Assembly (NCBI GenBank): GCA_963664405.1
Contig: OY761158.1
Coordinates: forward strand, 6,080,001-6,144,000
Direction: 5' to 3'
DNA length: 64,000 nucleotides
Source of the DNA: Thermoanaerobaculia bacterium
Lineage (GTDB): Bacteria; Acidobacteriota; Thermoanaerobaculia; Multivoradales; Multivoraceae
Under the pieces are notes generated by a model. It did no database searches. It was not told where the DNA came from and saw only the letters and a list, made by a program, of their open reading frames with translations. Positions 1 through 64,000 of this stretch are shown in pieces (within the stretch, counting starts at the first letter, position 1; each line of letters opens with the position of its first letter). A program made the position numbers and the translations under genes.

Positions 1-490
1 GCCCTGGTGCATGAGCCTCGGCTACTACGGCATGCCCGAGAAAACTGCCGAGTCCTGGCGCAACGGCTGGTTCCACACCGGCGACGGCTTCCGCTGCGAC
101 GAGAACGGCAACTTCTACTTCGTGGATCGCCTGAAGGACGCGATCAGGCGACGAGGTGAGAACATCTCGTCCTTCGAGGTCGAAGCGTATGTCAACGACC
201 ATCCCGACGTGGAGGAGTGCGCTGCGATCGGCGTGCCGTCGGAGCTCGGCGAGGACGAGGTGAAGGTGTGTGTCGTCCGTCGTCCCGATTCGAGCCTCGA
301 CGCCCAAGCTCTGATTGAGTACCTGCTCCCAAACATGCCGCGGTTCATGGTTCCCCGCTTCGTGGAGCTCGTCGACGCACTGCCGAAGACCGATGCCACG
401 GCCCGGACGCGCAAGATCGAGCTGCGAGAGAACGCGCTCAACGAGCGCACCTGGGATCGAGACGAGGCCGGAGTCGAAGTACCGAGGTGA
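1..490 (+). CDS. AMP-dependent acyl-CoA ligase (CaiC/FadD-like), C-terminal part; gene starts before the window
   Basis: GWFHTGD, FYFVDRLKDAIRRRGENISSFEVE and the C-terminal LPKT motif of ANL-superfamily ligases. Confidence 0.9.
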   Translation, partial: PWCMSLGYYGMPEKTAESWRNGWFHTGDGFRCDENGNFYFVDRLKDAIRRRGENISSFEVEAYVNDHPDVEECAAIGVPSELGEDEVKVCVVRRPDSSLDAQALIEYLLPNMPRFMVPRFVELVDALPKTDATARTRKIELRENALNERTWDRDEAGVEVPR

Positions 491-540
491 GGCATGTCGA
501 GCTGGTATTCTTAAGTCCGCATCTGCACGGAGATTGAGAG

Positions 541-1008
541 ATGGGACCCCTTCGCGGCATCAAAGTCATCGAGCTCCAGGGGATCGGCCCCGGACCGTTT
601 TGCGGAATGATGCTGTCGGACATGGGCGCGGACGTCGTGCGCATCGACCGCGCAACCGCGGTTGGCTCCGTTGCTCCCGGCAAACCTCCCGCGGACGTAT
701 TGGCCCGTGGTCGCCGCAGCATCGGGGTCGACCTGAAGAACCCCGAGGGCGTCAAAGTGGTACTTCGGCTGGTGGCAGGGGCCGACGTGCTCATCGAGGG
801 CTTCCGCCCCGGTGTGACCGAGCGACTCGGCATCGGCCCCGACGTGTGTCTTGCTCGCAACCCGCGCCTCGTCTACGGACGCATGACCGGTTGGGGCCAG
901 GAGGGCCCGATGGCCCAGGCCGCCGGCCACGACATCAACTACATCGCCCTGGCCGGTGCGCTGGAGCCGATCGGCCGGCGCCTTCGCGACGCCCAGGCGA
1001 TCGCATAG
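541..1008 (+). pseudogene. CaiB/BaiF family-III CoA-transferase (alpha-methylacyl-CoA racemase-like), internally deleted
   Basis: [61 protein letters not shown]; only 155 aa versus ~360-400 aa typical, ending in a C-terminal-like RLRDAQAIA. Confidence 0.8.
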
Positions 1009-1041
1009 CACGCGACAGCCGATCCGAGAACGAGGACACCT

Positions 1042-1902
1042 GTGCCGAACAAGACCGACGACGACGCGCGCATCCGTTACCAGATCCCCGCTCCAGCGGT
1101 GGCGCGGGTGACACTCGCCCGTCCGGAGGCGCGCAACGCCCAGGACAAGAAGATGCTCTACGAGCTGGACGAAGCGCTGCGCCGGGCCGCCATGGACGAT
1201 GCGATCAAGGTCATCGTCATCGCAGCGGACGGTCCGCACTTTTCGTCGGGCCACGACCTGCGCGACTCGACTCGGTCGAGCGATTTCACGACCGCGAGTC
1301 TGTGGGGAGGCGCCGAGCTCCCGGGAAGCGAGGGGCGGATGGCGGTTGAGGCGGAGACCTACCTCGGTCTTTGCTGGCGTTGGCGAAACCTCCCCAAACC
1401 GACCCTCGTGCAGGTGCAGGGCAAGGTCATCGCAGGAGGGCTAATGCTGGTGTGGCCGTTCGACGTAGTGGTCGCGAGCGAGGATGCAACCTTTTCCGAC
1501 CCTGTGGTCGCGTTCGGCATCGGAGGGCACGAGTTCTTCACCCACGTCTGGGAGTTGGGAGCTCGCAAGGCGAAGGAGATGTTGTTCACCGGCGCTGCGC
1601 TAGGTGCCCGCGAGTGTCACCGGCTCGGGATGGTGAACCACGTAGTGCCGCGCGCCGAGCTCGAGAGCTTCACCCTCGACCTCGCCCAACGCATCGCCTC
1701 GCGTCCCAGCATGGGCCTCAAGCTTGCAAAGCAAGCCGTGAACCAGAGCTTGGACGCCCAAGGTCAGTGGACGGCAGTGCAGGCGGCGTTCTCGCTCCAC
1801 CAACTCGGCCACTCCCACGCCATGGAAATCCACGGGAACGTCGTCGACCCGGCCGGGGCCGACGTCATCCGGCGTGAGGCCGAGGAGCCGGAAGAGATCT
1901 GA
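1042..1902 (+). CDS. Enoyl-CoA hydratase/isomerase (crotonase family)
   Basis: RPEARNAQ, FSSGHDL, PKPTLVQVQGKVIAGG, LGARKAKEMLFTG. Confidence 0.9.
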   Translation: MPNKTDDDARIRYQIPAPAVARVTLARPEARNAQDKKMLYELDEALRRAAMDDAIKVIVIAADGPHFSSGHDLRDSTRSSDFTTASLWGGAELPGSEGRMAVEAETYLGLCWRWRNLPKPTLVQVQGKVIAGGLMLVWPFDVVVASEDATFSDPVVAFGIGGHEFFTHVWELGARKAKEMLFTGAALGARECHRLGMVNHVVPRAELESFTLDLAQRIASRPSMGLKLAKQAVNQSLDAQGQWTAVQAAFSLHQLGHSHAMEIHGNVVDPAGADVIRREAEEPEEI

Positions 1903-1993
1903 GGCCGCACCAGGTCCCGCACAACCCCAGCGCGGTAGCGGTAGAATCGACCGGGAACAGGACGACGAAGACGTCACCAGGGGACGATCGCAG

Positions 1994-3226
1994 ATGGACT
2001 TCCACGACACCGCAGAGGACGCCGATTTCCGCGCCAGAGCCCGCTCGTGGCTGGCTGAGAATTGTCGGCCCAAGGATGCGGAAGACGCCGTCTTCTTGGA
2101 TCGCGAAGACGAGCCGCTGTATGTCGAGCGCGCCAAAGAGTTCCAGGCCAAGCGTGCAGATGCCGGCCTCGGGGCCATCCATTGGCCTCGAGAGTACGGG
2201 GGGAGCGGCGGAACCCCCATTCAGACGGTCATCTGGTCCCAGGAGGAGCTCGCCTTCGACGTGCCACGGTGGGTCTTCGAGATCGGCCTGGGAATGTGCG
2301 GGCCGACCCTGATGGCGTATGCAGATCAGGAAACAAAAAATCGTTTACTCTCGCGGATGGTACGCGGCGACGACATCTGGTGCCAGATGTTTTCGGAGCC
2401 GGCAGCCGGCTCGGACGTCGCCGCGATCCGGACGCGGGCTGAGCGGGACGGCGACGATTGGCTCATCAACGGTCAGAAGGTCTGGACGTCGGGAGCACAC
2501 TACTCGCAGTACGGGATCCTGCTTGCACGTCACGATCCGACTCTTCCCAAGCACAAGGGGTTGACCTTCTTCTGGGTCGATATGGCGACGCCGGGGATCG
2601 AGGTGAAGCCCATCCGTCAGATTTCGGGCCGGTCGCACTTCAACGAAGTCTTCTTCACCGACGTTCGCATTCCGGACTCTCAGCGACTCGGTGAGATAGG
2701 TGAAGGCTGGCAAGTCGCGATCACCACTCTGATGAACGAGCGACTGGCGGTCGGAGCGGGTGGCGGCCTCGACTTCCCCGACATCTTCGCCCTGGCGCGG
2801 AAGATGGAGGTCGACGGCGTGCCCGTCCTCTCCAATACAGCGACCCGGGACCGACTCGCAGACTGGTACGTCCAGTCCGAAGGGCTTCGTCTCAACCAGG
2901 CCCGCACTCTAACGAGGCTCAGCAGAGGGGAGACTCCGGGTCCGGAGTCGTCGATCGAGAAGGTCGTGGGTGCTCCGAAGATCCAGGACATCGCGTCTTT
3001 CGGGGTCGATCTGCTCGAGCAGGCGGGAGTGCTCCTCGACAGCGACACGACCCCGGGCGGGAGCCTTTTCCAAGAGAACTTCCTCGCGTCCCCGAGCCTG
3101 CGAATCGGCGGCGGCACCGACGAAGTCCTGCGTAATGTGATCGCCGAGCGTGTGCTACAGCTCCCCGGCGACATTCGCGTCGACCGGGATGTGCCCTTCA
3201 AAGAGATCCCGCGCGGTCGTGCATAA
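1994..3226 (+). CDS. Acyl-CoA dehydrogenase (FadE-like)
   Basis: WCQMFSEPAAGSD, NGQKVWTS, FNEVFFTDVRIP, IGGGTDEV; start placed at ATG 1994 (MDFHDTAEDADFR). Confidence 0.92.
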   Translation: MDFHDTAEDADFRARARSWLAENCRPKDAEDAVFLDREDEPLYVERAKEFQAKRADAGLGAIHWPREYGGSGGTPIQTVIWSQEELAFDVPRWVFEIGLGMCGPTLMAYADQETKNRLLSRMVRGDDIWCQMFSEPAAGSDVAAIRTRAERDGDDWLINGQKVWTSGAHYSQYGILLARHDPTLPKHKGLTFFWVDMATPGIEVKPIRQISGRSHFNEVFFTDVRIPDSQRLGEIGEGWQVAITTLMNERLAVGAGGGLDFPDIFALARKMEVDGVPVLSNTATRDRLADWYVQSEGLRLNQARTLTRLSRGETPGPESSIEKVVGAPKIQDIASFGVDLLEQAGVLLDSDTTPGGSLFQENFLASPSLRIGGGTDEVLRNVIAERVLQLPGDIRVDRDVPFKEIPRGRA

Positions 3227-4523
3227 AGATCCTTTGGCTCCCCGCGGGGTGCCGGTGCCGGCTCGACCGTGCGTCCGATGCCCCATCGGTCTGGTGCCGC
3301 TATCACGAGTTGGCCGAGCGGTCCGCACCGGGAGCGCGGGTGCCTGCCTCCTCCTGGCGGCGTCGGTTGCCATCGGCGCAAAGGAGCCGACTTGGTCGGG
3401 TGAGGTAGCGCGGATCGTCCATCAGAGCTGTGCCGGCTGTCATCATCCAGGGGGCCCGGCACCAATGAGCCTTCTTCGCTACGACGAGGTACGGCCCTGG
3501 GTGAAGTCTCTGGCGCGTCAAGTTGCGGCCGGCTCGATGCCGCCCTGGCACGCGGCCGGCGAGCATGGAACCTTCGCCAACGATCGTCGCCTGCCGTCGA
3601 GCGAGCGCGACACTTTGTTGGCGTGGGCGGCGTCGGGAGCCCCGATGGGCGAGAGGTCGGAGGCTCCCGAGCCGCCGAGCTTCCTAGACGGCTGGAGAAT
3701 CGGCGAGCCGGATCTGATCCTCGAGATGCCCGAGGAGGTCACCGTACCCGCCAGTGGTGAGCTGCCCTACCACGACTATGTGGTCGACCCTGGGTTCGAG
3801 GAGGATGTGTGGGTTCGCGCCGCCGAGTCTCGACCGGGTAACCCGAATGTCGTTCATCACATCATCGTCGGCTATCTGACCGACGATCCTCTGGCTCGAC
3901 ATCGAATGCAGCAAGAGGGGCTCGAGAGCCGAGTGCAGGGCAGCCTCGGAGGCTATGTTCCGGGTGACGAGCCGTTGGTGTTGGGAGAGGGGATGGCTCG
4001 GCTGATCCCGGCGGGATCGAAGATCTACTTCCAGATGCACTACACCCCGACCGGCAAGGTCGAGACCGATCGCTCCCGCCTCGGTCTGGTCCTGGCCGAC
4101 GGGCCGCCGCGCCATGAAGTTCGCACCGGCATCGCGTCGAGCCCCTTCATTCACATTCCGGCAGGCTCTCCCGACAAGTCTCTGAGTGCGAGCTTCAGCT
4201 TTCGTCGAGACAGCATCCTCCTGTCGATGCGTCCTCATCTCCACCTGCGGGGGAAGAGCTTCCAATACCTGGCGCGCTACCCGGATGGCTCGGAGGAGAT
4301 CCTGCTCGAAGTGCCTGACTACGATTTTAGCTGGCAGACCCGTTACCTGCTCGCCGAGCCCAAGCGCATACCCGCCGGCACCGAGCTGGTTTGCACCGGC
4401 ACCTGGGACAATTCGAGTGCGAACCCGAGCAACCCGGATCCGAGCATCGACGTTTCTTGGGGGCAGCAGACCGATGACGAGATGATGATCGGTTTTTTCG
4501 AGTATTACGAGCTTGCCGACTGA
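3219..4523 (+). CDS. Secreted protein with N-terminal c-type heme site and copper type II (PHM-like) monooxygenase domains
   Basis: CAGCH heme motif, MPPW, VVHHIIV, FQMHY, PHLHLRGK, DEMMIG; hydrophobic signal-like stretch; start uncertain. Confidence 0.7.
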   Translation: MHKDPLAPRGVPVPARPCVRCPIGLVPLSRVGRAVRTGSAGACLLLAASVAIGAKEPTWSGEVARIVHQSCAGCHHPGGPAPMSLLRYDEVRPWVKSLARQVAAGSMPPWHAAGEHGTFANDRRLPSSERDTLLAWAASGAPMGERSEAPEPPSFLDGWRIGEPDLILEMPEEVTVPASGELPYHDYVVDPGFEEDVWVRAAESRPGNPNVVHHIIVGYLTDDPLARHRMQQEGLESRVQGSLGGYVPGDEPLVLGEGMARLIPAGSKIYFQMHYTPTGKVETDRSRLGLVLADGPPRHEVRTGIASSPFIHIPAGSPDKSLSASFSFRRDSILLSMRPHLHLRGKSFQYLARYPDGSEEILLEVPDYDFSWQTRYLLAEPKRIPAGTELVCTGTWDNSSANPSNPDPSIDVSWGQQTDDEMMIGFFEYYELAD

Positions 4524-4579
4524 GAGCCTCCGACGGGGCGTACGTCAGATTTGTGAGATGAGTTGGGTGGGTGTGGCAG

Positions 4580-5210
4580 CTAGGCAGTGTGTCGGCAGCG
4601 GTGTGGGGAGTTCCAGAACATTTCGAATCGGCCGCTGAGCTTCGCACAGCGCAGAGCCAGGATGGCGTTAGCGCCGTCGAGGCTCCAGTGCATCCCGGCG
4701 CGCTTGAGGCGGTGGCCGACGACCACCTTGCAGCCGGCTTCGACCACCCCAGTCGAGGTGCAGAGACCCTCGGCGCGGAAGCGATCGTAGCGCATGCGAT
4801 GGCGGTTGCGCTGGAAGTACGCTGCCGCCTTGCGGGCCTCGAGCTCCTCGTAGCGCTGCTCGGTCCAAACCGTGGCGAGATCGCTGGGGGATCCGTAAAT
4901 GGCGCGGGCCACTTCGCTGAGATGCTCTTTGGCGTGGTAAAGGTCGACGATCTGGGTCGCCCGGGGAAAGAGCTCGTCGGCGAGATTCCAGATCCACCGG
5001 GCCCCATCGCCTAAAACGACCTGGCGCGGCACGCGCTCGAAGCCTCGACGTTTGGCTTCCCGCTCGACCCGCTGCCAGAAGGGAGCCACCTCGCGGTCCA
5101 CGTCGTGTGTGGCCGCCGTCTCGATGGCGGCGGGGTAGCTCACCGAGCCGCGATCTCGCACCGGCCGATCCTCCTCGTCGCGCCCCTGGGCACTCCAGAG
5201 CGTACACAGC
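4580..5210 (-). pseudogene. ISKra4-family transposase, C-terminal part
   Basis: VVLGDGARWIW, IVDLYHAKEHL, NRHRMRY, GVVEAGCKVVVGHRLKRAGMHW; joins in frame to 8601+ once the IS21 is removed. Confidence 0.85.
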
Positions 5211-5219
5211 TGTTACCGG

Positions 5220-5576
5220 CTACGAGAAAGCGCACTTAGTTGGCTGCGAGTCGGTTTTTTGTCCCCGCGAGGCGTGACTCAGGGTGTGGCGCAGATAGTC
5301 GAGGTACCCCTCGGGGGGTGGCGTCGTGGGGAGTTCTCGGAGGATGGGGAGAAAGTAGGCGAGGGATCGGATGGGCTGGAGCTTTGGTAGGCGCGGATCT
5401 CGGCATGCGCGTCGGGCGGAGCCGAGGAGGAGGGCGGCCTGGAGGACGGTGAGAGGCAGGTCTTGGTCGAAGAGCTGGTCGACGATGACGCGGTCGCCGT
5501 GGTGGAAGCGGTGCGGGGTGTCGGGAAGGAGTCGATAGAGGCGGAGGAGCTGGCGCCGATAGTGGCTTCGGGTCAT
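5220..5576 (-). CDS. Hypothetical protein, IS21 accessory ORF downstream of istB
   Basis: 118 aa; start overlaps the istB stop (ATGA); ends inside the terminal IR. Confidence 0.65.
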   Translation of the reverse strand: MTRSHYRRQLLRLYRLLPDTPHRFHHGDRVIVDQLFDQDLPLTVLQAALLLGSARRACRDPRLPKLQPIRSLAYFLPILRELPTTPPPEGYLDYLRHTLSHASRGQKTDSQPTKCAFS

Positions 5577-6367
5577 GAGCGTCGTCGTGCTGCGCTCCGC
5601 CTTTTGGCGCGGTCCTTGGCCTTTTTTTCAGCAGCCTCCTTGGCCTCCTTGCGGCGATAGGAGTTAGCCTCGATCTTGACGATCTCGGCGTGGTGGGTGA
5701 GTCGATCGACGAGAGTGACGACGCAGGAGGCGTTGGGAAAGACCTCGGCCCATTCGGCGAAGGGCTTGTTGGTGGTGAGAAGAATGGGCTTGTTGCCGTA
5801 TCTCCTGGAGACGACCTCGAAGAGGAGATCCGCGTGGCGGTGGTCGTAGGAGAGATAGCCGAGCTCATCGATTGCCAAAAGCGAGGGTCGGGTGTATTTG
5901 GAGAGCCTTCTCTGGAGCGCCGAGGGGGTTTCCTGGACGGCGAGATCGTTGAGCATGTCGGAGGCGGTGACGAAGCTGGCGGTGGCCCCTCGTTGCAGCG
6001 CCTGGTAGAGGAGGTTCTTGGCAATCATGGTCTTGCCGACACCGTTGGGTCCGAGGAGGATGACGTTGGTGATGTCGTCGAGGAATTGGAGGGTGAGCAG
6101 ATCCTGGATCTGCTCGCGGTCGATGCGCTGGGGCCAGGAGAAGTCGAAGTCGGCGATGCTCTTGAAGAGCCCGACGCGGCTGGTGCGGATGCGCCGTTCG
6201 AGGCTGCGCCGTTTGCGCTCGGCCTCTTCTTTGCGCAGCAGCTGTTCGAGCCAGGGCTGTTCTCGGTAGGTGCCCCAGTCGTCGACGAGGGCGTAGAAGC
6301 CGAGGGATCGGGCGAGCTCTCGTAGTGGTTCGTCAGGGATCGTTGGACTCTTCCTGGGTCGGGCCAT
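5573..6367 (-). CDS. istB: IS21 helper ATPase IstB
   Basis: Walker A GPNGVGKT, Walker B LLAIDELGY, TTNKPFAEW, LVDRLTHH, SYRRKE. Confidence 0.93.
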   Translation of the reverse strand: MARPRKSPTIPDEPLRELARSLGFYALVDDWGTYREQPWLEQLLRKEEAERKRRSLERRIRTSRVGLFKSIADFDFSWPQRIDREQIQDLLTLQFLDDITNVILLGPNGVGKTMIAKNLLYQALQRGATASFVTASDMLNDLAVQETPSALQRRLSKYTRPSLLAIDELGYLSYDHRHADLLFEVVSRRYGNKPILLTTNKPFAEWAEVFPNASCVVTLVDRLTHHAEIVKIEANSYRRKEAKEAAEKKAKDRAKRRSAARRRS

Positions 6368-7841
6368 CGTCGTTGCCTCCAAGTTGGTCGTAGTCCTCGA
6401 GGTTGTGCGGTCTCACGGAGAGATCTCGCTGTTGGAGCTCCTGGCTGAGCGGCACCGGTAAAGCCGGGGGCTGACCGAGGCCGCGCTGGTGCCGTTCGAG
6501 TAGGAGCCGGACGGACTGGAATCGCGGTGCGTGGTTCAGGAGCGCTTCGCGCACGGCTTTGTCGAGTCGCTGGGGGCCGTACTGGCGCAGGAGTCGGAGC
6601 AGGCCGGCGGTCTGCGTTCCGAGGTTCTCGCCTCGCTCGGCGAGCTGCTGCATCAGCTCTTCGCATCGAGGCACAGCGGAAAACAGCCGATGGAAGCCCC
6701 GGTGTCGTCGGGCCCTGCGTTTGTGAGCGAGGAGCTCCTCGAGGTGTTGAGGATCGAGGATCTGCTCGCCCCGGGAGTACGAGCGAGGGTGCTCGGCGAG
6801 GAGCTCCTGGCCATCGAGGATCCGCACCCGATGCTCGCTGGCGAGGAGCGTGACGGTCCTCTGCACATGACTGTGCGGCACCGAGTAGTCGTTGAGGTCG
6901 AAGCGCACGATCGGCGTCTTTCTGACCTTGATCTCCAGTCGCAGGTCGGTTTCGAAGTCGTCTCCGGGAAGCTCAAGCAGTCGAGGTCGTTCCTGGGCCA
7001 GGGCGCTTTTCACGGTTCGCTGTCGGTCCTGCGGCCAGGGTCTGCGCTGCGACCTCTGGCACCATTCCAGGACCTGCCGATTCAGACGATCCAAATCGCT
7101 CACCGTTCGGGCGCCGAAGAACGAGCTTCGCAGGAAGCGGATTGCGCGCTCGACGCGGCCTTTCTCATTTCCCCGAGCCACCGCGGCGACGGTGGGAAGG
7201 AAGCCGTAGTGGCTGGCGAAATCGAGCAGCACGGGATGGAAGCGCACCGCGGTTCCCTGCCGCTCGATCACCGCGGTTCGCAGGTTGTCGTACAGAACGG
7301 TCCTGACGACGCCGTCGACGTAGTGGAAGGCCAGCTGGTGAGCGTGCAAGAAGGTTTCGAGACGAGTGTCGAGGGTGAAGTGCACGAAGACCGTGCGCGA
7401 GAACGACAGCACGAAGACGAAGGCATAGAGCCGACGATGTGCCCGGCCGACGCGGAGCCGACCGAAGTGGCCCCAGTCGACCTGCGCCTGCTCTCCTGGC
7501 AGCATGCGCAGCGAGAGAAACGCCTCGCGCTGGGGCTTCGGTCGCATCGAGGCCACCAGGTGGCGAAACTGATCCGGGCCTCCTGGATAGCCGCGCTCCA
7601 CCACCATGGTGTAGAGACGGCTCGCCGGCAGTCGTGGGTAGGTCCCGAGCACCTGCTCGATGAACGGCAGGTAAGGATCGATCATCCTCCCTCGTCGCTG
7701 CTGGGGTAGCACGCCGGACTTCTCCAGCGCCCGGCGCACGGTTGAGGGGTGCAGCTGTAGCTGTCGAGCGATCGTGCCGACTTTCCACTTCTCGACCAGG
7801 AACAGACGACGGATCTCCCCGCGCAGCTGTGCGTCGATCAC
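6333..7841 (-). CDS. istA: IS21 transposase IstA
   Basis: N-terminal HTH (IARQLQLHPSTVRRAL), PGEQAQVDWG, VLYDNLRTAV, EKGRVERAI, FDLNDYSVP; GTG start at 7841 preferred. Confidence 0.93.
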   Translation of the reverse strand: MIDAQLRGEIRRLFLVEKWKVGTIARQLQLHPSTVRRALEKSGVLPQQRRGRMIDPYLPFIEQVLGTYPRLPASRLYTMVVERGYPGGPDQFRHLVASMRPKPQREAFLSLRMLPGEQAQVDWGHFGRLRVGRAHRRLYAFVFVLSFSRTVFVHFTLDTRLETFLHAHQLAFHYVDGVVRTVLYDNLRTAVIERQGTAVRFHPVLLDFASHYGFLPTVAAVARGNEKGRVERAIRFLRSSFFGARTVSDLDRLNRQVLEWCQRSQRRPWPQDRQRTVKSALAQERPRLLELPGDDFETDLRLEIKVRKTPIVRFDLNDYSVPHSHVQRTVTLLASEHRVRILDGQELLAEHPRSYSRGEQILDPQHLEELLAHKRRARRHRGFHRLFSAVPRCEELMQQLAERGENLGTQTAGLLRLLRQYGPQRLDKAVREALLNHAPRFQSVRLLLERHQRGLGQPPALPVPLSQELQQRDLSVRPHNLEDYDQLGGNDDGPTQEESNDP

Positions 7842-7845
7842 GCCC

Positions 7846-8241
7846 CTATCTCCGTCGGCAACGACGAAAGCTCGTTCGCACAAACTCTCGGCAGGCCTCT
7901 CCACACTGCATGCATCGCGGATTCCTCGGGTCGTAGCGCACTTCGCGCCTCGGAGTCTCGATCCGACACAGTGTCCTCCCCGAAGTACCGCCTGGGGTAC
8001 CCTGATGCGTCACTTTCTCTGCCCGCTCGCGCTGGCGCCGACGGTAGCGGGCCTGACGGGCGGCATGACAATGCCGACCTCGGAGGCTTCGCTGGTACCG
8101 ATGGCCGGCCGCCCGAGTCGATTCCCGACGAGCCACCAGAGCACAAGCCCGGCAGTAACGCTGGCCACGGTCACAGTGCGAGCACAGCGAGATACGCCGA
8201 CGGCATCGAGCACAGTCGAAGAGTCGGTAGTCCGGTCGCAT
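7846..8241 (-). CDS. Cys-rich basic hypothetical protein, IS21 accessory ORF upstream of istA
   Basis: CARC..CSHCDRGQRYCRAC and C-terminal CMQC; stop 5 bp before the istA start; inside the IS IRs. Confidence 0.65.
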   Translation of the reverse strand: MRPDYRLFDCARCRRRISLCSHCDRGQRYCRACALVARRESTRAAGHRYQRSLRGRHCHAARQARYRRRQRERAEKVTHQGTPGGTSGRTLCRIETPRREVRYDPRNPRCMQCGEACREFVRTSFRRCRRR

Positions 8242-8600
8242 CGTCGCCTCCCATTCGACGACGACCCCGACTCTCTGCCATACTGCAAGCGCAGCTAATG
8301 CTGCGGTTTGGGGCAGAGCCCGGGGCGTTTTCTACTTCGCTTTCCCGGGCTCTCGCCGTCTCTGGTCGGCCTGCTCTATCAGAGCAGAGCCCGCACTGCA
8401 AAGCCCTACACCGACTCACGCATCTCTTCCGACCGCAAACACGCCGCCGGGACCACGCACCCGGACCGCCGTTCCGGCGGGATGATGCCGCCCTTCCTGA
8501 AGAAGGCCTAGCTTTCCCGCGGTCGCGAAGCCCTCAGCTCACTCCATCCCGGAAACTGCGCTCGCAGCCAACGGGATGCGCTTTCTCGCAGCCATCAACA

Positions 8601-9272
8601 ACAGCTTCACCTCGCGGGTCTTGGCCGATCCGTCGGGCTGCTTGCCGGCGCGGCCCGAGAGCTCGGAGCGGCGCATCGGCACCCCGGTGCCGTCCACTCC
8701 GAGGTACAGCGTCGCCGGGATCTCGGAAGAGTTGGCGGGCTCGACGACCTGTTGCTCATGCTGGGCGATCTCACGCCCCAAGGCCTCGGCGGTGCGCTCC
8801 ACCTGTTTGGCGCCGATCTGGACCCCGGCCAGCTCCGAGAGCAGCTCGCTGCCCTCCTGGAAGCTCACCAGGGCGCCGACGGTGCCCACCATCCGGGTGA
8901 ACGGCCGGCGACAGCGAGCGGCCTTCGAGACCCAGCACACGGTCTCGGGGGCAGAAGCCTGTCTTACAGTGCAGACAGTCGTAATACGCCCGCTCCAGGC
9001 GCATCGCTCCCAGCACGGTCTCGAAGTGTTTGGCTCGACGGCCCGCGTAGCGCGCTGTCTGACCACAGGCGCAGGGTGCACTCGCCCCGACGTGGTCGGA
9101 CCGATCGGCATTGAGCCGCCGCTCGACCGCCCGCGCCGCGAGCTCGAGGGCTTGACACCGCACGGTCGTCTCCAGGGCCTCGAAGTCGAGCGCCTCGACC
9201 GCCTCTGGGCTGATCAGCGTCTCGACTTCGGTCGCGATCTCGGCCTCGAAGATCGTCTGGAGCCCTTTTTTT
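8601..9272 (-). pseudogene. ISKra4-family transposase, N-terminal part (frameshifted near 8900)
   Basis: CACG..ARYAGRRAK.FETVLG.MRLERAYY.C..C..GFCPRD in one frame continues as RMVG..GALVSFQEGSELL..LYLGVDGTGVPMR..KTREVKL in another. Confidence 0.8.
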
Positions 9273-9627
9273 CTACCCTATCTCCACTCCCCATCTTGGC
9301 CTCCGCCAGCTCTCGATCGGCCCATCGCTCGCAGGCCTCCCAATACGCCTCCACCTGCTGGCGAAACTCCCGCCCCGCGGCCACCTGCAGGCGCGCTCTT
9401 TCGGCCTGTTGCGCCGAAAGACGCCGCGACTGGGTGCGCCCACCCACCGTGCGGGTGAGATTGAAGTAGGGACCGTGGCGAGCGTCTTCGCGGGTGGCGC
9501 ATCTGCAGTTTGGCTTGCCGCACTTGAGAAAACGCTGGCCGAGCGAGCCTCGCCGCATCGGCGTGGGCTGGGCGAGCTTCTCGACCGCCTTGCGCACGGT
9601 TTCCGGGACCATTTCGGGCTCCGACAT
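9214..9627 (-). CDS. DUF6788-like small protein of the ISKra4 element (likely N-terminal partner of the transposase via frameshift)
   Basis: MRRGSL...KCGKPNCRC...HGPYF.LTR..GGRT; RBS AAGGAGG; A7G run near its end. Confidence 0.75.
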   Translation of the reverse strand: MSEPEMVPETVRKAVEKLAQPTPMRRGSLGQRFLKCGKPNCRCATREDARHGPYFNLTRTVGGRTQSRRLSAQQAERARLQVAAGREFRQQVEAYWEACERWADRELAEAKMGSGDRVEKKGSRRSSRPRSRPKSRR

Positions 9628-9637
9628 AGTATCCTCC

Positions 9638-9679
9638 TTGTCTGTCAGCTATAGTAGCTGACAGACAACCTCAGTGCAA
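9638..9679 (-). promoter_or_regulatory. Putative sigma70 promoter of the IS ORF with overlapping perfect 14-bp inverted repeat
   Basis: Minus strand TTGCAC(9679-9674)-N17-TACTAT(9656-9651); TTGTCTGTCAGCTA-N3-TAGCTGACAGACAA at 9638-9668. Confidence 0.6.
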
Positions 9680-9745
9680 CCCCTCGCTACCTGCCTCGGG
9701 CAGAGTCGCAACTTTGGTGTCGTGCACCCTATATCGCTACTTGAT

Positions 9746-9774
9746 TTGACTCTATTCACGGCTTGAGCTAAGTT
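9746..9774 (+). promoter_or_regulatory. Putative sigma70 promoter upstream of the riboswitch
   Basis: TTGACT-N17-TAAGTT, placing a start just before the aptamer. Confidence 0.4.
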
Positions 9775-9785
9775 ATGATGTCGCT

Positions 9786-9895
9786 AACCCCGAAAAGGGC
9801 ACAACCGTCGCATGACGGCGCCGCAAAGCCCCGGGTCTCACCGCCGCACTGGGCTCACCTCGCTGGGGTGTAGATCGCCGGGCTGCCGAAGGGTT
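9786..9895 (+). ncRNA. Cyclic di-GMP-I (GEMM) riboswitch aptamer, variant
   Basis: GAAAAGGGCACAACCGTC-GCAT-GACGGCGCCGCAAAGCCCCGGGTCT...AGATCGCCGGGCTGCCGAA matches the GEMM consensus order; P1 AACCC/GGGTT; located in the 5' UTR of the 9944 gene. Confidence 0.8.
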
Positions 9896-9943
9896 CGAGC
9901 TGAGCCATTCCAGGTCAGCTCTTAGCTTGGGAAGGAGCCTTTC

Positions 9944-11158
9944 ATGCGAACCCTCTTCATCCGTTGTGCCGTCGGCACATTCTCGTTGTCGTTGGTTGCC
10001 GCTGCCGAGGTCCTAGCTCAGGGCGGTCCACCACCTGTTCCGCCGGGAGGCGAAGCGCGGGGAGGAGGAGCGCCGATTCCGGAGGAGTTGGTTGTGGATG
10101 TCGAGTGCCCGGGCGACAGCATCAGCGACGCCCTGGCGCAGCCGGCGGTGACGTTGACGATCAATGTCGACGGCGAGTGCAATGAAAACGTCCAGATAGC
10201 ACGCGACAACGTCACTTTGCGCGGAGCCAACGGAGATCCAGCGGTTGACAAGATCGTGGGTATCGAGACCGAAGTCGTTGCTCCGCACTTCGGCATCGTC
10301 CTCCTGATCACAGGCGCCGCGAACGTCGTCGTCGAGGACCTGACGATCAGAAACGGCGCCCTTTGGGGGGTCGGTGTGACCGGCTTTGGAGTGTCCGAGG
10401 CGGTGCGGATCGAAAACTGTGTCATCAGCGACAACGCCTTCTGGGGACTGGTCGTTTTTCGTGGCCGTGGATCTGCGACCCAGATCGTCTTCAGCAACAA
10501 CGGCTCCGAAAGTTCCGGCCGCTTGCGGGGTGGAGCGGCGCGGGTCACCCGTTACTCGAGCTTTAACCTCAACAGCTGCACACTCGATGCGACCTTGCCG
10601 GACCCTTCGGCGACGAGCGTTACCGATCTCCTAACCGCCCTGAATGTGGATGCATACTCCACTGTGACAGTACGAAACCGCGATGGTGTGGCCGGGCTGC
10701 TGGAGGGCGCGACGAGCCTCAGTGCCAGCACTGGGTCGTCGGTGAGCCTGCGCGGAGAGAGGGTCGACGGGGTGGTGGTAAAGGCGCTGGATGTTGCGGG
10801 AAGGTTCTCGGTTCAGCGGAAGGCTCGTCTGGAGCTGCGCGACGTCACCCAGGGTGACCTCTTGACTTCGTCCAACAACGTCAGCTCCGACAGTATTCTG
10901 GATGCCTCCCGAGGGAGGACTACTCTGAGCCGGACGGTGATCGACAGTTTCTCCAATGCCAATCTGCGGGATGTGACTTTCGAGAGCCCGAACGGAGATC
11001 TCTTTGTCGATCGCTTTTCGCAGGCGATCATCAGCGGTGGCACAACTACGATTCATACCTTGAGTTGCTCGGCTGGCTCAGATGCCCTTTGCGAGTTTCC
11101 CAGTGCGACCGATCTGGGCGTAGGGACGATGACAGGCTGCAGTCTGTGCACGCAGTGA
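9944..11158 (+). CDS. Secreted right-handed parallel beta-helix (pectin-lyase-fold-like) protein
   Basis: Signal peptide, VDVECPGDSISDAL..GECNENVQIARDNVTLRG, repetitive beta-helix pattern; RBS AAGGAG. Confidence 0.7.
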   Translation: MRTLFIRCAVGTFSLSLVAAAEVLAQGGPPPVPPGGEARGGGAPIPEELVVDVECPGDSISDALAQPAVTLTINVDGECNENVQIARDNVTLRGANGDPAVDKIVGIETEVVAPHFGIVLLITGAANVVVEDLTIRNGALWGVGVTGFGVSEAVRIENCVISDNAFWGLVVFRGRGSATQIVFSNNGSESSGRLRGGAARVTRYSSFNLNSCTLDATLPDPSATSVTDLLTALNVDAYSTVTVRNRDGVAGLLEGATSLSASTGSSVSLRGERVDGVVVKALDVAGRFSVQRKARLELRDVTQGDLLTSSNNVSSDSILDASRGRTTLSRTVIDSFSNANLRDVTFESPNGDLFVDRFSQAIISGGTTTIHTLSCSAGSDALCEFPSATDLGVGTMTGCSLCTQ

Positions 11159-11236
11159 GCTCGACGGGTCGGAAGTGATCATCCTGCCCGGGGCCAACGA
11201 GCCCGTTTACGTCAACGGGAGAGGCGGACTAACATT

Positions 11237-12106
11237 ATGCGCATGGAGGTCTCGGACCGGGTAACCGAGATCAGTGAGCTCGACTTCGGTGCAAAGGTCG
11301 TCGAGCGCTCACGTGAGGTCCCCGTCCTCGTCGACTTCTGGGCCTCCTGGTGCGGTCCCTGCCGAGTGCTAGGTCCCGAGATCGAGCGCGTCGTCGACGA
11401 GCTCGATGGCGCCGTGGCGCTGGCCAAGGTCGATAGCGACGCGAATCCGCAGCTCTCCGCGCAATTCGCCATTCGCTCGATCCCCAATGTGATCCTGTTC
11501 AAAGACGGCCAGCCTGTCGACCGCTTTGTCGGCGCGCTGCCGCACGACGCCATCGTCGACTTTCTGCGTCCGCACGTGGAGACCGCCACCGATCGGTTGG
11601 TGGCCTCGGGCAACGCCTATCTGGAGGCTGAAGATGTGGTGGCCGCGGCGGTCAGCTTCGAGGAGGCCCTCGGTACCGGAGGAGAGGTTCCTGGCGCCGA
11701 GCTGGGGCTTGCCCGAATTGCTTTGACCGGCGGTGACTTCGAGGCCGTTGTGCGACACGCCGAGGCGATCAGTCCAGCCGCGGATGAGGCCGTCATGGCT
11801 CGATCGCTGATCGATGTAGTCGAGCTTGCGAGCTCGGCGGCTAGAAGCGGCGATTCATCCGCTCTCGAGGCCCGCCTTCGGGCCGATGAAAGCGACTTGG
11901 ACGCGCGCTTCGCCCTCGCTGGGCACGCACTGGCCGCCGGGCAGCATCGGCAGGCACTGGAGGGCTACCAAACGATCGCCGAGGCCGATCGGGGCTGGCG
12001 TGACGAGGCTGCACGGAAGGCGATGCTCGTCGTATTCGGTGTGATCGGCGCTCGCCATCCGATGGCCGACGAGTTTCGAGACCGGCTCCGAAGGGTCTAC
12101 TACTGA
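11237..12106 (+). CDS. cnoX: Thioredoxin-TPR chaperedoxin (CnoX/YbbN family)
   Basis: VLVDFWASWCGPC, IRSIPNV, C-terminal TPR_20-like DEAARKAML.VF. Confidence 0.88.
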   Translation: MRMEVSDRVTEISELDFGAKVVERSREVPVLVDFWASWCGPCRVLGPEIERVVDELDGAVALAKVDSDANPQLSAQFAIRSIPNVILFKDGQPVDRFVGALPHDAIVDFLRPHVETATDRLVASGNAYLEAEDVVAAAVSFEEALGTGGEVPGAELGLARIALTGGDFEAVVRHAEAISPAADEAVMARSLIDVVELASSAARSGDSSALEARLRADESDLDARFALAGHALAAGQHRQALEGYQTIAEADRGWRDEAARKAMLVVFGVIGARHPMADEFRDRLRRVYY

Positions 12107-12213
12107 GACCCCTCCGGTGTCGAGCTTCTGCGGCGCAGAGATTTCTTCTAGAACTCGCCCGCGGCTGCGGTAGTCTTGCCCGACTTGCCTGACTAGAGTG
12201 GAGGGTTTCGAAG

Positions 12214-13794
12214 ATGGGGTTGACTGAGTGGTCGTGGCTTTTTCTGTGCATCTACATCGTCGGGATGTTGGCTTTTGGGTGGATCGCGAGTCGGCGGATC
12301 AAGAACGCCGATGACTTCGCCACGGCTCGTAATAGTTACGGGCCCTACTTCTTGGCTTTCGCTTTCGCTGCCAGCACCGCCAGTGGCGCCACTTTCCTGG
12401 GTAGCCCAGGCCTCGGCTACCAGTACGGCACAGCCACGTTGTGGGGGAAATTCCTCTATCCGATCGGCGTCTACCTCGGGGTCTTGATCACGATCAAGCT
12501 GGTTTCTTCGTCGGGGCACAAATTCGGTAACCGTTCGATTCCCGAGTATCTCGGGGACCGCTATCAGAGCGACGGGGTACGACTGTTGGTTGCCGTCTTT
12601 TCCCTTGTGCTCTTCTTCTACATCGCCGGACAGCTGGTCTCGGGGCTGGTGATGTTCGAGACCATGCTTGGGCTGGAGCCGATGTGGGCTCTCGGCATCA
12701 CGACGTTCGTGTTGCTGATCTACGTCGTTATGGGCGGCGCCCATGCCGACATCCTCACCGACGGGGTTCAGGGCCTGATGATGTTGATCGTGGCGTTGAT
12801 CACGATCACGCTTTTCGTCTTCGGCGTCGGCATCGACGGCGGCATGTTTGCCGTCTTCAAGAACATCCGTGAGCAGGATGCCAGCCTGGGCGGGCTGCTC
12901 AACAAGACAACCCCTCTCTACCACTCGTGGTGGTCGATCGTGAGCGTACTGTTTGCCCACATACCCCTGGGGATGCTGCCCCATCTCGGCAACAAGGTGT
13001 GGGCGTTGAAGCACAGCGACGACCAGCGGAAGTTCGTCAAGCTGGCTTTTGCCGTCGGCCTGACCCTGGGTCTGATGGGAGTGGGTGGTCTGATCGGCCG
13101 GGCGATCCTCGGCCCTGTTCTCCTAGAGGCCGGGCGCAGTCCGAACGAGGCCTTGCCGCTGCTATTCATCGAGTTGTTCCCGACCTGGTTCGCCGCGTTG
13201 ATCGGCGTTGGCATCCTCGCCGCCATCATGTCGACGGCGGATGGGCTGGTGGTCTCCTCGTCGCAGATCATCGCCAACGACATCTATCGCCGCTCGCTCG
13301 TTCCCAAGTTCTTCTCCGAGCTGAGCGAGGAAAAGGTGGATCATCATGTGCTGCTGATCAGCCGTTGGAGCACCGTAATCGTGCTGCTCCTCTGCATGTT
13401 CATGGCCTGGTCGCTGATGAATATGAATATCGCTCTGTTGGTCTGGATCGGCACTGGCGGAATGATGGCAGCCTTTGCCGGACCGCTGGTGCTAGGGGGG
13501 CTGTGGCGGGGTGTGACCCTCCCCGGGGCCTACGCCGGACTGGTCTGCGGTATGGGAACCTTCATTTTCCTACACAGCGGCATTATCGAGCCGAGCTACT
13601 TCGGCCCTCTCTCGGGTATTGCCCAGTGGCTCAAGATCGAGGCGCCGAACCCCTACTCCTGTGCGGCGATTGGAGAGGCGATATCGATCGGTGCCACCTG
13701 GGCGGTCTCGAAGCTCACCCAGCCGCTGCCCCAGGAGCACGTCGAGCGCGTATTCGGATCGGTTGAGGAAGCTGGTCTAGGGCTCGAGGCGTAG
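12214..13794 (+). CDS. Sodium:solute symporter family transporter
   Basis: ~13 TM segments, ASGATFLGSPG, TDGVQG, LAAIMSTADG. Confidence 0.9.
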   Translation: MGLTEWSWLFLCIYIVGMLAFGWIASRRIKNADDFATARNSYGPYFLAFAFAASTASGATFLGSPGLGYQYGTATLWGKFLYPIGVYLGVLITIKLVSSSGHKFGNRSIPEYLGDRYQSDGVRLLVAVFSLVLFFYIAGQLVSGLVMFETMLGLEPMWALGITTFVLLIYVVMGGAHADILTDGVQGLMMLIVALITITLFVFGVGIDGGMFAVFKNIREQDASLGGLLNKTTPLYHSWWSIVSVLFAHIPLGMLPHLGNKVWALKHSDDQRKFVKLAFAVGLTLGLMGVGGLIGRAILGPVLLEAGRSPNEALPLLFIELFPTWFAALIGVGILAAIMSTADGLVVSSSQIIANDIYRRSLVPKFFSELSEEKVDHHVLLISRWSTVIVLLLCMFMAWSLMNMNIALLVWIGTGGMMAAFAGPLVLGGLWRGVTLPGAYAGLVCGMGTFIFLHSGIIEPSYFGPLSGIAQWLKIEAPNPYSCAAIGEAISIGATWAVSKLTQPLPQEHVERVFGSVEEAGLGLEA

Positions 13795-13836
13795 AAGATT
13801 TCCGCTTAGGCGTGCGGAGAGAGCTCGAGGAAGTCC

Positions 13837-15867
13837 ATGCCATGGAGGAACTGTTCAGCCGTTTTCAGGCTCGCCGCGATCGGCTGGGTGGCTCTGGCTG
13901 GCGGGGCAGTGGGTCAGGAGGCGGGCCGGGAGAGCGGCCGTCGTGACTGGCCCACTTTCGGTGCCGACGGTGCGGCCAGCCGCTACTCGCCTCTCGACCA
14001 GATCGACCGCGACAACTTCCAGCAGCTCGAGATCGCGTGGCGTTGGGAGTCGATCTCCGGTGCGGTGGCGGCGGCCAATCCCCGGGTTCGTCCGGGAGAG
14101 TTCAAAGTCATTCCGATCATCGTCGACGGCATCGTCTACGTTGCGACCGAGATCTCGCAGGTAGCGGCGATCGATGCCGGCACCGGTGAGACCGTTTGGT
14201 CCTACGACCCCGAGAGCTGGAAGGCGGGACGGCCCGCCAACATAGGTTGGCAGCACCGGGGCGTCGCGTATTGGAGTGACGGCGAGGAAGCACGCATCTT
14301 CATCGCCACGCAAGACCGCCGGCTGCTCGCTCTCGACGCGCGAACCGGAGAGCCCAGCTCGGAGTTCGGCGTTGGAGGAGAGGTGGATCTCTTCGCCGAT
14401 CGCGGTGCCGAACACTTCGGACGGCAGGTCAACATCCGTCACATCACTCATAGCTCGCCGCCTGCCGTAATCGGAAATACGGTCGTTGTCGGTTCGGTGG
14501 TTCACGACGGCGCCACCCATAAAGCCGCTCCCCCCGGATGGGTCCGTGCTTTCGATGCGCACAGTGGCCGCTTGAAGTGGATCTTCCACACCATCCCCCA
14601 GCACGGGGAGCTCGGCAACGAAACTTGGGAGGATGGCTCGTGGCGCTACAGCGGCGCCACCAATGTGTGGTCGATGATGGCGGTCGACGAGGAGCTGGGC
14701 TACATCTACCTTCCGGTCGCGACGCCGACCAACGATATGTACGGAGGCCACAGGCTCGGCGACAACCTTTACGCCGAATCGATAGTTTGTCTCGAAGCCG
14801 AGACCGGGAAGCGAGTGTGGCACTTCCAGGTGGTTCATCACGGACTCTGGGACTACGACCTTGCCAGCGCACCGATACTGGCCGACATTACCGTCGATGG
14901 CCAGGCTATCCGCGCTGTGGCGCAGGTCTCGAAGCAGGGGTTCACCTACGTTTTCGACCGCGTTACCGGCAAACCGGTGTGGCCGATCGAGGAACGGCCG
15001 GTACCGCCGTCGTCGGTTCCCGGCGAGCGGGCGTCCCCTACCCAGCCCTTTCCAACTCGACCCGCCCCCTTCGAGCGCCAGGGCACCCGTGAGGAGGCCC
15101 TCATCGACCTCACTCCTGAGCTTGCCAAAGAGGCCCGAGAGATCGCAGCCGGTTTTACCCTAGGTCCGCTCTATACCCCGCCGCGACGAGATGTGGACGG
15201 CAAACCGGTACTCATCCTCCCCAATCCGGGAGGCGGAGCCAACTGGCAGGGAGCGGCCCTGGATCCTGAGACCGGCATCCTCTACATTCCATCGTGGTCG
15301 GCCCCCACCGCTTTCTCAGTTGCCACGCCGGACCGAGCGCGTTCGGACTTCGATTACGTCATCAAGAGTTGGCTCACTCAGACCGCAGGTCCGCAAGGCC
15401 TGCCTTTGACGAAGCCGCCGTGGGGGCGAGTGACCGCCATCGACCTAAACACCGGTGAGCATGTTTGGATGACTCCCAATGGTCATGGCCCGGTCTCGCA
15501 CCCTGCGTTGGCAGGCCTCGACCTCGGGATGTTGGGTGGCGGTGGCGGCGGCCCCCTGCTCACCAAGACTCTTCTTTTCGTCAACCAGGTGCGGGGCCTG
15601 GGCGACGAGAACACTCCTCGCCTCAACGTTTTCGACAAGGCCGCCGGCGAGCTCCTTGGCCACGTACCGATGCCGGAGACTCCTAACGGCAACCCTGTGA
15701 CCTACCTCCACGAAGGCCGGCAGTACATCGTCGTCGCCGTCGGCGGCGGTCCTTTCGTGAGCCAAGATGAAGGCGATTGGAACGACGCAACCTCCGAGCA
15801 GGTTCGCCAGGTGATTCGCGCAACGCGCCCGACGACGCCGGAGCTCATTGCGCTGCGCCTGCCCTGA
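13837..15867 (+). CDS. PQQ-dependent quinoprotein dehydrogenase (glucose dehydrogenase-like), secreted
   Basis: RYSPLDQI, WHFQVVHHGLWDYD, KQGFTYVFDRVTGKPVWPIEERPVP, PPWGRVTAIDLNTGEHVW. Confidence 0.9.
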   Translation: MPWRNCSAVFRLAAIGWVALAGGAVGQEAGRESGRRDWPTFGADGAASRYSPLDQIDRDNFQQLEIAWRWESISGAVAAANPRVRPGEFKVIPIIVDGIVYVATEISQVAAIDAGTGETVWSYDPESWKAGRPANIGWQHRGVAYWSDGEEARIFIATQDRRLLALDARTGEPSSEFGVGGEVDLFADRGAEHFGRQVNIRHITHSSPPAVIGNTVVVGSVVHDGATHKAAPPGWVRAFDAHSGRLKWIFHTIPQHGELGNETWEDGSWRYSGATNVWSMMAVDEELGYIYLPVATPTNDMYGGHRLGDNLYAESIVCLEAETGKRVWHFQVVHHGLWDYDLASAPILADITVDGQAIRAVAQVSKQGFTYVFDRVTGKPVWPIEERPVPPSSVPGERASPTQPFPTRPAPFERQGTREEALIDLTPELAKEAREIAAGFTLGPLYTPPRRDVDGKPVLILPNPGGGANWQGAALDPETGILYIPSWSAPTAFSVATPDRARSDFDYVIKSWLTQTAGPQGLPLTKPPWGRVTAIDLNTGEHVWMTPNGHGPVSHPALAGLDLGMLGGGGGGPLLTKTLLFVNQVRGLGDENTPRLNVFDKAAGELLGHVPMPETPNGNPVTYLHEGRQYIVVAVGGGPFVSQDEGDWNDATSEQVRQVIRATRPTTPELIALRLP

Positions 15868-15962
15868 TCACTCGAAACGGCGCCTACTTGCTTCGCTATC
15901 GCCTCCACCACGACACGACTGTCGTGATCCGTGCCTGGCACAGCCGAGAGGCGCGGGAGTAA
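15865..15962 (+). pseudogene. RelE/ParE-family toxin, C-terminal remnant
   Basis: LITRNGAYLLRYRLHHDTTVVIRAWHSREARE resembles the Y.LRYR...V.ILRVWH.RE end of RelE/ParE toxins; no N-terminus. Confidence 0.55.
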
Positions 15963-15972
15963 GAGAACAGGA

Positions 15973-16163
15973 TGCGCCGTCCTCGGCGCCATGTTCACTA
16001 GCCGGAGGAAATGATAGCGGTCACTTCCGGAGGCAGGGAGCGTGTCCGAGTACTTGTCCTGAGCCGTTTCCCGGAGCGAGTAGGAAGCAACGCCCGAGTG
16101 CGCCGTCCTCGGCGCCATGTTCACTAGCCGGAGGAAATGATAGCGATCATTTCTGGAGGCTAG
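15973..16163. repeat. Composite repeat: two copies of a 47-bp direct repeat plus a CTAG-bounded hairpin; homologous to the 56.8-57.25 kb array
   Basis: TGCGCCGTCCTCGGCGCCATGTTCACTAGCCGGAGGAAATGATAGCG at 15973-16019 and 16099-16145; hairpin 16124-16163. Confidence 0.9.
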
Positions 16164-17599
16164 TAGGAGTGCAAGTCGACGTCGGCTAGCGACGTCAGCG
16201 CCGCGAAGTCCGGGTCGGCGTGAAAGTCGGCGAAAACGATGTCCTCACGCGCCTCTCGCATCTCTTTGGCCCGAACCGCATCGTAGCGCTCGTATTCGTA
16301 GAAGTGTCGGCGTAGAAGCTCGAAAGTCTTGGCGCGATCGCCGAGCTGGGCGTAGATCGCCGCCAGGTTGTAGGACGCCGCCAGCACGCCTTCGTGCCGC
16401 TTCGCGATCTCGATCGCCTCCGCGGGCCTACCGAGCTCTACCAGGTAGGTGGCAGCGAAGATCTGGTTGTAGACCTCCTCGGGCTCGAGCTCTAGCGCGT
16501 TTCTGACGTAGGCGTAGGCCTTCTCGTGATCGTCCTCTGTATTCCAGTACACCGCCAGGTTGCGATAGGTCAGAGACAGCGGATATTCCCGCAAAGAGGC
16601 CTCGAAGAGCTGGAGGCCGCGATCGAAGCCGCCACCGTGGATGGTCATCTTGCCGAGGCCGTGGAGGGCCACCGCTCGCGAAAGCCGATCGGCAGGCATT
16701 TCGAGGATTTGCTCGAAGATCCGCGCCGCCTCGACCCAATCGCCGGTGTGGTGCCGATGAAGCTCGCCTAGAAAGCGGAGGACGACAGGATCGCCAGGGT
16801 CTAGAGCGTTGGCTTTCTCATAGAGGTGCTGAGCCTCGGCCAGGTTCTCGCTTCGCTCCGCGGCCAAACCGCGTTCCATCAGCGAGACGATGAGGGTAGT
16901 GGTCTCTTCCCGGAGATCGGGGCTCGGTCCCTCCCAGATCTCTGCCAGCTGAGGGGCCGAACGGCCCATCTTCTTCAGCGCCTTCGCGGCCTTCTTTCCC
17001 ATCGAAGGGAAGAGGCAACTGTCCTCGGTGATCAGACCGTAGAGTCTGGCGGCGTTGTCTTCGTCGCCTTCCTTCTGGTGCAGCTTGGCGTTCTTGAGAA
17101 GCTCCTTGAGGGTGCGGTTGCGAGCGCTGAGCTCGTTCCCCACCAACTTCTCGACCTGCGAGACCCGGATTCTTCCTTTGGTAGCGCCAACCCGACCGAG
17201 CACGTCGCCGTCGCGAGTAACGATGACGGCAGTCGGCTCATCGCTCGGTGCCTCGAAACGTGAGCGCAGGTCGCTGTTGCTGTCGGGAACGAGGCCGACG
17301 CCTACGCACTGCCCCGACCAGTTGACCAGCTCGCGTGACTCGCGCATCGAAGATTTCTCGGCGTTCTCGGGCCCGGTCGGAAACCAGAACACAATGATGT
17401 CTCCGGGAGGCGCCGACTCGGTATCTGGAACGAACTCCCAGGGCACGAAATAGGTGGCTGCGCCACCTGATGCGATGCCCCCCATTCCTCCGCCACCTCC
17501 GCCACCGCAGGTGGCATGGACAGTAGGGGCGACCAACATCCAACCGATCAGGACTGCAACCACCGTCTGACGGGCTATCTCTGGGCTCCTTCGCCTCAT
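16160..17599 (-). CDS. Secreted TPR-repeat protein
   Basis: Signal peptide (VHA-TCGGGGGGG), multiple TPR helices, ASYNLAAIYAQLG; C-terminal D..FA..H.DPDF. Confidence 0.75.
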   Translation of the reverse strand: MRRRSPEIARQTVVAVLIGWMLVAPTVHATCGGGGGGGMGGIASGGAATYFVPWEFVPDTESAPPGDIIVFWFPTGPENAEKSSMRESRELVNWSGQCVGVGLVPDSNSDLRSRFEAPSDEPTAVIVTRDGDVLGRVGATKGRIRVSQVEKLVGNELSARNRTLKELLKNAKLHQKEGDEDNAARLYGLITEDSCLFPSMGKKAAKALKKMGRSAPQLAEIWEGPSPDLREETTTLIVSLMERGLAAERSENLAEAQHLYEKANALDPGDPVVLRFLGELHRHHTGDWVEAARIFEQILEMPADRLSRAVALHGLGKMTIHGGGFDRGLQLFEASLREYPLSLTYRNLAVYWNTEDDHEKAYAYVRNALELEPEEVYNQIFAATYLVELGRPAEAIEIAKRHEGVLAASYNLAAIYAQLGDRAKTFELLRRHFYEYERYDAVRAKEMREAREDIVFADFHADPDFAALTSLADVDLHSY

Positions 17600-17676
17600 G
17601 CTTCGCCTCCGCTGAATTTGTTCGAGAGTAATAGATGTTCAGTCTACGTCGTCTCGCGACGGTAGGTAAACCCAGG

Positions 17677-18027
17677 TCAGAGAAGACGGTGGGCTTCTTC
17701 CACCAGCTCGTCTACTTTGCTCCCCGACTCTTCGTCGATCACCCTGCGCAGGGCCGGGCTCACTCCCTCGATCGCGACGACCAGACGTCGGAGAGTGGCG
17801 CGCTGCTCTTTTGCGCGCGTCCCGTCGTCCGTCGGCGTCGTGAGATCGTCGGCGATGGAGCCGTCGGATCTTGATGCGACCATGGCGTCGGGGAGGCCAC
17901 GGACCCATACCAGGGTGCGACGCCCCGGCCCCCGACCCTCGGTGATGGGCTCGACTGCGATCACTTCGTCGGAGCGTGCGTACTTTCCGTAGCCCAGGCT
18001 GACAAGCTGGCCAGATTGTATTCGCAA
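17677..18027 (-). CDS. Hypothetical protein, weakly RemA/DUF370-like
   Basis: LVSLGYGKY..SDEVIAV...GRRTLV resembles the RemA-like pattern; TTG start with upstream GGAGAGG. Confidence 0.55.
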   Translation of the reverse strand: MRIQSGQLVSLGYGKYARSDEVIAVEPITEGRGPGRRTLVWVRGLPDAMVASRSDGSIADDLTTPTDDGTRAKEQRATLRRLVVAIEGVSPALRRVIDEESGSKVDELVEEAHRLL

Positions 18028-18114
18028 GGTCCCTCTCCCCGGATCCGACAGAGTCGGTCGGATTCCATCAGGCCGGCGCTAGCGTGAGCCGTCCGGACAC
18101 TATCGTAGCAAGCC

Positions 18115-18434
18115 TGACATCAGGTCGGCGTTCCCGGCCAGAGGCCTGGGGATATCGGCCACAAGGCGCTCAGTCGTCGTCTTCTCCCGCCGACCCGCCC
18201 CGGGGCTCGTGACGCGTGTCGTGCCATGAAGGCGTAGCGGCGGAACATCTGGGGTGGAGATCCGATTCGTACACATCCTCTTGAAGCTGGCGGATCACGT
18301 CGGGCGCCCCGAGGGCGGAGAGGGGCTGTATTCGGCCGATGAGTCGCTGGATGAAAACGGGTATCGTCGAGACCCGCGCCGACGGGTTCCTGATCCGCGA
18401 TCGCAGTGCTCTCGAAGCCCTCTCGCAGGGGTGA
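18115..18434 (+). pseudogene. Crp/Fnr-family transcriptional regulator remnant
   Basis: Fragments in shifting frames: LSRRL, VEIRFVHILLKLADHVGRPEGG, then CIRPMSRWMKTGIVETRADGFLIRDRSALEALSQG*. Confidence 0.6.
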
Positions 18435-18513
18435 GTTGCGCGCCGGCGCCTTTCGGCGCCGGGCGCTCATGTGATAGGACAGGCGAGTACCGCGAACATC
18501 AGGAGGTTTGCTC

Positions 18514-20019
18514 ATGGGCTCGAAACGAACACGGCGTCGGTTTCTCCAACAGTCCACCCAGCTGGCAGCCGGCGGTGCTCTCGCTGGTCTCGCGGGGGCA
18601 TGTGGCGGCGGAGGTGAGCCCGAAGCCGAGATGTCGTCGCCTGAGGGGAGCACTGTCGACGGCCGACCGAACCTTCTCTTCTTCTTCCCCGACCAGCATC
18701 GCCCTGACTGGCTGGGCTGGGGCAACTACGGCCTACCGCTGGCGACGCCGAACATCGAGCGCCTGGCCCGCACCGGCACCAACTTCACCCGCGCGGTCGT
18801 GCCCTCACCGGTCTGCGCACCGTCGCGCGCCTGCTTGGCATCCGGTAAGGAATACGACCGCTGCGGTGTTCGCAACAACGGGGTCGATTATCCTCTCGAT
18901 CAGACGACCTATTACGGACTGCTTCGGGACGCCGGTTACCACACCCTTGGGGTCGGCAAGCTCGATCTTTCCAAGCCCAGCCACGATTGGGGTATCGATG
19001 GCTCGAACCATGGCGATGCCTGGGGCTTCTCGGCAATGATCAACAGCTGCGGCAAGGGCGACGGGATGGGCGCCTATCTGAGAGAGCCGGTAGGCCCGAA
19101 GGATCCCTATTACGCTTTTCTCGATTCCCTCGAGCCGCCTCAGGGTCGCGCCTGTGCCGACGACTACGCGAAGAGGGGTCGCACGAGGCCCGATGGCTGG
19201 TGGGGTGACAGCTATCCCTGTCCGCTCAGCCCCGAGGCCTACGGCGATAATTGGGTGGCGCAGAACGGTCTCGATCTGCTCGAGCAGGTGCCGGAGGGCA
19301 AGCCCTGGCACCTGGTCATCAACTTTCCCGGTCCACACCCGCCGATGGACATCACCAAAGAGATGGAGCGGCTGGTTCGCGGGCCCGACCGTGTGCTCGA
19401 GGGACTGGGCCAACCTCACAACTACACCGGAAACATGAGCCCGGAGCAGCATGTGGCCCTGCGTCAGAACTATGCGGCGATGATCGAGAACATCGACATG
19501 TGGCTCGGCCGCTACATCGACTGGCTGGAGGAGAAGGGACAGCTCGAGAACACCATCATTGTCTACGCCTCCGATCATGGCGAGCAGCTCGGCGAACACG
19601 ATCTCTGGGGTAAATCGGTGCCCTACCAGGCCTCCCTCGGCGTACCGCTGTTGGCGGCGGGCCCGGGGATTCGGCCAGGGGTGGAGACTGACGCCTTGGC
19701 GAGTACCGTGGACCTCGGGGCCACTTTCCTCGACTACGCAGGTGTCCCCGTACCTTCGGACATGGACAGTCGCTCGCTGCGACCGGTGCTCGAGGGCGCA
19801 ACCGAGACCCACCGCGAGGTCTTGCTCTCGGGCTTATTGACCAGCAGGGGAGATTTTCGACTGGCCTGGGACGGCCGCCGCAAGCTGGTCCGTGATTTCG
19901 GCGAGGAGTGGCAGCTGTGGGACCTCGAGGCCGATCCCCAGGAGGCGCGCAACTTCGCCTCTCAAGAGCCAGACCAGGTGCGTCGTCTGCAGGATTGGCT
20001 GCCGGAGCGACTGGCGTGA
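18514..20019 (+). CDS. Sulfatase (S1, Cys-type), Tat lipoprotein, paralog 1
   Basis: TRRRFLQ Tat motif plus LAGAC lipobox; PNLLFFFPDQHR, CAPSRA, YASDHGE. Confidence 0.92.
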   Translation: MGSKRTRRRFLQQSTQLAAGGALAGLAGACGGGGEPEAEMSSPEGSTVDGRPNLLFFFPDQHRPDWLGWGNYGLPLATPNIERLARTGTNFTRAVVPSPVCAPSRACLASGKEYDRCGVRNNGVDYPLDQTTYYGLLRDAGYHTLGVGKLDLSKPSHDWGIDGSNHGDAWGFSAMINSCGKGDGMGAYLREPVGPKDPYYAFLDSLEPPQGRACADDYAKRGRTRPDGWWGDSYPCPLSPEAYGDNWVAQNGLDLLEQVPEGKPWHLVINFPGPHPPMDITKEMERLVRGPDRVLEGLGQPHNYTGNMSPEQHVALRQNYAAMIENIDMWLGRYIDWLEEKGQLENTIIVYASDHGEQLGEHDLWGKSVPYQASLGVPLLAAGPGIRPGVETDALASTVDLGATFLDYAGVPVPSDMDSRSLRPVLEGATETHREVLLSGLLTSRGDFRLAWDGRRKLVRDFGEEWQLWDLEADPQEARNFASQEPDQVRRLQDWLPERLA

Positions 20020-21524
20020 GCGGCCCTAGGCGAACACGACGTCAGTTTCTTCGCGAGTCCTCCAAGCTGGCGGCGGGCGGCGCTCTTGCCGGTCTCGCCG
20101 GGGCGTGTGGGGACGGCAACGATCCCGCGGTCGAGATGTCGACGGCTGAGATGCCGTCGAGCGATGGGCGACCCAATTTCCTTTTCTTCTTTCCCGACCA
20201 GCACCGGCCCGATTGGCTCGGTCTCGAGCACTACGATGTGCCGATCTCGACGCCCAATATCGCGCGACTTGCAAGCACTGGGGTGAACCTCCAAAGCGCG
20301 GTCTGCGCGGCACCGACCTGCGCCCCGTCGCGCGCCTGCCTGGCCGGTGGAATGGAATATGACCGCTGTGGCGTGCCCGACAACCAGTTCGATCTGCCTC
20401 TCGATCGGCCCACTTACCACCGTCTACTGCGAGACGCCGGCTACCACACCATGGGCTGCGGCAAGCTCGATCTGTCGAAAGGGTCGAGCGACTGGGGGCT
20501 CGACGGCGGCAACCGTGCCGAGCCCTGGGGCTTCTCGGCGATGATCAACAACGCGGGTAAGGGCGCCGGGATGAAATACCTCCAGGATGATCCGGTCGGG
20601 CCGAGTGACCCCTACTACGCCTACCTCGATTCTCTCGACCCGCCGCAAGGCCGGATCTGCGCTGAAGACATCACCAAAAGGCGCTCCAAGATGCCAGACA
20701 GCTGGTGGGGTGATACCTATCCTTCCCCCCTCGGCCCCGAGGCTTATTGCGACAACTGGGTGGCGCGCAACGGTCTCCAATTGCTCGATCAGGCTCCGGC
20801 GGACAAACCGTGGCATCTGGTCATCAATTTTCCCGGGCCGCACCCGCCCATGGACATCACCCGAGAGATGGAGCGGCAGGTGCGCGGCCCCGACCGCGTT
20901 CTCGAGGGGCTGGGGTTGCCCCATCACTATGGGGGGAACTTCTCTGAAGAGCAGCACCGGCGCTCGCGCCAGAACTACGCCGCCATGATCGAGAACATCG
21001 ACATGTGGCTCGGCCGCTATATGGAGTGGCTGGAGGAGCGGGGACAGCTCGAGAACACCATCATCGTCTACGCCTCCGATCACGGCGAGATGCTCGGCGA
21101 GCATGGACGCTGGGGCAAGGCAGTGCCGTATCGCAGCTCTGTGGGCGTGCCTCTCCTGGCGGCGGGGCCTGGTGTCCGCCAGGGCTTCGAAAGCGCCGCC
21201 CCGGCGTCGATCATGGATCTTGCCGCCACCTTCCTCGACTACGGTGGTGTCGAGGTGCCGGCGGAGATGGACAGCCGCTCGCTGCGACCGCTGCTGTCCG
21301 GCGCGAGCGACAACCACCGAGAGGTCGTGCTCTCCGGCCTGCGTGACTTTCGGATGGCCTGGGACGGTCGATACAAGCTGACTCGCGATTTCGGGGACGA
21401 GGAGTGGCAGCTGTGGGATCTCGAGGCCGACCCTGAGGAGGCGCGGAATCTGGCCTCGCAGCAGCCCGACCAAGTGCGTCGCCTCAAAGAGTGGCTGCCC
21501 GAGCGGGTTGCGAAGGCCGGGTAG
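20016..21524 (+). CDS. Sulfatase (S1, Cys-type), Tat lipoprotein, paralog 2
   Basis: GTG start overlapping the previous stop (GTGA); TRRQFLR, CAPSRA, YASDHGE; highly similar to paralog 1. Confidence 0.92.
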   Translation: MSGPRRTRRQFLRESSKLAAGGALAGLAGACGDGNDPAVEMSTAEMPSSDGRPNFLFFFPDQHRPDWLGLEHYDVPISTPNIARLASTGVNLQSAVCAAPTCAPSRACLAGGMEYDRCGVPDNQFDLPLDRPTYHRLLRDAGYHTMGCGKLDLSKGSSDWGLDGGNRAEPWGFSAMINNAGKGAGMKYLQDDPVGPSDPYYAYLDSLDPPQGRICAEDITKRRSKMPDSWWGDTYPSPLGPEAYCDNWVARNGLQLLDQAPADKPWHLVINFPGPHPPMDITREMERQVRGPDRVLEGLGLPHHYGGNFSEEQHRRSRQNYAAMIENIDMWLGRYMEWLEERGQLENTIIVYASDHGEMLGEHGRWGKAVPYRSSVGVPLLAAGPGVRQGFESAAPASIMDLAATFLDYGGVEVPAEMDSRSLRPLLSGASDNHREVVLSGLRDFRMAWDGRYKLTRDFGDEEWQLWDLEADPEEARNLASQQPDQVRRLKEWLPERVAKAG

Positions 21525-21533
21525 AAGGGACTC

Positions 21534-22001
21534 GTGCCCGCTGATCGCCAGGGTCCCCTCGTCGCCGAAGAAGAGCCCTTTTGGCGACGGAAGACGCTGG
21601 CGGAGATGACGCTGGCGGAGTGGGAGTCTCTCTGCGATGGCTGTGCCAAATGCTGCTTGGAAAAGCTCGAAGACTCCGAAACCGGGGAGGTCAGCTATAC
21701 GGAGGTGGCCTGCGAGCTTCTCGATCTCGGATCGTGTCGTTGCACGAACTACCCCGAGCGCCAGCGCCTGGTGCCTGATTGCGTTCAGCTGACGCGCCAT
21801 AATGTTTCGACCTTGCATTGGATGCCGTCGACCTGCGCTTACAGACTCTTGGCCGAGGGGAAAGACTTGGCCGACTGGCACCCCCTGGTGTCCGGTGACC
21901 CCGAAAGCGTTCATCGGGCGGGTGTGTCGGTACGAGGGCGGGTGATCTCGGCTCGGCATGCTGAGAATCTGGACGAACACGTGGTTAGATGGCCGAAGTA
22001 A
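21534..22001 (+). CDS. ycgN: YcgN-family (UPF0260) cysteine-cluster protein
   Basis: [45 protein letters not shown]. Confidence 0.92.
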
Positions 22002-22013
22002 GGAGAAAGAGAA

Positions 22014-22973
22014 TTGGCCGAGAGACCAGAGATCTTGAAGGGCGTTTTCGCCGCCGTATTGACGCCTCTCCTCGAGGACCTCTCACCGGATGTCGAGACC
22101 CACGCGGCCCACTGTCGTTGGTTGTTGGAGAACGGATGTGACGGCCTGGCTGTCCTCGGTACCACCGGCGAAGCGAACTCGTTCTCCGTCGCTGAGCGTG
22201 TCGCCATCCTCGAAGGCCTGGTGGCCGAAGGCATTCCCGCGCAGACGATGATGCCGGGCACCGGATGTTGCTCGATCACCGACAATGTGACTCTGGCGAG
22301 GAGAGCTGTCGAGTTGGGCGCTTCTGGGGTCTTGATGCTGCCGCCCTTCTACTACAAGGACGTCAGCGACGACGGCCTTTTCGCAGCCTACTCCGAGACC
22401 ATCCAGCGGGTCGGCGACGGCCGACTGCGCATTTACCTCTACCACATCCCTCCACAGTCCAAGACCCCGATCAGCTTCGATCTCATCGAGCGTCTGTTGA
22501 AGGCTTACCCGGAGACGGTGGTGGGGATGAAAGACAGCTCCGGTGTTTTCGACAACATGGCGAGGGCGGCGCGGTCGTTCCCCGGTTTCGCCGTCTTTAC
22601 CGGTGCCGACCATCTACTGCTCGATCTGATGCAGGCCGGCGGTGTCGGCTGCATCACCGCGGCGTGCAATCTCGCGCCGCACTGGTTGCAGGATATTTTT
22701 CAAGAGTGGCGCGGTGAGGAGGCGGAGGAGCTGCAGAACCGCATGACAGGTCTTCGCGAGATCATCGCTTCCTTTCCGCTCGTGCCAGGCCTGCGCGCGA
22801 TTATGGCTCGCGAATCGGGCGACGACACCTGGCGCCGGCCGCGACCACCTCTCATGACCCTCGGCCAGGGACGATGTCAGGAGCTGTACAGAAAGCTGGA
22901 TGATCTCGGTTTCCGCATGCCTGCCGAGGCGGCGGCAGGGGGCCCGGATCGCTTAGCCGCGTCGACGTCTTGA
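22014..22973 (+). CDS. Dihydrodipicolinate synthase family (DapA-like) class I aldolase
   Basis: GTTGEANS, LMLPPFYYK, YLYHIP, GMKDSSG. Confidence 0.88.
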   Translation: MAERPEILKGVFAAVLTPLLEDLSPDVETHAAHCRWLLENGCDGLAVLGTTGEANSFSVAERVAILEGLVAEGIPAQTMMPGTGCCSITDNVTLARRAVELGASGVLMLPPFYYKDVSDDGLFAAYSETIQRVGDGRLRIYLYHIPPQSKTPISFDLIERLLKAYPETVVGMKDSSGVFDNMARAARSFPGFAVFTGADHLLLDLMQAGGVGCITAACNLAPHWLQDIFQEWRGEEAEELQNRMTGLREIIASFPLVPGLRAIMARESGDDTWRRPRPPLMTLGQGRCQELYRKLDDLGFRMPAEAAAGGPDRLAASTS

Positions 22974-22999
22974 ACTCGGCGAGGGCAGAGGGCTCGCTG

Positions 23000-24406
23000 A
23001 TGACCAAGCTCCTACTCGTCGCTCAGGTCATCGCTCTCACGGTTCTCAGTTCCTTGCCGCTGGCTGCTCAGGATCCGTCTCCGAATATCCTCTTCATAGC
23101 GGTCGATGATCTCAACGATTGGGTGGGGCACCTCGGGAGACACCCGCAGGCGAATACACCCAATATCGATCGACTGGCGCGGCGGGGCGTGTCGTTTACC
23201 AAGGCCTATGCTTCGGCGCCCTTGTGTAATCCCTCCAGAGTCAGCCTCCTGACGGGACTCTTGCCGTCGAGCTCCGGCGTTTATGGCAACGGCGAAGAGT
23301 TTCGGGAAAAACTACCCGCGGCGACAACCCTGATGCAGCATCTGAGGACGCACGGCTATTCAGCTCAAGGCGGCGGCAAGATTTTTCACGGTGCCGGCAG
23401 GATCGGGGACCCCGCGTCGTGGGACTACTACCATCAGCCCCCTCGACCGAGTGGTGCGAGGCATGTTGGCGAAAGGCAAGGAGGTTTGGCGGAGTCCGCG
23501 TGGGCTCCGTGGGGGCCGCTGGACGTGGACGACTCGGAAATGTACGACGTCAAGATCGTCGATTGGACGATCTCCGAGTTGCAGAAATCACACAACAAGC
23601 CGTTCTTCCTGGCTTGCGGTTTTACGAAACCGCATCTGCCTTGGTATGTGCCGAAGAAGTACTTCGACATGCATCCGCTGGCGAAGATCAAGCTCCCCGA
23701 CACCTTGGATGAAGATCGAGATGACCTTCCAGCATTCGGCAAGAAACTGGCCGCTGAGGTGTACCAGGCGTCGACTTCCGTGAGCTTCAGCGCTCATGGT
23801 GAGGACCACGCCATGGTGTTGAAACACGATCAGTGGCACCGAGCGGTGCAGAGCTATCTGGCTACGATCAGTTTTGTCGATGCGCATGTCGGCAGGTTGC
23901 TCGACGCCCTGGAGGAGAGCGAGCACGCAGACAACACGATCGTCGTTCTGTGGGGCGATCATGGTTGGCATCTCGGTCAGAAGCAGCATTGGCGAAAACA
24001 TGCGCTGTGGGAGGTAGCAACTCGCACAACGCTGATCATTTCCGCGCCCGGTAGGGACAATTGGGGCGCAGTCAGCCCTCGTCCGGTGAGTCTGATCGAT
24101 CTCTACCCGACCCTGGTCGAGCTCTCGGGGATACCGGGCCGAAGTGGGTTGGACGGGCAGAGCTTGGTGCCGCTCCTCGAGAATCCACAATTAGAATGGC
24201 AGCGACCTGTTCTGACCACCTATGGCTACCAGAATCACTCCATCCGCACCGAACGGTGGCGCTACATTCGGTACCATGATGGTGGTGAAGAGCTCTATGA
24301 TCATGACGCGGACCCGAATGAGTGGACCAACCTGGCTCTCTCGGCCCAATATGGTTCCTTGATCAACGAGCTCGGGAAATTCCTTCCAGCCACGAATGTC
24401 AGATAG
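23000..24406 (+). CDS. Sulfatase (iduronate-2-sulfatase/choline-sulfatase-like), secreted
   Basis: PNILFIAVDDLNDW, CNPSR, KPHLPW, WGDHGWHLG.KQHWRK. Confidence 0.92.
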   Translation: MTKLLLVAQVIALTVLSSLPLAAQDPSPNILFIAVDDLNDWVGHLGRHPQANTPNIDRLARRGVSFTKAYASAPLCNPSRVSLLTGLLPSSSGVYGNGEEFREKLPAATTLMQHLRTHGYSAQGGGKIFHGAGRIGDPASWDYYHQPPRPSGARHVGERQGGLAESAWAPWGPLDVDDSEMYDVKIVDWTISELQKSHNKPFFLACGFTKPHLPWYVPKKYFDMHPLAKIKLPDTLDEDRDDLPAFGKKLAAEVYQASTSVSFSAHGEDHAMVLKHDQWHRAVQSYLATISFVDAHVGRLLDALEESEHADNTIVVLWGDHGWHLGQKQHWRKHALWEVATRTTLIISAPGRDNWGAVSPRPVSLIDLYPTLVELSGIPGRSGLDGQSLVPLLENPQLEWQRPVLTTYGYQNHSIRTERWRYIRYHDGGEELYDHDADPNEWTNLALSAQYGSLINELGKFLPATNVR

Positions 24407-24505
24407 CAGGAACCGGGTCTGGGCTACGCGCCGGCTGTTTTGAAGAAGATGGGCTCGGGTCCGGTGTAGACTGCTTGCTTCAGTCAATTGACTATGGGAG
24501 TCGAA

Positions 24506-25903
24506 ATGCGGACATCGCTCGCAGGCTTTCTCTTGGCAACGGCCGTGGCGCTCTGTGCGACGACGGCGGTGCTCTACGGCGCGGCGGATGGCGGCGAAAA
24601 ACCGAACCTGATCTTCCTCTTCTCCGATCAGCATCGGATGGCGGACTTTCCCGGCGAGCCCCATAGCGACGTCATTGCCCCCAACCTCGAGCGTCTCTCT
24701 CGCGGGGGCGCGACCTTCGTCAACGCCATCTCCAACTATCCGGTGTGTTCGCCCTACCGGGGCATGCTGATCAGCGGACGGGCACCGTTCAGGACCGGGG
24801 TGGTCGAGAACCGGATTCGGCTGCGCGACGAGGGTGACTCCTTCGGGCACGTCTTCAAGAACGCCGGCTACCGCACCGGCTACATCGGCAAGTGGCATCT
24901 TGCGGGAGAGGACGCGCCGGAGCAGGGCCACCACGGTTTCGAGCACTACCAGCCGTGGATCGGCACGAGTCAACATACAAAGTCTTCCTATTGGGATTCG
25001 AAGAGCGGGCGCTACGTCCGCACTCCCGAGTACAACCCCATTGGAATGGTGGATCAGGCTCTGTCTTTCATCGAGGAGCGAAAGGGGGAGCCGTTCCTGC
25101 TGATGGTGTCGATGAACCCCCCGCACGCGAACTTCTTCGACGCACCTCCTGAGTTCCAGCGCCTCTACCAGGGGAAGGAGCTCTCGCGCCGCCCCAACTT
25201 TCAGCCCGATGAGGATCCCGACCCGGGAGCGAGTCGGCAAGCCGCGCCGACGAAGAAAGAGCTCGACCGAGTCATGAGGGGCTATCTGGCTCACATCTCG
25301 GCTCTCGACCACGAGCTCGGCCGGCTGCTCGACTGGCTCGAGGAGAACGATCTGGCTTCGAAGACGATCGTGGTCTACAGCTCCGACCACGGAGAAATGC
25401 ACGGATCCCATGGCTCGGCGGGGAAGCGTCAGCCCTTCGAAGAGTCGATCCGCATCCCCTTCGTGGTTCTTGCTCCTGGGCGTGTCTCGCCCGGCCTTCG
25501 GCCTGAAACGCCGATCGGGAATGTCGATTTCCTGCCGACGCTCGCCTCTCTTGCCGGGGTTCCCTTCCCCGATGACCTCGATGGTCGCGACCTCTCCGCG
25601 GCCCTGCGCGGGGAAGAGGTTGCCGGCCCCGACTACCAGCCAATCATGCACATTTTCAACGATCTTGCGGGAGCGGGGCCGGGTCATCCCGCTCCGATCT
25701 TCCGTGGAGTACGCACCCAACGCTACGCCTACGCTGCTGCCCCCGGGCGCCACTTCATGCTCTACGATCTCGAGCGTGACCCCTACCAGCTCCACAATCT
25801 GGTTGACGAGCCGGCCAACGCCGAGCTTCGCGGGCGCCTTGCCGGGTTGACGGCGGAATGGCTGAAGAGGTGGGACGATCCGTTTCTGATGCCGAGGCAA
25901 TAG
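24506..25903 (+). CDS. Sulfatase, secreted
   Basis: PNLIFLFSDQHR, CSPYR, GYIGKWHL, YSSDHGEMHGSHG; start could be 24494 or 24506. Confidence 0.92.
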   Translation: MRTSLAGFLLATAVALCATTAVLYGAADGGEKPNLIFLFSDQHRMADFPGEPHSDVIAPNLERLSRGGATFVNAISNYPVCSPYRGMLISGRAPFRTGVVENRIRLRDEGDSFGHVFKNAGYRTGYIGKWHLAGEDAPEQGHHGFEHYQPWIGTSQHTKSSYWDSKSGRYVRTPEYNPIGMVDQALSFIEERKGEPFLLMVSMNPPHANFFDAPPEFQRLYQGKELSRRPNFQPDEDPDPGASRQAAPTKKELDRVMRGYLAHISALDHELGRLLDWLEENDLASKTIVVYSSDHGEMHGSHGSAGKRQPFEESIRIPFVVLAPGRVSPGLRPETPIGNVDFLPTLASLAGVPFPDDLDGRDLSAALRGEEVAGPDYQPIMHIFNDLAGAGPGHPAPIFRGVRTQRYAYAAAPGRHFMLYDLERDPYQLHNLVDEPANAELRGRLAGLTAEWLKRWDDPFLMPRQ

Positions 25904-25915
25904 GAGACCTCGCGA

Positions 25916-26866
25916 ATGGATGGCAAGTGCTGCACGCCGGGGCGAAGCCCAGAGTCCTCTGACGTCGTTGTGCCCCAACCGGCGCCAAGCGAGGTTTCAG
26001 TCGGCAACGACGGGCGGAAGAGGGTCACGATCGAAGGCGGCTGCTTCCTGATGGGGACGAACTCGGAGGAAGCGTTCCCCGACGACGGCGAGGGACCCGC
26101 CCGCGAGATCGAGGTCGATACCTTCGAGATCGACATCTGTGCGGTCGACAACCGGAGTTTTGCCGCCTTTGTCGACGCCACCGAGTATGTGACCGACAGC
26201 GAGCGATTCGGCTGGTCGTTCGTCTTCGAGGGGAGATTGTCACGCAAGCTCAGGCAGACGGCGATCGAGGGTCGAGTGCCTTGCGCACCCTGGTGGTGCA
26301 AAATCTCCGGCGCCGACTGGCGCCACCCCGAGGGTCCGGGCTCGACGATCACACGGAGGCCCGATCATCCGGTAGTGCAGGTCTCCTATAACGATGCCCT
26401 GGCCTACTGCCGCTGGGCGGGCTGTCGGCTGCCTACCGAGGCGGAGTGGGAGTTTGCGGCGCGTGGCGGCCTCGAAGAGAAGAACTTTCCCTGGGGAGAT
26501 GAGCTCGAGGCCGGGGGAGAGCACCGCTGTAACGTTTGGCAGGGCGAATTCCCGGAGCGCGACCTGGGCGACGATGGGTATCGCGGCACCTGCCCCGTCG
26601 ACGCCTTCGAGCCCAACGGCTTCGGCCTCTACAACGTCTCGGGCAATGTGTGGGATTGGTGCGCCGATTGGTGGGACACGCGCCTCCCGGAGGCGGGCTC
26701 TCGCAATCCGACAGGCCCAGAGATCGGCACCGCGCGAGTCATCAAGGGCGGCTCTCACCTCTGTCACGTTTCCTACTGCAACCGCTACCGGGTCTCGGCG
26801 CGGACCAGCAATACGCCAGACAGCGCCACGGGGCACATGAGTTTTCGCTGTGCTGCCGATGTTTGA
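25916..26866 (+). CDS. Formylglycine-generating enzyme (sulfatase-modifying factor 1)
   Basis: WRHPEGP, HPVVQVS, RLPTEAEWEFAARGG, catalytic KGGSHLCHVSYCNRYRVSAR. Confidence 0.93.
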   Translation: MDGKCCTPGRSPESSDVVVPQPAPSEVSVGNDGRKRVTIEGGCFLMGTNSEEAFPDDGEGPAREIEVDTFEIDICAVDNRSFAAFVDATEYVTDSERFGWSFVFEGRLSRKLRQTAIEGRVPCAPWWCKISGADWRHPEGPGSTITRRPDHPVVQVSYNDALAYCRWAGCRLPTEAEWEFAARGGLEEKNFPWGDELEAGGEHRCNVWQGEFPERDLGDDGYRGTCPVDAFEPNGFGLYNVSGNVWDWCADWWDTRLPEAGSRNPTGPEIGTARVIKGGSHLCHVSYCNRYRVSARTSNTPDSATGHMSFRCAADV

Positions 26867-28376
26867 GGCAGAGGCACGACCGATACGGGCCTTGCTTCTG
26901 GCGGGTGGCCTCTTGGCCTGCTCCGGGCCGGTGGTAGAGGACGTCGAATCGGTGCCTGAGAGCTCCCCGTCGACGATTGCCGTCGGCGATACGTCGACTC
27001 GAGCTCGGGCCGCCGACGGCAGTTTCATCTCATGGAGAGAGCACCTCATCGATGACCGCGAGCTCGGCGGTGTGGCGATCAGCGGCAGCGATGGCTTGGC
27101 GATGGCGGATCTGGATCTCGACGGTTTTCTCGACATCGCTTCTGTCCATGAGTCGGACACCGAATACGACGGTGTGGCCGATGGTCATGTACGCCTCGCC
27201 TTCGGCAGCGCCGATCCCGACCGCTGGCAGCTGCGAACCGTAGCGGAAGGCGAGAGAGCCGCGGCGCCCGAGGACGTGGTGATCACCGATCTCACCGGCG
27301 ATGGATACCCTGACTTGGTAGTGGCGTGCGAGCTGGCCCACGTGCTTTTCCTGGCCAACCCCGGTCCAGACGCCCGTACGGCACCCTGGCCGCACCTTGT
27401 TCTCCCGGGCACACTCGGCCGCGGCTCCTTCATTCGTGTCGCCGCCGGGGACCTCGACGGCGACGGGCGAGCCGAGGTGGCCGCTGCCAACAAAGGAGCC
27501 CAGAACCCGGGGCAGGTGGAACGGACGCCGGGGCCGATCTCTTGGTTCTCGATCGAAGGCGATCCGCTCCAGGGTGCCTCCTGGGTGGAGCACGAGCTGA
27601 TCCGGGTCGATTGGCCGATCAATGTCGAGATGGTCGATCTCGACGCGGACGGCGACCTCGATCTCTTCGCCGGCTCACGCGGCGAGTTCCGAGTGATGTG
27701 GTTCGAGAACACGGGTGCGTCGCCAATCGCTTTCGAATATCACGAGATCGAGATTTCCGGTCGCACCGAGGCACTCGAGCCTCGCCCGCCGGCCTTTCCT
27801 ACCGATCGCGCCATCGCTGCTGGTTTCAACGTTGCCTTTTGGGACTTCAACGGCGATGGGAGGCTGGATCTGGCGGTACGTGAAGGCGATTTCCTGGTCT
27901 GGCTCGAGCAGCCCGAGCTCATCGATTCGGCGTGGGCTCTGCACTCGATAGGCAGCATCACACCTGACAGCGTGGTGGGCTTCACGGTGGCCGACATCAA
28001 TGGCGACGGTAGGAGCGACGTCTTCGTCGGGGCCTACAGTGCCGGCCCGCGCGATCACGACGGCGACGTCGGCCCCGGGGATGCGCTCGGTGGTTTGGCC
28101 TGGTTCGAGAACACCGGCGAGGTGGGCGATCCGTGGATTCGGCACGATGTTTCTCGCCGCAAACGCGGAATGTTCGACGAGCTCATCGCTCGCGACATGG
28201 ACGGTGACGGTGATCTCGACTTCGTCGGGACCCGCGGCAACAGTGCACCGTGGGACGGCGTTTTCTGGCTCGAGCAGGTGCGCAGCGAAGCGGCCGGCCC
28301 AAGTTTCGAACGTGCGAGATCGCAGGACAGTGAAGAGATGACCCGTCCCCTTCATGAGTATCTGTGGACTCTCTAA
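26859..28376 (+). CDS. FG-GAP/VCBS-repeat lipoprotein
   Basis: LLAC lipobox; repeated DLD.DG..D Ca-binding motifs. Confidence 0.82.
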   Translation: MFEAEARPIRALLLAGGLLACSGPVVEDVESVPESSPSTIAVGDTSTRARAADGSFISWREHLIDDRELGGVAISGSDGLAMADLDLDGFLDIASVHESDTEYDGVADGHVRLAFGSADPDRWQLRTVAEGERAAAPEDVVITDLTGDGYPDLVVACELAHVLFLANPGPDARTAPWPHLVLPGTLGRGSFIRVAAGDLDGDGRAEVAAANKGAQNPGQVERTPGPISWFSIEGDPLQGASWVEHELIRVDWPINVEMVDLDADGDLDLFAGSRGEFRVMWFENTGASPIAFEYHEIEISGRTEALEPRPPAFPTDRAIAAGFNVAFWDFNGDGRLDLAVREGDFLVWLEQPELIDSAWALHSIGSITPDSVVGFTVADINGDGRSDVFVGAYSAGPRDHDGDVGPGDALGGLAWFENTGEVGDPWIRHDVSRRKRGMFDELIARDMDGDGDLDFVGTRGNSAPWDGVFWLEQVRSEAAGPSFERARSQDSEEMTRPLHEYLWTL

Positions 28377-28399
28377 CCGCTATCGAGAGGAATCTAACG

Positions 28400-30055
28400 A
28401 TGTCTTCACTCTCACGGTGGACCCGAAGACGCTTTATCGCGACGGCCGCGACCGCCGCCGGCGCGGCAAGCCTGCCGGGCTTTCCCGCCCTTTCGGACGA
28501 CGGTTGGTGGGCCGGCTCGCTCGCGCACCTACTCCCCGCCGCCAGCCACGATCGTGTCGCGATCAAATGCTCGTTCACAGATTCTCTCGACTCTCTGCCG
28601 ATTCTCCGTATCGGCAGGCGCGAGGTCGCCGGTCGAAGCACTGATTCCGAACGACGCTTCTTCTCCTTCGATGCCGCCGGCCTCGAGTCCGACGTCGAGT
28701 ACCCTCTCCAGCTCGTTGACAGTGGCGGCCAAGCTCTAAGCGATACCTGGCCGCTGCGCACCTTTCCTCGACCTGATGCCGAGCCCGAGTCGGTTCGCCT
28801 GCTGGCCTATACCTGCGCCGGCGGTCACCCCGCCACCGGATCGTTCCTGCCGCTCGACGTTCGTCGTCGCCTGCTCCGACGTGCGCTTTCGTTTCACCCA
28901 CGGGCCGCGTTCGCGATCGGAGACCACATCTATTGGGATCAGCGCACCAGTTTGGAGAACCGTACCGAGGAGAGGGAGAGAGCGACGAAGGCCTTCTACG
29001 AGGAGGTCGGTTGGCTCGACCGCACCATGCCGGTGTTTGGAACCCGCAACGAGACTTCGATCAAGGCCGCGGTGGGCCCACAGATCAGCCAGCTCTATGG
29101 CGTGATGCTGCGCTCGACGCCGTCGTACTTCGTCAGCGACGACCATGACTATTACGAGAATGACGACGCCGACCCGAATATGGTGACCTTCCCGCCCGAT
29201 CACTATCAGCTCGATTTTGCCCGCTTCACTCGCAATGCCTACCTGCCGGAGTTTCTCCCCGACAGGGAGCGACCGCTGTCGATGTCGGGAACCGGCGCCG
29301 GCGATCGCGCCGCTGGGATCTCGGAAGCCTTCGGCAGTTTCCGCTATGGCCGTCTGGCCGAAGCCCTTGTTTATGACTGCGCACGCTATCTGTCTCTCAA
29401 GGGCGACCATGCCGGGCTGGTGCCGCCCGAGGCCGAGGCTTGGTTGCACCGGCGCACTCGCGACCAGAGCGTTGCCCAGCTTCTCCACATACCCTCCCAT
29501 CCCTTCGGCTGGACGGCCGGCAAGTGGCGCGAGTGGTACCCCGATGTCGCCGACGTCGGAAGCGGGGCGAGTCCGGCCGTGTCACAGATCGGTCAGGTCA
29601 AGCCGGGCGACAGCTTTCGCCTCACCACCGAGCGCGACAAGTACTTCTGGCAGAAGGGTTGGTGGAGCCAGCACCAGCGCCTCCTCGAGAGCATGAGCTC
29701 CCAATCGAGGCGGTCGGCGATCGTCCTCTCCGGGGATCTGCACGCGATCGGCCATGCGGCGATCGAGCGCAGCGGTAACCTGGATCTCTCCGCCAACCCG
29801 GTGCATGCGGTCCTGACCGGTACGCTCGGTACCGAGAAGGGGTGGCCGTCGGCCGCGCGGGGGAGCGGGCCGGTGCCGGCGATCGGCCTGGTGCACGAGG
29901 ACATAGCACCGGCAGTGGAGAAGAACGGCTTCACTCTCCTCGACGTCAGTCCGGCGGAAGTGAAGATCCGTCTCTTCGCCTGGAAGAGCAACGAGGCGGT
30001 GGAGAGAATCGATGCCCTCGAGCCTTACCACACCTACTCCATCCAACGTTCGTAG
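28400..30055 (+). CDS. Tat-exported PhoD-like metallophosphoesterase
   Basis: TRRRFI Tat motif; GDHIYWD, DDHDYYEND, LSGDLH. Confidence 0.75.
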   Translation: MSSLSRWTRRRFIATAATAAGAASLPGFPALSDDGWWAGSLAHLLPAASHDRVAIKCSFTDSLDSLPILRIGRREVAGRSTDSERRFFSFDAAGLESDVEYPLQLVDSGGQALSDTWPLRTFPRPDAEPESVRLLAYTCAGGHPATGSFLPLDVRRRLLRRALSFHPRAAFAIGDHIYWDQRTSLENRTEERERATKAFYEEVGWLDRTMPVFGTRNETSIKAAVGPQISQLYGVMLRSTPSYFVSDDHDYYENDDADPNMVTFPPDHYQLDFARFTRNAYLPEFLPDRERPLSMSGTGAGDRAAGISEAFGSFRYGRLAEALVYDCARYLSLKGDHAGLVPPEAEAWLHRRTRDQSVAQLLHIPSHPFGWTAGKWREWYPDVADVGSGASPAVSQIGQVKPGDSFRLTTERDKYFWQKGWWSQHQRLLESMSSQSRRSAIVLSGDLHAIGHAAIERSGNLDLSANPVHAVLTGTLGTEKGWPSAARGSGPVPAIGLVHEDIAPAVEKNGFTLLDVSPAEVKIRLFAWKSNEAVERIDALEPYHTYSIQRS

Positions 30056-30087
30056 GATTCCATCTGACATTCCAAGGAGGTAGCAGC

Positions 30088-31585
30088 ATGGCGAATGAGA
30101 AGAGCAATCCCACCAGACGCGAAGTTCTCGTGGGAGCGGCGGCGGCCACTGCGGCGGCTCTGTCCGGATGCGGCGGTGAGGCCCCGGCACCGATACCGGG
30201 GCCCCGCGCGACGAAGCGACCCAATATTCTCTTTCTCTTTTCCGATCAGCATCGTCCCGACTGGCTCGGCCGCACGCCGTCGATCCCGGTTCCGACCCCC
30301 AACATGGACCGGCTGGCCGCCCGCGGCGTCGACTTCGCCCAGACCATCACCCCGGCGCCGGTGTGCGGACCGTCGCGGGCCTGCCTGGCGTCGGGCATGG
30401 AATACGAGAACTGTGGCGTCGCACAGAACTCGGTCCCCTTCCCCTTGGACAGGACGACCTTCTACCGCCTGCTCCGAGAAAGCGGCTACCACACCATGGC
30501 GACCGGCAAGATCGACCTGCACTAGGGCGCCGGCGGTCGCAGCTCTGATGGGCGCAAGTTCATGGAGGAGTGGGGCTTCTCCGACACGGTGATCACCGGC
30601 AGCAAGAACGCCGCCCAACGACCCGTATGGGGTCTACCTGGACTCGCTGGATCCACCCATGCGTCTCATCCACTCCGAAGACATGGCTCGACGGAAAACG
30701 CCCCGCGAGGAGAACTGGTGGGGGATGACGGAGCCGACCGCGCTCAGCGACGAGGCCTATAAAGACAGCTACACCGTTCGCACCGGTCTCGAGCTGCTCG
30801 ATCGAGCCCCCGAGGGCAAGCCCTGGTTCTTGTTCATGAACACCAACGGTCCCCATCCGTCGATGGACATCACCCGCCGCATGGAAGCGGAGTATCGCGG
30901 CCCCGACCGCGTCATCGAAGACTTCCCACAGCCCCACAACTACGCCGGGTTGGCACGGGGGAGAAGCGAGGGCCGGCTGCTGGCCCCGCAGGCTCCCTTC
31001 ACGCCGGAGAGGCACATCCGCATTCGCCAGAACTACTCGGCAATCGTCGAGAACATCGATCGCTGGCTGGGTATCTGCCAGGAGCGTCTCGAGGAGCGTG
31101 GCGAGCTCGACAACACGATCGTCATCTATTCGAGCGACCACGGCGAGATGCTTGGCGATCACGACTGGTGGGGCAAGTCTTTTCCTTTCCAGATGTCCGC
31201 CGGAGTGCCGCTGATCATGGCCGGCCCCGGCATCGCCGCCGGCGGGAGGAGCGACGCGTTGGTGAGTCTGATGGACCTCAGCGCCACCTGTCTCGACTTT
31301 GCCGAAGTAGCGGTGCCAGAGGAGATGGAGAGCCGCTCCTTGCGCGGCCTGCTCGATGCCGGCGAAGGTGAGCATCGCGACTATCTACGTTCAGCGTTGA
31401 AGACAGGATACGCGGAGTCGGGCCGCTGGCGGAGCGTGCAGGATCATCGCTACAAGCTCATCGAAGGCTTCTTCGAAGAGCGAACGCTCTTCGATCTCGA
31501 GGCGGATCCGCTGGAGAACGAGAATATCGCCGCAGGCAAGCCGGGAGACGTCGCGCGGCTCGAGAAGCTTTTTGTAAGTGCCTGA
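30088..31585 (+). pseudogene. Sulfatase paralog 3, disrupted by an in-frame TAG (30523-30525) and a frameshift (~30612)
   Basis: RBS AAGGAGG; TRREVL, CGPSRA; homology to paralogs 1 and 2 continues across three ORF pieces. Confidence 0.85.
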
Positions 31586-32955
31586 AGGAGGGCTGTTCTT
31601 CTCCTCAGCGATTCGGTCCGCGATCCATCGGGTAGGGCTGCCAGCGCTCCAGAGGCGTGCGTGGTAACACGTCAGGGTTCACGCAGCTGCGGGGCCAGCG
31701 CCCAGAGAGCACGGTCGCCAGCTCACGACCCAAACGCCGTCGCGTCTCCGGCATCATGCGCGCCGTGGCGGATGCGATGTGCGGTGTGAGGATCACGTTG
31801 GGCAGCTCGAGTAAGGGGTTGTCGGGCGCCGGCGGCTCTTTTTCGAACACGTCGAGCGCGGCGAAGGCGATCCCGCCCGACTTCAAGGCATCTATCAACG
31901 CACCCTCGTCGACGCTGGGACCGCGCCCGGTATTGATGAAGGCGGCTCCCGGCTTCATCGCGGCAAAGCGCTCGGCATTCATCAGATGCTTCGTCTCCTC
32001 ATTCAGCGGCGCGTGCACGGAGACATAGTCGGATCGCTCCAACAGCTCACCGAGACCCACCGGCTCGACTCCGGCCTCGGTCATCTTGAGCTCGGAAACG
32101 TAGGGGTCGTAGGCGATGATGTGAAAGCCGAAAGGCTTCGCTCTCTTCGCCACCGCGCGCGCGACGTTGCCGAAAGAGACGAGCCCGAGGGTGCGCCCCC
32201 ACAATCGTGGTATGTCCACGAAAGCCGGGCGGCCGTTAGCCCACGCACCCTCTCTCACCATGCGATCCATGACGTTCAATCGGCGGGCGGAAGCGAGAAT
32301 GAGCGCCATGGCATGATCGGCCACTTCCTCGATGAAGACGTCAGGCACGTTGGTGACGACGATGCCCGCCTTGGTCGCGGCGGGGACCTCGACCGTATCG
32401 GTGCCGACGCTACCGCAGCCGATGACCACGCAGCCATCGAGATTCTCGATGATGCGAGCATCGATGAAGCGCCAACGCGCGATGACGGCATCTGCGTCCG
32501 TGGCCTCGGCGATGAAGTCCTCGATGCTCTCCGCTTCGACCTGCACGATCTCGGCGCCGATGGGGTCCAGGGCCTCGCGCTCGAGTGCGTAGCTCTCGTC
32601 TCCCATGTCGAAGCTCGGCCCTCGGGGCGCCTGTACCACAATCTTGTGCTTTCGCTCGGCGTTCAATTCTTCGCTCCTCTCCTCGTTGGCAACCCAGCCT
32701 CTGCCGGGCTCCCCAGTATTCCACAGACGGCGGCTCTTGCCACGACTGTCTACGCGTGACGTCGGCGAGATCGCTCTCCGCCTCGTCGACCGGTGCGATA
32801 TGATCGATGGCGCCGTAAGAAAAACGCTTGTATCTTGTTTCCGGCCCTCTTCGATTGCGAAGCGGATCTTCTGGAGTATGAGAATGTTGCCGCCAGCAAG
32901 CCGGGAGAGGTCGCGCGGCTCGAGAAGCTTCTTGTAAGTGCCTGAAGGAGGGCTG
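31487..32955 (+). repeat. 109-bp imperfect direct repeat (31487-31595 and 32847-32955) comprising the sulfatase 3' end
   Basis: GCAAGCCGGGAGA(C/G)GTCGCGCGGCTCGAGAAGCTT(T/C)TTGTAAGTGCCTGAAGGAGGGCTG present in both, offset 1360 bp. Confidence 0.9.
31605..32666 (-). CDS. D-isomer-specific 2-hydroxyacid dehydrogenase (CtBP-like), paralog A
   Basis: VTNVPD..EEVADHA, TLGLVSFGNVAR, INTGRG, LDVFEKEP, TPHIAS. Confidence 0.9.
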   Translation of the reverse strand: MNAERKHKIVVQAPRGPSFDMGDESYALEREALDPIGAEIVQVEAESIEDFIAEATDADAVIARWRFIDARIIENLDGCVVIGCGSVGTDTVEVPAATKAGIVVTNVPDVFIEEVADHAMALILASARRLNVMDRMVREGAWANGRPAFVDIPRLWGRTLGLVSFGNVARAVAKRAKPFGFHIIAYDPYVSELKMTEAGVEPVGLGELLERSDYVSVHAPLNEETKHLMNAERFAAMKPGAAFINTGRGPSVDEGALIDALKSGGIAFAALDVFEKEPPAPDNPLLELPNVILTPHIASATARMMPETRRRLGRELATVLSGRWPRSCVNPDVLPRTPLERWQPYPMDRGPNR

Positions 32956-32963
32956 GTTCCTTT

Positions 32964-35519
32964 ATGAGATCGAGAATCATTCTGCTCGTGTCGCTTCTCT
33001 TCTCGTCGCCGCTGCTCGGCTACGACTTGCCCGCCGAGCTGCGTCAGCGTGTCGATCGTTTGGTGGCGGGGGTCGAAGCCTCGCCGACCACTGCCAATAA
33101 CGCCGTCGAGCGCATGGGCGTGCTCTGGGAGTGGGCTAACGAGGTGTCGGTGCAGGGAGGCTTCGTGCCGCAGAACCTATCTCTCGCCGCACTGTCCATT
33201 CTGCAGGCTCCCGACTATCGCGACCCCGCCAACCCGAGCTTCGGAGCCGATCAGATCGCGGCGGTCGACAACTATACCCGTCATCTTGCCATTCTCGACG
33301 AGGAGCCGAACGCACTGGGAACGGTCTCGATCGAACCTGCTTCAGTCGAGGCGGACACTTTGCAGACGATCCGAGTCACTTGGCGGGTCGGTAGCGCCGG
33401 CGTGGCGGAGGGGGGCGCTCTGATGGTCGCCAGAGGGCGCGCTGGCGGCTACGGCCGCATCCAGACCGAGAATCCGGCGGGCGATAACTACGTCTCGGTG
33501 AGCAGTGGCAATGGGGCAGTGCGTTTCGAGCGCGACGGAGAGGCGCCGGCCTGGGGCCCTTCGATCATCGCGGCCGGGGAGACATTCCCTCTGTTTCGGG
33601 TCCGAGGTGGAGCGTTGAATGAGGGCGATGAGGTTACCGTCGTCTACGGCGACCGCTCGGGCGGAAGCAAGGGCTTCAAGATCGGCATCTTCTCGAACGA
33701 CGCCATAACTCTGCCACTGCAAGTCGATCCCGGCGACGGGAGCTTCTTCTCGGTACCGGTCGCGAGCTTCCGAGTCGTTGGCGGCGAAGCATTCGGAGTC
33801 CATGGTTTCGCACCTTCGATCGTCGCCACCCGCGAGCGCTTCACCATCTCGGTGCGCAGCGAGGACCGCTACTACAACCGAGCGACGGGGGCGATTCCCG
33901 CCTACGAGGTCTATGTCAACGGCGAGCGTGACGGCGAGCTGCCGGCCGGCCAAGCGCTGCACGATCTGCCGATGCGTTTCGCCAAACCCGGCGTCTACCG
34001 CATCTCTCTGCGTAGCTCGGACGGCGCGATCGCGGGAACCGCCAACCCGGTCTGGGTGCAGAAAGAGCCGACGACGCGCCTCTACTGGGGCGAGACCCAC
34101 GGCCACTGCGGTTTCGCCGAGGGGCAGGGGACACCCGAAGGCTACTTCGGCTTCGCCCGTGATGACGCCAAGCTCGATTTCGTCACCCTTACCGAGCACG
34201 ACATCTGGCTGACCGATGGCGAATGGAAGTACCTCAACGAGGTCGCTGCCGAGTTTCATCGCGAGGGAGAGCTGATCGTCTACCCCGGCTACGAGTGGTC
34301 GATGCGTCGGCAGTGGGGTGGGCATCACAACGTCTTTTTCCGCCGCCCGGGCTTCGAGCGCGTGTCGAGCCATGAAGCACCCGTCCTGACTATGTTGTAT
34401 CGGGGGCTACGCGAAAAGCACGATCCCGCCGATGTTCTGATCATCCCCCATGCCCACCAGAATGGCGACTGGCGCCTCAACGACTTCGAGATGGAGCGCC
34501 TGATCGAAGTGATGTCGGGACACGGCACTTTCGAGTGGTTCGGGCAGCGCTATCTGGAGAGCGGCTTCCGGGTCGGCTTCGTCGGCGCCTCCGACGACCA
34601 TCGCGGCCACCCGGGGTACTCGCCCGGGCATCCGTCGACCGAGGGCCGGCGCTCCGGCATCTTCCAGTTCGGCGGCCTGGCCGCGGTCTGGGCACGAAAC
34701 AAGAGCACCGACACTGTCTTCGACGCCCTGAAGGCGCGCAGCGCCTACGGCGTTACCGGCGCACAGCGCATCATTCTCGACGCTCGCCTCAATGGCAGTG
34801 GAATGGGGCGCGAGCTCGAGCCCTCGGAGACTCGGGAGATTGAGGGTCGGGTCATCGGTACCGGGCCGATTCGTGCCATCGAGCTGATCAAGAACAGCAA
34901 GGTGGCGGCGAGCTTCGATCCCGGTGGAGGAGAGGCGGCGAGTGGGGAAGTCGTGGTCGGCTTCGTCTCCGAGTCCTACATCTCGAGGCCGAACCGCGAC
35001 AATCCGCGCGGCCATCGCACCTGGCGGGGCTCTCTGGAGGTCGAGAATGGGGAGGTGGTGAGTGTGCGTTACCTCGGTACGCCGCACCTCGACGCCGACC
35101 GGCTCGAAATCCAAGATGGCAGAGTGCTCTTCGACGTTGCCACACGGGGATCGCGTCGCTCCATCGCCCTGACTCTCGAGGGCGCTTCGCCCTCGCCTCG
35201 TCTCAGCTTCGAGCTCGAGGAGGGCCGCGAGCGGGGGACAGCGCCCACCCAGATCCGGACTCCTCAGCAGTTTGCGGCAGCCCGCTTCACCCTGTCGGTA
35301 CCGACGGCCGGCGATGCGGCCAACGAGGAGGTGCTCCGGACCGGGCGCTATCGCGACCGGGTCACGGTCGAGCGGGCCGCGGGCCTGCGGGACGATGTTC
35401 AGTTTCACTTCTCGGATCGCGGCGAACCGGGAGACTGGTATTACGTGCGGGTCGAGCAGCTCGACGGCCATCTGGCCTGGTCGAGCCCGTGGTGGGTCGG
35501 CGGTGAGCCGCCTCGTTGA
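32964..35519 (+). CDS. Secreted DUF3604/PHP-like metallohydrolase, long type A
   Basis: Signal peptide; WGETHGH, TEHD, GYEW, GHHNV, PHAH, SDDH, WYYVRV.Q.DGHLAWSSP.W. Confidence 0.75.
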   Translation: MRSRIILLVSLLFSSPLLGYDLPAELRQRVDRLVAGVEASPTTANNAVERMGVLWEWANEVSVQGGFVPQNLSLAALSILQAPDYRDPANPSFGADQIAAVDNYTRHLAILDEEPNALGTVSIEPASVEADTLQTIRVTWRVGSAGVAEGGALMVARGRAGGYGRIQTENPAGDNYVSVSSGNGAVRFERDGEAPAWGPSIIAAGETFPLFRVRGGALNEGDEVTVVYGDRSGGSKGFKIGIFSNDAITLPLQVDPGDGSFFSVPVASFRVVGGEAFGVHGFAPSIVATRERFTISVRSEDRYYNRATGAIPAYEVYVNGERDGELPAGQALHDLPMRFAKPGVYRISLRSSDGAIAGTANPVWVQKEPTTRLYWGETHGHCGFAEGQGTPEGYFGFARDDAKLDFVTLTEHDIWLTDGEWKYLNEVAAEFHREGELIVYPGYEWSMRRQWGGHHNVFFRRPGFERVSSHEAPVLTMLYRGLREKHDPADVLIIPHAHQNGDWRLNDFEMERLIEVMSGHGTFEWFGQRYLESGFRVGFVGASDDHRGHPGYSPGHPSTEGRRSGIFQFGGLAAVWARNKSTDTVFDALKARSAYGVTGAQRIILDARLNGSGMGRELEPSETREIEGRVIGTGPIRAIELIKNSKVAASFDPGGGEAASGEVVVGFVSESYISRPNRDNPRGHRTWRGSLEVENGEVVSVRYLGTPHLDADRLEIQDGRVLFDVATRGSRRSIALTLEGASPSPRLSFELEEGRERGTAPTQIRTPQQFAAARFTLSVPTAGDAANEEVLRTGRYRDRVTVERAAGLRDDVQFHFSDRGEPGDWYYVRVEQLDGHLAWSSPWWVGGEPPR

Positions 35520-35578
35520 CGCTCGCAAGATCAGTCAATCGATGAGGGCCGAAGTAATCTAATTATGAGGAGCTAGGA

Positions 35579-37069
35579 ATGCAGGACTTTTGTTTTCGGT
35601 CATCGGTCTTCACGGCGGCGTTGCTGGTTCTCCTTCTCGGCTGCGGTGCGCCCGAGCCCGAGGCGCCGACGAGCGTGGAGCCCTCGCAGAAGAATGTACT
35701 TTTCATCGTGCTCGACGACTTCAACGTCGCCCTCGGCACCTACGCCCATTCGACGGCGAAAACCCCGAATATGGACCGCCTCGCCGCTCAAGGCGTGCGC
35801 TTCGATCGCGCCTACTCTCAGGATCCTGTTTGTAATCCGTCCCGGAGCTCGTTTCTGAGTGGCCGCCGCCCCGCCACCACCCAGGTCTACGGCAACTTCA
35901 CCGGGCCGCGCCACGTGATGGGAGACGTGGTGATGCTGCCCGAGCACTTTGCCGCTCAGGGCTATTTCACCGCCCGCGTTGGCAAGATCGCTCACGGCCG
36001 CTACGAAGGCCAGGTGAGCTGGGATATCTCCGAGAACGCGATCAGGCGCGAGCACTATCTGCCGGGGGTCGACCATGCGACCGTCCACGACAACACCTGG
36101 CCCGAGGACGCTCCCAGGGGCCTGTCGCGCGAGGACGCATTCGCGGGAACCGGCCGTAGCGGTGGGCTGCCGCTGACCTGGCGAGCCACCGACGAGCTCG
36201 AAGAAGAAACCCCCGACGGCAAGACCGCGCGCCGCATCGTCGAGCTCTTACGCGAGCACAAAGACGAGCCGTTCTTTATCGCCGCCGGCTTTCACAAACC
36301 CCATCAGCCCTGGGTGGCCCCGGCCAGCTTTTTCGAGCAGCATCCGGTGGAAGAGATCGTGTGGCCCCATACACCGGAAGACGACCTCGACGACATCCCG
36401 GCTCCAGCGCTAGGCAACTATCCTGACGACAAGGAGCACAGCAGGCTGCAGGAGCGTCAGGCGATCGCGGCCTACCACGCGACAGTGACGCTAGTCGACA
36501 ATCAGGTCGGCCTACTGCTTGACACTCTGCAAGAGCTCGGTCTGGAGGAATCGACCATCGTCATGCTAGTCAGCGATCACGGCTTCCATCTCGGCGAGCA
36601 CGGAGGCCTGTGGCGCAAACACACCCAGTTCGAAGAATCGACACGGGTACCCCTGATCGTCCGGTCGCCGGGCCACGCGTCCGGCGCCACGACTCAGGGC
36701 CTGGTCGAGCTGGTCGATCTCTACCCGACCCTGGCCGACCTCTGCGACCTCCCTCTCCCCGCCGGCCTCGAAGGCAAGAGCTTTCGGCCGCTGCTCGAAG
36801 ATCCCAGCCGCAGCTGGAAGACCGCGGTCTTCTCCGGCGCGCAGCGACATGGCTTTCACGGCCGGACCGTGCGTACCACTCGCCACCGCTACACCGAATG
36901 GACTCCGCTCGAAGGCGATGGAGAGGTGCTACTGGAGCTCTACGACCTCGAGGTCGACCCGCACGAGTTCAAGAACCTCGCCTCTTTGGCTGAGCACCTA
37001 GAGCTGAGAGACGATCTCGCGCGTCAGCTCGCGGCCGATTGGCAGGCGGTGGCGCCGACGGCGCGTTGA
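35579..37069 (+). CDS. Sulfatase (iduronate-2-sulfatase-like) lipoprotein
   Basis: LLGC lipobox; NVLFIVLDD, CNPSR, GFHKPH.PW, SDHGFHLGEHG. Confidence 0.92.
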   Translation: MQDFCFRSSVFTAALLVLLLGCGAPEPEAPTSVEPSQKNVLFIVLDDFNVALGTYAHSTAKTPNMDRLAAQGVRFDRAYSQDPVCNPSRSSFLSGRRPATTQVYGNFTGPRHVMGDVVMLPEHFAAQGYFTARVGKIAHGRYEGQVSWDISENAIRREHYLPGVDHATVHDNTWPEDAPRGLSREDAFAGTGRSGGLPLTWRATDELEEETPDGKTARRIVELLREHKDEPFFIAAGFHKPHQPWVAPASFFEQHPVEEIVWPHTPEDDLDDIPAPALGNYPDDKEHSRLQERQAIAAYHATVTLVDNQVGLLLDTLQELGLEESTIVMLVSDHGFHLGEHGGLWRKHTQFEESTRVPLIVRSPGHASGATTQGLVELVDLYPTLADLCDLPLPAGLEGKSFRPLLEDPSRSWKTAVFSGAQRHGFHGRTVRTTRHRYTEWTPLEGDGEVLLELYDLEVDPHEFKNLASLAEHLELRDDLARQLAADWQAVAPTAR

Positions 37070-37100
37070 CGCGCTGACGGGGCGCGATATTGTGCCGTCC

Positions 37101-38159
37101 ATGCGACGAGCGATCTCGACTCTAGTGATCGCCGCGCTCTTCGTGAGCGCCGGACCGGGCGCAGCCACGACGGGTGAGTGCACTCCTGACACACTCGATG
37201 CCTGCGGCTACGGCCCCTCCCTGGAGCAGGGCTTCACGACCGCGCCCGAGCGCACCGTAGAGCTCGATTACACCGACGTCACGGGGGCGAAGCGACGCTT
37301 CTCGATCGCGCTGCGGCGCCCGCTCGACGCGCCGGAGCCGCTGCCGATCGTAGTCTGGTCCCACGGCGGCGCGCTAGGTCAGAACGATCCCGCGAAGGTG
37401 GGCACCGGCTGGGGCCGCGTCTTCACCGGCGCCGGATACCTGTTCGTCGCCATCGCCCATCATCAACGTGGCGGCGTCGGGCAGCGCCTGCCGATCTGCG
37501 AGGCCCTGGGCTACGACGAGAAGGCCTGCGAGAGGTTCAAGTTCCTGAACTGGGACCGTCCGCACGACGTGGCGAGGGTTCTCGACTGGATCGACCAGCA
37601 GGCGGCGGGCCCGCTGCTGGGGCGTATCGACCCGCGTCGGCTGGCCTATGCCGGGCACTCGGCCGGAGCCGGTGCGGCGCTCGCGGTGGCGGGTGCGGGG
37701 CGCGACTTCGCCGGCAACGTGCGCACGCTCTCCGATCCGCGGCCGCTGGCCTTCATCGGCGACTCGCCACAGGGCGTCGGTTACGACGGTTTCGAGGCGA
37801 CATCCTTCGAAGCGATCTCTCGGCCGTTCCTAACCCTGAGCGGTGTCGGCGACGCCACAAACTCTCATCCCGCCCAGGAGCGGCGCGACGCCTTCGAGCG
37901 CATGATGCCGGGCAACGCCTTCCTCGGCTGGATCACCGACCCGGCCACACGCCATGGCACCTTCAATCTGGAAGCGCGTGCCTGCATGCGTGGCGGCGCC
38001 GAAGAGACCCGGTGTGCAAAGCACCTCGAGTGGCTCGCTGCGGCTGCGCTCGCCTTCGTCGACAGCTACTTGCGAGGCGACGCCGACGCTCGCGCCTATC
38101 TCGAATCCGACCGGTTGGGCGTTCTCAGCGGCGGCGCGTTCGAGCTGTCGCGTCGCTAG
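37101..38159 (+). CDS. Secreted alpha/beta hydrolase
   Basis: VVWSHGG oxyanion loop, AGHSAG nucleophile elbow. Confidence 0.8.
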   Translation: MRRAISTLVIAALFVSAGPGAATTGECTPDTLDACGYGPSLEQGFTTAPERTVELDYTDVTGAKRRFSIALRRPLDAPEPLPIVVWSHGGALGQNDPAKVGTGWGRVFTGAGYLFVAIAHHQRGGVGQRLPICEALGYDEKACERFKFLNWDRPHDVARVLDWIDQQAAGPLLGRIDPRRLAYAGHSAGAGAALAVAGAGRDFAGNVRTLSDPRPLAFIGDSPQGVGYDGFEATSFEAISRPFLTLSGVGDATNSHPAQERRDAFERMMPGNAFLGWITDPATRHGTFNLEARACMRGGAEETRCAKHLEWLAAAALAFVDSYLRGDADARAYLESDRLGVLSGGAFELSRR

Positions 38160-38234
38160 CGGAGGTACCGGGCCTGTCGTGGAAGAATCTGGAACCGATG
38201 CTCCCGCGTCACTGCGCTGACGCATAGAGGAATC

Positions 38235-39983
38235 ATGGTGATGAGACGGGTTCGAGTCAGCGTGCTCTGGATCGTGCTCTGGTCGTTAGCCAGTGTAGCC
38301 TCGGCCCAGGATCGTGTGGTCGTCCGGGGAGGAACCCTGCTGGATGTGCGAGACGGTAGTCTGAGAGCAGACGCGGTCATCGTGGTCGAGGGAGATCGAG
38401 TGGTGTCGGTCACCACCGGCGGGTCCGCACCCGCGGGAGGCACGATCCTGGATGCCACCGGGAAGTTCATCCTCCCCGGCTTCGTCGATGTCCACGTTCA
38501 CTACCCCGGTTGGGCGGCTGAGCTCTTTTTGAACCACGGAATCACCACGGTGGTGGACCTGGGCAACTCATATGAGTGGATCAAGGCGCAGAGGGAGGGG
38601 ATCGAGCGGGGAGCCATTCCGGGGCCTCGGCTCTTTCACGGCGGCAAGATCCTCGACGCCCCCCGTCAACTGTCGGTGGACCCGAACGGCATCTCCCAGA
38701 AGACCTACCAGCCGGTCGCGAGCGCCGAAGAAGCCCGCCGTGCGATGCGGAAGTACGTCGGCAATGTGCAGGTAATGAAAGTGTATGGCGACCGCCTAGC
38801 TCCGGCCGCCTTGCGTGCGGCGGTGGAAGAGGCCGACAAAGTCAACATACCGGTGATCGGCCATTTCACGGACGTCCGCGACGCTATCGAGGCCGGAGCT
38901 CACGGAGTCGAGCACACCGCGTCGGTGGCCGGGGCCATCGTCGACCCCGAGGCTCTGGCAGAGGCGCAGCCGAAGCTACGACAGGGCTTCAGGTACCGAC
39001 CCGAGGCCGTCATCGACGAGACGAAAGTTCCCGAGATCGTTCGCTCGATGGTGGAGGCTGGTCTCTATCTGAATCCGACCCTGAGGCAGACCTGGAGGGG
39101 AGACCGCACCCATCGAGAGCTCGGGTTTCCGTACCAGGATTTCGATTTGCTGATCAACAATTGGAGGCTGCGCTACGTCCCCGCGGACTACCCCGCCCTG
39201 GTGCTGAGGGGTTACCAGCAGATCGGGCCATGGAACTGGGCTGATCTCTCCCAGTACGAGCAGGACTTCCACCATAGGAGCTTCCAGAATTCTTCGCTCA
39301 TCGCCAAGGTGTTCGTGGATGCCGGAGGCAAGCTCTATGCGGGAACCGACGCGGGGGCAAACGTCACGCCGGGCCTGGCAATGCATCAGGAGCTCCAGCT
39401 GATTGTCAGAGCCGGCATCGGTGAGTTGCAGGCACTGCAGGCAGCTACCCTAAACCCGGCCGAGTTGATGCGAATGGCGGGTCGCCTCGGTACGGTCGAA
39501 GAAGGAAGTGTCGGCGACCTTCTCATCTTGGAGGAAAACCCCCTGCAGGACATCCGCAACACGCGAAAGATCTGGAAGGTGATGAGCCGAGGGCAGATCC
39601 TGAGTGGGGAATACGATCCTGACTTTCGAAATCCCATTCCCAGGGATCTCTTGGTGGATTACTTCCCATCCCCCGCGATTCAGGATGTTTCTCCTGAGGC
39701 TCTACTGGAGGGGGCCGGCGAGGTGACTCTGACGCTGAGAGGCACCGGCTTCACTCCCTACTCCACCGTCCACTTCGGTGGAGTCGAGCTCGAGACCGAA
39801 TGGATCGGTCCGTCCCGGATGACTGCCGAGCTCGTGGCCGAGTTGCTGCGACCGGGAACCTTCGCCGTGAGGGCGGAGAATCCGGGCTTTGGCGGGAGGC
39901 CTACTCTTGTCTCCAACGAGTTTCTTGTCCCGGTGATCCCGACGGCACTCGCTCCCACGGAGTTCCCGTCTCCGAAAGTATGA
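38235..39983 (+). CDS. Secreted amidohydrolase with C-terminal IPT/TIG-like domain
   Basis: LPGFVDVHVH, GITTVVD, AGTDAG, ATLNPA; C-terminal P.I..VSP...LTLRGTGF. Confidence 0.85.
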   Translation: MVMRRVRVSVLWIVLWSLASVASAQDRVVVRGGTLLDVRDGSLRADAVIVVEGDRVVSVTTGGSAPAGGTILDATGKFILPGFVDVHVHYPGWAAELFLNHGITTVVDLGNSYEWIKAQREGIERGAIPGPRLFHGGKILDAPRQLSVDPNGISQKTYQPVASAEEARRAMRKYVGNVQVMKVYGDRLAPAALRAAVEEADKVNIPVIGHFTDVRDAIEAGAHGVEHTASVAGAIVDPEALAEAQPKLRQGFRYRPEAVIDETKVPEIVRSMVEAGLYLNPTLRQTWRGDRTHRELGFPYQDFDLLINNWRLRYVPADYPALVLRGYQQIGPWNWADLSQYEQDFHHRSFQNSSLIAKVFVDAGGKLYAGTDAGANVTPGLAMHQELQLIVRAGIGELQALQAATLNPAELMRMAGRLGTVEEGSVGDLLILEENPLQDIRNTRKIWKVMSRGQILSGEYDPDFRNPIPRDLLVDYFPSPAIQDVSPEALLEGAGEVTLTLRGTGFTPYSTVHFGGVELETEWIGPSRMTAELVAELLRPGTFAVRAENPGFGGRPTLVSNEFLVPVIPTALAPTEFPSPKV

Positions 39984-40014
39984 GACAGTTGTGAGGGCTG
40001 GTCATCAGGTGGTT

Positions 40015-40887
40015 ATGACTCTTCAGCGGACGTTGCTGGTCACCCTCCTTTCGCTGGCCGGCTCTGCATCTGTCTGGGCTGAGTGCGGCGAGGCCGGCGT
40101 CGCGGTCCAGATACTAGGGTCGGGCGGCCCGACCGGGTCGAGTCGCGCGTCGGCCGGATACATTGTCTGGATCGACGGAGTCAGCCGCATTATGGTGGAC
40201 GCCGGCGGCGGCACCTTCGCGCATTTTCATGAGTCGGGTGCGAAGGTCGATGACCTGCAACTGCTCGCGCTGAGCCATTTTCATCCCGATCACTCTGCTG
40301 AAGTGCCGGCGATTTTGTGGCCGCGAGGTGGCAACCTGCGCGTCTCAGGCCCGTCTGGGAGCGCGGGATTCCCCTCGCTAGGCGAATTCCTCGACGGCTT
40401 GTTTGGCGCGAATGGCGTATTCCGAGTGTTGAATAGCCGTGCGAGCTTCGACCCGGTAACGGTAGACGCGGCAGTGCGAGCTCCGGTGGAAGTGCTTGCC
40501 GACGAAGAAGTGCGGGTCTCGGCTATCGGCGTGCCGCACGGTTCGGTTCCTGCACTGGCATATCGAGTCGAGGTCGGTGGCTCGAGTGTCGTCTTCAGCA
40601 GTGACCAGAATGGCTCGGATCCGGCGTTTGTGAAGTTCAGTCGCGGCGCGGACGTCTTGATCGTTCATTTCGCCGGTTCGGAAGAAGGCGGCCGAGCGCA
40701 GAGCCGGAATCTGCACGCCAAACCGAGCGTTTGGGGACAGATTGCGACCGATGCCGAGGTCGGCACTCTAGTTCTCAGCCACATCTCTTCGAATCAGGAT
40801 TTCGATGCGAACCTGGCGCATCTGAAGTCACGCTATAGCGGACCACTCGTGGTGGCTGAAGATCTGATCTGCGTAGCTGTCGACTAG
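40015..40887 (+). CDS. MBL-fold metallohydrolase (RNase Z/arylsulfatase-like), secreted
   Basis: VQILGSGGP, VDAGGG, SHFHPDH, FSSDQ, LVLSH. Confidence 0.85.
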   Translation: MTLQRTLLVTLLSLAGSASVWAECGEAGVAVQILGSGGPTGSSRASAGYIVWIDGVSRIMVDAGGGTFAHFHESGAKVDDLQLLALSHFHPDHSAEVPAILWPRGGNLRVSGPSGSAGFPSLGEFLDGLFGANGVFRVLNSRASFDPVTVDAAVRAPVEVLADEEVRVSAIGVPHGSVPALAYRVEVGGSSVVFSSDQNGSDPAFVKFSRGADVLIVHFAGSEEGGRAQSRNLHAKPSVWGQIATDAEVGTLVLSHISSNQDFDANLAHLKSRYSGPLVVAEDLICVAVD

Positions 40888-41041
40888 GGCTGGCCGCCCA
40901 GGGCACCCCACCTCACCGCGTGCTCGTCACTCCGCTCCTCGCCGTACGCAGAGTACGGCTGCGTCGCCTCGTTCCTGCGCTGCGGCGATCTGGGGCACCC
41001 TGAACGCCCAGCACGGGTTGATGCGAGAAACGCTGGTCTAG
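40884..41041. repeat. CTAG-bounded palindromic miniature element (REP/MITE-like)
   Basis: ~30-bp imperfect arms (GCTGGCCGCCCAGGGCACCCCA / TGGGGCACCCTGAACGCCCAGC), inner hairpin GCCGTAC-GCAGA-GTACGGC; right end GAAACGCTGGTCTAG identical to the 52096-52110 terminus. Confidence 0.75.
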
Positions 41042-41193
41042 TACATGCGTTGCCTTGGTTTGAAACTAGAGGTTTGACCCGTACTCTCGAATTTACATTT
41101 CTGACGTGAGCTTTTCACCCTCTTGACGACTTCGAAGTCGGGGCTCCATACACTTCGAAAGCGCAGTGTTTTACACCTGAAAAGGAGAACAAT

Positions 41194-41415
41194 ATGTCTG
41201 GAGAAACTCGGAACCATCTGGAGCATGTGCTCGAGAACGTCAAGACCAGCCGTCGTGAGGCTCTAAAGCGCCTGCTCGTCGGTGGTGGTGTCTTGGCGGT
41301 TCTACCCCCCGTATCGGTCGCGCTGGCCCAGGGCGGAGGCCGGGGCAAGGGCGAGGGCGGAGGCCGGGGCCGGGGCAAGGGCGAGGGACCAGGCACAGAA
41401 ACAGGAACAGAGTGA
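41194..41415 (+). CDS. 73-aa precursor-like peptide: twin-arginine-like leader plus Gly/Arg/Lys-rich repeat core
   Basis: RBS AAGGAG; SRREALKRLL..hydrophobic..ALA-QGGGRGKGEGGGRGRGKGEGPGTETGTE; stop overlaps the next start (GTGA). Confidence 0.7.
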   Translation: MSGETRNHLEHVLENVKTSRREALKRLLVGGGVLAVLPPVSVALAQGGGRGKGEGGGRGRGKGEGPGTETGTE

Positions 41416-42581
41416 AACTCCTCCTCGTCAAACCTTCAGCGCTGGTGGCGCCGGTGGGAGACGGCTACGTCGTCTACGATGTCGAGGAGGATCAGCTACA
41501 CCACTTGAATCCTTCGGCAGCCCTGATCGTGGAGTTGTGTGACGGCTCCCGTCATCTCGACCAGATCAGGGCTGCTCTCCTCCCTCTGCTCGGCGAGTCC
41601 GGATGGGAGGATTGCGTTCGCTGGATCGACGAGGCGGAGAGGACTGGCCTACTGGTGAGCGGGCCTCCCGCTGGGCTCGGTGGCGCCGAGGTCTCCGCCA
41701 ACCGACTCGTCGAGCTTGCGGATCGCCTTCGTAGCGATGACCGAGTACTCGCGGCGTTCGTTTGCCAGACGCACGCCGCCGAGCTGGCTCCCGACGAGCC
41801 GCTGATGTGGTGTCGACTCGGTGAGCTCGCTCACATCGTCGGTCGCAGAGCCGAGGCGCGCGAAGCGTACGAGCGCTACTTCGAAAGACATCCTGAGGAC
41901 GCGGAGGTCGAGCACATTCTGGTGGCACTCCGCGATGATGCGCCACCGGCGCGAGCTTCCGATCAGTTCATCGAGCAGCTCTATTCGCGCTTCGCATCTT
42001 TCTACGACACCAACATGTGCGACGAGCTCGAGTATCGGGCCCCTCGCCGGCTGTTCGAGGTCGTTTCTCCGACTCTGGCGGGTCGCGATCAGCTCGACGT
42101 GCTGGATCTCGGTTGTGGCACGGGGCTGAACGGCGAGCTGCTTCGCGCTCATGCGCGGCGACTGATTGGTATCGACCTTTCGCCGCAGATGATCGAGCGG
42201 GCTCAGGAGAGAGCGGTCTACGACGAGCTGCATCAGGCAGAGATCACGGCCTGGCTGGAGGGCTGTGCCGCGCGCTACGACCTGATTGCCGCCTGCGACA
42301 CGCTGATCTACTTCGGCGACTTACGCCAGGTGGTGCTGCCGGCGGCACGCAGGCTGAGTGCGAACGGAACGATCGCTTTTACCGTCGAGCGGGGCGACAA
42401 CGCCCCGTTTCAGCTCGGCGACTCGGGGCGCTTCACCCACCACCCCGATCATCTGCGTGCCGTGGCGGCCGAGACTGGACTGTCGGTAGTGGGAATCGAG
42501 GAGACCGTGCTGCGCTCAGAGTACGGCGATCCCGTGGAAGGGCTGGTTGCCGTGTTCTCTACTGACTCGGTCCCTCCCTAG
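41412..42581 (+). CDS. PqqD/RRE domain + TPR + class I SAM-dependent methyltransferase fusion
   Basis: N-terminal DGYVVYD...HHLNPSAALIVELCDGSR...GLL (PqqD-like); TPR segment; VLDLGCGTG, GIDLSPQM, DTLIYFGDL, AFTVE, SGRFTH (COG4976-like methyltransferase). Confidence 0.82.
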   Translation: MKLLLVKPSALVAPVGDGYVVYDVEEDQLHHLNPSAALIVELCDGSRHLDQIRAALLPLLGESGWEDCVRWIDEAERTGLLVSGPPAGLGGAEVSANRLVELADRLRSDDRVLAAFVCQTHAAELAPDEPLMWCRLGELAHIVGRRAEAREAYERYFERHPEDAEVEHILVALRDDAPPARASDQFIEQLYSRFASFYDTNMCDELEYRAPRRLFEVVSPTLAGRDQLDVLDLGCGTGLNGELLRAHARRLIGIDLSPQMIERAQERAVYDELHQAEITAWLEGCAARYDLIAACDTLIYFGDLRQVVLPAARRLSANGTIAFTVERGDNAPFQLGDSGRFTHHPDHLRAVAAETGLSVVGIEETVLRSEYGDPVEGLVAVFSTDSVPP

Positions 42582-42798
42582 TCGTCGGCGACTTTGCCTA
42601 CCACCTGACCCAACATCTCTTCAACACCGAGGAGCGTCTGTTCGCCGATCCCGACGGCACCATCCGAGCGCGTTGCCGACTTGGCCGGAGTCGACTTTCG
42701 ACGTGTGCGCTTATGGATCTTTGCCCGTACTGCTGTCACGCCTCCAGACGGGAGAGGGATGCGGTCCCCGCCTTCTTGCGATCGATCGCGCCGCACTG
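42581..42798 (+). pseudogene. APH(6)/hydroxyurea-resistance kinase family, C-terminal remnant
   Basis: VVGDFAYHLTQHLFNTEERLFADPDGTI then, after a frameshift, RVADLAGVDFRRVRLWIFARTA. Confidence 0.6.
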
Positions 42799-42966
42799 AA
42801 AGTGGACCGTAACACTCGAACGTTTAGTGGCTGAGTGAGTCATTCGTGGTCGAGATCAAGGCGCGCTGACGCAGGCATATCGGGGACTATGTCGAGGAAG
42901 CGTAACGCAGAGATCGGCCGCGAGGGCCGCTCAGGCGCTAAACGTTTGGGTGTTACGGCCCACTAG
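42799..42966. repeat. Palindromic miniature element (REP/MITE-like), right end CTAG
   Basis: Arms AGTGGACCGTAACACTCGAACGTTTAGTGGCTGAG / CTCAGGCGCTAAACGTTTGGGTGTTACGGCCCACTAG; core shared with 51945-52110. Confidence 0.82.
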
Positions 42967-43036
42967 ATCGAAGGAGACTGCTCGAGGGCGCCTGGAGGCG
43001 GGATACCATCGCCAGGCGCGGAAGGAGAATCTCCTT

Positions 43037-44563
43037 ATGTTGATTCGAGTCATCGCCCTCCTCTTCCCTTCGCTGTTGATGGTTGTTGCTGGCTTCGCCC
43101 AGGATCGGGCGCGCCCGAACATCCTCTTCATCTTTTCGGACGACCACGCCTATCAGGCGATCAGCGCCTACGGCTCGCGGATCAACCACACCCCGAATAT
43201 CGATCGCCTTGCCCGGGAGGGGATGAGGTTCGAGAACGCCCTGGTCACCAACTCGATCTGCGCGCCGAGTCGGGCGGTGATCCTCAGCGGCAAGTACAGC
43301 CACCTCAACGGTGTTCTCGACAACGTCCTGGCCTTCGACGGCTCGCAGCAGACCTTCCCGAAGCTGCTTCAGCAGGCCGGGTATCAGACCGCGATGATCG
43401 GCAAGTGGCATCTCAAGAGCGATCCGACCGGGTTCGATCATTGGGAGGTGCTGCCCGGGCAGGGCTCCTACTACAACCCCGACATGCGCATCGAGGGAGG
43501 GGAGCGGCAACATCACGGCTATGTGACCGACATCATCACCGATCTGACCTTGGAGTGGCTCGAGGAGAAGCGTGACGACGATCGGCCGTTCATGGTGATG
43601 ACCCAGCACAAAGCCCCGCATCGCAACTGGATGCCGGGTCCAGAGCATCTGACGCTCTACGACGGGGTGACGCTGTGGGAGCCGCCGACGCTCTTCGACG
43701 ACTATGCCAACCGTGCGAGCCCGGCACGTCTCCAGGAAATGGAGATCGGGCGTCACATGAGGGATTGGCACGACCTGAAAATCAAGCCGCCAGCCGATAC
43801 TCCCGAGAGCGATCTCCTACTACGAAGGTGGCTTCTGACCTACGGTCGCCTCGACGAGGGGCAGCGATTGGTTTGGGATGCCATCTACGAGCCCAAGAAC
43901 GCTGCGTTCGCGGCGGCCAATCTCAAGGGGCGCGAGCTGGTGCGCTGGAAGTACCAGCGCTACATCAAGGATTACCTGCGCACCATCGCTTCCATCGACG
44001 ACAATGTCGGGAGACTTCTGCGCTACCTCGATGCGACCGGCCTGGCGGAGAACACCGTCGTCATCTACAGCTCCGACCAGGGTTTCTACCTGGGGGAGCA
44101 CGGCTGGTTCGATAAACGGTGGATGTATGAAGAGTCACTCAAGACTCCACTCCTCGTGCGCTGGCCCGGCGTGGTGGCAGGGGGAAGCGTCAACACCGAC
44201 ATGGTCTCCAACCTGGATTACGCCGAGACTTTCCTGGAGATCGCGGGCGTCGAGGCTCCCGATGCGATGCAGGGCCGGAGCCTGGTGCCACTACTCGCCG
44301 GCAGCACTCCCGGCGATTGGCGGCAGAGCTTCTACTACCACTACTACGAGAAGGGGGTGCACAACGTGGCGCCCCACGAAGGCCTGCGGACCCCGACCCA
44401 CAAGCTGATCTCCTACTACGAGACCGGAGAGTGGGAGCTCTTTGATTTGGAAGCCGACCCTCACGAGCTGCGAAGTGTGTATGGTGCGAAAGGTTACCGG
44501 CGGCTTCAGAGTGAGCTACTGGAGGAGATGGAACGGCTGCGGCGTGAGTTGGGCGTGCCCTGA
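43037..44563 (+). CDS. Sulfatase (N-acetylglucosamine-6-sulfatase-like), secreted
   Basis: [47 protein letters not shown]. Confidence 0.93.
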
Positions 44564-44676
44564 GCTCACCCTCCACTAGGGGACTCTGGCACGCCGCGCG
44601 CGGCATCGCGCAGGAGAAGAACTCGGCGGCGGGTCGGGCTCCACTCACAGCGCGCGGCCATCGATCCCGGTCAGGC

Positions 44677-44705
44677 TTGACGCGACACCCACCAGACTCT
44701 AGTGT
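44677..44705 (+). promoter_or_regulatory. Putative sigma70 promoter
   Basis: TTGACG-N17-TAGTGT upstream of the GGAGG RBS of the 44730 gene. Confidence 0.35.
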
Positions 44706-44729
44706 GTCCCGACCACTGGAGGCGACACC

Positions 44730-46280
44730 GTGACCCGCATCGAGAGCTACCTCAACGACACCTGGCAGAGCGGCCGGGAACCCATGATCGCACTCGTTAA
44801 TCCTGCCACCGAAGAGACACTGGCCGAGACCTCGACGCAAGGTTTGGACTTCACGGCGGCCCTCGCCTTCGCCCGAGACGTGGGCGGACCCTCCCTGCGC
44901 GCGCTGGGATTCGAGGGTCGATCCACACTGCTCGAGGAGATGAGCCGTCTGCTTTACGAACAACGTGAGCGCCTGATCGAAATCTCCATTGCCAACGGCG
45001 GCAACACACGCGGAGACGCCAAATTCGACATCGACGGGGCGACCGGCGCCCTGACCTACTATTCACGGCTCGGTTCCCAATTGGGCACCGGCAACGCGCT
45101 CTGGGATGGCGAATCCGAGCAGCTCGCGCGCTCGCCGCGCTTCCACGGCCGCCACCTCATGGTCCCTCTCCGAGGAGCGGCGGTGCATGTCGGCGCCTTC
45201 AATTTTCCCGCCTGGGGTACCTTCGAGAAGGCGGCCGTTGCCTTGCTGGCGGGCGTTCCGGTGGTCAGCAAGCCCGCTACATCTTCCTGCTTGCTGACTT
45301 GGGAGATGACGCGGATCCTGGTCGAGTCGGGAGTCCTGCCCGCGGGCAGCTTCCAGCTCGTCGCGGGATCGGCGGGAGATCTCCTTGCAGGCCTCGGGGG
45401 CCAGGATACCCTCGCTTTCACGGGCTCAGCGGACACAGCGGCACGCCTCCGCGCCGGTGCGGGTCCGGTACGCGAGAGCACCCGTATCAACATCGAGGCC
45501 GACTCTCTCAACGCGGCCCTTCTCGGCCCTTCGGTCGAGACCGGGACGACGGTGTGGGACGCTTTCATCCGGGCGGTCGTCAGCGAGATGACGCAGAAGG
45601 CTGGCCAGAAGTGCACGGCCATCCGTCGCATCATCGTTCCGACGAGCCAGATAGACAATGTCCAGGAAGCTCTCTGCGCGGAGCTGGCCGAGGTCAAGGT
45701 GGGCAACCCGGCCTTGGAGGAGGTTCGTATGGGACCCCTCGCGACGGCGGACCAGCTCGAGGATTATCGGGCGGGAGTGGCTAGCTTGGCAGAACAAGCG
45801 CGCATTGTCTTCGGAGATCCCACACGCGTAGATACCCTTGGCGTCCCTGCTGGCAAGGGTTATTTCGCGGCGCCGGTCCTGCTGCGAGCCGAGAATGCTC
45901 TGGCCGCCCACGAGGTACACCGCCGCGAGGTTTTTGGCCCCGTGGCGACATTGCTGCCCTACGATGGTAGCGTCGCAGAGGCCGTTGAGATCGTCGCGCG
46001 CGGTGGTGGCTCGCTGGTCAGCTCGGTCTTTGCGACAGACCGTGATTTCCTCAGCAGTGTCCTGCCGGAGCTGGCTCCCTACAACGGCCGCATTCTGGCG
46101 ATCGACCCGAAAGTCGCGGAGGTGGCCACGCCTCATGGCACCGTGCTTCCTTCGGTTGTCCACGGTGGCCCTGGACGTGCGGGAGGTGGCGAAGAGCTGG
46201 GTGGGAGACGGGGGCTCTCTTTCTATATGCAACGCTCCGGTCTGACCGGAAACCGAGCTCTGATCGACAAGATCGTGTGA
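44730..46280 (+). CDS. Aldehyde dehydrogenase of the PaaZ-N/BoxD (3,4-dehydroadipyl-CoA semialdehyde dehydrogenase) type
   Basis: DAKFDIDG, AFNFPAWG, EADSLN, EMTQKAGQKCTAIRR, HGGPGRAGGGEELGG; lacks the PaaZ MaoC domain. Confidence 0.85.
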   Translation: MTRIESYLNDTWQSGREPMIALVNPATEETLAETSTQGLDFTAALAFARDVGGPSLRALGFEGRSTLLEEMSRLLYEQRERLIEISIANGGNTRGDAKFDIDGATGALTYYSRLGSQLGTGNALWDGESEQLARSPRFHGRHLMVPLRGAAVHVGAFNFPAWGTFEKAAVALLAGVPVVSKPATSSCLLTWEMTRILVESGVLPAGSFQLVAGSAGDLLAGLGGQDTLAFTGSADTAARLRAGAGPVRESTRINIEADSLNAALLGPSVETGTTVWDAFIRAVVSEMTQKAGQKCTAIRRIIVPTSQIDNVQEALCAELAEVKVGNPALEEVRMGPLATADQLEDYRAGVASLAEQARIVFGDPTRVDTLGVPAGKGYFAAPVLLRAENALAAHEVHRREVFGPVATLLPYDGSVAEAVEIVARGGGSLVSSVFATDRDFLSSVLPELAPYNGRILAIDPKVAEVATPHGTVLPSVVHGGPGRAGGGEELGGRRGLSFYMQRSGLTGNRALIDKIV

Positions 46281-46379
46281 TCCGCCGCGGGATCCAACAG
46301 CTGCTTCCGTCATCCGTATTCAGCCGTTCTCAGCGCTGGCCGAGTTTGCCGTAGAAGAGGTGCCTGCCCCCTTCGACGG

Positions 46380-46436
46380 CTAGCCTGGACTATTCATGAG
46401 GTCCGTAGTAGGAGCTTCATGAATAATCCAGGCTAG
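46380..46436. repeat. 57-bp CTAG-bounded palindrome between convergent genes (possible terminator function)
   Basis: CTAGCCTGGACTATTCATGA...TCATGAATAATCCAGGCTAG; right CTAG contains the TAG stop of the minus-strand gene. Confidence 0.85.
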
Positions 46437-47353
46437 GGACAGGCGGTGGCGAAGGCCGATGTATCGGTGATCGCCGCCGCAGACGTGCCCAGCGGGTTCA
46501 TGTATTGCCTGACGGTGCCGTACTCGGTGTCGGTCACCGTCAACGTGTACTCCACATTGGTGGTGGCCGCGGCGAAGGCCCAGTAATTGCCGTTGATGCT
46601 ACAGCCGTCGAGCACCTTCACCATCATCTCCCAGTTGTCGGGGCTGAAGAACCAGAAAACCCCCGAGTCGTCAGAGCTGATGGTGGGATAGCCACTGCCG
46701 ACTTGACCCTTGAAGTCACGCCAGCTGATCTCGACCCGGAAGCGTCCTCCGTTCAGACACATCGTAGTGTCGTCGGCGGTGCAGCCGTCGCCGCCTCCGG
46801 TGATCTGGCCTTTGAAGTAGCGCGAGGCTTGCTCGTAGGCGTCCGGGCCGATCTTGGCGCCCATGAAGCGGCCGGGGATGTCGTCGGCGGTGGGGTGGAT
46901 GCCGCCGTAGATGCGCGAGAGACTGCACTCGTCGGCGGCATCGTAGTACTTTGCCCACTGCAAGGTGACATCGACGCTCGGGCCCTCTTCGAAGACGAGG
47001 AACTCGTTCTGCGGGGCGAAGAACTCACCGAGACCGCCGGGAAAGAACTCGTCGCCGGTGAGCATCGACATTACCGCCGCCGCGGCTCGGCTGTAGGTAC
47101 TGTGCCCAGAGACGTAGCCCGCGAACGGCGGGGTGACGAAGGTCGGACGTTGGTAGGGCCACCAGTCTTCGGCCAGAATCCATCCCGTCCCGGCGCTGTC
47201 GATCGCGGGATTGAAGATGAAGCCGGGGCCGCGCCAGGCGTAAACCGCGATCTTGCCGATGTTGGCGCCGCCGACGCCGGCCAGGTGTTGGTGAAAACCG
47301 CCGGGTCCGGTACTTTCTTCGGTCACCAGCTCGATCGAGCCGGGGTGAAGCCC

Positions 47354-48717
47354 GGATGTGTCCCGTTTTTTGTGGAAATGGGTTCAGGCGTAGTCCTCCG
47401 AGTCGTCTTTTGCTAAATCCTACCGTTTACGCGGCCCTCTCAACCTCGAGCAGGAGCTGAAGCGCCCGGTAGCCGTTAATCCTTCGCAGGTGTATCTGCC
47501 CGAAGGCGACGAGCCCCCAGAGGAGCGTGACGCCGGCAGCCTCGGTGGCAAAGGAGCCCTGGGTTTTAGTGCGGCGACGAAACTCGCGGTTCAGGTTCTC
47601 CAGAGCGTTGGTCGTGCGCACCGAACTCCACAGCGATTTGGGGAGCTCGTAGAAGGTCAGTAGCTGGAACCCTGCCTCCTCAAGGCTGCGAGCCACCGCC
47701 GGGACTAGTCGCGACCACTTGGTGATGAACGCCGCGTAGGCCTTGCGGGCCTGTGCCGCGTCCTCGGCTCGTACGATCGAGTGCCAGTCACGCCGCAGCT
47801 CGTCGTGTGCGTGCACCGGGCAGTGTTTCTTCAGATTCTCCCACTTGTGTTGGACGCAGCGCTGGACTTTGACCTCAGGCCAAGCCTTCAGCGCCGCGGC
47901 CAGCCCTTTGTGGCCATCCGTGACCAGGTAGCGCGGAGCCTGAAGACCTCGGGCCTTCAGATCCTCGATCAGCCACTTCCAGTGCTCGGCGGCCTCGCTC
48001 GCGGCTAAACGTAAGGCCACCAGCACCTTGGTGCCGCCCGGAGTCACACCCAGCACCACCAGCACCGGTACCGAGACCACTCGACGGGCCAAGCGGACCT
48101 TCAGGTGAAAGCCATCGAGAAACAGAAGCACGTAGGACTCCTCCGACAGATCGCGCTCACTCCAGCGAGCAAAAAGCTCCTTCAGCCGAGACACCACACG
48201 CGAAACTGCGCTCTTGGACAGGTGCTCCTCACCCAGCAGCGGAGCCAATGCCTTCTTGATCCGGCGGCTGTTAGCGCCAGCCAGATACGCACCCAGGATC
48301 GCGTCATCGACCTCCTGCGTACGACGAGCGTAACGCGGCACGATCGCACTGCGAAACTCTACGCTGGCCCCATCCTCGCCGACTAGCCGTCCTCGTGGAA
48401 TGTCCAGTTCCTTCGACCCACACGCCGTCGTGATCAGACGACGCTGCTTGCCGTTGCGATAGCCCGCACGCTCGCCTGAACGCTCGTAGGCGCTGCAGCC
48501 CAGCGCCTCGGACAGCTCTTCCTCGAGTGTGATCTCGATCGCCGCACGAACACGCTCGCGTAACAACGAACGAATGTCCTGACGGAAGCGTGCAGCTTCC
48601 CCTTCCTCGTTGATATTCTCCACCATGGCGTAATCCTCCGTTCGCCCTAACCGGCGATGTGTTTGACCACTAGGAGGTTACGCCATTCTCAATTTCCACA
48701 GCATTCGGGACGGATCC
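47354..48717 (-). mobile_element. IS256-family insertion sequence, 1364 bp
   Basis: IRs GGATGTGTCCCGTTTTTTGTGGAAAT / GGATCCGTCCCGAATGCTGTGGAAAT; 8-bp TSD TGAAGCCC at 47346-47353 and 48718-48725. Confidence 0.95.
47427..48626 (-). CDS. IS256-family (Mutator) transposase, intact
   Basis: GYRNG, LFLDG, VTDGHKGL, QRCVQHK, RTTNALENLNREFRRR. Confidence 0.95.
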   Translation of the reverse strand: MVENINEEGEAARFRQDIRSLLRERVRAAIEITLEEELSEALGCSAYERSGERAGYRNGKQRRLITTACGSKELDIPRGRLVGEDGASVEFRSAIVPRYARRTQEVDDAILGAYLAGANSRRIKKALAPLLGEEHLSKSAVSRVVSRLKELFARWSERDLSEESYVLLFLDGFHLKVRLARRVVSVPVLVVLGVTPGGTKVLVALRLAASEAAEHWKWLIEDLKARGLQAPRYLVTDGHKGLAAALKAWPEVKVQRCVQHKWENLKKHCPVHAHDELRRDWHSIVRAEDAAQARKAYAAFITKWSRLVPAVARSLEEAGFQLLTFYELPKSLWSSVRTTNALENLNREFRRRTKTQGSFATEAAGVTLLWGLVAFGQIHLRRINGYRALQLLLEVERAA

Positions 48718-50091
48718 TGAAGCCCTATGCCCAGGGGATCGTAGGACATCCCACCTGGGTCCGAGCTCTGCCCCCTGTCGGCCATGTAGCGGATGGCTGA
48801 GATCGGTCGGACATAGTCGTACCAGCCTTTGGCCCCCCAGGCCGCGATGGCGACGTCGTGCATGGCGCCGCCCAGGGTGAGATAAACCTTGACGTCCCAC
48901 TCCAGATCGTTGAGCACCGGGCCAGTGCCCTCGAGACGCTTGACTACCTGCGGATGGTCGGAGACGTAGTTGGCGATCGTGAACCAGTGTCCCGGCGGGG
49001 TCTCGGAGTCGGGCCCGTCGGCCCAGAACTCCGCCAGAATGCGGTAGTAGTCGCCGGCCGGGACGATCTGAGGAGCGTAGGCTTCGCCGGTCACCGGGTT
49101 CAGGTCGTAACCGTCACCGTCATTGGTGCCGAGAGTGTTGTCCCCGTTCGAGGCCGGGCTGACGTCGATCATGACTCCGCCCGTGGGGTCCAGGAGCCCA
49201 CTCCACTCGATGACCTGCTCGAAGCCGGATTTGTACGCAGCGTCGGTCCCGCTTCCGATATAGGGCGGTGGCCCCGGGTCGTGGTAGACCCAATACTCGA
49301 AGCCGGCCCGCTCGTAGACTGTCAGGTCCTCTTCCTTCAGCGCGAACGGAAGCACCAGGCCCCATTCCGGGCTCAAGAAGTCGGGAACGCCGGTGGGGAA
49401 GAGATTGCCCGACTGGTCGACAAAGAACTCGAGCGCCAGCGGTTGCCAGCGGTTCGGGTCGACGATGTCGGGGTTGCCTGGCAACACTGGCAGCATAGGG
49501 GGGTTGATCGGGGTGTAAGAGAGGTTGGCATAGTCGCCCGCTTCATTGGCGCCGTCGCTCAGCCCCAAGTCGATGTAGGCCTCGGCGATGCGGTTGCCGA
49601 GTGCGGCCGGAGAATCTCCGGAGGTGCTGGAGAATCCCTTGTCGTAGCCCAGGGTGTCCATCAGGGCATCGAAGGAGGGGAGCGAGTCTTCGGCACCGGG
49701 CGAGCTCGCGAATCGCCACTTCAGCAGCCGATAGGCGGCGTAGCTGACTGCTTCTTCTCGCGCCGCTTCGACGTCTGCGGCGCTGGCTTGCTCGTGGTTC
49801 AGCCAGGTGTCGGTAGTGGGGTCGTAGGCCGCCCAGGCGTCCCACATCGCTGCGGAGGTATGAAAGAGGTTGCGTGCGTGGACGGTGGGTCGGGCAAAGT
49901 CGCCACGGATGGCGTCGAGAAGCGCTTCGTTCCACTGTCGAGCGACCGAGTGCTGGGCAATGGCCCCCGTTGCAGTCAGGAGGAGCAGAAGGCCTGCAAG
50001 CACAATTGCCGTGCTGGCTCGAGCCCGAGAGTCGACTCTTCTTGTATGGAGCAAGTCCTGAGTCCCCGTATTGTTGAGGGCGTTATTTCCC

Positions 50092-52137
50092 TCATGGGGT
50101 ATACCAGATCGGCGAGGACCATGCACGCTCCTGCAGGGTGGGTGGAAGATCCTGACGCGGCTCGACGCCGGCCCGAATCGCATCCCAGGTCGACCAGCGA
50201 CAGCTTGGATTCTCCAGCACCCGCACGTGGTAGAAGGCCCGCTGGGCGGCGTCGAAATCCGGGTCGGTCCACAGAGCACGCAGCTCACTGGCGCCGACAT
50301 CTTCACCGAAGGTGCAATCGTCGAGGTTCACTTCGGCGCCGTTGTCGGGGCAGCGGTGGGTGCTCGAGCTCACCTCCAGGCCGTCGGAGCAGCCGACGTC
50401 GTAGACACGCTCGTGCGCCTCGCCGTCGGCCACCCAGCCCTTGACCACCTGTAGCCGCTGGAGTGGAGCGCTATTCGGGTCGCGTACGGCCCACGCTAGA
50501 AAGCGAGGTGCATGACCGGTTTCAGCCGGAAGATCGCCGCCCATCGCAACGCCACCGGCGTAGGCCACTTCGATCATGTTCGGATCTGCGACCAGCCCGT
50601 CCTCGAAGTCGTAGCCGGCGAAGAAGCGGATACGCATGCGCGGTCCAGAAGTGGCGAAGGTCTCTTTGCGCCGAAAGGCGTCATAGATCGATTCCCGCGT
50701 GTTCTCCTCCGCCCATACTCCGGCAAGGCCCGAGGCTCCCCAGTAGTGGTAGTAGTTGCTGGTGTACTCGGACCCGTCTTCGTTGGGGGCGTCGAGGGGC
50801 ACGGATCCGCGCTGCTCCGGTGTTGCGTCATTGCGGCCGACCTTGCTGAAGAAATTGTCTTCCTCCTGAGAGCCTGCGGCATTGTGGGAGTCGCTCGAGC
50901 CGATGAGGCCGAAGCGATAGGGGTTGAAGCCCTGCGCTTCTTCCATCTCCAGGCCGTTGAGATACGCCTCTCGCACATAGCTCCCCGAGGGTGTGCTCGG
51001 AGTCGTGGTGGCGATGATGTAGGGGAAGATCTCGAAATCCGCCCATTCGTCGTTGGGCGATAGGGCAGGATGAGTGTCGGAGGTACCTTTGACCTGGGTG
51101 ATCTCTACCAGGGGCTCATTGCGCATTCTTTGCTCGGCGTAGGCTGCGTCGAGAGGCTCACCCTCGAACTTCTCGAGCTCGAACATCTGGCCGTTCGACC
51201 CGTTCGAGTTGTGGGGGATGGCCAGCGCTTCCATCCCCGCCTCACGCTTGCCATCCATCCACGACCACAGAGCCTCCGGGTTCATCGAATCGAGGCGACT
51301 GAAGGGGATGTCGGGCACCGCACTGCCCCGAAAGATCACATTGCGATGGAGGTTCTGCCCTTCCGGGCTTCCCGTGTACTCGTATGCGATGAAGGTCGTG
51401 AACTTACCGGGGTCGTTGTGTCGCTCGGCGGAGGCGACGATCTCCCGCCAGGCCGAGCGAACGACCTCCTTGTCGAGCATGCCGGTGCGCTGGCCCAGGG
51501 TGTGACTCCTCATCTCAGTGAACGCCGTTCGACGTTCGTCGTCGGTGGTCGCCGAGTTGATCTGCTTGGCGAGAGGAGTCTTCGACACTTCCTGCTCGGG
51601 GTCGGACATCGCCTTGAGCATGCCAAGAAAGCTGGCGTGATCCGCGACGGCGTAGAAATCGAGGGGTGCCGACATCTGCACATCGAATCCTGCCGCATGC
51701 TGGATCGCCTCCCCTTTTGCATAGCGATAGGCGTCCTCGGGGCCGGAGCGCGTGCCGAAGATGAAGGCGTCATAGGAGAACACGGTGTGCACGTGCACGT
51801 CGCCGAAGTAGGCGTTGCGAAGGGGGTTCGGCGTCAGTGGGCCGTTTGCGGTGGACGCCAGAGCTTCGAGGGCCGGGTTGTCGATGCCCACTTCGCCGCC
51901 GGATCCGCCACAGCCAGCAATTGCGGAGGCGAGGAGAACGATGGCTAGACCAGCGTTTCCAAAGTTCGTGCTGCATAGCTCGAGGTCATTCTGTTCGCTG
52001 GCTAGGCGCGCTGACGCAGGCATATTGGGCAATATGTCGAGGAGGCGAAACGACGCCAGCGGGCAGAAGGGCCCGAGATATGTGCGCGAACTTTGGAAAC
52101 GCTGGTCTAGTGAGCTCAGTCGGGGGATGTGTTTCAT
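50092..52137 (-). CDS. DUF3604-family lipoprotein carrying a 54-codon in-frame palindromic insertion in its signal peptide
   Basis: AYFGDVHVHT, LDFYAVADH, NLHRNVIF, IPHNSNGS, GSSDSH, QERAWSSPIWY; start at ATG 52137 or GTG 52146. Confidence 0.88.
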   Translation of the reverse strand: MKHIPRLSSLDQRFQSSRTYLGPFCPLASFRLLDILPNMPASARLASEQNDLELCSTNFGNAGLAIVLLASAIAGCGGSGGEVGIDNPALEALASTANGPLTPNPLRNAYFGDVHVHTVFSYDAFIFGTRSGPEDAYRYAKGEAIQHAAGFDVQMSAPLDFYAVADHASFLGMLKAMSDPEQEVSKTPLAKQINSATTDDERRTAFTEMRSHTLGQRTGMLDKEVVRSAWREIVASAERHNDPGKFTTFIAYEYTGSPEGQNLHRNVIFRGSAVPDIPFSRLDSMNPEALWSWMDGKREAGMEALAIPHNSNGSNGQMFELEKFEGEPLDAAYAEQRMRNEPLVEITQVKGTSDTHPALSPNDEWADFEIFPYIIATTTPSTPSGSYVREAYLNGLEMEEAQGFNPYRFGLIGSSDSHNAAGSQEEDNFFSKVGRNDATPEQRGSVPLDAPNEDGSEYTSNYYHYWGASGLAGVWAEENTRESIYDAFRRKETFATSGPRMRIRFFAGYDFEDGLVADPNMIEVAYAGGVAMGGDLPAETGHAPRFLAWAVRDPNSAPLQRLQVVKGWVADGEAHERVYDVGCSDGLEVSSSTHRCPDNGAEVNLDDCTFGEDVGASELRALWTDPDFDAAQRAFYHVRVLENPSCRWSTWDAIRAGVEPRQDLPPTLQERAWSSPIWYTP
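51945..52110. mobile_element. 166-bp CTAG-bounded palindromic miniature element (MITE-like)
   Basis: Perfect 24-bp terminal IR CTAGACCAGCGTTTCCAAAGTTCG / CGAACTTTGGAAACGCTGGTCTAG with further imperfect internal pairing. Confidence 0.88.
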
Positions 52138-52371
52138 CTCGATCACTCCAGGAAAGTAGCTGAGTCGTACGAGTAACGGAGGGGACTCACGATCCTACAC
52201 CCGCTGTCGGGTGGTCTTTGTCGACGGCTGCGCTGCGGTACTCTCTCGGTTCCTAGAAGGTCAGGAATCGAACCAGGGGTGCCCGACCAGGGGCGCTGGA
52301 CCAGGAGTGCCCCTACCCTTGGCGAATCGGAGGCGAGTGATGGCAGTGAAGAAGAAAAGAGCAAGTCCGTA

Positions 52372-53433
52372 GTGCGAAGGAAGAAAGTCGTGGTGCAGCT
52401 TCCCGGGATCGCCCGCATCGCGTCGGGGTCGCTCGCGAGTCGCTACAAGCATGAACTGGAAGCCTTGCGTCCGGCCGGTGTCCGCCTCGTCGAAGTGCAG
52501 GCGAGCACCGAGGACGAGCTGATCGAAGGCTCGCGCGATGCCGATGCGCTGATCACCTCCTGGGGAATCAAGATCTCAAAGCGCGTGATCGCCGGGCTCG
52601 ATCGTTGTGTCGTAATCGGAGTCGGCAGCGTCGGGGTCGACATGGTCGACATCGCGGCGGCCACCGAGGCCGGTATCGTGGTCACCAACGTACCGGATGT
52701 GTTCATCGAGGAAGTTGCCGATCACGCAATGATGATGCTTCTGGCCTCGGCGCGGCGAGCACGTGAGATGGACGCCCTGGCGCGCGAGCAGAGGTGGTTC
52801 GAGGGGCGCCCACTGCTCAACGAAACCCCGCGCCTGTGGGGGCAGACGCTCGGCTTGGTCGCTTTCGGCAACGTAGCTCGAGCGGTGGCGCGGCGTGCCA
52901 AGCCGTTCGGATTCAAGGTAATTGCCGCCGACCCTTATGTGACCGAGCTGAAGATGACCGGCGAAGGCGTCGAGCCGGTGGATCTGAACGAGCTACTCGA
53001 GCGCTCCGACTACATCTCTGTTCACGCACCGCTGAACAATGAGACCCGCCACCTGCTTTCGACCGCCCAATTCAAGAAGATGAAGAAGACGGCGATCGTG
53101 GTCAACACCTCCCGCGGGCCGGTGATCGATGAGACGGCACTGATCAAGGCCCTGCGCCAAGGCGAGATCGCCGGCGCCGGGCTCGACGTGCTGGAGAAAG
53201 AGCCGCCCAATCCCAGGAATCCGCTGCTCAAGATGCCGAACGTTCTGCTCTCGCCTCACATCGCCTCGGCATCGACGAGGATGCGCCCCCAGACTCGCCG
53301 CCGGGTCGGCTACGAGGTGGCGCTCGCTCTGGGTGGACGTTGGCCGATGAGCTGTGTGAACCCCACGGTGTTGCCGCGTGCCTCCCTCGAGCGCTGGCAG
53401 CCGGTACCGATGGAGCGTGGACCGAATCGGTAG
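52372..53433 (+). CDS. D-isomer-specific 2-hydroxyacid dehydrogenase (CtBP-like), paralog B
   Basis: VTNVPDVFIEEVADHA, TLGLVAFGNVAR, NTSRG, SPHIAS; start uncertain. Confidence 0.88.
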   Translation: MRRKKVVVQLPGIARIASGSLASRYKHELEALRPAGVRLVEVQASTEDELIEGSRDADALITSWGIKISKRVIAGLDRCVVIGVGSVGVDMVDIAAATEAGIVVTNVPDVFIEEVADHAMMMLLASARRAREMDALAREQRWFEGRPLLNETPRLWGQTLGLVAFGNVARAVARRAKPFGFKVIAADPYVTELKMTGEGVEPVDLNELLERSDYISVHAPLNNETRHLLSTAQFKKMKKTAIVVNTSRGPVIDETALIKALRQGEIAGAGLDVLEKEPPNPRNPLLKMPNVLLSPHIASASTRMRPQTRRRVGYEVALALGGRWPMSCVNPTVLPRASLERWQPVPMERGPNR

Positions 53434-53460
53434 GGTCAGCTGAGGGCCAGGCGTCCCGAA

Positions 53461-54204
53461 TCAGCCCGCCAGGCGCATCAGATAGAACACGTAGCCATAC
53501 GATCCTTCGCGGGCACGAAACAAATCGATCTCACCTTGGGTTTGATCGAGCACCGCAAGCGCCGCAGGTTCTGTGGTGCGTGGCCTGCGCTCCAGGATTC
53601 TCCTTTCAAGCTCGCCGTAGTAGCCGCTCCACCAATCCTCCTCCGGTAGCACGAAGCCCCTGATGGCGTGGAAGCCTGCGGCGACAGTACGACGGCGATT
53701 CTCATCGAGCGTGCCCATACCGGGGTAGGCGGCGCTCCAGAAGTCGACTGCCGGGGCCGGCGGAGAATGGGTCAGCCAGGTCAGCTCGGTCACCGCGACG
53801 ACGCCATCATCCCGAAGCAGCGGTCGCCAAGCCTCGAGGCCTGCCTGAAAGCCCATGTTGTAGATCGCCCCCTCCGACCAGATGAGATCGAAGGATCTCT
53901 CAGCAAAGTCGAGGTCGGCCATGGATTTGCACCGAGTGTCGATCTGCTGGTCGACGCCCTCGGCCGCTGCTTGCGCCCGCAGCTGCTCGAGGAGCTCTTC
54001 GAGCAAGTCGACGGCAACGATGGTGCCACCCGTCTGTCGTGCGAGAGCGAGGGTCTGCCGTCCGCTGCCGCACCCGACGTCGAGGATGCGGGGCGTGGTT
54101 CCGAGCTCTGGAAGAAAGGCGAGAGCTCTCGAGGTGGAGGCATCACTACCAGGGCCCTGCTGTGGCAGTCCCCGGAACAGGTCGGGTAGGAGGCCGCCTG
54201 GCAT
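53461..54204 (-). CDS. Class I SAM-dependent methyltransferase
   Basis: GLPQQGPGS, ILDVGCGSG, FDLIWSEGAIYNMGF, YGYVFY. Confidence 0.88.
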   Translation of the reverse strand: MPGGLLPDLFRGLPQQGPGSDASTSRALAFLPELGTTPRILDVGCGSGRQTLALARQTGGTIVAVDLLEELLEQLRAQAAAEGVDQQIDTRCKSMADLDFAERSFDLIWSEGAIYNMGFQAGLEAWRPLLRDDGVVAVTELTWLTHSPPAPAVDFWSAAYPGMGTLDENRRRTVAAGFHAIRGFVLPEEDWWSGYYGELERRILERRPRTTEPAALAVLDQTQGEIDLFRAREGSYGYVFYLMRLAG

Positions 54205-54223
54205 CGATACAGACCGACTGCGA

Positions 54224-56788
54224 CTACTGAGAGGAGTAGCCACCGACCCAGGTCGGGCTCGACCAGGCGCTGGCATCGTTCAGCTGTCGTACCCGAACGT
54301 AGTAGTAGTCGCCTTCGCGTGGCTCGTCGGTGTCGGTGTAGTTGAATTCGATATCACGCTCGCCGTCAGCGATGTGGCGGACGGTAATGCTGTCATCCGG
54401 ATAGCCTTCGATCGGCATCTTGCGCTCGAGTCGGCCGCGACGGAGGTCGCCGAGGGCCAGCCGTACGCGCCCGCCCTCGATGGTGGCTCGTTCGCGGAAG
54501 AAGGGCGGCGCTGAACCCGTTTCGGCGGCGTCTTCGAGATCGAGGACGAGTGCCGCCCCCGGTTGCACATTCGACAGGGCTAGCCTCAGGGAGCTCATCT
54601 CGCCGCGGGTATTGGTCGCGAAACGTGCGCCCCGCTCGTGGGGCTCGAGCCGCTGGGTGGTGGGGTTGGTGAAGTCGGTGGCGCTGACTGCGTCCACCCG
54701 TGCGCCGGAGACGGTGAGGTCGCCGATCCAGTGCCGCCAGCCTCGCGGCGCGTCGCCGGCGTGGAGCGGGGTCGGGTCGGAATAGAACGAGAGCAGAAGC
54801 TCCATCGACCCTCCGCGGCTTGCCTGGGCCGAAGAATACTCGCGCTCCCAGATCTGCTCGCCGTTCTTCATCAGATGGATCGACTCGATCGGGGCGGTAC
54901 CGATGACCCGGCCGCGGATCTCCCTGGTCTCGGAAAAGGGGGCTCGCTGACCCATTTCGACCCCGTTCACCTTGACGTCGAGGATCATCCGGTCGCCGGT
55001 GGTGGCGTAGGTACGCCGCTCTTTCATGGCGTCGAAGATCGCGTCCCGCGACCGCTCCGGGGCCATCACCGCTCCCAAGCCGCCCCGTTGCGCCAGCGAG
55101 TTGCGATTCGGTCCCGAGTAGCCGGGGTGTGACAGGTGGTCGTCGGAGGCCGCGGTCACTCCGACCAGCTGGCCGTGGGCCAGATACGCCTTGATGAACC
55201 ACTCGAAGGAGCCGTGCATCGACATCATCTCGACAAGGGACTCGAGCTTGACGTCCGACTGTCGATAGTCGCCAGGGTTGTGAGCGTGGGGGATGGTCAG
55301 TACGTCGGCCGGGTCGTAGCGCTCTTTCAGCTCCTGGTAGAGCTGCGACAAGCCAGGGTACTCGAGACCTGAGACTCGCTCCTGGTCGCCGATAGTGCGG
55401 AAGAGCACATTGTGATGGCCGCCGTAACGAGCGGCACGGGTCCACTCCCACCCCAGATAGGGAATGAATCGCCCAGGCTCATCGAACTCCGCGCTGGTTT
55501 TTCGCATCAGCTCCCACTCGCCGTCGTCGAGCGAGCTGTCGTGCTCGGAATGGGTGACGTAGTCGAGGCGGGCGTCATCGCGGGCGAATTCCAGGAAGAA
55601 ATTGACCGCGCCGATCCCTTCCGCATAGCCGGAGTGCCCGTGGGTGTCGCCCCAGTAGATGCGGCGCTCAGGGTTCTCGACCACCAGAATCGGGTTCGCC
55701 TCGCCGGTGATCGAACCGTCTTGGGAGCGCAGAGTGATCCAGTGGGGCCCGACCTCGTCGAGGGCCATGTTGACGAGAGTGATCGCCTGGTCGCCGGCCG
55801 GAGTGGAGGAGTGGAGCTCGCCGTTGACGAGGATGTCGAAGGCGGGAATGTCGCCGGTGGCGCGGTTGAAGAAAGCGTCTTCAGCGCGTACCGAGAGCTC
55901 GAACGATTCACCAGGGGTCACGAGGCTCGGCGCGAAACCATGGACTCCGGAAGCATGGGTGCCGGTGACGACAAAGGGCAAGAGAGGCAAGGGTCGCCAT
56001 TCGCTCGAGCCGTCCAAGTCGACATAGAGAGGAAATGGCATGCGACCGCCCGAGGTCGAGGTCATCAGCAGTCCCTCGCCGCCGCCGCTGGTATCGCCGA
56101 TGGTGATGGTGACGGTTTCGCCGGGGTCGAGCTCACCTACCGTCACTCGGAAAGCAATCGCGGGCACGGGGGCCCGGAATCCGCCATGGGGGCCCGAGGC
56201 CATGAACCCCTCCTCGAGCTCCAAGTTGACATCGTCGTCGCTGGTCGCGATCGAGACGTAGCCGGCACCGGTCGGATCGGCGGTCTGGTAGGGCGCGGAG
56301 TTGACATTGAAGTGCCGAGCGACCCAGAAGCCGCCGCCGGTTTGAACCGGATGAGTGCCGACCGTCCAGATCTGCTTCAAGGTGGCATAGGTCCGTGCTT
56401 CGAAGGGTCCCAACGACTCGGCTCTGAGCTCGCCGAGCGCGCCCTCTTCCTCACGCAGAGTGAACTCCCTCACCAGTTGGTCGACGGTGGCCGCAGCGGC
56501 TAGGGCGGCCTGGCCCTGGGGTGGGATGGTCGCGTAGAGCCGCACTCCAGGCCCACCGAGACCGACCTCGCCGCCTGCCAGTGCGTAAGCGTCGACCCAA
56601 TCGGCAAGAACAATTGACCGCTCGCCGAGAGTGCTTGCGTCGGTCGGGCTTGCGCTGACGTCCGCTTTCAGTTTCTCGATCGCGGCGCGCAGTCCACTAT
56701 CGGTAGTTTGCTGCGCGTGCTCGCCGGTTCCAGACCCACAGCCGCCCGCCAGGAGACCGATGAGACAGATTGTGTTCAACACTCTCAT
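54224..56788 (-). CDS. DUF3604/PHP-like metallohydrolase lipoprotein, long type B (paralog of 32964-35519)
   Basis: LAGGC lipobox after ATG 56788; WGDTHGH, SEHD, GHHNV, PHAH, SDDH, YYYVRVRQ..AWSSP.W. Confidence 0.78.
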   Translation of the reverse strand: MRVLNTICLIGLLAGGCGSGTGEHAQQTTDSGLRAAIEKLKADVSASPTDASTLGERSIVLADWVDAYALAGGEVGLGGPGVRLYATIPPQGQAALAAAATVDQLVREFTLREEEGALGELRAESLGPFEARTYATLKQIWTVGTHPVQTGGGFWVARHFNVNSAPYQTADPTGAGYVSIATSDDDVNLELEEGFMASGPHGGFRAPVPAIAFRVTVGELDPGETVTITIGDTSGGGEGLLMTSTSGGRMPFPLYVDLDGSSEWRPLPLLPFVVTGTHASGVHGFAPSLVTPGESFELSVRAEDAFFNRATGDIPAFDILVNGELHSSTPAGDQAITLVNMALDEVGPHWITLRSQDGSITGEANPILVVENPERRIYWGDTHGHSGYAEGIGAVNFFLEFARDDARLDYVTHSEHDSSLDDGEWELMRKTSAEFDEPGRFIPYLGWEWTRAARYGGHHNVLFRTIGDQERVSGLEYPGLSQLYQELKERYDPADVLTIPHAHNPGDYRQSDVKLESLVEMMSMHGSFEWFIKAYLAHGQLVGVTAASDDHLSHPGYSGPNRNSLAQRGGLGAVMAPERSRDAIFDAMKERRTYATTGDRMILDVKVNGVEMGQRAPFSETREIRGRVIGTAPIESIHLMKNGEQIWEREYSSAQASRGGSMELLLSFYSDPTPLHAGDAPRGWRHWIGDLTVSGARVDAVSATDFTNPTTQRLEPHERGARFATNTRGEMSSLRLALSNVQPGAALVLDLEDAAETGSAPPFFRERATIEGGRVRLALGDLRRGRLERKMPIEGYPDDSITVRHIADGERDIEFNYTDTDEPREGDYYYVRVRQLNDASAWSSPTWVGGYSSQ

Positions 56789-56814
56789 TCTAGATACCCC
56801 CTCGTTTCGACGCC

Positions 56815-57203
56815 CGGCTCCAATACTCGCAGAATTGGTCTGCGCCGTTGCCCGAGGCGAATAGGAAGCAACGCCGGAGTGCGCCCTCCTCGTCGCCAAT
56901 ACTTACAGATTCGGTCTGCGCCGTGGTCCGAAGCGAATAAGAAGCAACGCCCAAGTTCGCCCTCCTCGGCTCCAATGCTCACAGATTCGGTCTGCGCCGT
57001 TGCCCGAAGCGAATAAGAAGCAACGCCCAAGTGCGCCGTCCTCGTCGCCAATACTTACAGATTCGATCTGCGCCGTTGCCCGAAGCGAATAAGAAGCAAC
57101 GCCCAAGTGCGCCGTCCTCGTCGCCAATACTTACAGATTCGATCTGCGCCGTTGCCCGGAGCGAATAGGAAGCAACGCCCGAGCGCGCCGTCCTCGGCGC
57201 CAA
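56815..57203. repeat. Tandem array of five 76-bp units
   Basis: CCAA(T) recurs at 56820, 56896, 56972, 57048, 57124 and 57200; unit CCAATACTTACAGATTCGRTCTGCGCCGTTGCCCGAAGCGAATAAGAAGCAACGCCCAAGTGCGCCGTCCTCGTCG. Confidence 0.95.
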
Positions 57204-57210
57204 AGAGCAA

Positions 57211-57250
57211 TTAGCTGGGGGAAATGATATCCATCATTTTCTCCGGCTAA
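57211..57250. repeat. 40-bp TTAG...CTAA hairpin on the sulfatase stop codon (possible terminator), homologous to 16124-16163
   Basis: TTAGCTGGGGGAAATGAT-ATCC-ATCATTTTCTCCGGCTAA. Confidence 0.8.
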
Positions 57251-58713
57251 ATGAACCACTTGATGTGGTCGCCGTTGTAGTCGGTCTCGACACTTCGCAC
57301 TCCCCTGGGCTGCTTCGGCGCCATCTCTTCGCCCCAGCGATCGAAGGCTTTCTTCATCTTGGTGACGAGATCCGGGTGCTTGGCCGCCATATCCTTCGAT
57401 TCGCCCGGATCTCGCTCGACGTTGTAGAGGCGCTCGAGATCGGACCCGATCATGAGCAGCTTCCATTCTCCGTAGCGTACAGCGGCGTTGGGCCCGGAGC
57501 GCCAAAACAGGTACTCGTGAGGTGCCCCCTGTTTCTCTCCCGTGAGGTAGGGAATCAGATTGACTCCGTCGAGTCGGTACTGCGCGGCGTCTTCCTCGCC
57601 GGCGACGGCCAGCGCTGTCGGGAAGAAATCGAGCGAGCTGACGGGGTGTCGGTATACCTCGCCCGCGGGGATCCGACCCTTCCACTGCACCAGATACGGA
57701 ACCCGGGTGCCGCCGTCGTAAAGATTGCGCTTGTGCCCGATCAGAGGCCGATTGTGCACCCGCTCGACATCGTTGCCCTCGGTGGCGCCGTTGTCGCTGG
57801 CGAAGATCACCAGAGTCTTCTCTTCCAGGCCCTCCTCCCGAAGCTTGGCGAGAACGGCGCCGACGGCATCGTCGAGCGCGCTCACCATCCCTGCATAGAT
57901 GCGCCGTGTTTCGTTCTCATGTTGGGGGAAGCGCTGGTAGTACTCGTCAGTGACTTGCATGGGGGAGTGCGGGGCGTTGAAGGCGAGGTAGAGAAAGAAG
58001 GGTCGATCTTTGTTTCGCTCGATGAACCCAACGCCTTCATTACCCAGGTGATCGGTCAGGTATTCCTCCAGCGGCACAATCTCACGCCCGCGGTACAAGC
58101 CGAGCATCCGATCGGGGTTTTCTCTCAGCCCCGCTATGCCGGGGATGCCTCCTTGCGAGATCTTGGGCTCGTCGACCGAGAGGTAGTGGGCACCGGGCCA
58201 CTTCGGGTCCAGATAGTTCATCCCTGCCGACATACCTACAAAGTAGTCGAACCCGCGATCGAGCGGATGGAGGAGCTCTCTCATCCCCAACTGCCACTTG
58301 CCGATCGCGGCGTTGGCGTAACCGACTTTCTTGAGAGCGTTGGCGATGGTCGTGTGCCCGATGCCGAGGGTTCCCCTTGCCGCCCCGATCGGCGGATTCA
58401 CCCCCGAATTGAGCTCCTTTCCCCAGCGCTGCTGATAGCGGCCGGTCATCAGGCCGTTGCGGGAGGGATTGCATACGGGTGCTGTCATATAGCCGGAGGT
58501 GAAGCGGATCCCATTGCGCCCAATCGAGTCGATGTGGGGTGTCGGAATGTCACTTCCATAGGAAGAGACGCTGCCGTAGCCGAGGTCGTCCGCAAAGAGG
58601 ATGACGATGTTGGCCTGGTCGCCTTGGGCGGCGCCGGCGGCGAGGCCCAGCAGGGCGAAGAGCGAGAGGGCGGTGGCCGTACGGAGCGCCGCGTCCAACC
58701 GTTTGTCTGGCAT
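57247..58713 (-). CDS. Sulfatase (arylsulfatase/GALNS-like), secreted
   Basis: NIVILFADDLGYG, CNPSR, IGKWQLG, YLAFNAPHSP, FASDNG. Confidence 0.92.
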   Translation of the reverse strand: MPDKRLDAALRTATALSLFALLGLAAGAAQGDQANIVILFADDLGYGSVSSYGSDIPTPHIDSIGRNGIRFTSGYMTAPVCNPSRNGLMTGRYQQRWGKELNSGVNPPIGAARGTLGIGHTTIANALKKVGYANAAIGKWQLGMRELLHPLDRGFDYFVGMSAGMNYLDPKWPGAHYLSVDEPKISQGGIPGIAGLRENPDRMLGLYRGREIVPLEEYLTDHLGNEGVGFIERNKDRPFFLYLAFNAPHSPMQVTDEYYQRFPQHENETRRIYAGMVSALDDAVGAVLAKLREEGLEEKTLVIFASDNGATEGNDVERVHNRPLIGHKRNLYDGGTRVPYLVQWKGRIPAGEVYRHPVSSLDFFPTALAVAGEEDAAQYRLDGVNLIPYLTGEKQGAPHEYLFWRSGPNAAVRYGEWKLLMIGSDLERLYNVERDPGESKDMAAKHPDLVTKMKKAFDRWGEEMAPKQPRGVRSVETDYNGDHIKWFI

Positions 58714-58834
58714 GGTCAAGTGATCGTACCAGCACTGGCAGTTGATCGTTATCCCTACCTCCCCCCTTGCATGTCGTCGAGGCCTACGGGTGTAGTGCGC
58801 TGGGTCCATCGCTCCCGAGGAGAGGCGCTAAGAT

Positions 58835-59083
58835 GCCGACGACACCGTTCGGGTGAACGGTTCGGCGACAGTGGTGAGTAAGGACACTCTGGAGGAGCGG
58901 GGAGCGATGCTCGCGGTGTACCAGCCTGACGAAAAGGCAAAGAATCTTCAGGGTCTGTTGATCCGAGTCGATGAGGTCTACACTCATTGCCCGCGTTCAT
59001 TGAAGTTCGGAGGCCTCTGGGATACCGAGGAGATCGAGCGCAACCAGAAGACTCGGCCCCTTCCCGCCCGAGAGGTGAGCTGA
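58835..59083 (+). pseudogene. Pyridoxamine 5'-phosphate oxidase-like FMN-binding protein, C-terminal remnant
   Basis: DDTVRVNGSA...VDEVYTHCPRSLKFGGLWD; N-terminal two-thirds not found. Confidence 0.55.
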
Positions 59084-59085
59084 CC

Positions 59086-59766
59086 ATGCGATTCGCCCTT
59101 TTTCTCTGTCTCTGCCTCGCCCTGATGCCGACCGAGGCCCAAGCGGAAGAAGCCGGTTGGATCGATCTCTTCAACGGCCGAGACCTGCAAGGCTGGACCC
59201 GACGCGGTGGGGAAGCCGAGTACCGAGTAGAGAAGGGTGCGATCGTGGGATCGACCGTGCTCGACACCTCGAACACCTTTCTGTGCACTGACCGCGACTA
59301 CGGCGACTTCACACTCGAGCTCGAGTTCAAGGTCGATCCCGATCTCAATTCGGGAGTACAGATCCGTAGCCATGTCTACGACAGAGAGAAGACGGCCATG
59401 ATCGGCGGCAAGACCAGGGTCAAACCGGCGGGCACGGTCTACGGTTACCAGGTCGAGATCGACCCCAGCGACCGCGCCTGGACGGGTGGAATCTACGACG
59501 AATCTCGCCGGGGGTGGCTGGTCGATCTGAGCCGCGACGAGGCCGCGCGCAAGGCGTTCAAAGCCGGGGCCTGGAACCACTTCAGAATCGAGGCACGAGG
59601 CTCGTCGATCAAGACCTGGGTCAACGGTGTACTCGCCGCCGATCTCTACGACGGAATGACCGCGAGCGGTTTTATCGGACTGCAGGTCCACAGCGTCGGC
59701 ACCGACGAAGAGCGGAAGGGAATCGAGACGCGGTGGCGCAACATCCGCATCAAGCCCTACGAGTAG
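59086..59766 (+). CDS. DUF1080 (3-keto-disaccharide hydrolase-like) secreted protein
   Basis: WIDLFNGRDL.GW, YGDFTLELEFK, NSGVQIRS, GYQVEI, GFIGLQVH, WRNIRIK. Confidence 0.9.
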   Translation: MRFALFLCLCLALMPTEAQAEEAGWIDLFNGRDLQGWTRRGGEAEYRVEKGAIVGSTVLDTSNTFLCTDRDYGDFTLELEFKVDPDLNSGVQIRSHVYDREKTAMIGGKTRVKPAGTVYGYQVEIDPSDRAWTGGIYDESRRGWLVDLSRDEAARKAFKAGAWNHFRIEARGSSIKTWVNGVLAADLYDGMTASGFIGLQVHSVGTDEERKGIETRWRNIRIKPYE

Positions 59767-59780
59767 ACCGGAGTGAGTGG

Positions 59781-60788
59781 CTAAACCCTGTAGATCCGCG
59801 TCGCGGTGCCGTAGAACATCGCGTGCTTTTCGTTCTCAGAGAAGTCCGCCACGATCTTCTTGAAGCCGTTCCAGAGCACCTGGTACGAGAGCGAGAGCTT
59901 GTCGACCGGATAGTTACTCTCGAACATGCAGCGCTCGGGTCCAAAGCACTCGATGGTGTGGAGGTAGTACTTTCGCTGCGCTTCCACGAAGTCGTCTGAA
60001 GTCGGAGGCGCCTCGTCTCGGTCCCAACCGAAACCGTTGTCCGGCATCGCCATTCCGCCGAGCTTGGCGAACACATTGGGGCACTCGGCAATGGCCGCCA
60101 GGTCTTGGGTCCATTGCTCGAAGATCTCTTCCTGCATACCTGCGTAGGCGCCGACGCCCAGCGGGGTGCCGAAGTGATCGAGGATCATGGTCGTCTCGGG
60201 GACGGCTTGCGCCAGGGAGCGGAAGTCCTGGTTCTGATGAAAGAAGTGCCAGGTGTCGTAGGTGTATCCCATGCGCCCCAGGGTCCTGACGCCGGTGCGG
60301 AAATCTTCACGGGAGTAGGGGCAGGGGCGACCTCGTCCCGCGTTGGTGAGAGTCCCGGTTGGATCGCTCGGCCCGGCATGGCGGATCCCTCGAAAGAGGC
60401 CGTGACCCGCTTCTTCGTGGGCGAGAAGAACCTCTTCGACACCCTCGCCGAGGGTCATGTCGGCGTGGCTGACGATCCCCGCGATCGTGGCCTTGCCTTC
60501 CTGCTTTGCGCTCTCTTGGGCAATCGCGGTGACGAACTCGGTCTCACCAACCGGCTTGAGGTGATCGGGTCCGCTGTCGCGGTAGCCGGAGTGGCAGTCG
60601 ATGAAGATGGTCTTCTCGACGTTGTGGCCCGAGCCGGTATCGGCCCACAGGTCTTCGAGAAGGTAGGAGCCCCATTTCCCAGGCTTGGCCCAGAGATGGT
60701 GGTGGGTGTCGATGATCGGCCGCTCTGGGTCGACGATCTCTTCGCTGACAGAGGCAAGCCATTCGGCGGATCCTGGTGTGGGCATCAT
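59781..60788 (-). CDS. Amidohydrolase_2 family (lactonase-like)
   Basis: IIDTHHHLW, FRGIRH, ILDHFG, FGPERCMFESNYPVD. Confidence 0.88.
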   Translation of the reverse strand: MMPTPGSAEWLASVSEEIVDPERPIIDTHHHLWAKPGKWGSYLLEDLWADTGSGHNVEKTIFIDCHSGYRDSGPDHLKPVGETEFVTAIAQESAKQEGKATIAGIVSHADMTLGEGVEEVLLAHEEAGHGLFRGIRHAGPSDPTGTLTNAGRGRPCPYSREDFRTGVRTLGRMGYTYDTWHFFHQNQDFRSLAQAVPETTMILDHFGTPLGVGAYAGMQEEIFEQWTQDLAAIAECPNVFAKLGGMAMPDNGFGWDRDEAPPTSDDFVEAQRKYYLHTIECFGPERCMFESNYPVDKLSLSYQVLWNGFKKIVADFSENEKHAMFYGTATRIYRV

Positions 60789-60818
60789 TGTTCTCCGTGG
60801 TGATTTTTGGCCGGTGCC

Positions 60819-62048
60819 TCAACTCGGCGCCGCGCCCTGAGTGCCGATGTAGACGGCGTAGAGTGACTGGCTTGCCGCCATGAACAGGCGATTGCGCTTG
60901 GGCCCGCCGAAACACAGATTGCCGCAGACCTCGGGCAGACGAATGCGGCCGATGAGCTTCCCCGCCGGTGTCCACACCGTCACCCCGTTGTAGCCGACAT
61001 TGTTGCCGGCGTTGCTCGACGCCCACAGATTGCCCGCGACGTCGCAGCGCAGGCCATCGGGCCCGCATTTCACGCCGTCGACCACACAGTCGGTGAAGAG
61101 GCGATGGTTGGAGAGCTTGTTGTCGGCGCCGACGTCGAAGGCAAAGACCTGCCCCTTGCCGCCCGATCCGGTATCGCCGGGCCCCTTGCCTGTGCTGGCG
61201 ACATAGAGCGTCTTGTAGTCGGGAGAAAAGCAGAGACCGTTGGGATCGGGCACCTGGTCTTCGGTGGCGACCCGCGCGAGCTTGCCGCTGGGATCCCATC
61301 GGTAGCACTGGGTCGGCAGCTCTCGCTTCCAGGCGCCGATGCCGGGCGGTTGGCCGAGAGTGGGGTTGAGAAGGCCGGCCGGGTTGGTGGGCCCTCCGGC
61401 CGCATCGGGGGCACCTTCGTAGAGCATTCCGCCATAGGGCGGATCGGTAAACCAGATGCTGCCGTCGGGATGGGGAACGGCGTCGTTCGGAGAGTTGAGT
61501 CGCTTGCCCTCGAACGAGTCGGCAAGCACGATAGCCGAGCCGTCGAGCTCGTAGCGCACCACGCGACGCATCAGATGCTGGCACGAGATCTGCCGGCCCT
61601 GGAAGTCGAAGGTGTTGCCGTTACTGTTCTGCGAGGGCGCTCGAAAGACGCTTACATGCCCGTCGTCCTCCAGCCAGCGCATCTGCCGGTTGTTCGGGAT
61701 GTCGCTCCAGATCAGGTATCGACCTTGGGAGCTCCAAGCCGGACCCTCGGCCCAGAGTGCGCCGGTCCAGAGACGCTGGATAGCGGAATTCGGTTGCGTC
61801 AGGCCACGGAACGAAGGATCGACAACGATGACATCCGGGTCCCAGAAGTAAGTGGTCGGTGCGGCCCCCGGTCCGAAATCGCGCGGTGGGGTGGTGACCG
61901 TACTCGGTGGCAGGACCGGCCTCGTCGCCTGCTGAGCCAGAGCGACCCCGCTGCCGATCGCCACGGCGCCGGAACCCAGCCCCACAGCCTTGATGAGCGT
62001 TCGTCGCGACACCGCCCGGTCGCCTATCGTCGCCTTTTCTGTCGCCAT
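60819..62048 (-). CDS. SMP-30/gluconolactonase family protein, Tat-exported
   Basis: SRRTLIK; WAEGPAW, WSDIPNN, LNSPND, WFTDPPYG, PDGLRCD. Confidence 0.9.
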   Translation of the reverse strand: MATEKATIGDRAVSRRTLIKAVGLGSGAVAIGSGVALAQQATRPVLPPSTVTTPPRDFGPGAAPTTYFWDPDVIVVDPSFRGLTQPNSAIQRLWTGALWAEGPAWSSQGRYLIWSDIPNNRQMRWLEDDGHVSVFRAPSQNSNGNTFDFQGRQISCQHLMRRVVRYELDGSAIVLADSFEGKRLNSPNDAVPHPDGSIWFTDPPYGGMLYEGAPDAAGGPTNPAGLLNPTLGQPPGIGAWKRELPTQCYRWDPSGKLARVATEDQVPDPNGLCFSPDYKTLYVASTGKGPGDTGSGGKGQVFAFDVGADNKLSNHRLFTDCVVDGVKCGPDGLRCDVAGNLWASSNAGNNVGYNGVTVWTPAGKLIGRIRLPEVCGNLCFGGPKRNRLFMAASQSLYAVYIGTQGAAPS

Positions 62049-62094
62049 CTCTGCCTCCTCGCCGCGGAGTCTCTCATGCATCGCAGTACCTCTT

Positions 62095-63006
62095 TTACCC
62101 GCCTCCGAGCTCCCTGATTCTTGCCAGCCTCTCGCCTTCGTTCGCTTGCAGCCACGGGTCGCTGCCGAGTCGTTCATGTGCGATCGCGAAGTGCGGCTTC
62201 GCCTCCTCCGCGCGGTCGAGTAAGAGCAAGCATTCGCCGATCTCTTCTTGCGTGTACCCTTCGGCCTCCTTGCCGGCGCGCTCGGGATGGTCCAGCAGCG
62301 GGAGCTGGATCACGAGAGCTTCTTCGACGCGACCGAGCAAGCGCAGCATCTTTGCTTTGGACCACAGCGCGATGCTCGCTTCGAAGCTTCTGCCGAGACT
62401 CTCCCTGAAGAGACGATCCTCTTCGAAGAGAGTCAGTGCCCGCTCGTGCTCGCCTCTGTCGCTGTAAGTCCACGCGAGGTTGTTACGCAGCGGTCCCAGC
62501 CAGCCGCGCACGCCTTCATCCTTGGCAGCCATCGCCATCTCGATCGCGCGCTCGTTCCACCGGATCGCCTGATCGGGCTCCTCGACGATGCCGAGCATGT
62601 GGGCGGCGTCGACGGCGAGGCCCTCGAATCCGCCACTCTGCGCGAGCGACAGCGCGGATTCGAAGTGCGCGACGGATGCGGCCGCGTCGCCACTGCTGTT
62701 GATCACCCGCCCACGTTCCAGATTCAGGCGCACCCGAGCCAGCTGCATATCTTCCGTTAGAGCCTCCTCGGCTTCATTCAGCACTTCATGGGCGTCGCCG
62801 AAACGCCGCTGAAGGCCGACGGATCTTGCCAGCTGCGTCAGCGCCTCGGCGGCGTAAGCGTCGTCGGCTGCTGCCTCCCCGCGCTCTTTGAGCTCTCTGA
62901 AGCGGGCTTCGCTCGCGGCGGGGTTCCCGAAATCCCACGCGCTGTCTACTTTGGGCAGTAAGTCAGGCACGGTCGCCGGCGCGTTTTCCAAGAGGCGGGC
63001 GAACAC
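62095..63006 (-). CDS. TPR-repeat protein
   Basis: WDFGNPAASEARF, LTQLAR..GLQRRF, LERGR..NSSG, DAAHMLG. Confidence 0.75.
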   Translation of the reverse strand: MFARLLENAPATVPDLLPKVDSAWDFGNPAASEARFRELKERGEAAADDAYAAEALTQLARSVGLQRRFGDAHEVLNEAEEALTEDMQLARVRLNLERGRVINSSGDAAASVAHFESALSLAQSGGFEGLAVDAAHMLGIVEEPDQAIRWNERAIEMAMAAKDEGVRGWLGPLRNNLAWTYSDRGEHERALTLFEEDRLFRESLGRSFEASIALWSKAKMLRLLGRVEEALVIQLPLLDHPERAGKEAEGYTQEEIGECLLLLDRAEEAKPHFAIAHERLGSDPWLQANEGERLARIRELGGG

Positions 63007-63009
63007 GGA

Positions 63010-63708
63010 TCAGCCGCAAAGCTGATCGGCGAGATCCGTGTAGTTCTCGGCGAGGATATCGAAGGAGGAGGTGTCGCCACGGCTTCCTGGCTCTCGCAGT
63101 TTCGGCTGTACGAACGCGGTCTTCAATCCGGCACGGGCCGCGGCTGCGAGGTCCCCGGGGTGTACTGCGACCATCATGACTTCTCCGGGTAGAGCGCCGA
63201 GCAATGAAGCGGCCTTGCGGTAGGCCTCCGGTTCGGGCTTGTATACGCCGAGGAACTCGCAGGATAGATAGGCGTCCCAGTCGATTCCGGCATGCTTGGA
63301 GCTGTCGACGGCGATAGACAGCGACAACACGGTGAGTATGGAGACGATGTAGTCCTCTCGCAACCGACTCAAGGCAGCCGGTACATCGGGCCACACGTCC
63401 ATTTGGTGCCAAGCGTCGTTGAGTTGGTCTCTTTCAGCCTCGGTGAGCTCGAGTCCTGAATACTTGTCGGCAAGCTCATCGAGAACGGTGCGGTGTAGCT
63501 GGTCCGCATTCTGCCAGGGAAGGTCGCCGGCTCGTACTTTCGCCAAGGTTTCGAACATGCGCCTTCGCCAGTCGAAGGCGAAGGACTCGTCGTCGACGTC
63601 GACGCCCTTTTGCGAGGCGAGCTGGCGCAGTGCAGTTCGGGTGGCGGTTTGCCAGTCGAAGATGCTTCCTCCGACGTCGAAAGTGAGGGCTTTGATCCCG
63701 TTTTTCAT
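63010..63708 (-). CDS. Haloacid dehalogenase type II (HAD superfamily)
   Basis: LTFDVGGSIFDW, YKP.PEAY, MMVAVHPGDL. Confidence 0.85.
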   Translation of the reverse strand: MKNGIKALTFDVGGSIFDWQTATRTALRQLASQKGVDVDDESFAFDWRRRMFETLAKVRAGDLPWQNADQLHRTVLDELADKYSGLELTEAERDQLNDAWHQMDVWPDVPAALSRLREDYIVSILTVLSLSIAVDSSKHAGIDWDAYLSCEFLGVYKPEPEAYRKAASLLGALPGEVMMVAVHPGDLAAAARAGLKTAFVQPKLREPGSRGDTSSFDILAENYTDLADQLCG

Positions 63709-63712
63709 CTGT

Positions 63713-64000
63713 TCACCTTGGGAAAGTGTCTATGCCCGGCTTCGGGTCCGGCTGAGTCGCCAGGATCGCTGCGAGTCGTTCCACCACCTGAGGTCGCTCC
63801 ATCGCGAGGTTCTTCCGCTCGAGAGGATCGGTCTGGTAGTCGTAGAGCTCATAGTCCTGCCCGCCCTGCTCGCCGATTGCTTTCCATTCAACCAGACGAT
63901 AGCGCTGCGTGCGGATTGCCCGGCCCAGGCGGTTGCCTTTGGGATAGCAGTGGTAGGCGTAGCCACCGCGCGCGGGTTTCTCACCCTTCAACAGCGGTAC
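63713..64000 (-). CDS. Sulfatase, C-terminal part; gene starts beyond the window
   Basis: LGRAIRTQRYRLVEW, ELYDYQTDPLE..NLA. Confidence 0.8.
   Translation of the reverse strand, partial: VPLLKGEKPARGGYAYHCYPKGNRLGRAIRTQRYRLVEWKAIGEQGGQDYELYDYQTDPLERKNLAMERPQVVERLAAILATQPDPKPGIDTFPR

Follow-up and report, generated by a model that had tools for sequence, protein, structure and literature searches.

The enzymes that define a class are the usual handle by which RiPP pathways are discovered, and most such pathways come with a protease and an exporter of their own. Tat signals are known to be handled by proofreading chaperones such as TorD, DmsD and NapD, which are cytoplasmic proteins that bind the signal until maturation of the cargo is complete. 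Among bacterial RiPPs, a general-secretion signal peptide on the precursor has been reported to be rare (PMC11626156). Bufferins, which are MNIO-modified RiPPs with Sec signal peptides, are described as relying on an MNIO enzyme with a DUF2063 partner and as carrying thiooxazoles on Cys (PMC11626156). Their folded cores of 60–70 aa are reported to bind copper, and their signal peptide is dispensable for modification (PMC11626156). As for methylation, side-chain N-methylation of RiPPs has been reported as lysine dimethylation in the fungal epichloecyclins by GigC, and plantazolicin is described as N-terminally dimethylated (PMC11285071).

Here, we describe a gene pair of a Thermoanaerobaculia bacterium, analyzed in a window of 64,000 nucleotides (the whole stretch of DNA under study), in which a short peptide with a Tat-type leader precedes an enzyme that combines a PqqD-like RiPP recognition element (RRE), a TPR-like region and a class I methyltransferase domain. 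We consider it fairly probable that the locus is a self-contained two-gene RiPP-like cassette in which methylation would precede Tat export. The original prediction, made from the letters of the sequence, knew of no described pathway with this minimal layout; likewise, the papers and the Pfam, NCBIfam and Rfam libraries that were searched yielded no such pathway and no description of a Tat-leader RiPP or of a PqqD-TPR-methyltransferase.

Gene Pair and Surroundings

The features of the pair and its flanks, in window coordinates, are as follows.

40888–41030, strand not assigned: dispersed intergenic repeat in the flank, outside the system (about 20 further copies)
41000–41193, plus strand: presumed promoter and 5' UTR, relatively AT-rich (GC content)
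41182–41187, plus strand: ribosome-binding site AAGGAG, 6 nt 5' of the ATG (direct sequence reading)
41194–41415, plus strand: putative precursor peptide gene, ATG start, 73 aa and stop (ORF list)
41194–41328, plus strand: predicted leader of 45 aa (conserved N-terminal segment, twin-arginine motif, hydrophobic region, A-L-A)
41329–41412, plus strand: predicted core of 28 aa, rich in Gly, Arg, Lys and Glu, then a Thr/Glu tail (ORF sequence)
41330–41387, plus strand: tandem DNA duplication building the core (TRF)
41412–42581, plus strand: RRE-TPR-methyltransferase gene, GTG start, 389 aa and stop (ORF list)
41412–41660, plus strand: PqqD-like RiPP recognition element, residues 1–83 (Pfam, profile and fold search)
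41697–41930, plus strand: TPR-like helical region, residues 96–173 (helices of the AF2 model, profile matches)
41961–42578, plus strand: class I SAM-dependent methyltransferase domain, residues 184–389 (Pfam; SAM motif LDLGCGTGL)
42801–42958, strand not assigned: 158-nt MITE-like element with 29-nt inverted ends in the flank, outside the system (inverted repeat, genome copies)

The predicted layout of a 73-aa ORF with a good ribosome-binding site that overlaps a 389-aa ORF was confirmed, the GTG start of the enzyme gene and the TGA stop of the peptide gene sharing 4 nt (GTGA, 41412–41415). The upstream region, which had been called relatively AT-rich, has a GC content of 0.47–0.51 at 41000–41224 against about 0.60–0.69 around it. 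A sigma-70 consensus scan found no promoter, so the promoter is presumed rather than located, and an intrinsic terminator was likewise not found. Palindromic elements do flank the pair as predicted, but they are genome-wide repeats and not specific to it: near-full-length copies of the element at 42801–42958 occur at 34 other places in the genome (87–100% identity), and the repeat at 40888–41030 recurs elsewhere about 20 times over at least 100 nt (72–94% identity). Across 40700–43100, no Rfam match was obtained at E ≤ 1.

The neighbors within 38–46 kb of the window include an alpha/beta hydrolase, an amidohydrolase, an MBL-fold protein and a sulfatase by Pfam, and a 516-aa neighboring ORF resembles an aldehyde dehydrogenase as judged by eye. 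A lasso cyclase (Asn-synthetase-like) and a transglutaminase-like leader protease are not among the neighbors in this interval, and the MNIO (DUF692), DUF2063 and DUF2282-type families are absent from the Pfam matches of the pair and its neighbors.

Conservation and Distribution of the Pairing

In 75 of 82 related loci, a short ORF on the same strand ends shortly 5' of the RRE-TPR-methyltransferase gene, and an RR motif, a hydrophobic stretch and a tail rich in Lys are found in every one of these ORFs; the 82 loci are those, out of 86 examined, with at least 330 nt of upstream DNA. Two of the seven misses do carry the peptide, which is cut by the contig end at L137 and separated from the enzyme by one gene at L086, while it was not found within the DNA at hand at L001, L122, L130, L133 and L159 (5/82), nor at L172. 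The peptide also lies beside the enzyme in the same-phylum genome G378. By contrast, a Tat-leader peptide was found beside none of the RRE-less TPR-methyltransferases (0/72 loci, L009–L080). On the evidence of these counts, the pairing of the short ORF with the RRE-TPR-methyltransferase is not a matter of chance. It had been proposed to test homologs for a short upstream ORF whose leader is conserved and whose Gly-rich core varies, and the 75 loci contain such an ORF, with a variable core rich in Gly and Lys; such a putative precursor next to the enzyme is a trait of RRE-dependent RiPP pathways and is present here.

When the flank ORFs of 87 loci were clustered all against all, no protease, transporter or immunity gene emerged as conserved. 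The enzyme cluster occurs in 80 of the 87 loci and the largest plausible neighbor-gene clusters in 10 and 9, while the next-largest cluster (15 loci) looks, by its coordinates, like an opposite-strand ORF over the start of the peptide or enzyme gene. The statement that stand-alone TPR-methyltransferases normally lack an RRE also stood: among the best 150 representatives at 50% identity, 32 match from within the first 16 residues and most others from about residue 90–145, and among the 80 loci kept from genome contigs, eight match from residue 11 or earlier.

Record titles place the family in Planctomycetota, Acidobacteriota and Alphaproteobacteria, from soil and water. As the simplest history, vertical inheritance within the bacterial family was considered and rejected: no copy of the cassette turned up among 40 relatives, of which 24 belong to the same family and 16 to the same order, and there is a full-type match in only two (G347 and G378) of 400 other genomes sampled from the phylum. 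Given this absence from relatives and rarity in the phylum, the cassette is sporadic here.

The same genome also encodes a stand-alone PqqD protein that is 53% identical to the enzyme RRE over 36 residues, and its gene is in one operon with a 55-aa ORF that likewise has an RR-type leader and with an enzyme of another kind, an arrangement that recurs in genome G048. The partners of the stand-alone PqqD are an HprK-like kinase, glycosyltransferases and the RR-leader ORF. This second locus fits the idea of a PqqD clade that may be specialized for RR-type leaders.

The Putative Precursor Peptide

The peptide matches the NCBIfam model TIGR01409 (TAT_signal_seq) at residues 18–43 with 20.1 bits against a cut-off of 16.7, its twin-arginine motif S-R-R-E-A-L-K spans residues 19–25, and the leader ends in A43-L44-A45. 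Across 35 aligned peptides, L13, R20 and R21 are invariant and V16, G30, P38 and A45 are at least 90% conserved, whereas the tails, unlike the leaders, do not align. TIGR01409 is matched by 23 of the 35 family peptides at E ≤ 0.01, and the host genome encodes TatC (PF00902, 232.7 bits). A predicted Tat-type signal, consisting of an S/T-R-R-x-F-L-K-type motif, a hydrophobic region and an A-x-A site, is present, which supports the earlier suggestion that the leader may serve a second role as a Tat export signal.

Against the profile of the 35 related peptides, the peptide scores E 4.2e-18 and is the sole strong copy in the genome. Pfam and NCBIfam scans of the 35 peptides gave only Tat-signal models apart from matches taken as incidental. 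TIGR02811, 'formate dehydrogenase region TAT target', matches 19 of the 35, which was ascribed to the signal region and not to membership, while PF22807 (7/35) and EF-hand (1/35) were taken as low-complexity or incidental matches. The leader profile retrieved nine proteins, all unnamed or 'hypothetical', from a large protein collection, and this search is a poor guide to family size because its restriction to lengths of 84–2000 aa missed most family members.

The division into a 45-aa leader with an A-L-A site and a 28-aa core is as first described, and the internal DNA duplication said to have built the core is real, with TRF giving either a period of 24 with 2.2 copies and 90% matches or a period of 30 with 1.9 copies and 92%. 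The core holds 2 Lys, 3 Arg, 14 Gly and 4 Asp/Glu, as counted on a heuristic cut of 30 aa that includes three leader residues, and it has no Cys. Lys is found in all of the 69 distinct cores of the family, at least two in each with a median of 8, the core here being at the minimum of 2, while Arg is found in only 14 of the 69. Every distinct core likewise has at least two Asp or Glu, with a median of 6, and these often form an acidic patch ahead of a Lys run. The core types are otherwise unalike and include (GK)n repeats, runs of seven or eight Lys, and two-Cys loops. The core here is unusually Arg-rich for the family, with RGK/RGRGK contexts, and the closest leader subtype (L108, L141, L115 and L173) likewise mixes GRG and GKG units.

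The RRE Domain and the Modeled Complex

The PqqD/RRE character proposed for the N-terminus of the enzyme is borne out by three kinds of comparison. The Pfam family PqqD (PF05402) matches residues 19–57 with 29.7 bits against a cut-off of 23.4, and the enzyme family profile matches the lasso RRE TfuB1 (6jx3_B) with E 2.7e-4. Moreover, a model of residues 1–100 (pLDDT 81.8) has top fold-search matches that are nearly all RREs, led by 6jx3_B, 5v1v_A and 8t19_A and followed by LynD/TruD; 6jx3_B matches with TM 0.67/0.77 and rmsd 2.2, the top RRE matches having rmsd 2.1–2.2. Of the three features whose absence the original prediction had named as counting against it, two, namely a PqqD fold at the N-terminus and a peptide adjacent to the homologs, were found. 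In the ESM Atlas, two clusters of the PqqD-TPR-methyltransferase architecture bear the automatic name 'PqqD family peptide modification chaperone', so annotation pipelines have noticed the domain, though not the system.

A modeled complex of the enzyme, SAM and the peptide, built with an alignment for the enzyme and another for the peptide, scores 0.58 (runs 0.58, 0.58 and 0.60), while the best of three controls scores 0.00; no less than 48% of contacts are common to the runs, and the pLDDT of the partner is 55 or higher. The calibration applies only roughly here, since custom alignments and an accompanying ligand went into the model. In it, 58 of the 80 solved complexes attained the mark, as did 2 of the 110 mismatched pairs, and the range up to 0.60 holds only 7 of the 80 solved complexes together with both passing mismatches. 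The model weakly suggests that the leader may be bound by the enzyme RRE.

It might be argued that the adjacency reflects co-regulation only and that the peptide is an independent, low-complexity, Tat-secreted envelope peptide that the enzyme never touches, as low-complexity Lys/Gly tails evolve fast by slippage and Tat-signal small proteins without an assigned role exist, TIGR02811 matching 19 of the 35 peptides. We regard this as very improbable, because the association is tight and specific across several phyla (75/82 against 0/72 loci), because the segment before the RR is conserved, unlike ordinary Tat n-regions, which are not, and because the complex model, as a weak pointer, lies above all controls.

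The TPR and Methyltransferase Regions

The 389-aa enzyme has 680 homologs at E ≤ 0.001, the best 120 being 352–480 aa long and 51–65% identical to it, and its AF2 model has a mean pLDDT of 90.6. The predicted TPR and class I SAM methyltransferase domains both held up. For the former, the model places paired helices at residues 96–108, 112–125, 130–142, 146–159 and 164–173, and the enzyme family profile matches solved TPR proteins with E 1e-19, the Pfam TPR families lying narrowly under their cut-offs on the single sequence (TPR_14, 22.9 against 23.5). For the latter, Methyltransf_25/12/11 match residues 230–323 with 47–51 bits and Methyltransf_23/31 are above their cut-offs too, while G234, C235, G236 and G238 of the SAM motif are invariant, as in a GxGxG-type Rossmann SAM-binding domain.

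The closest solved sequence relative of the methyltransferase is human METTL27 (7qcb, E 1.1e-13), for which we know of no substrate. Its fold matches are NodS, UbiG, DnrK, PE N-methyltransferase and NTM1, which are generic class I enzymes with N, O and C atoms among their targets, so the chemistry cannot be read from homology. Most active-site-region residues that the fused clade conserves (D296, Y300, E326, R340, H343, R368 and E370) are just as conserved in non-fused relatives that have no such peptide, so the catalytic center is not visibly adapted to this peptide; positions specific to the fused clade are Y191, C295, Q306, P332, D337, H344, H347 and Y371. The net charge has a median of −19 in fused enzymes, with −29 in the enzyme here, against a median of −13 in non-fused relatives, a contrast that is suggestive at most.

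The sharing of catalytic-region residues with relatives that lack the peptide also bears on a chaperone-like alternative, in which the PqqD-TPR part would mainly be a Tat-signal chaperone or proofreading factor, similar to TorD/DmsD, and the methyltransferase would act elsewhere or be regulatory. The signal itself is the most conserved part of the peptide, and the related stand-alone PqqD in the same genome accompanies another RR-leader ORF, both of which would suit such a role. However, the fused clade retains in full both the SAM motif and the conserved residues of the catalytic region, the neighborhood holds no further conserved gene that could encode a substrate, and fusion of an RRE to an enzyme has been reported as the usual way of targeting RiPP tailoring enzymes (PMC11626156), which together make this alternative improbable in our view.

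With respect to the acceptor atom, the original prediction drew an analogy between the RGG-type core and the substrates of eukaryotic arginine methyltransferases (PRMTs). PRMTs are defined by double-E and THW loops, and no PRMT-type family lies above its cut-off on the enzyme in Pfam or NCBIfam, PrmA giving E 0.016 and 15.1 bits against 22. By family models, the enzyme lies outside the PRMT family, a PRMT-like activity being conceivable. A PRMT-like action on RG/RGG motifs, with arginine as the true target in this organism, could draw on the 3 Arg and 2 Lys of the core in their RGK/RGRGK contexts and on the mixed GRG and GKG units of the closest leader subtype. The occurrence of Lys in all 69 distinct cores against Arg in only 14, together with the sub-threshold family matches, leaves the analogy weak, and we consider arginine as the true target improbable as well.

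Another alternative keeps the same cassette but places methyl esters on Asp/Glu side chains or the C-terminal carboxylate instead of N-methyl groups on Lys or Arg. The Asp/Glu content of all 69 cores, the acidic Thr/Glu tail here and the presence of the O-methyltransferases UbiG and DnrK among the fold matches are in its favor, but Lys tracts are the most striking common feature of otherwise unalike cores, strongly acidic enzymes suit a cationic and not an anionic target segment, and methyl esters are labile. It therefore seems unlikely, though slightly less so than the arginine and chaperone alternatives.

Proposed Pathway and Its Significance

The best reading of the locus, and one that we hold to be reasonably probable, has the Tat-type leader dock on the RRE and the enzyme methylate the core, with Tat and signal peptidase I then exporting and trimming the product. 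Computation shows the gene pair and its conservation, the RRE fold, the match to a Tat signal and the class I methyltransferase domain; the steps below and any role of the product go beyond these. We infer that the PqqD-type RRE of the 389-aa enzyme would bind the leader in the cytoplasm, the likely docking contact being the conserved L-x-x-x-L-x-x-V segment just N-terminal to the RR motif and perhaps the RR itself. The TPR region may then position the disordered cationic core for the class I SAM methyltransferase domain, for which lysine epsilon-amines would be the likeliest acceptors family-wide, while in the Arg-biased copy here arginine may be methylated as well. The released peptide would be exported post-translationally by the housekeeping Tat translocase and cleaved by signal peptidase I after A-L-A, which might leave the cell envelope with a short cationic peptide that bears methyl groups. 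This route would do without a protease or transporter of its own, which would account for the minimal two-gene layout.

A more tentative proposal, possible rather than probable, goes further: the pair may represent a new RiPP class in which the Tat signal is itself the RRE leader, the enzyme holds it, much as a Tat proofreading chaperone would, until the Lys/Arg core is poly-methylated, and release by the general Tat machinery and signal peptidase I follows only then. The stand-alone PqqD locus of the same genome suggests that the class may belong to a wider, unrecognized Tat-leader superfamily served by one PqqD clade. The product would then be a short, permanently cationic methyl-lysine/arginine peptide of the envelope.

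If the cassette works as proposed, it would be, to our knowledge, the first RiPP-like family with a Tat signal as leader and a rare case of methylation as the sole tailoring step, aimed by a fused recognition domain. In addition, it would provide a substrate for one branch of the large uncharacterized TPR-methyltransferase family, whose human relative is METTL27, and it would reveal how bacteria can supply their envelope with polycationic peptides that are methylated. With only two genes, the system is easily tested in E. coli.

Comparison with Known Systems

The main text of the RRE-Finder paper makes no mention of a methyltransferase, TPR, signal peptide or HPr (PMC7470986), and the only signals mentioned in a 2025 RRE survey are the Sec signals of DUF2282 precursors (PMC12710340); RRE family tables in the supplements could list the architecture. 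A literature search on the TPR-methyltransferase family name returned one genome report only. The RRE-less members of that family (JGI 'predicted TPR repeat methyltransferase') are homologous to residues ~100–389 of the enzyme and share its catalytic-region residues, but they have no PqqD domain and no adjacent Tat-leader peptide (0/72 loci).

Compared with RRE-dependent RiPP pathways in general, the locus has the short precursor, the conserved leader, the variable core and the adjoining enzyme. It differs from them in having no radical SAM, YcaO or LanB-type enzyme, the RRE being fused instead to TPR and class I methyltransferase domains, and in that the leader is a predicted Tat signal. The lasso B1 proteins TfuB1 and TbiB1, together with PqqD, share the PqqD/RRE winged-helix fold found at the N-terminus of the enzyme, and lasso B1 proteins solved with their leaders are the best sequence and fold matches of its RRE.

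Bufferins resemble the pair, as far as they are described in PMC11626156, in the general-secretion signal peptide on the precursor and the RRE-type partner. With such a signal peptide, export and cleavage fall to housekeeping machinery and signal peptidase, in place of a transporter and protease specific to the pathway. The signal is Sec there and would be Tat here, where conservation of the precursor is highest in the signal region and the enzyme is a methyltransferase. TorD, DmsD and NapD are alike in the proposed logic only, since they belong to unrelated folds and families and their cargoes are cofactor-loaded enzymes rather than small peptides. The epichloecyclins and plantazolicin, as reported in PMC11285071, share with the pair the SAM-dependent N-methylation of a ribosomal peptide that is proposed here; methylation is a late decoration in those pathways, whereas here it would be the only modification and would be aimed by the fused RRE.

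Conserved pairing of the peptide and its enzyme

The cassette is made up of two genes:

41194-41415, + strand, precursor ORF, 73 aa (ORF listing)
41412-42581, + strand, enzyme ORF, 389 aa (ORF listing)

On reading the DNA, AAGGAG is found 6 nt ahead of the ATG of the 73-aa ORF, and the GTG start of the 389-aa ORF overlaps the stop of the 73-aa ORF in the sequence GTGA. The 200 nt 5' of the precursor gene is relatively AT-rich (GC 0.47-0.51 vs about 0.60-0.69 around it), while the core DNA is a tandem duplication at 41330-41387 (period 24 or 30, 90-92% matches). Since the ORFs, the ribosome-binding site, the overlap, the domains, the leader and tail, the duplication and the AT-rich upstream region were each found, all elements observed in the original prediction are confirmed.

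That homologues should carry an upstream short ORF with a conserved leader and a variable core was borne out by a survey of 86 loci. Eight loci came from reference genomes (Pirellulales, Isosphaeraceae, Planctomycetaceae, Phycisphaera, Acidobacteriota, Micropepsaceae and another alphaproteobacterium), six of which were surveyed, with L002 omitted because its upstream DNA was too short and L012 because its match was broken; the 80 further loci were metagenome contigs found with an alignment restricted to the N-terminal domain. At least 330 nt of upstream DNA was available in 82 loci, and in 75 of these a short same-strand ORF ends shortly 5' of the enzyme gene, each with an RR-x-F-L-K-type motif, a hydrophobic stretch and a Lys-rich tail. 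Among the misses, the peptide is truncated by the contig end in L137 and lies 2 kb upstream, with one gene between, in L086, and inspection of the DNA examined at L001, L122, L130, L133 and L159 found no peptide upstream. As a control, such a peptide was found at none of 72 TPR-methyltransferase loci lacking an RRE (L009-L080), and clustering of the flank ORFs of 87 loci gave no other conserved gene; what is conserved is the gene pair alone.

Two irregular arrangements were also seen. At L001:3728-3952 (Pirellulales), with no intact precursor upstream of the enzyme gene, an L-x-x-L-K-R-R-E-I-L-type start in one frame and a hydrophobic stretch in another may represent a frameshifted precursor remnant or a sequencing error. 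In a small subgroup (L086:863-2392, L133 and L159), an ORF of ~510 aa, which by eye looks like a membrane protein, is directly upstream of the enzyme gene; the precursor is upstream of this ORF in L086, and no precursor was seen in the DNA examined at L133 and L159.

A Tat-type leader

The first 45 residues of the 73-aa peptide finish in A-L-A and the other 28 are Gly/Arg/Lys/Glu-rich, in agreement with the leader, cleavage site and core proposed. The suggestion that the leader doubles as a Tat signal is supported by TIGR01409, the NCBIfam twin-arginine signal model, which matches residues 18-43 (20.1 bits, cut-off 16.7) and 23 of 35 aligned peptides at E <= 0.01; a scan of these 35 returned no family-specific Pfam or NCBIfam model. 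In their alignment (window numbering), L13, R20 and R21 are invariant and V16, G30, P38 and A45 are conserved in at least 90%, the consensus leader being L-D-x-A-L-x-x-V, a few residues, R-R-G-F-L-K, a Gly/Ala/Ser-rich hydrophobic stretch with Pro, and A-x-A followed by Q, and the tails are unalignable. A conserved segment ahead of the twin arginines is not expected in ordinary Tat n-regions, and the conserved pre-RR segment is, as judged from the alignment, a candidate RRE docking site.

An RRE fused to a TPR-methyltransferase

The domains of the enzyme are as follows:

residues 19-57 of the 389-aa protein, PqqD domain, Pfam 29.7 bits, cut-off 23.4
residues ~230-323, class I SAM methyltransferase, several Pfam models, 47-51 bits
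389-aa protein, TPR, Pfam models just below cut-offs

For the TPR region, the family profile hits TPR proteins of solved structure at E 1e-19; both this region and the methyltransferase domain stand as first described. The AF2 model of the full enzyme (pLDDT 90.6, pTM 0.85) comprises three to four strands plus helices at residues 3-83, five helices at 96-173 and then a Rossmann-type alpha/beta domain. The PqqD/RRE fold at the N-terminus was recovered when residues 1-100 were modelled on their own (pLDDT 81.8), and nearly all of the best PDB fold matches of this model are RREs, including the lasso B1 proteins TfuB1 and TbiB1 solved with leaders (TM 0.67-0.77, rmsd 2.1-2.2), the PbtF RRE and the RREs of LynD/TruD, sactisynthases, ThcOx, MccB and NisB; TfuB1 is also matched in sequence by the family profile (E 2.7e-4).

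Among the candidates scored, 680 enzyme relatives were found at E <= 0.001; the best 120 have 352-480 aa and 51-65% identity, and any names they carry are 'predicted TPR repeat methyltransferase' or 'methyltransferase'. An index-free search returned 11,388 relatives, most of which align only from about residue 90-145 on, while in 32 of the best 150 representatives the match starts within the first 16 residues. Therefore, the RRE-fused enzymes are a minority branch within a large family of TPR-methyltransferases, and TPR-methyltransferases do normally lack an RRE, as had been stated.

The complex of enzyme and leader was predicted from the full enzyme alignment, SAM and the peptide alignment, with the peptide as partner. 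It scored 0.58 (runs 0.58, 0.58 and 0.60; best of three controls 0.00), rated 'weak support', on a calibration that is only rough here because own alignments and a riding ligand were used. For comparison, 58 of 80 solved complexes pass the mark and so do 2 of 110 mismatched pairs, and scores of at most 0.60 at the mark belong to only 7 of the 80 solved complexes, yet to both passing mismatches. The contact agreement of the runs was at least 48% and the partner pLDDT at least 55; as the output gave no contacts, the docking site on the leader is one that we infer.

Core composition and the proposed methyl acceptor

Several core types occur: (GK)n repeats, stretches of 7-8 Lys bordered by Glu/Gly, two distinct two-Cys motifs, a long EF-hand form and an RG/KG mixture, the last being found in the window, L108, L115, L141 and L173. 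Our best guess for the acceptor family-wide is lysine: each of 69 distinct cores has at least two Lys (median 8), and Arg occurs in only 14. Arginine may nevertheless serve in the window copy, whose core is the Lys-poorest of the 69 (2 Lys) and Arg-biased (3 Arg); the RGG/PRMT analogy drawn originally was based on this atypical member. A carboxyl group may also be the acceptor, and every core contains at least two Asp/Glu (median 6).

The catalytic part has METTL27 (E 1.1e-13) as its closest solved protein, and its fold is like that of generic class I enzymes with N, O or C atoms as acceptors. Fused and non-fused relatives have the catalytic-centre residues D296, Y300, E326, R340, H343, R368 and E370 in common, while Y191, C295, Q306, P332, D337, H344, H347 and Y371 mark the fused clade. 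The median net charge is -19 in fused and -13 in non-fused enzymes, with -29 in the window enzyme. Because the fold is generic, the centre residues are shared and non-fused relatives are also acidic, homology does not fix the acceptor atom, and lysine is proposed from the cores.

Exactly two Cys are present in 25 of the 69 cores, and a disulfide could form between them once the peptide is exported. These cores fall into two families, one represented by L003, L090, L096, L107 and L109 and others, another by L085 and L118 and others; one family has a conserved inter-Cys loop and then a Lys-rich end, and the other is shorter (C-x12-C). A 150-aa precursor variant (L084:2218-2667, L099:30-479 and L103:2464-2913) has the same Tat-type leader, followed by an EF-hand calcium-binding loop between two Gly/Lys-rich stretches (Pfam EF-hand_1, 25.1 bits vs cut-off 25.4).

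Distribution and genomic setting

The window's genome has one copy of the cassette and encodes TatC. Searches of 40 relatives, 24 from its own family and 16 from its order, did not find the cassette, and a full-type match occurs in only 2 of 400 other phylum genomes sampled: G378, where the peptide is present with the same RR-x-A-L leader subtype, and G347, with no peptide in the locus DNA examined. The closest protein relative of the window enzyme among the candidates scored has 65% identity. The patchy spread over at least three phyla points to a self-sufficient two-gene unit that has moved horizontally.

The palindromic elements reported to flank the pair are present, but both are copies of genome-wide repeats:

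40888-41030, dispersed GC-rich intergenic repeat just 3' of the MBL-fold gene stop, ~20 further copies of at least 100 nt, 72-94% identity
42801-42958, MITE-like element of 158 nt with 29-nt inverted ends, 34 further near-full-length genome copies, 87-100% identity

Some copies of the former lie in tandem arrays, e.g., near G000:C1:5,242,300-5,242,870 and 5,447,650-5,448,040 in the window's own genome. The latter has no Rfam match and contains the listed GTG start (42950) of a sulfatase ORF, whose real start therefore probably lies 3' of the listed one.

The enzyme profile has a further match in the genome, a free-standing PqqD protein of 100 aa (53% identity to the window RRE over 36 residues), which belongs to a second operon:

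L166:389-3124 (G000:C1 about 5,847,500-5,850,200), - strand, outside the window, second PqqD operon

This operon holds two glycosyltransferase-like ORFs, the PqqD gene, a 289-aa HprK-like protein and, at its end, a 55-aa ORF with an RR-type leader whose opening resembles that of the window peptide: hydrophobic-x-x-hydrophobic leads into S-R-R-D-F-I-R-K and a hydrophobic stretch, and the short end is Ser-rich. The kinase-PqqD-peptide order is repeated in G048 (L202/L175), the only other kinase carrier of 400 phylum genomes sampled, and this fits a PqqD clade serving RR-type leaders with differing tailoring enzymes. The named HprK_rel_A/PqqD_rel_X system was rejected for this operon because NCBIfam scores are far under the cut-offs. 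A third PqqD-like ORF is located outside the window at G000:C1:1548253-1548408 (open frame 101 aa, N-terminal-domain profile E 6.4e-8). The standout traits of the window copy are its Arg-biased, very short core, the overlapping genes and the second RR-leader system in the genome.

Proposed working and comparison with known systems

The analysis computed a conserved gene pair, an RRE fold, a Tat-signal match and a class I methyltransferase domain, and the cassette is filed as an RRE-guided RiPP-like pathway. In the working proposed, the RRE would dock the leader in the cytoplasm, the site of SAM supply, the TPR region and acidic surfaces would hold the cationic core, and the catalytic domain would methylate it; the finished peptide would then be exported post-translationally via Tat and its leader removed by signal peptidase I. 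With a post-translational exporter such as Tat, there would be time to modify the peptide first. Speculatively, the product, as a short polycation in the envelope that may carry permanent charge, could bind to membranes or anionic polymers.

The literature, searched at main-text level, yielded no description of a Tat-leader RiPP or of a PqqD-TPR-methyltransferase. The ESM Atlas gives the automatic name 'PqqD family peptide modification chaperone', and the domain is therefore visible to pipelines. The main text of the RRE-Finder paper lacks the words methyltransferase, TPR, signal peptide and HPr (PMC7470986), the only signals mentioned in a 2025 RRE survey are the Sec signals of DUF2282 precursors (PMC12710340), and the accessible part of a 2024 RiPP-methyltransferase review gives lysine N-methylation only for fungal epichloecyclins (PMC11285071). 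The absence of a dedicated protease or exporter fits the use of housekeeping machinery, which the authors of the bufferin study likewise propose for the Sec-dependent bufferins (PMC11626156).
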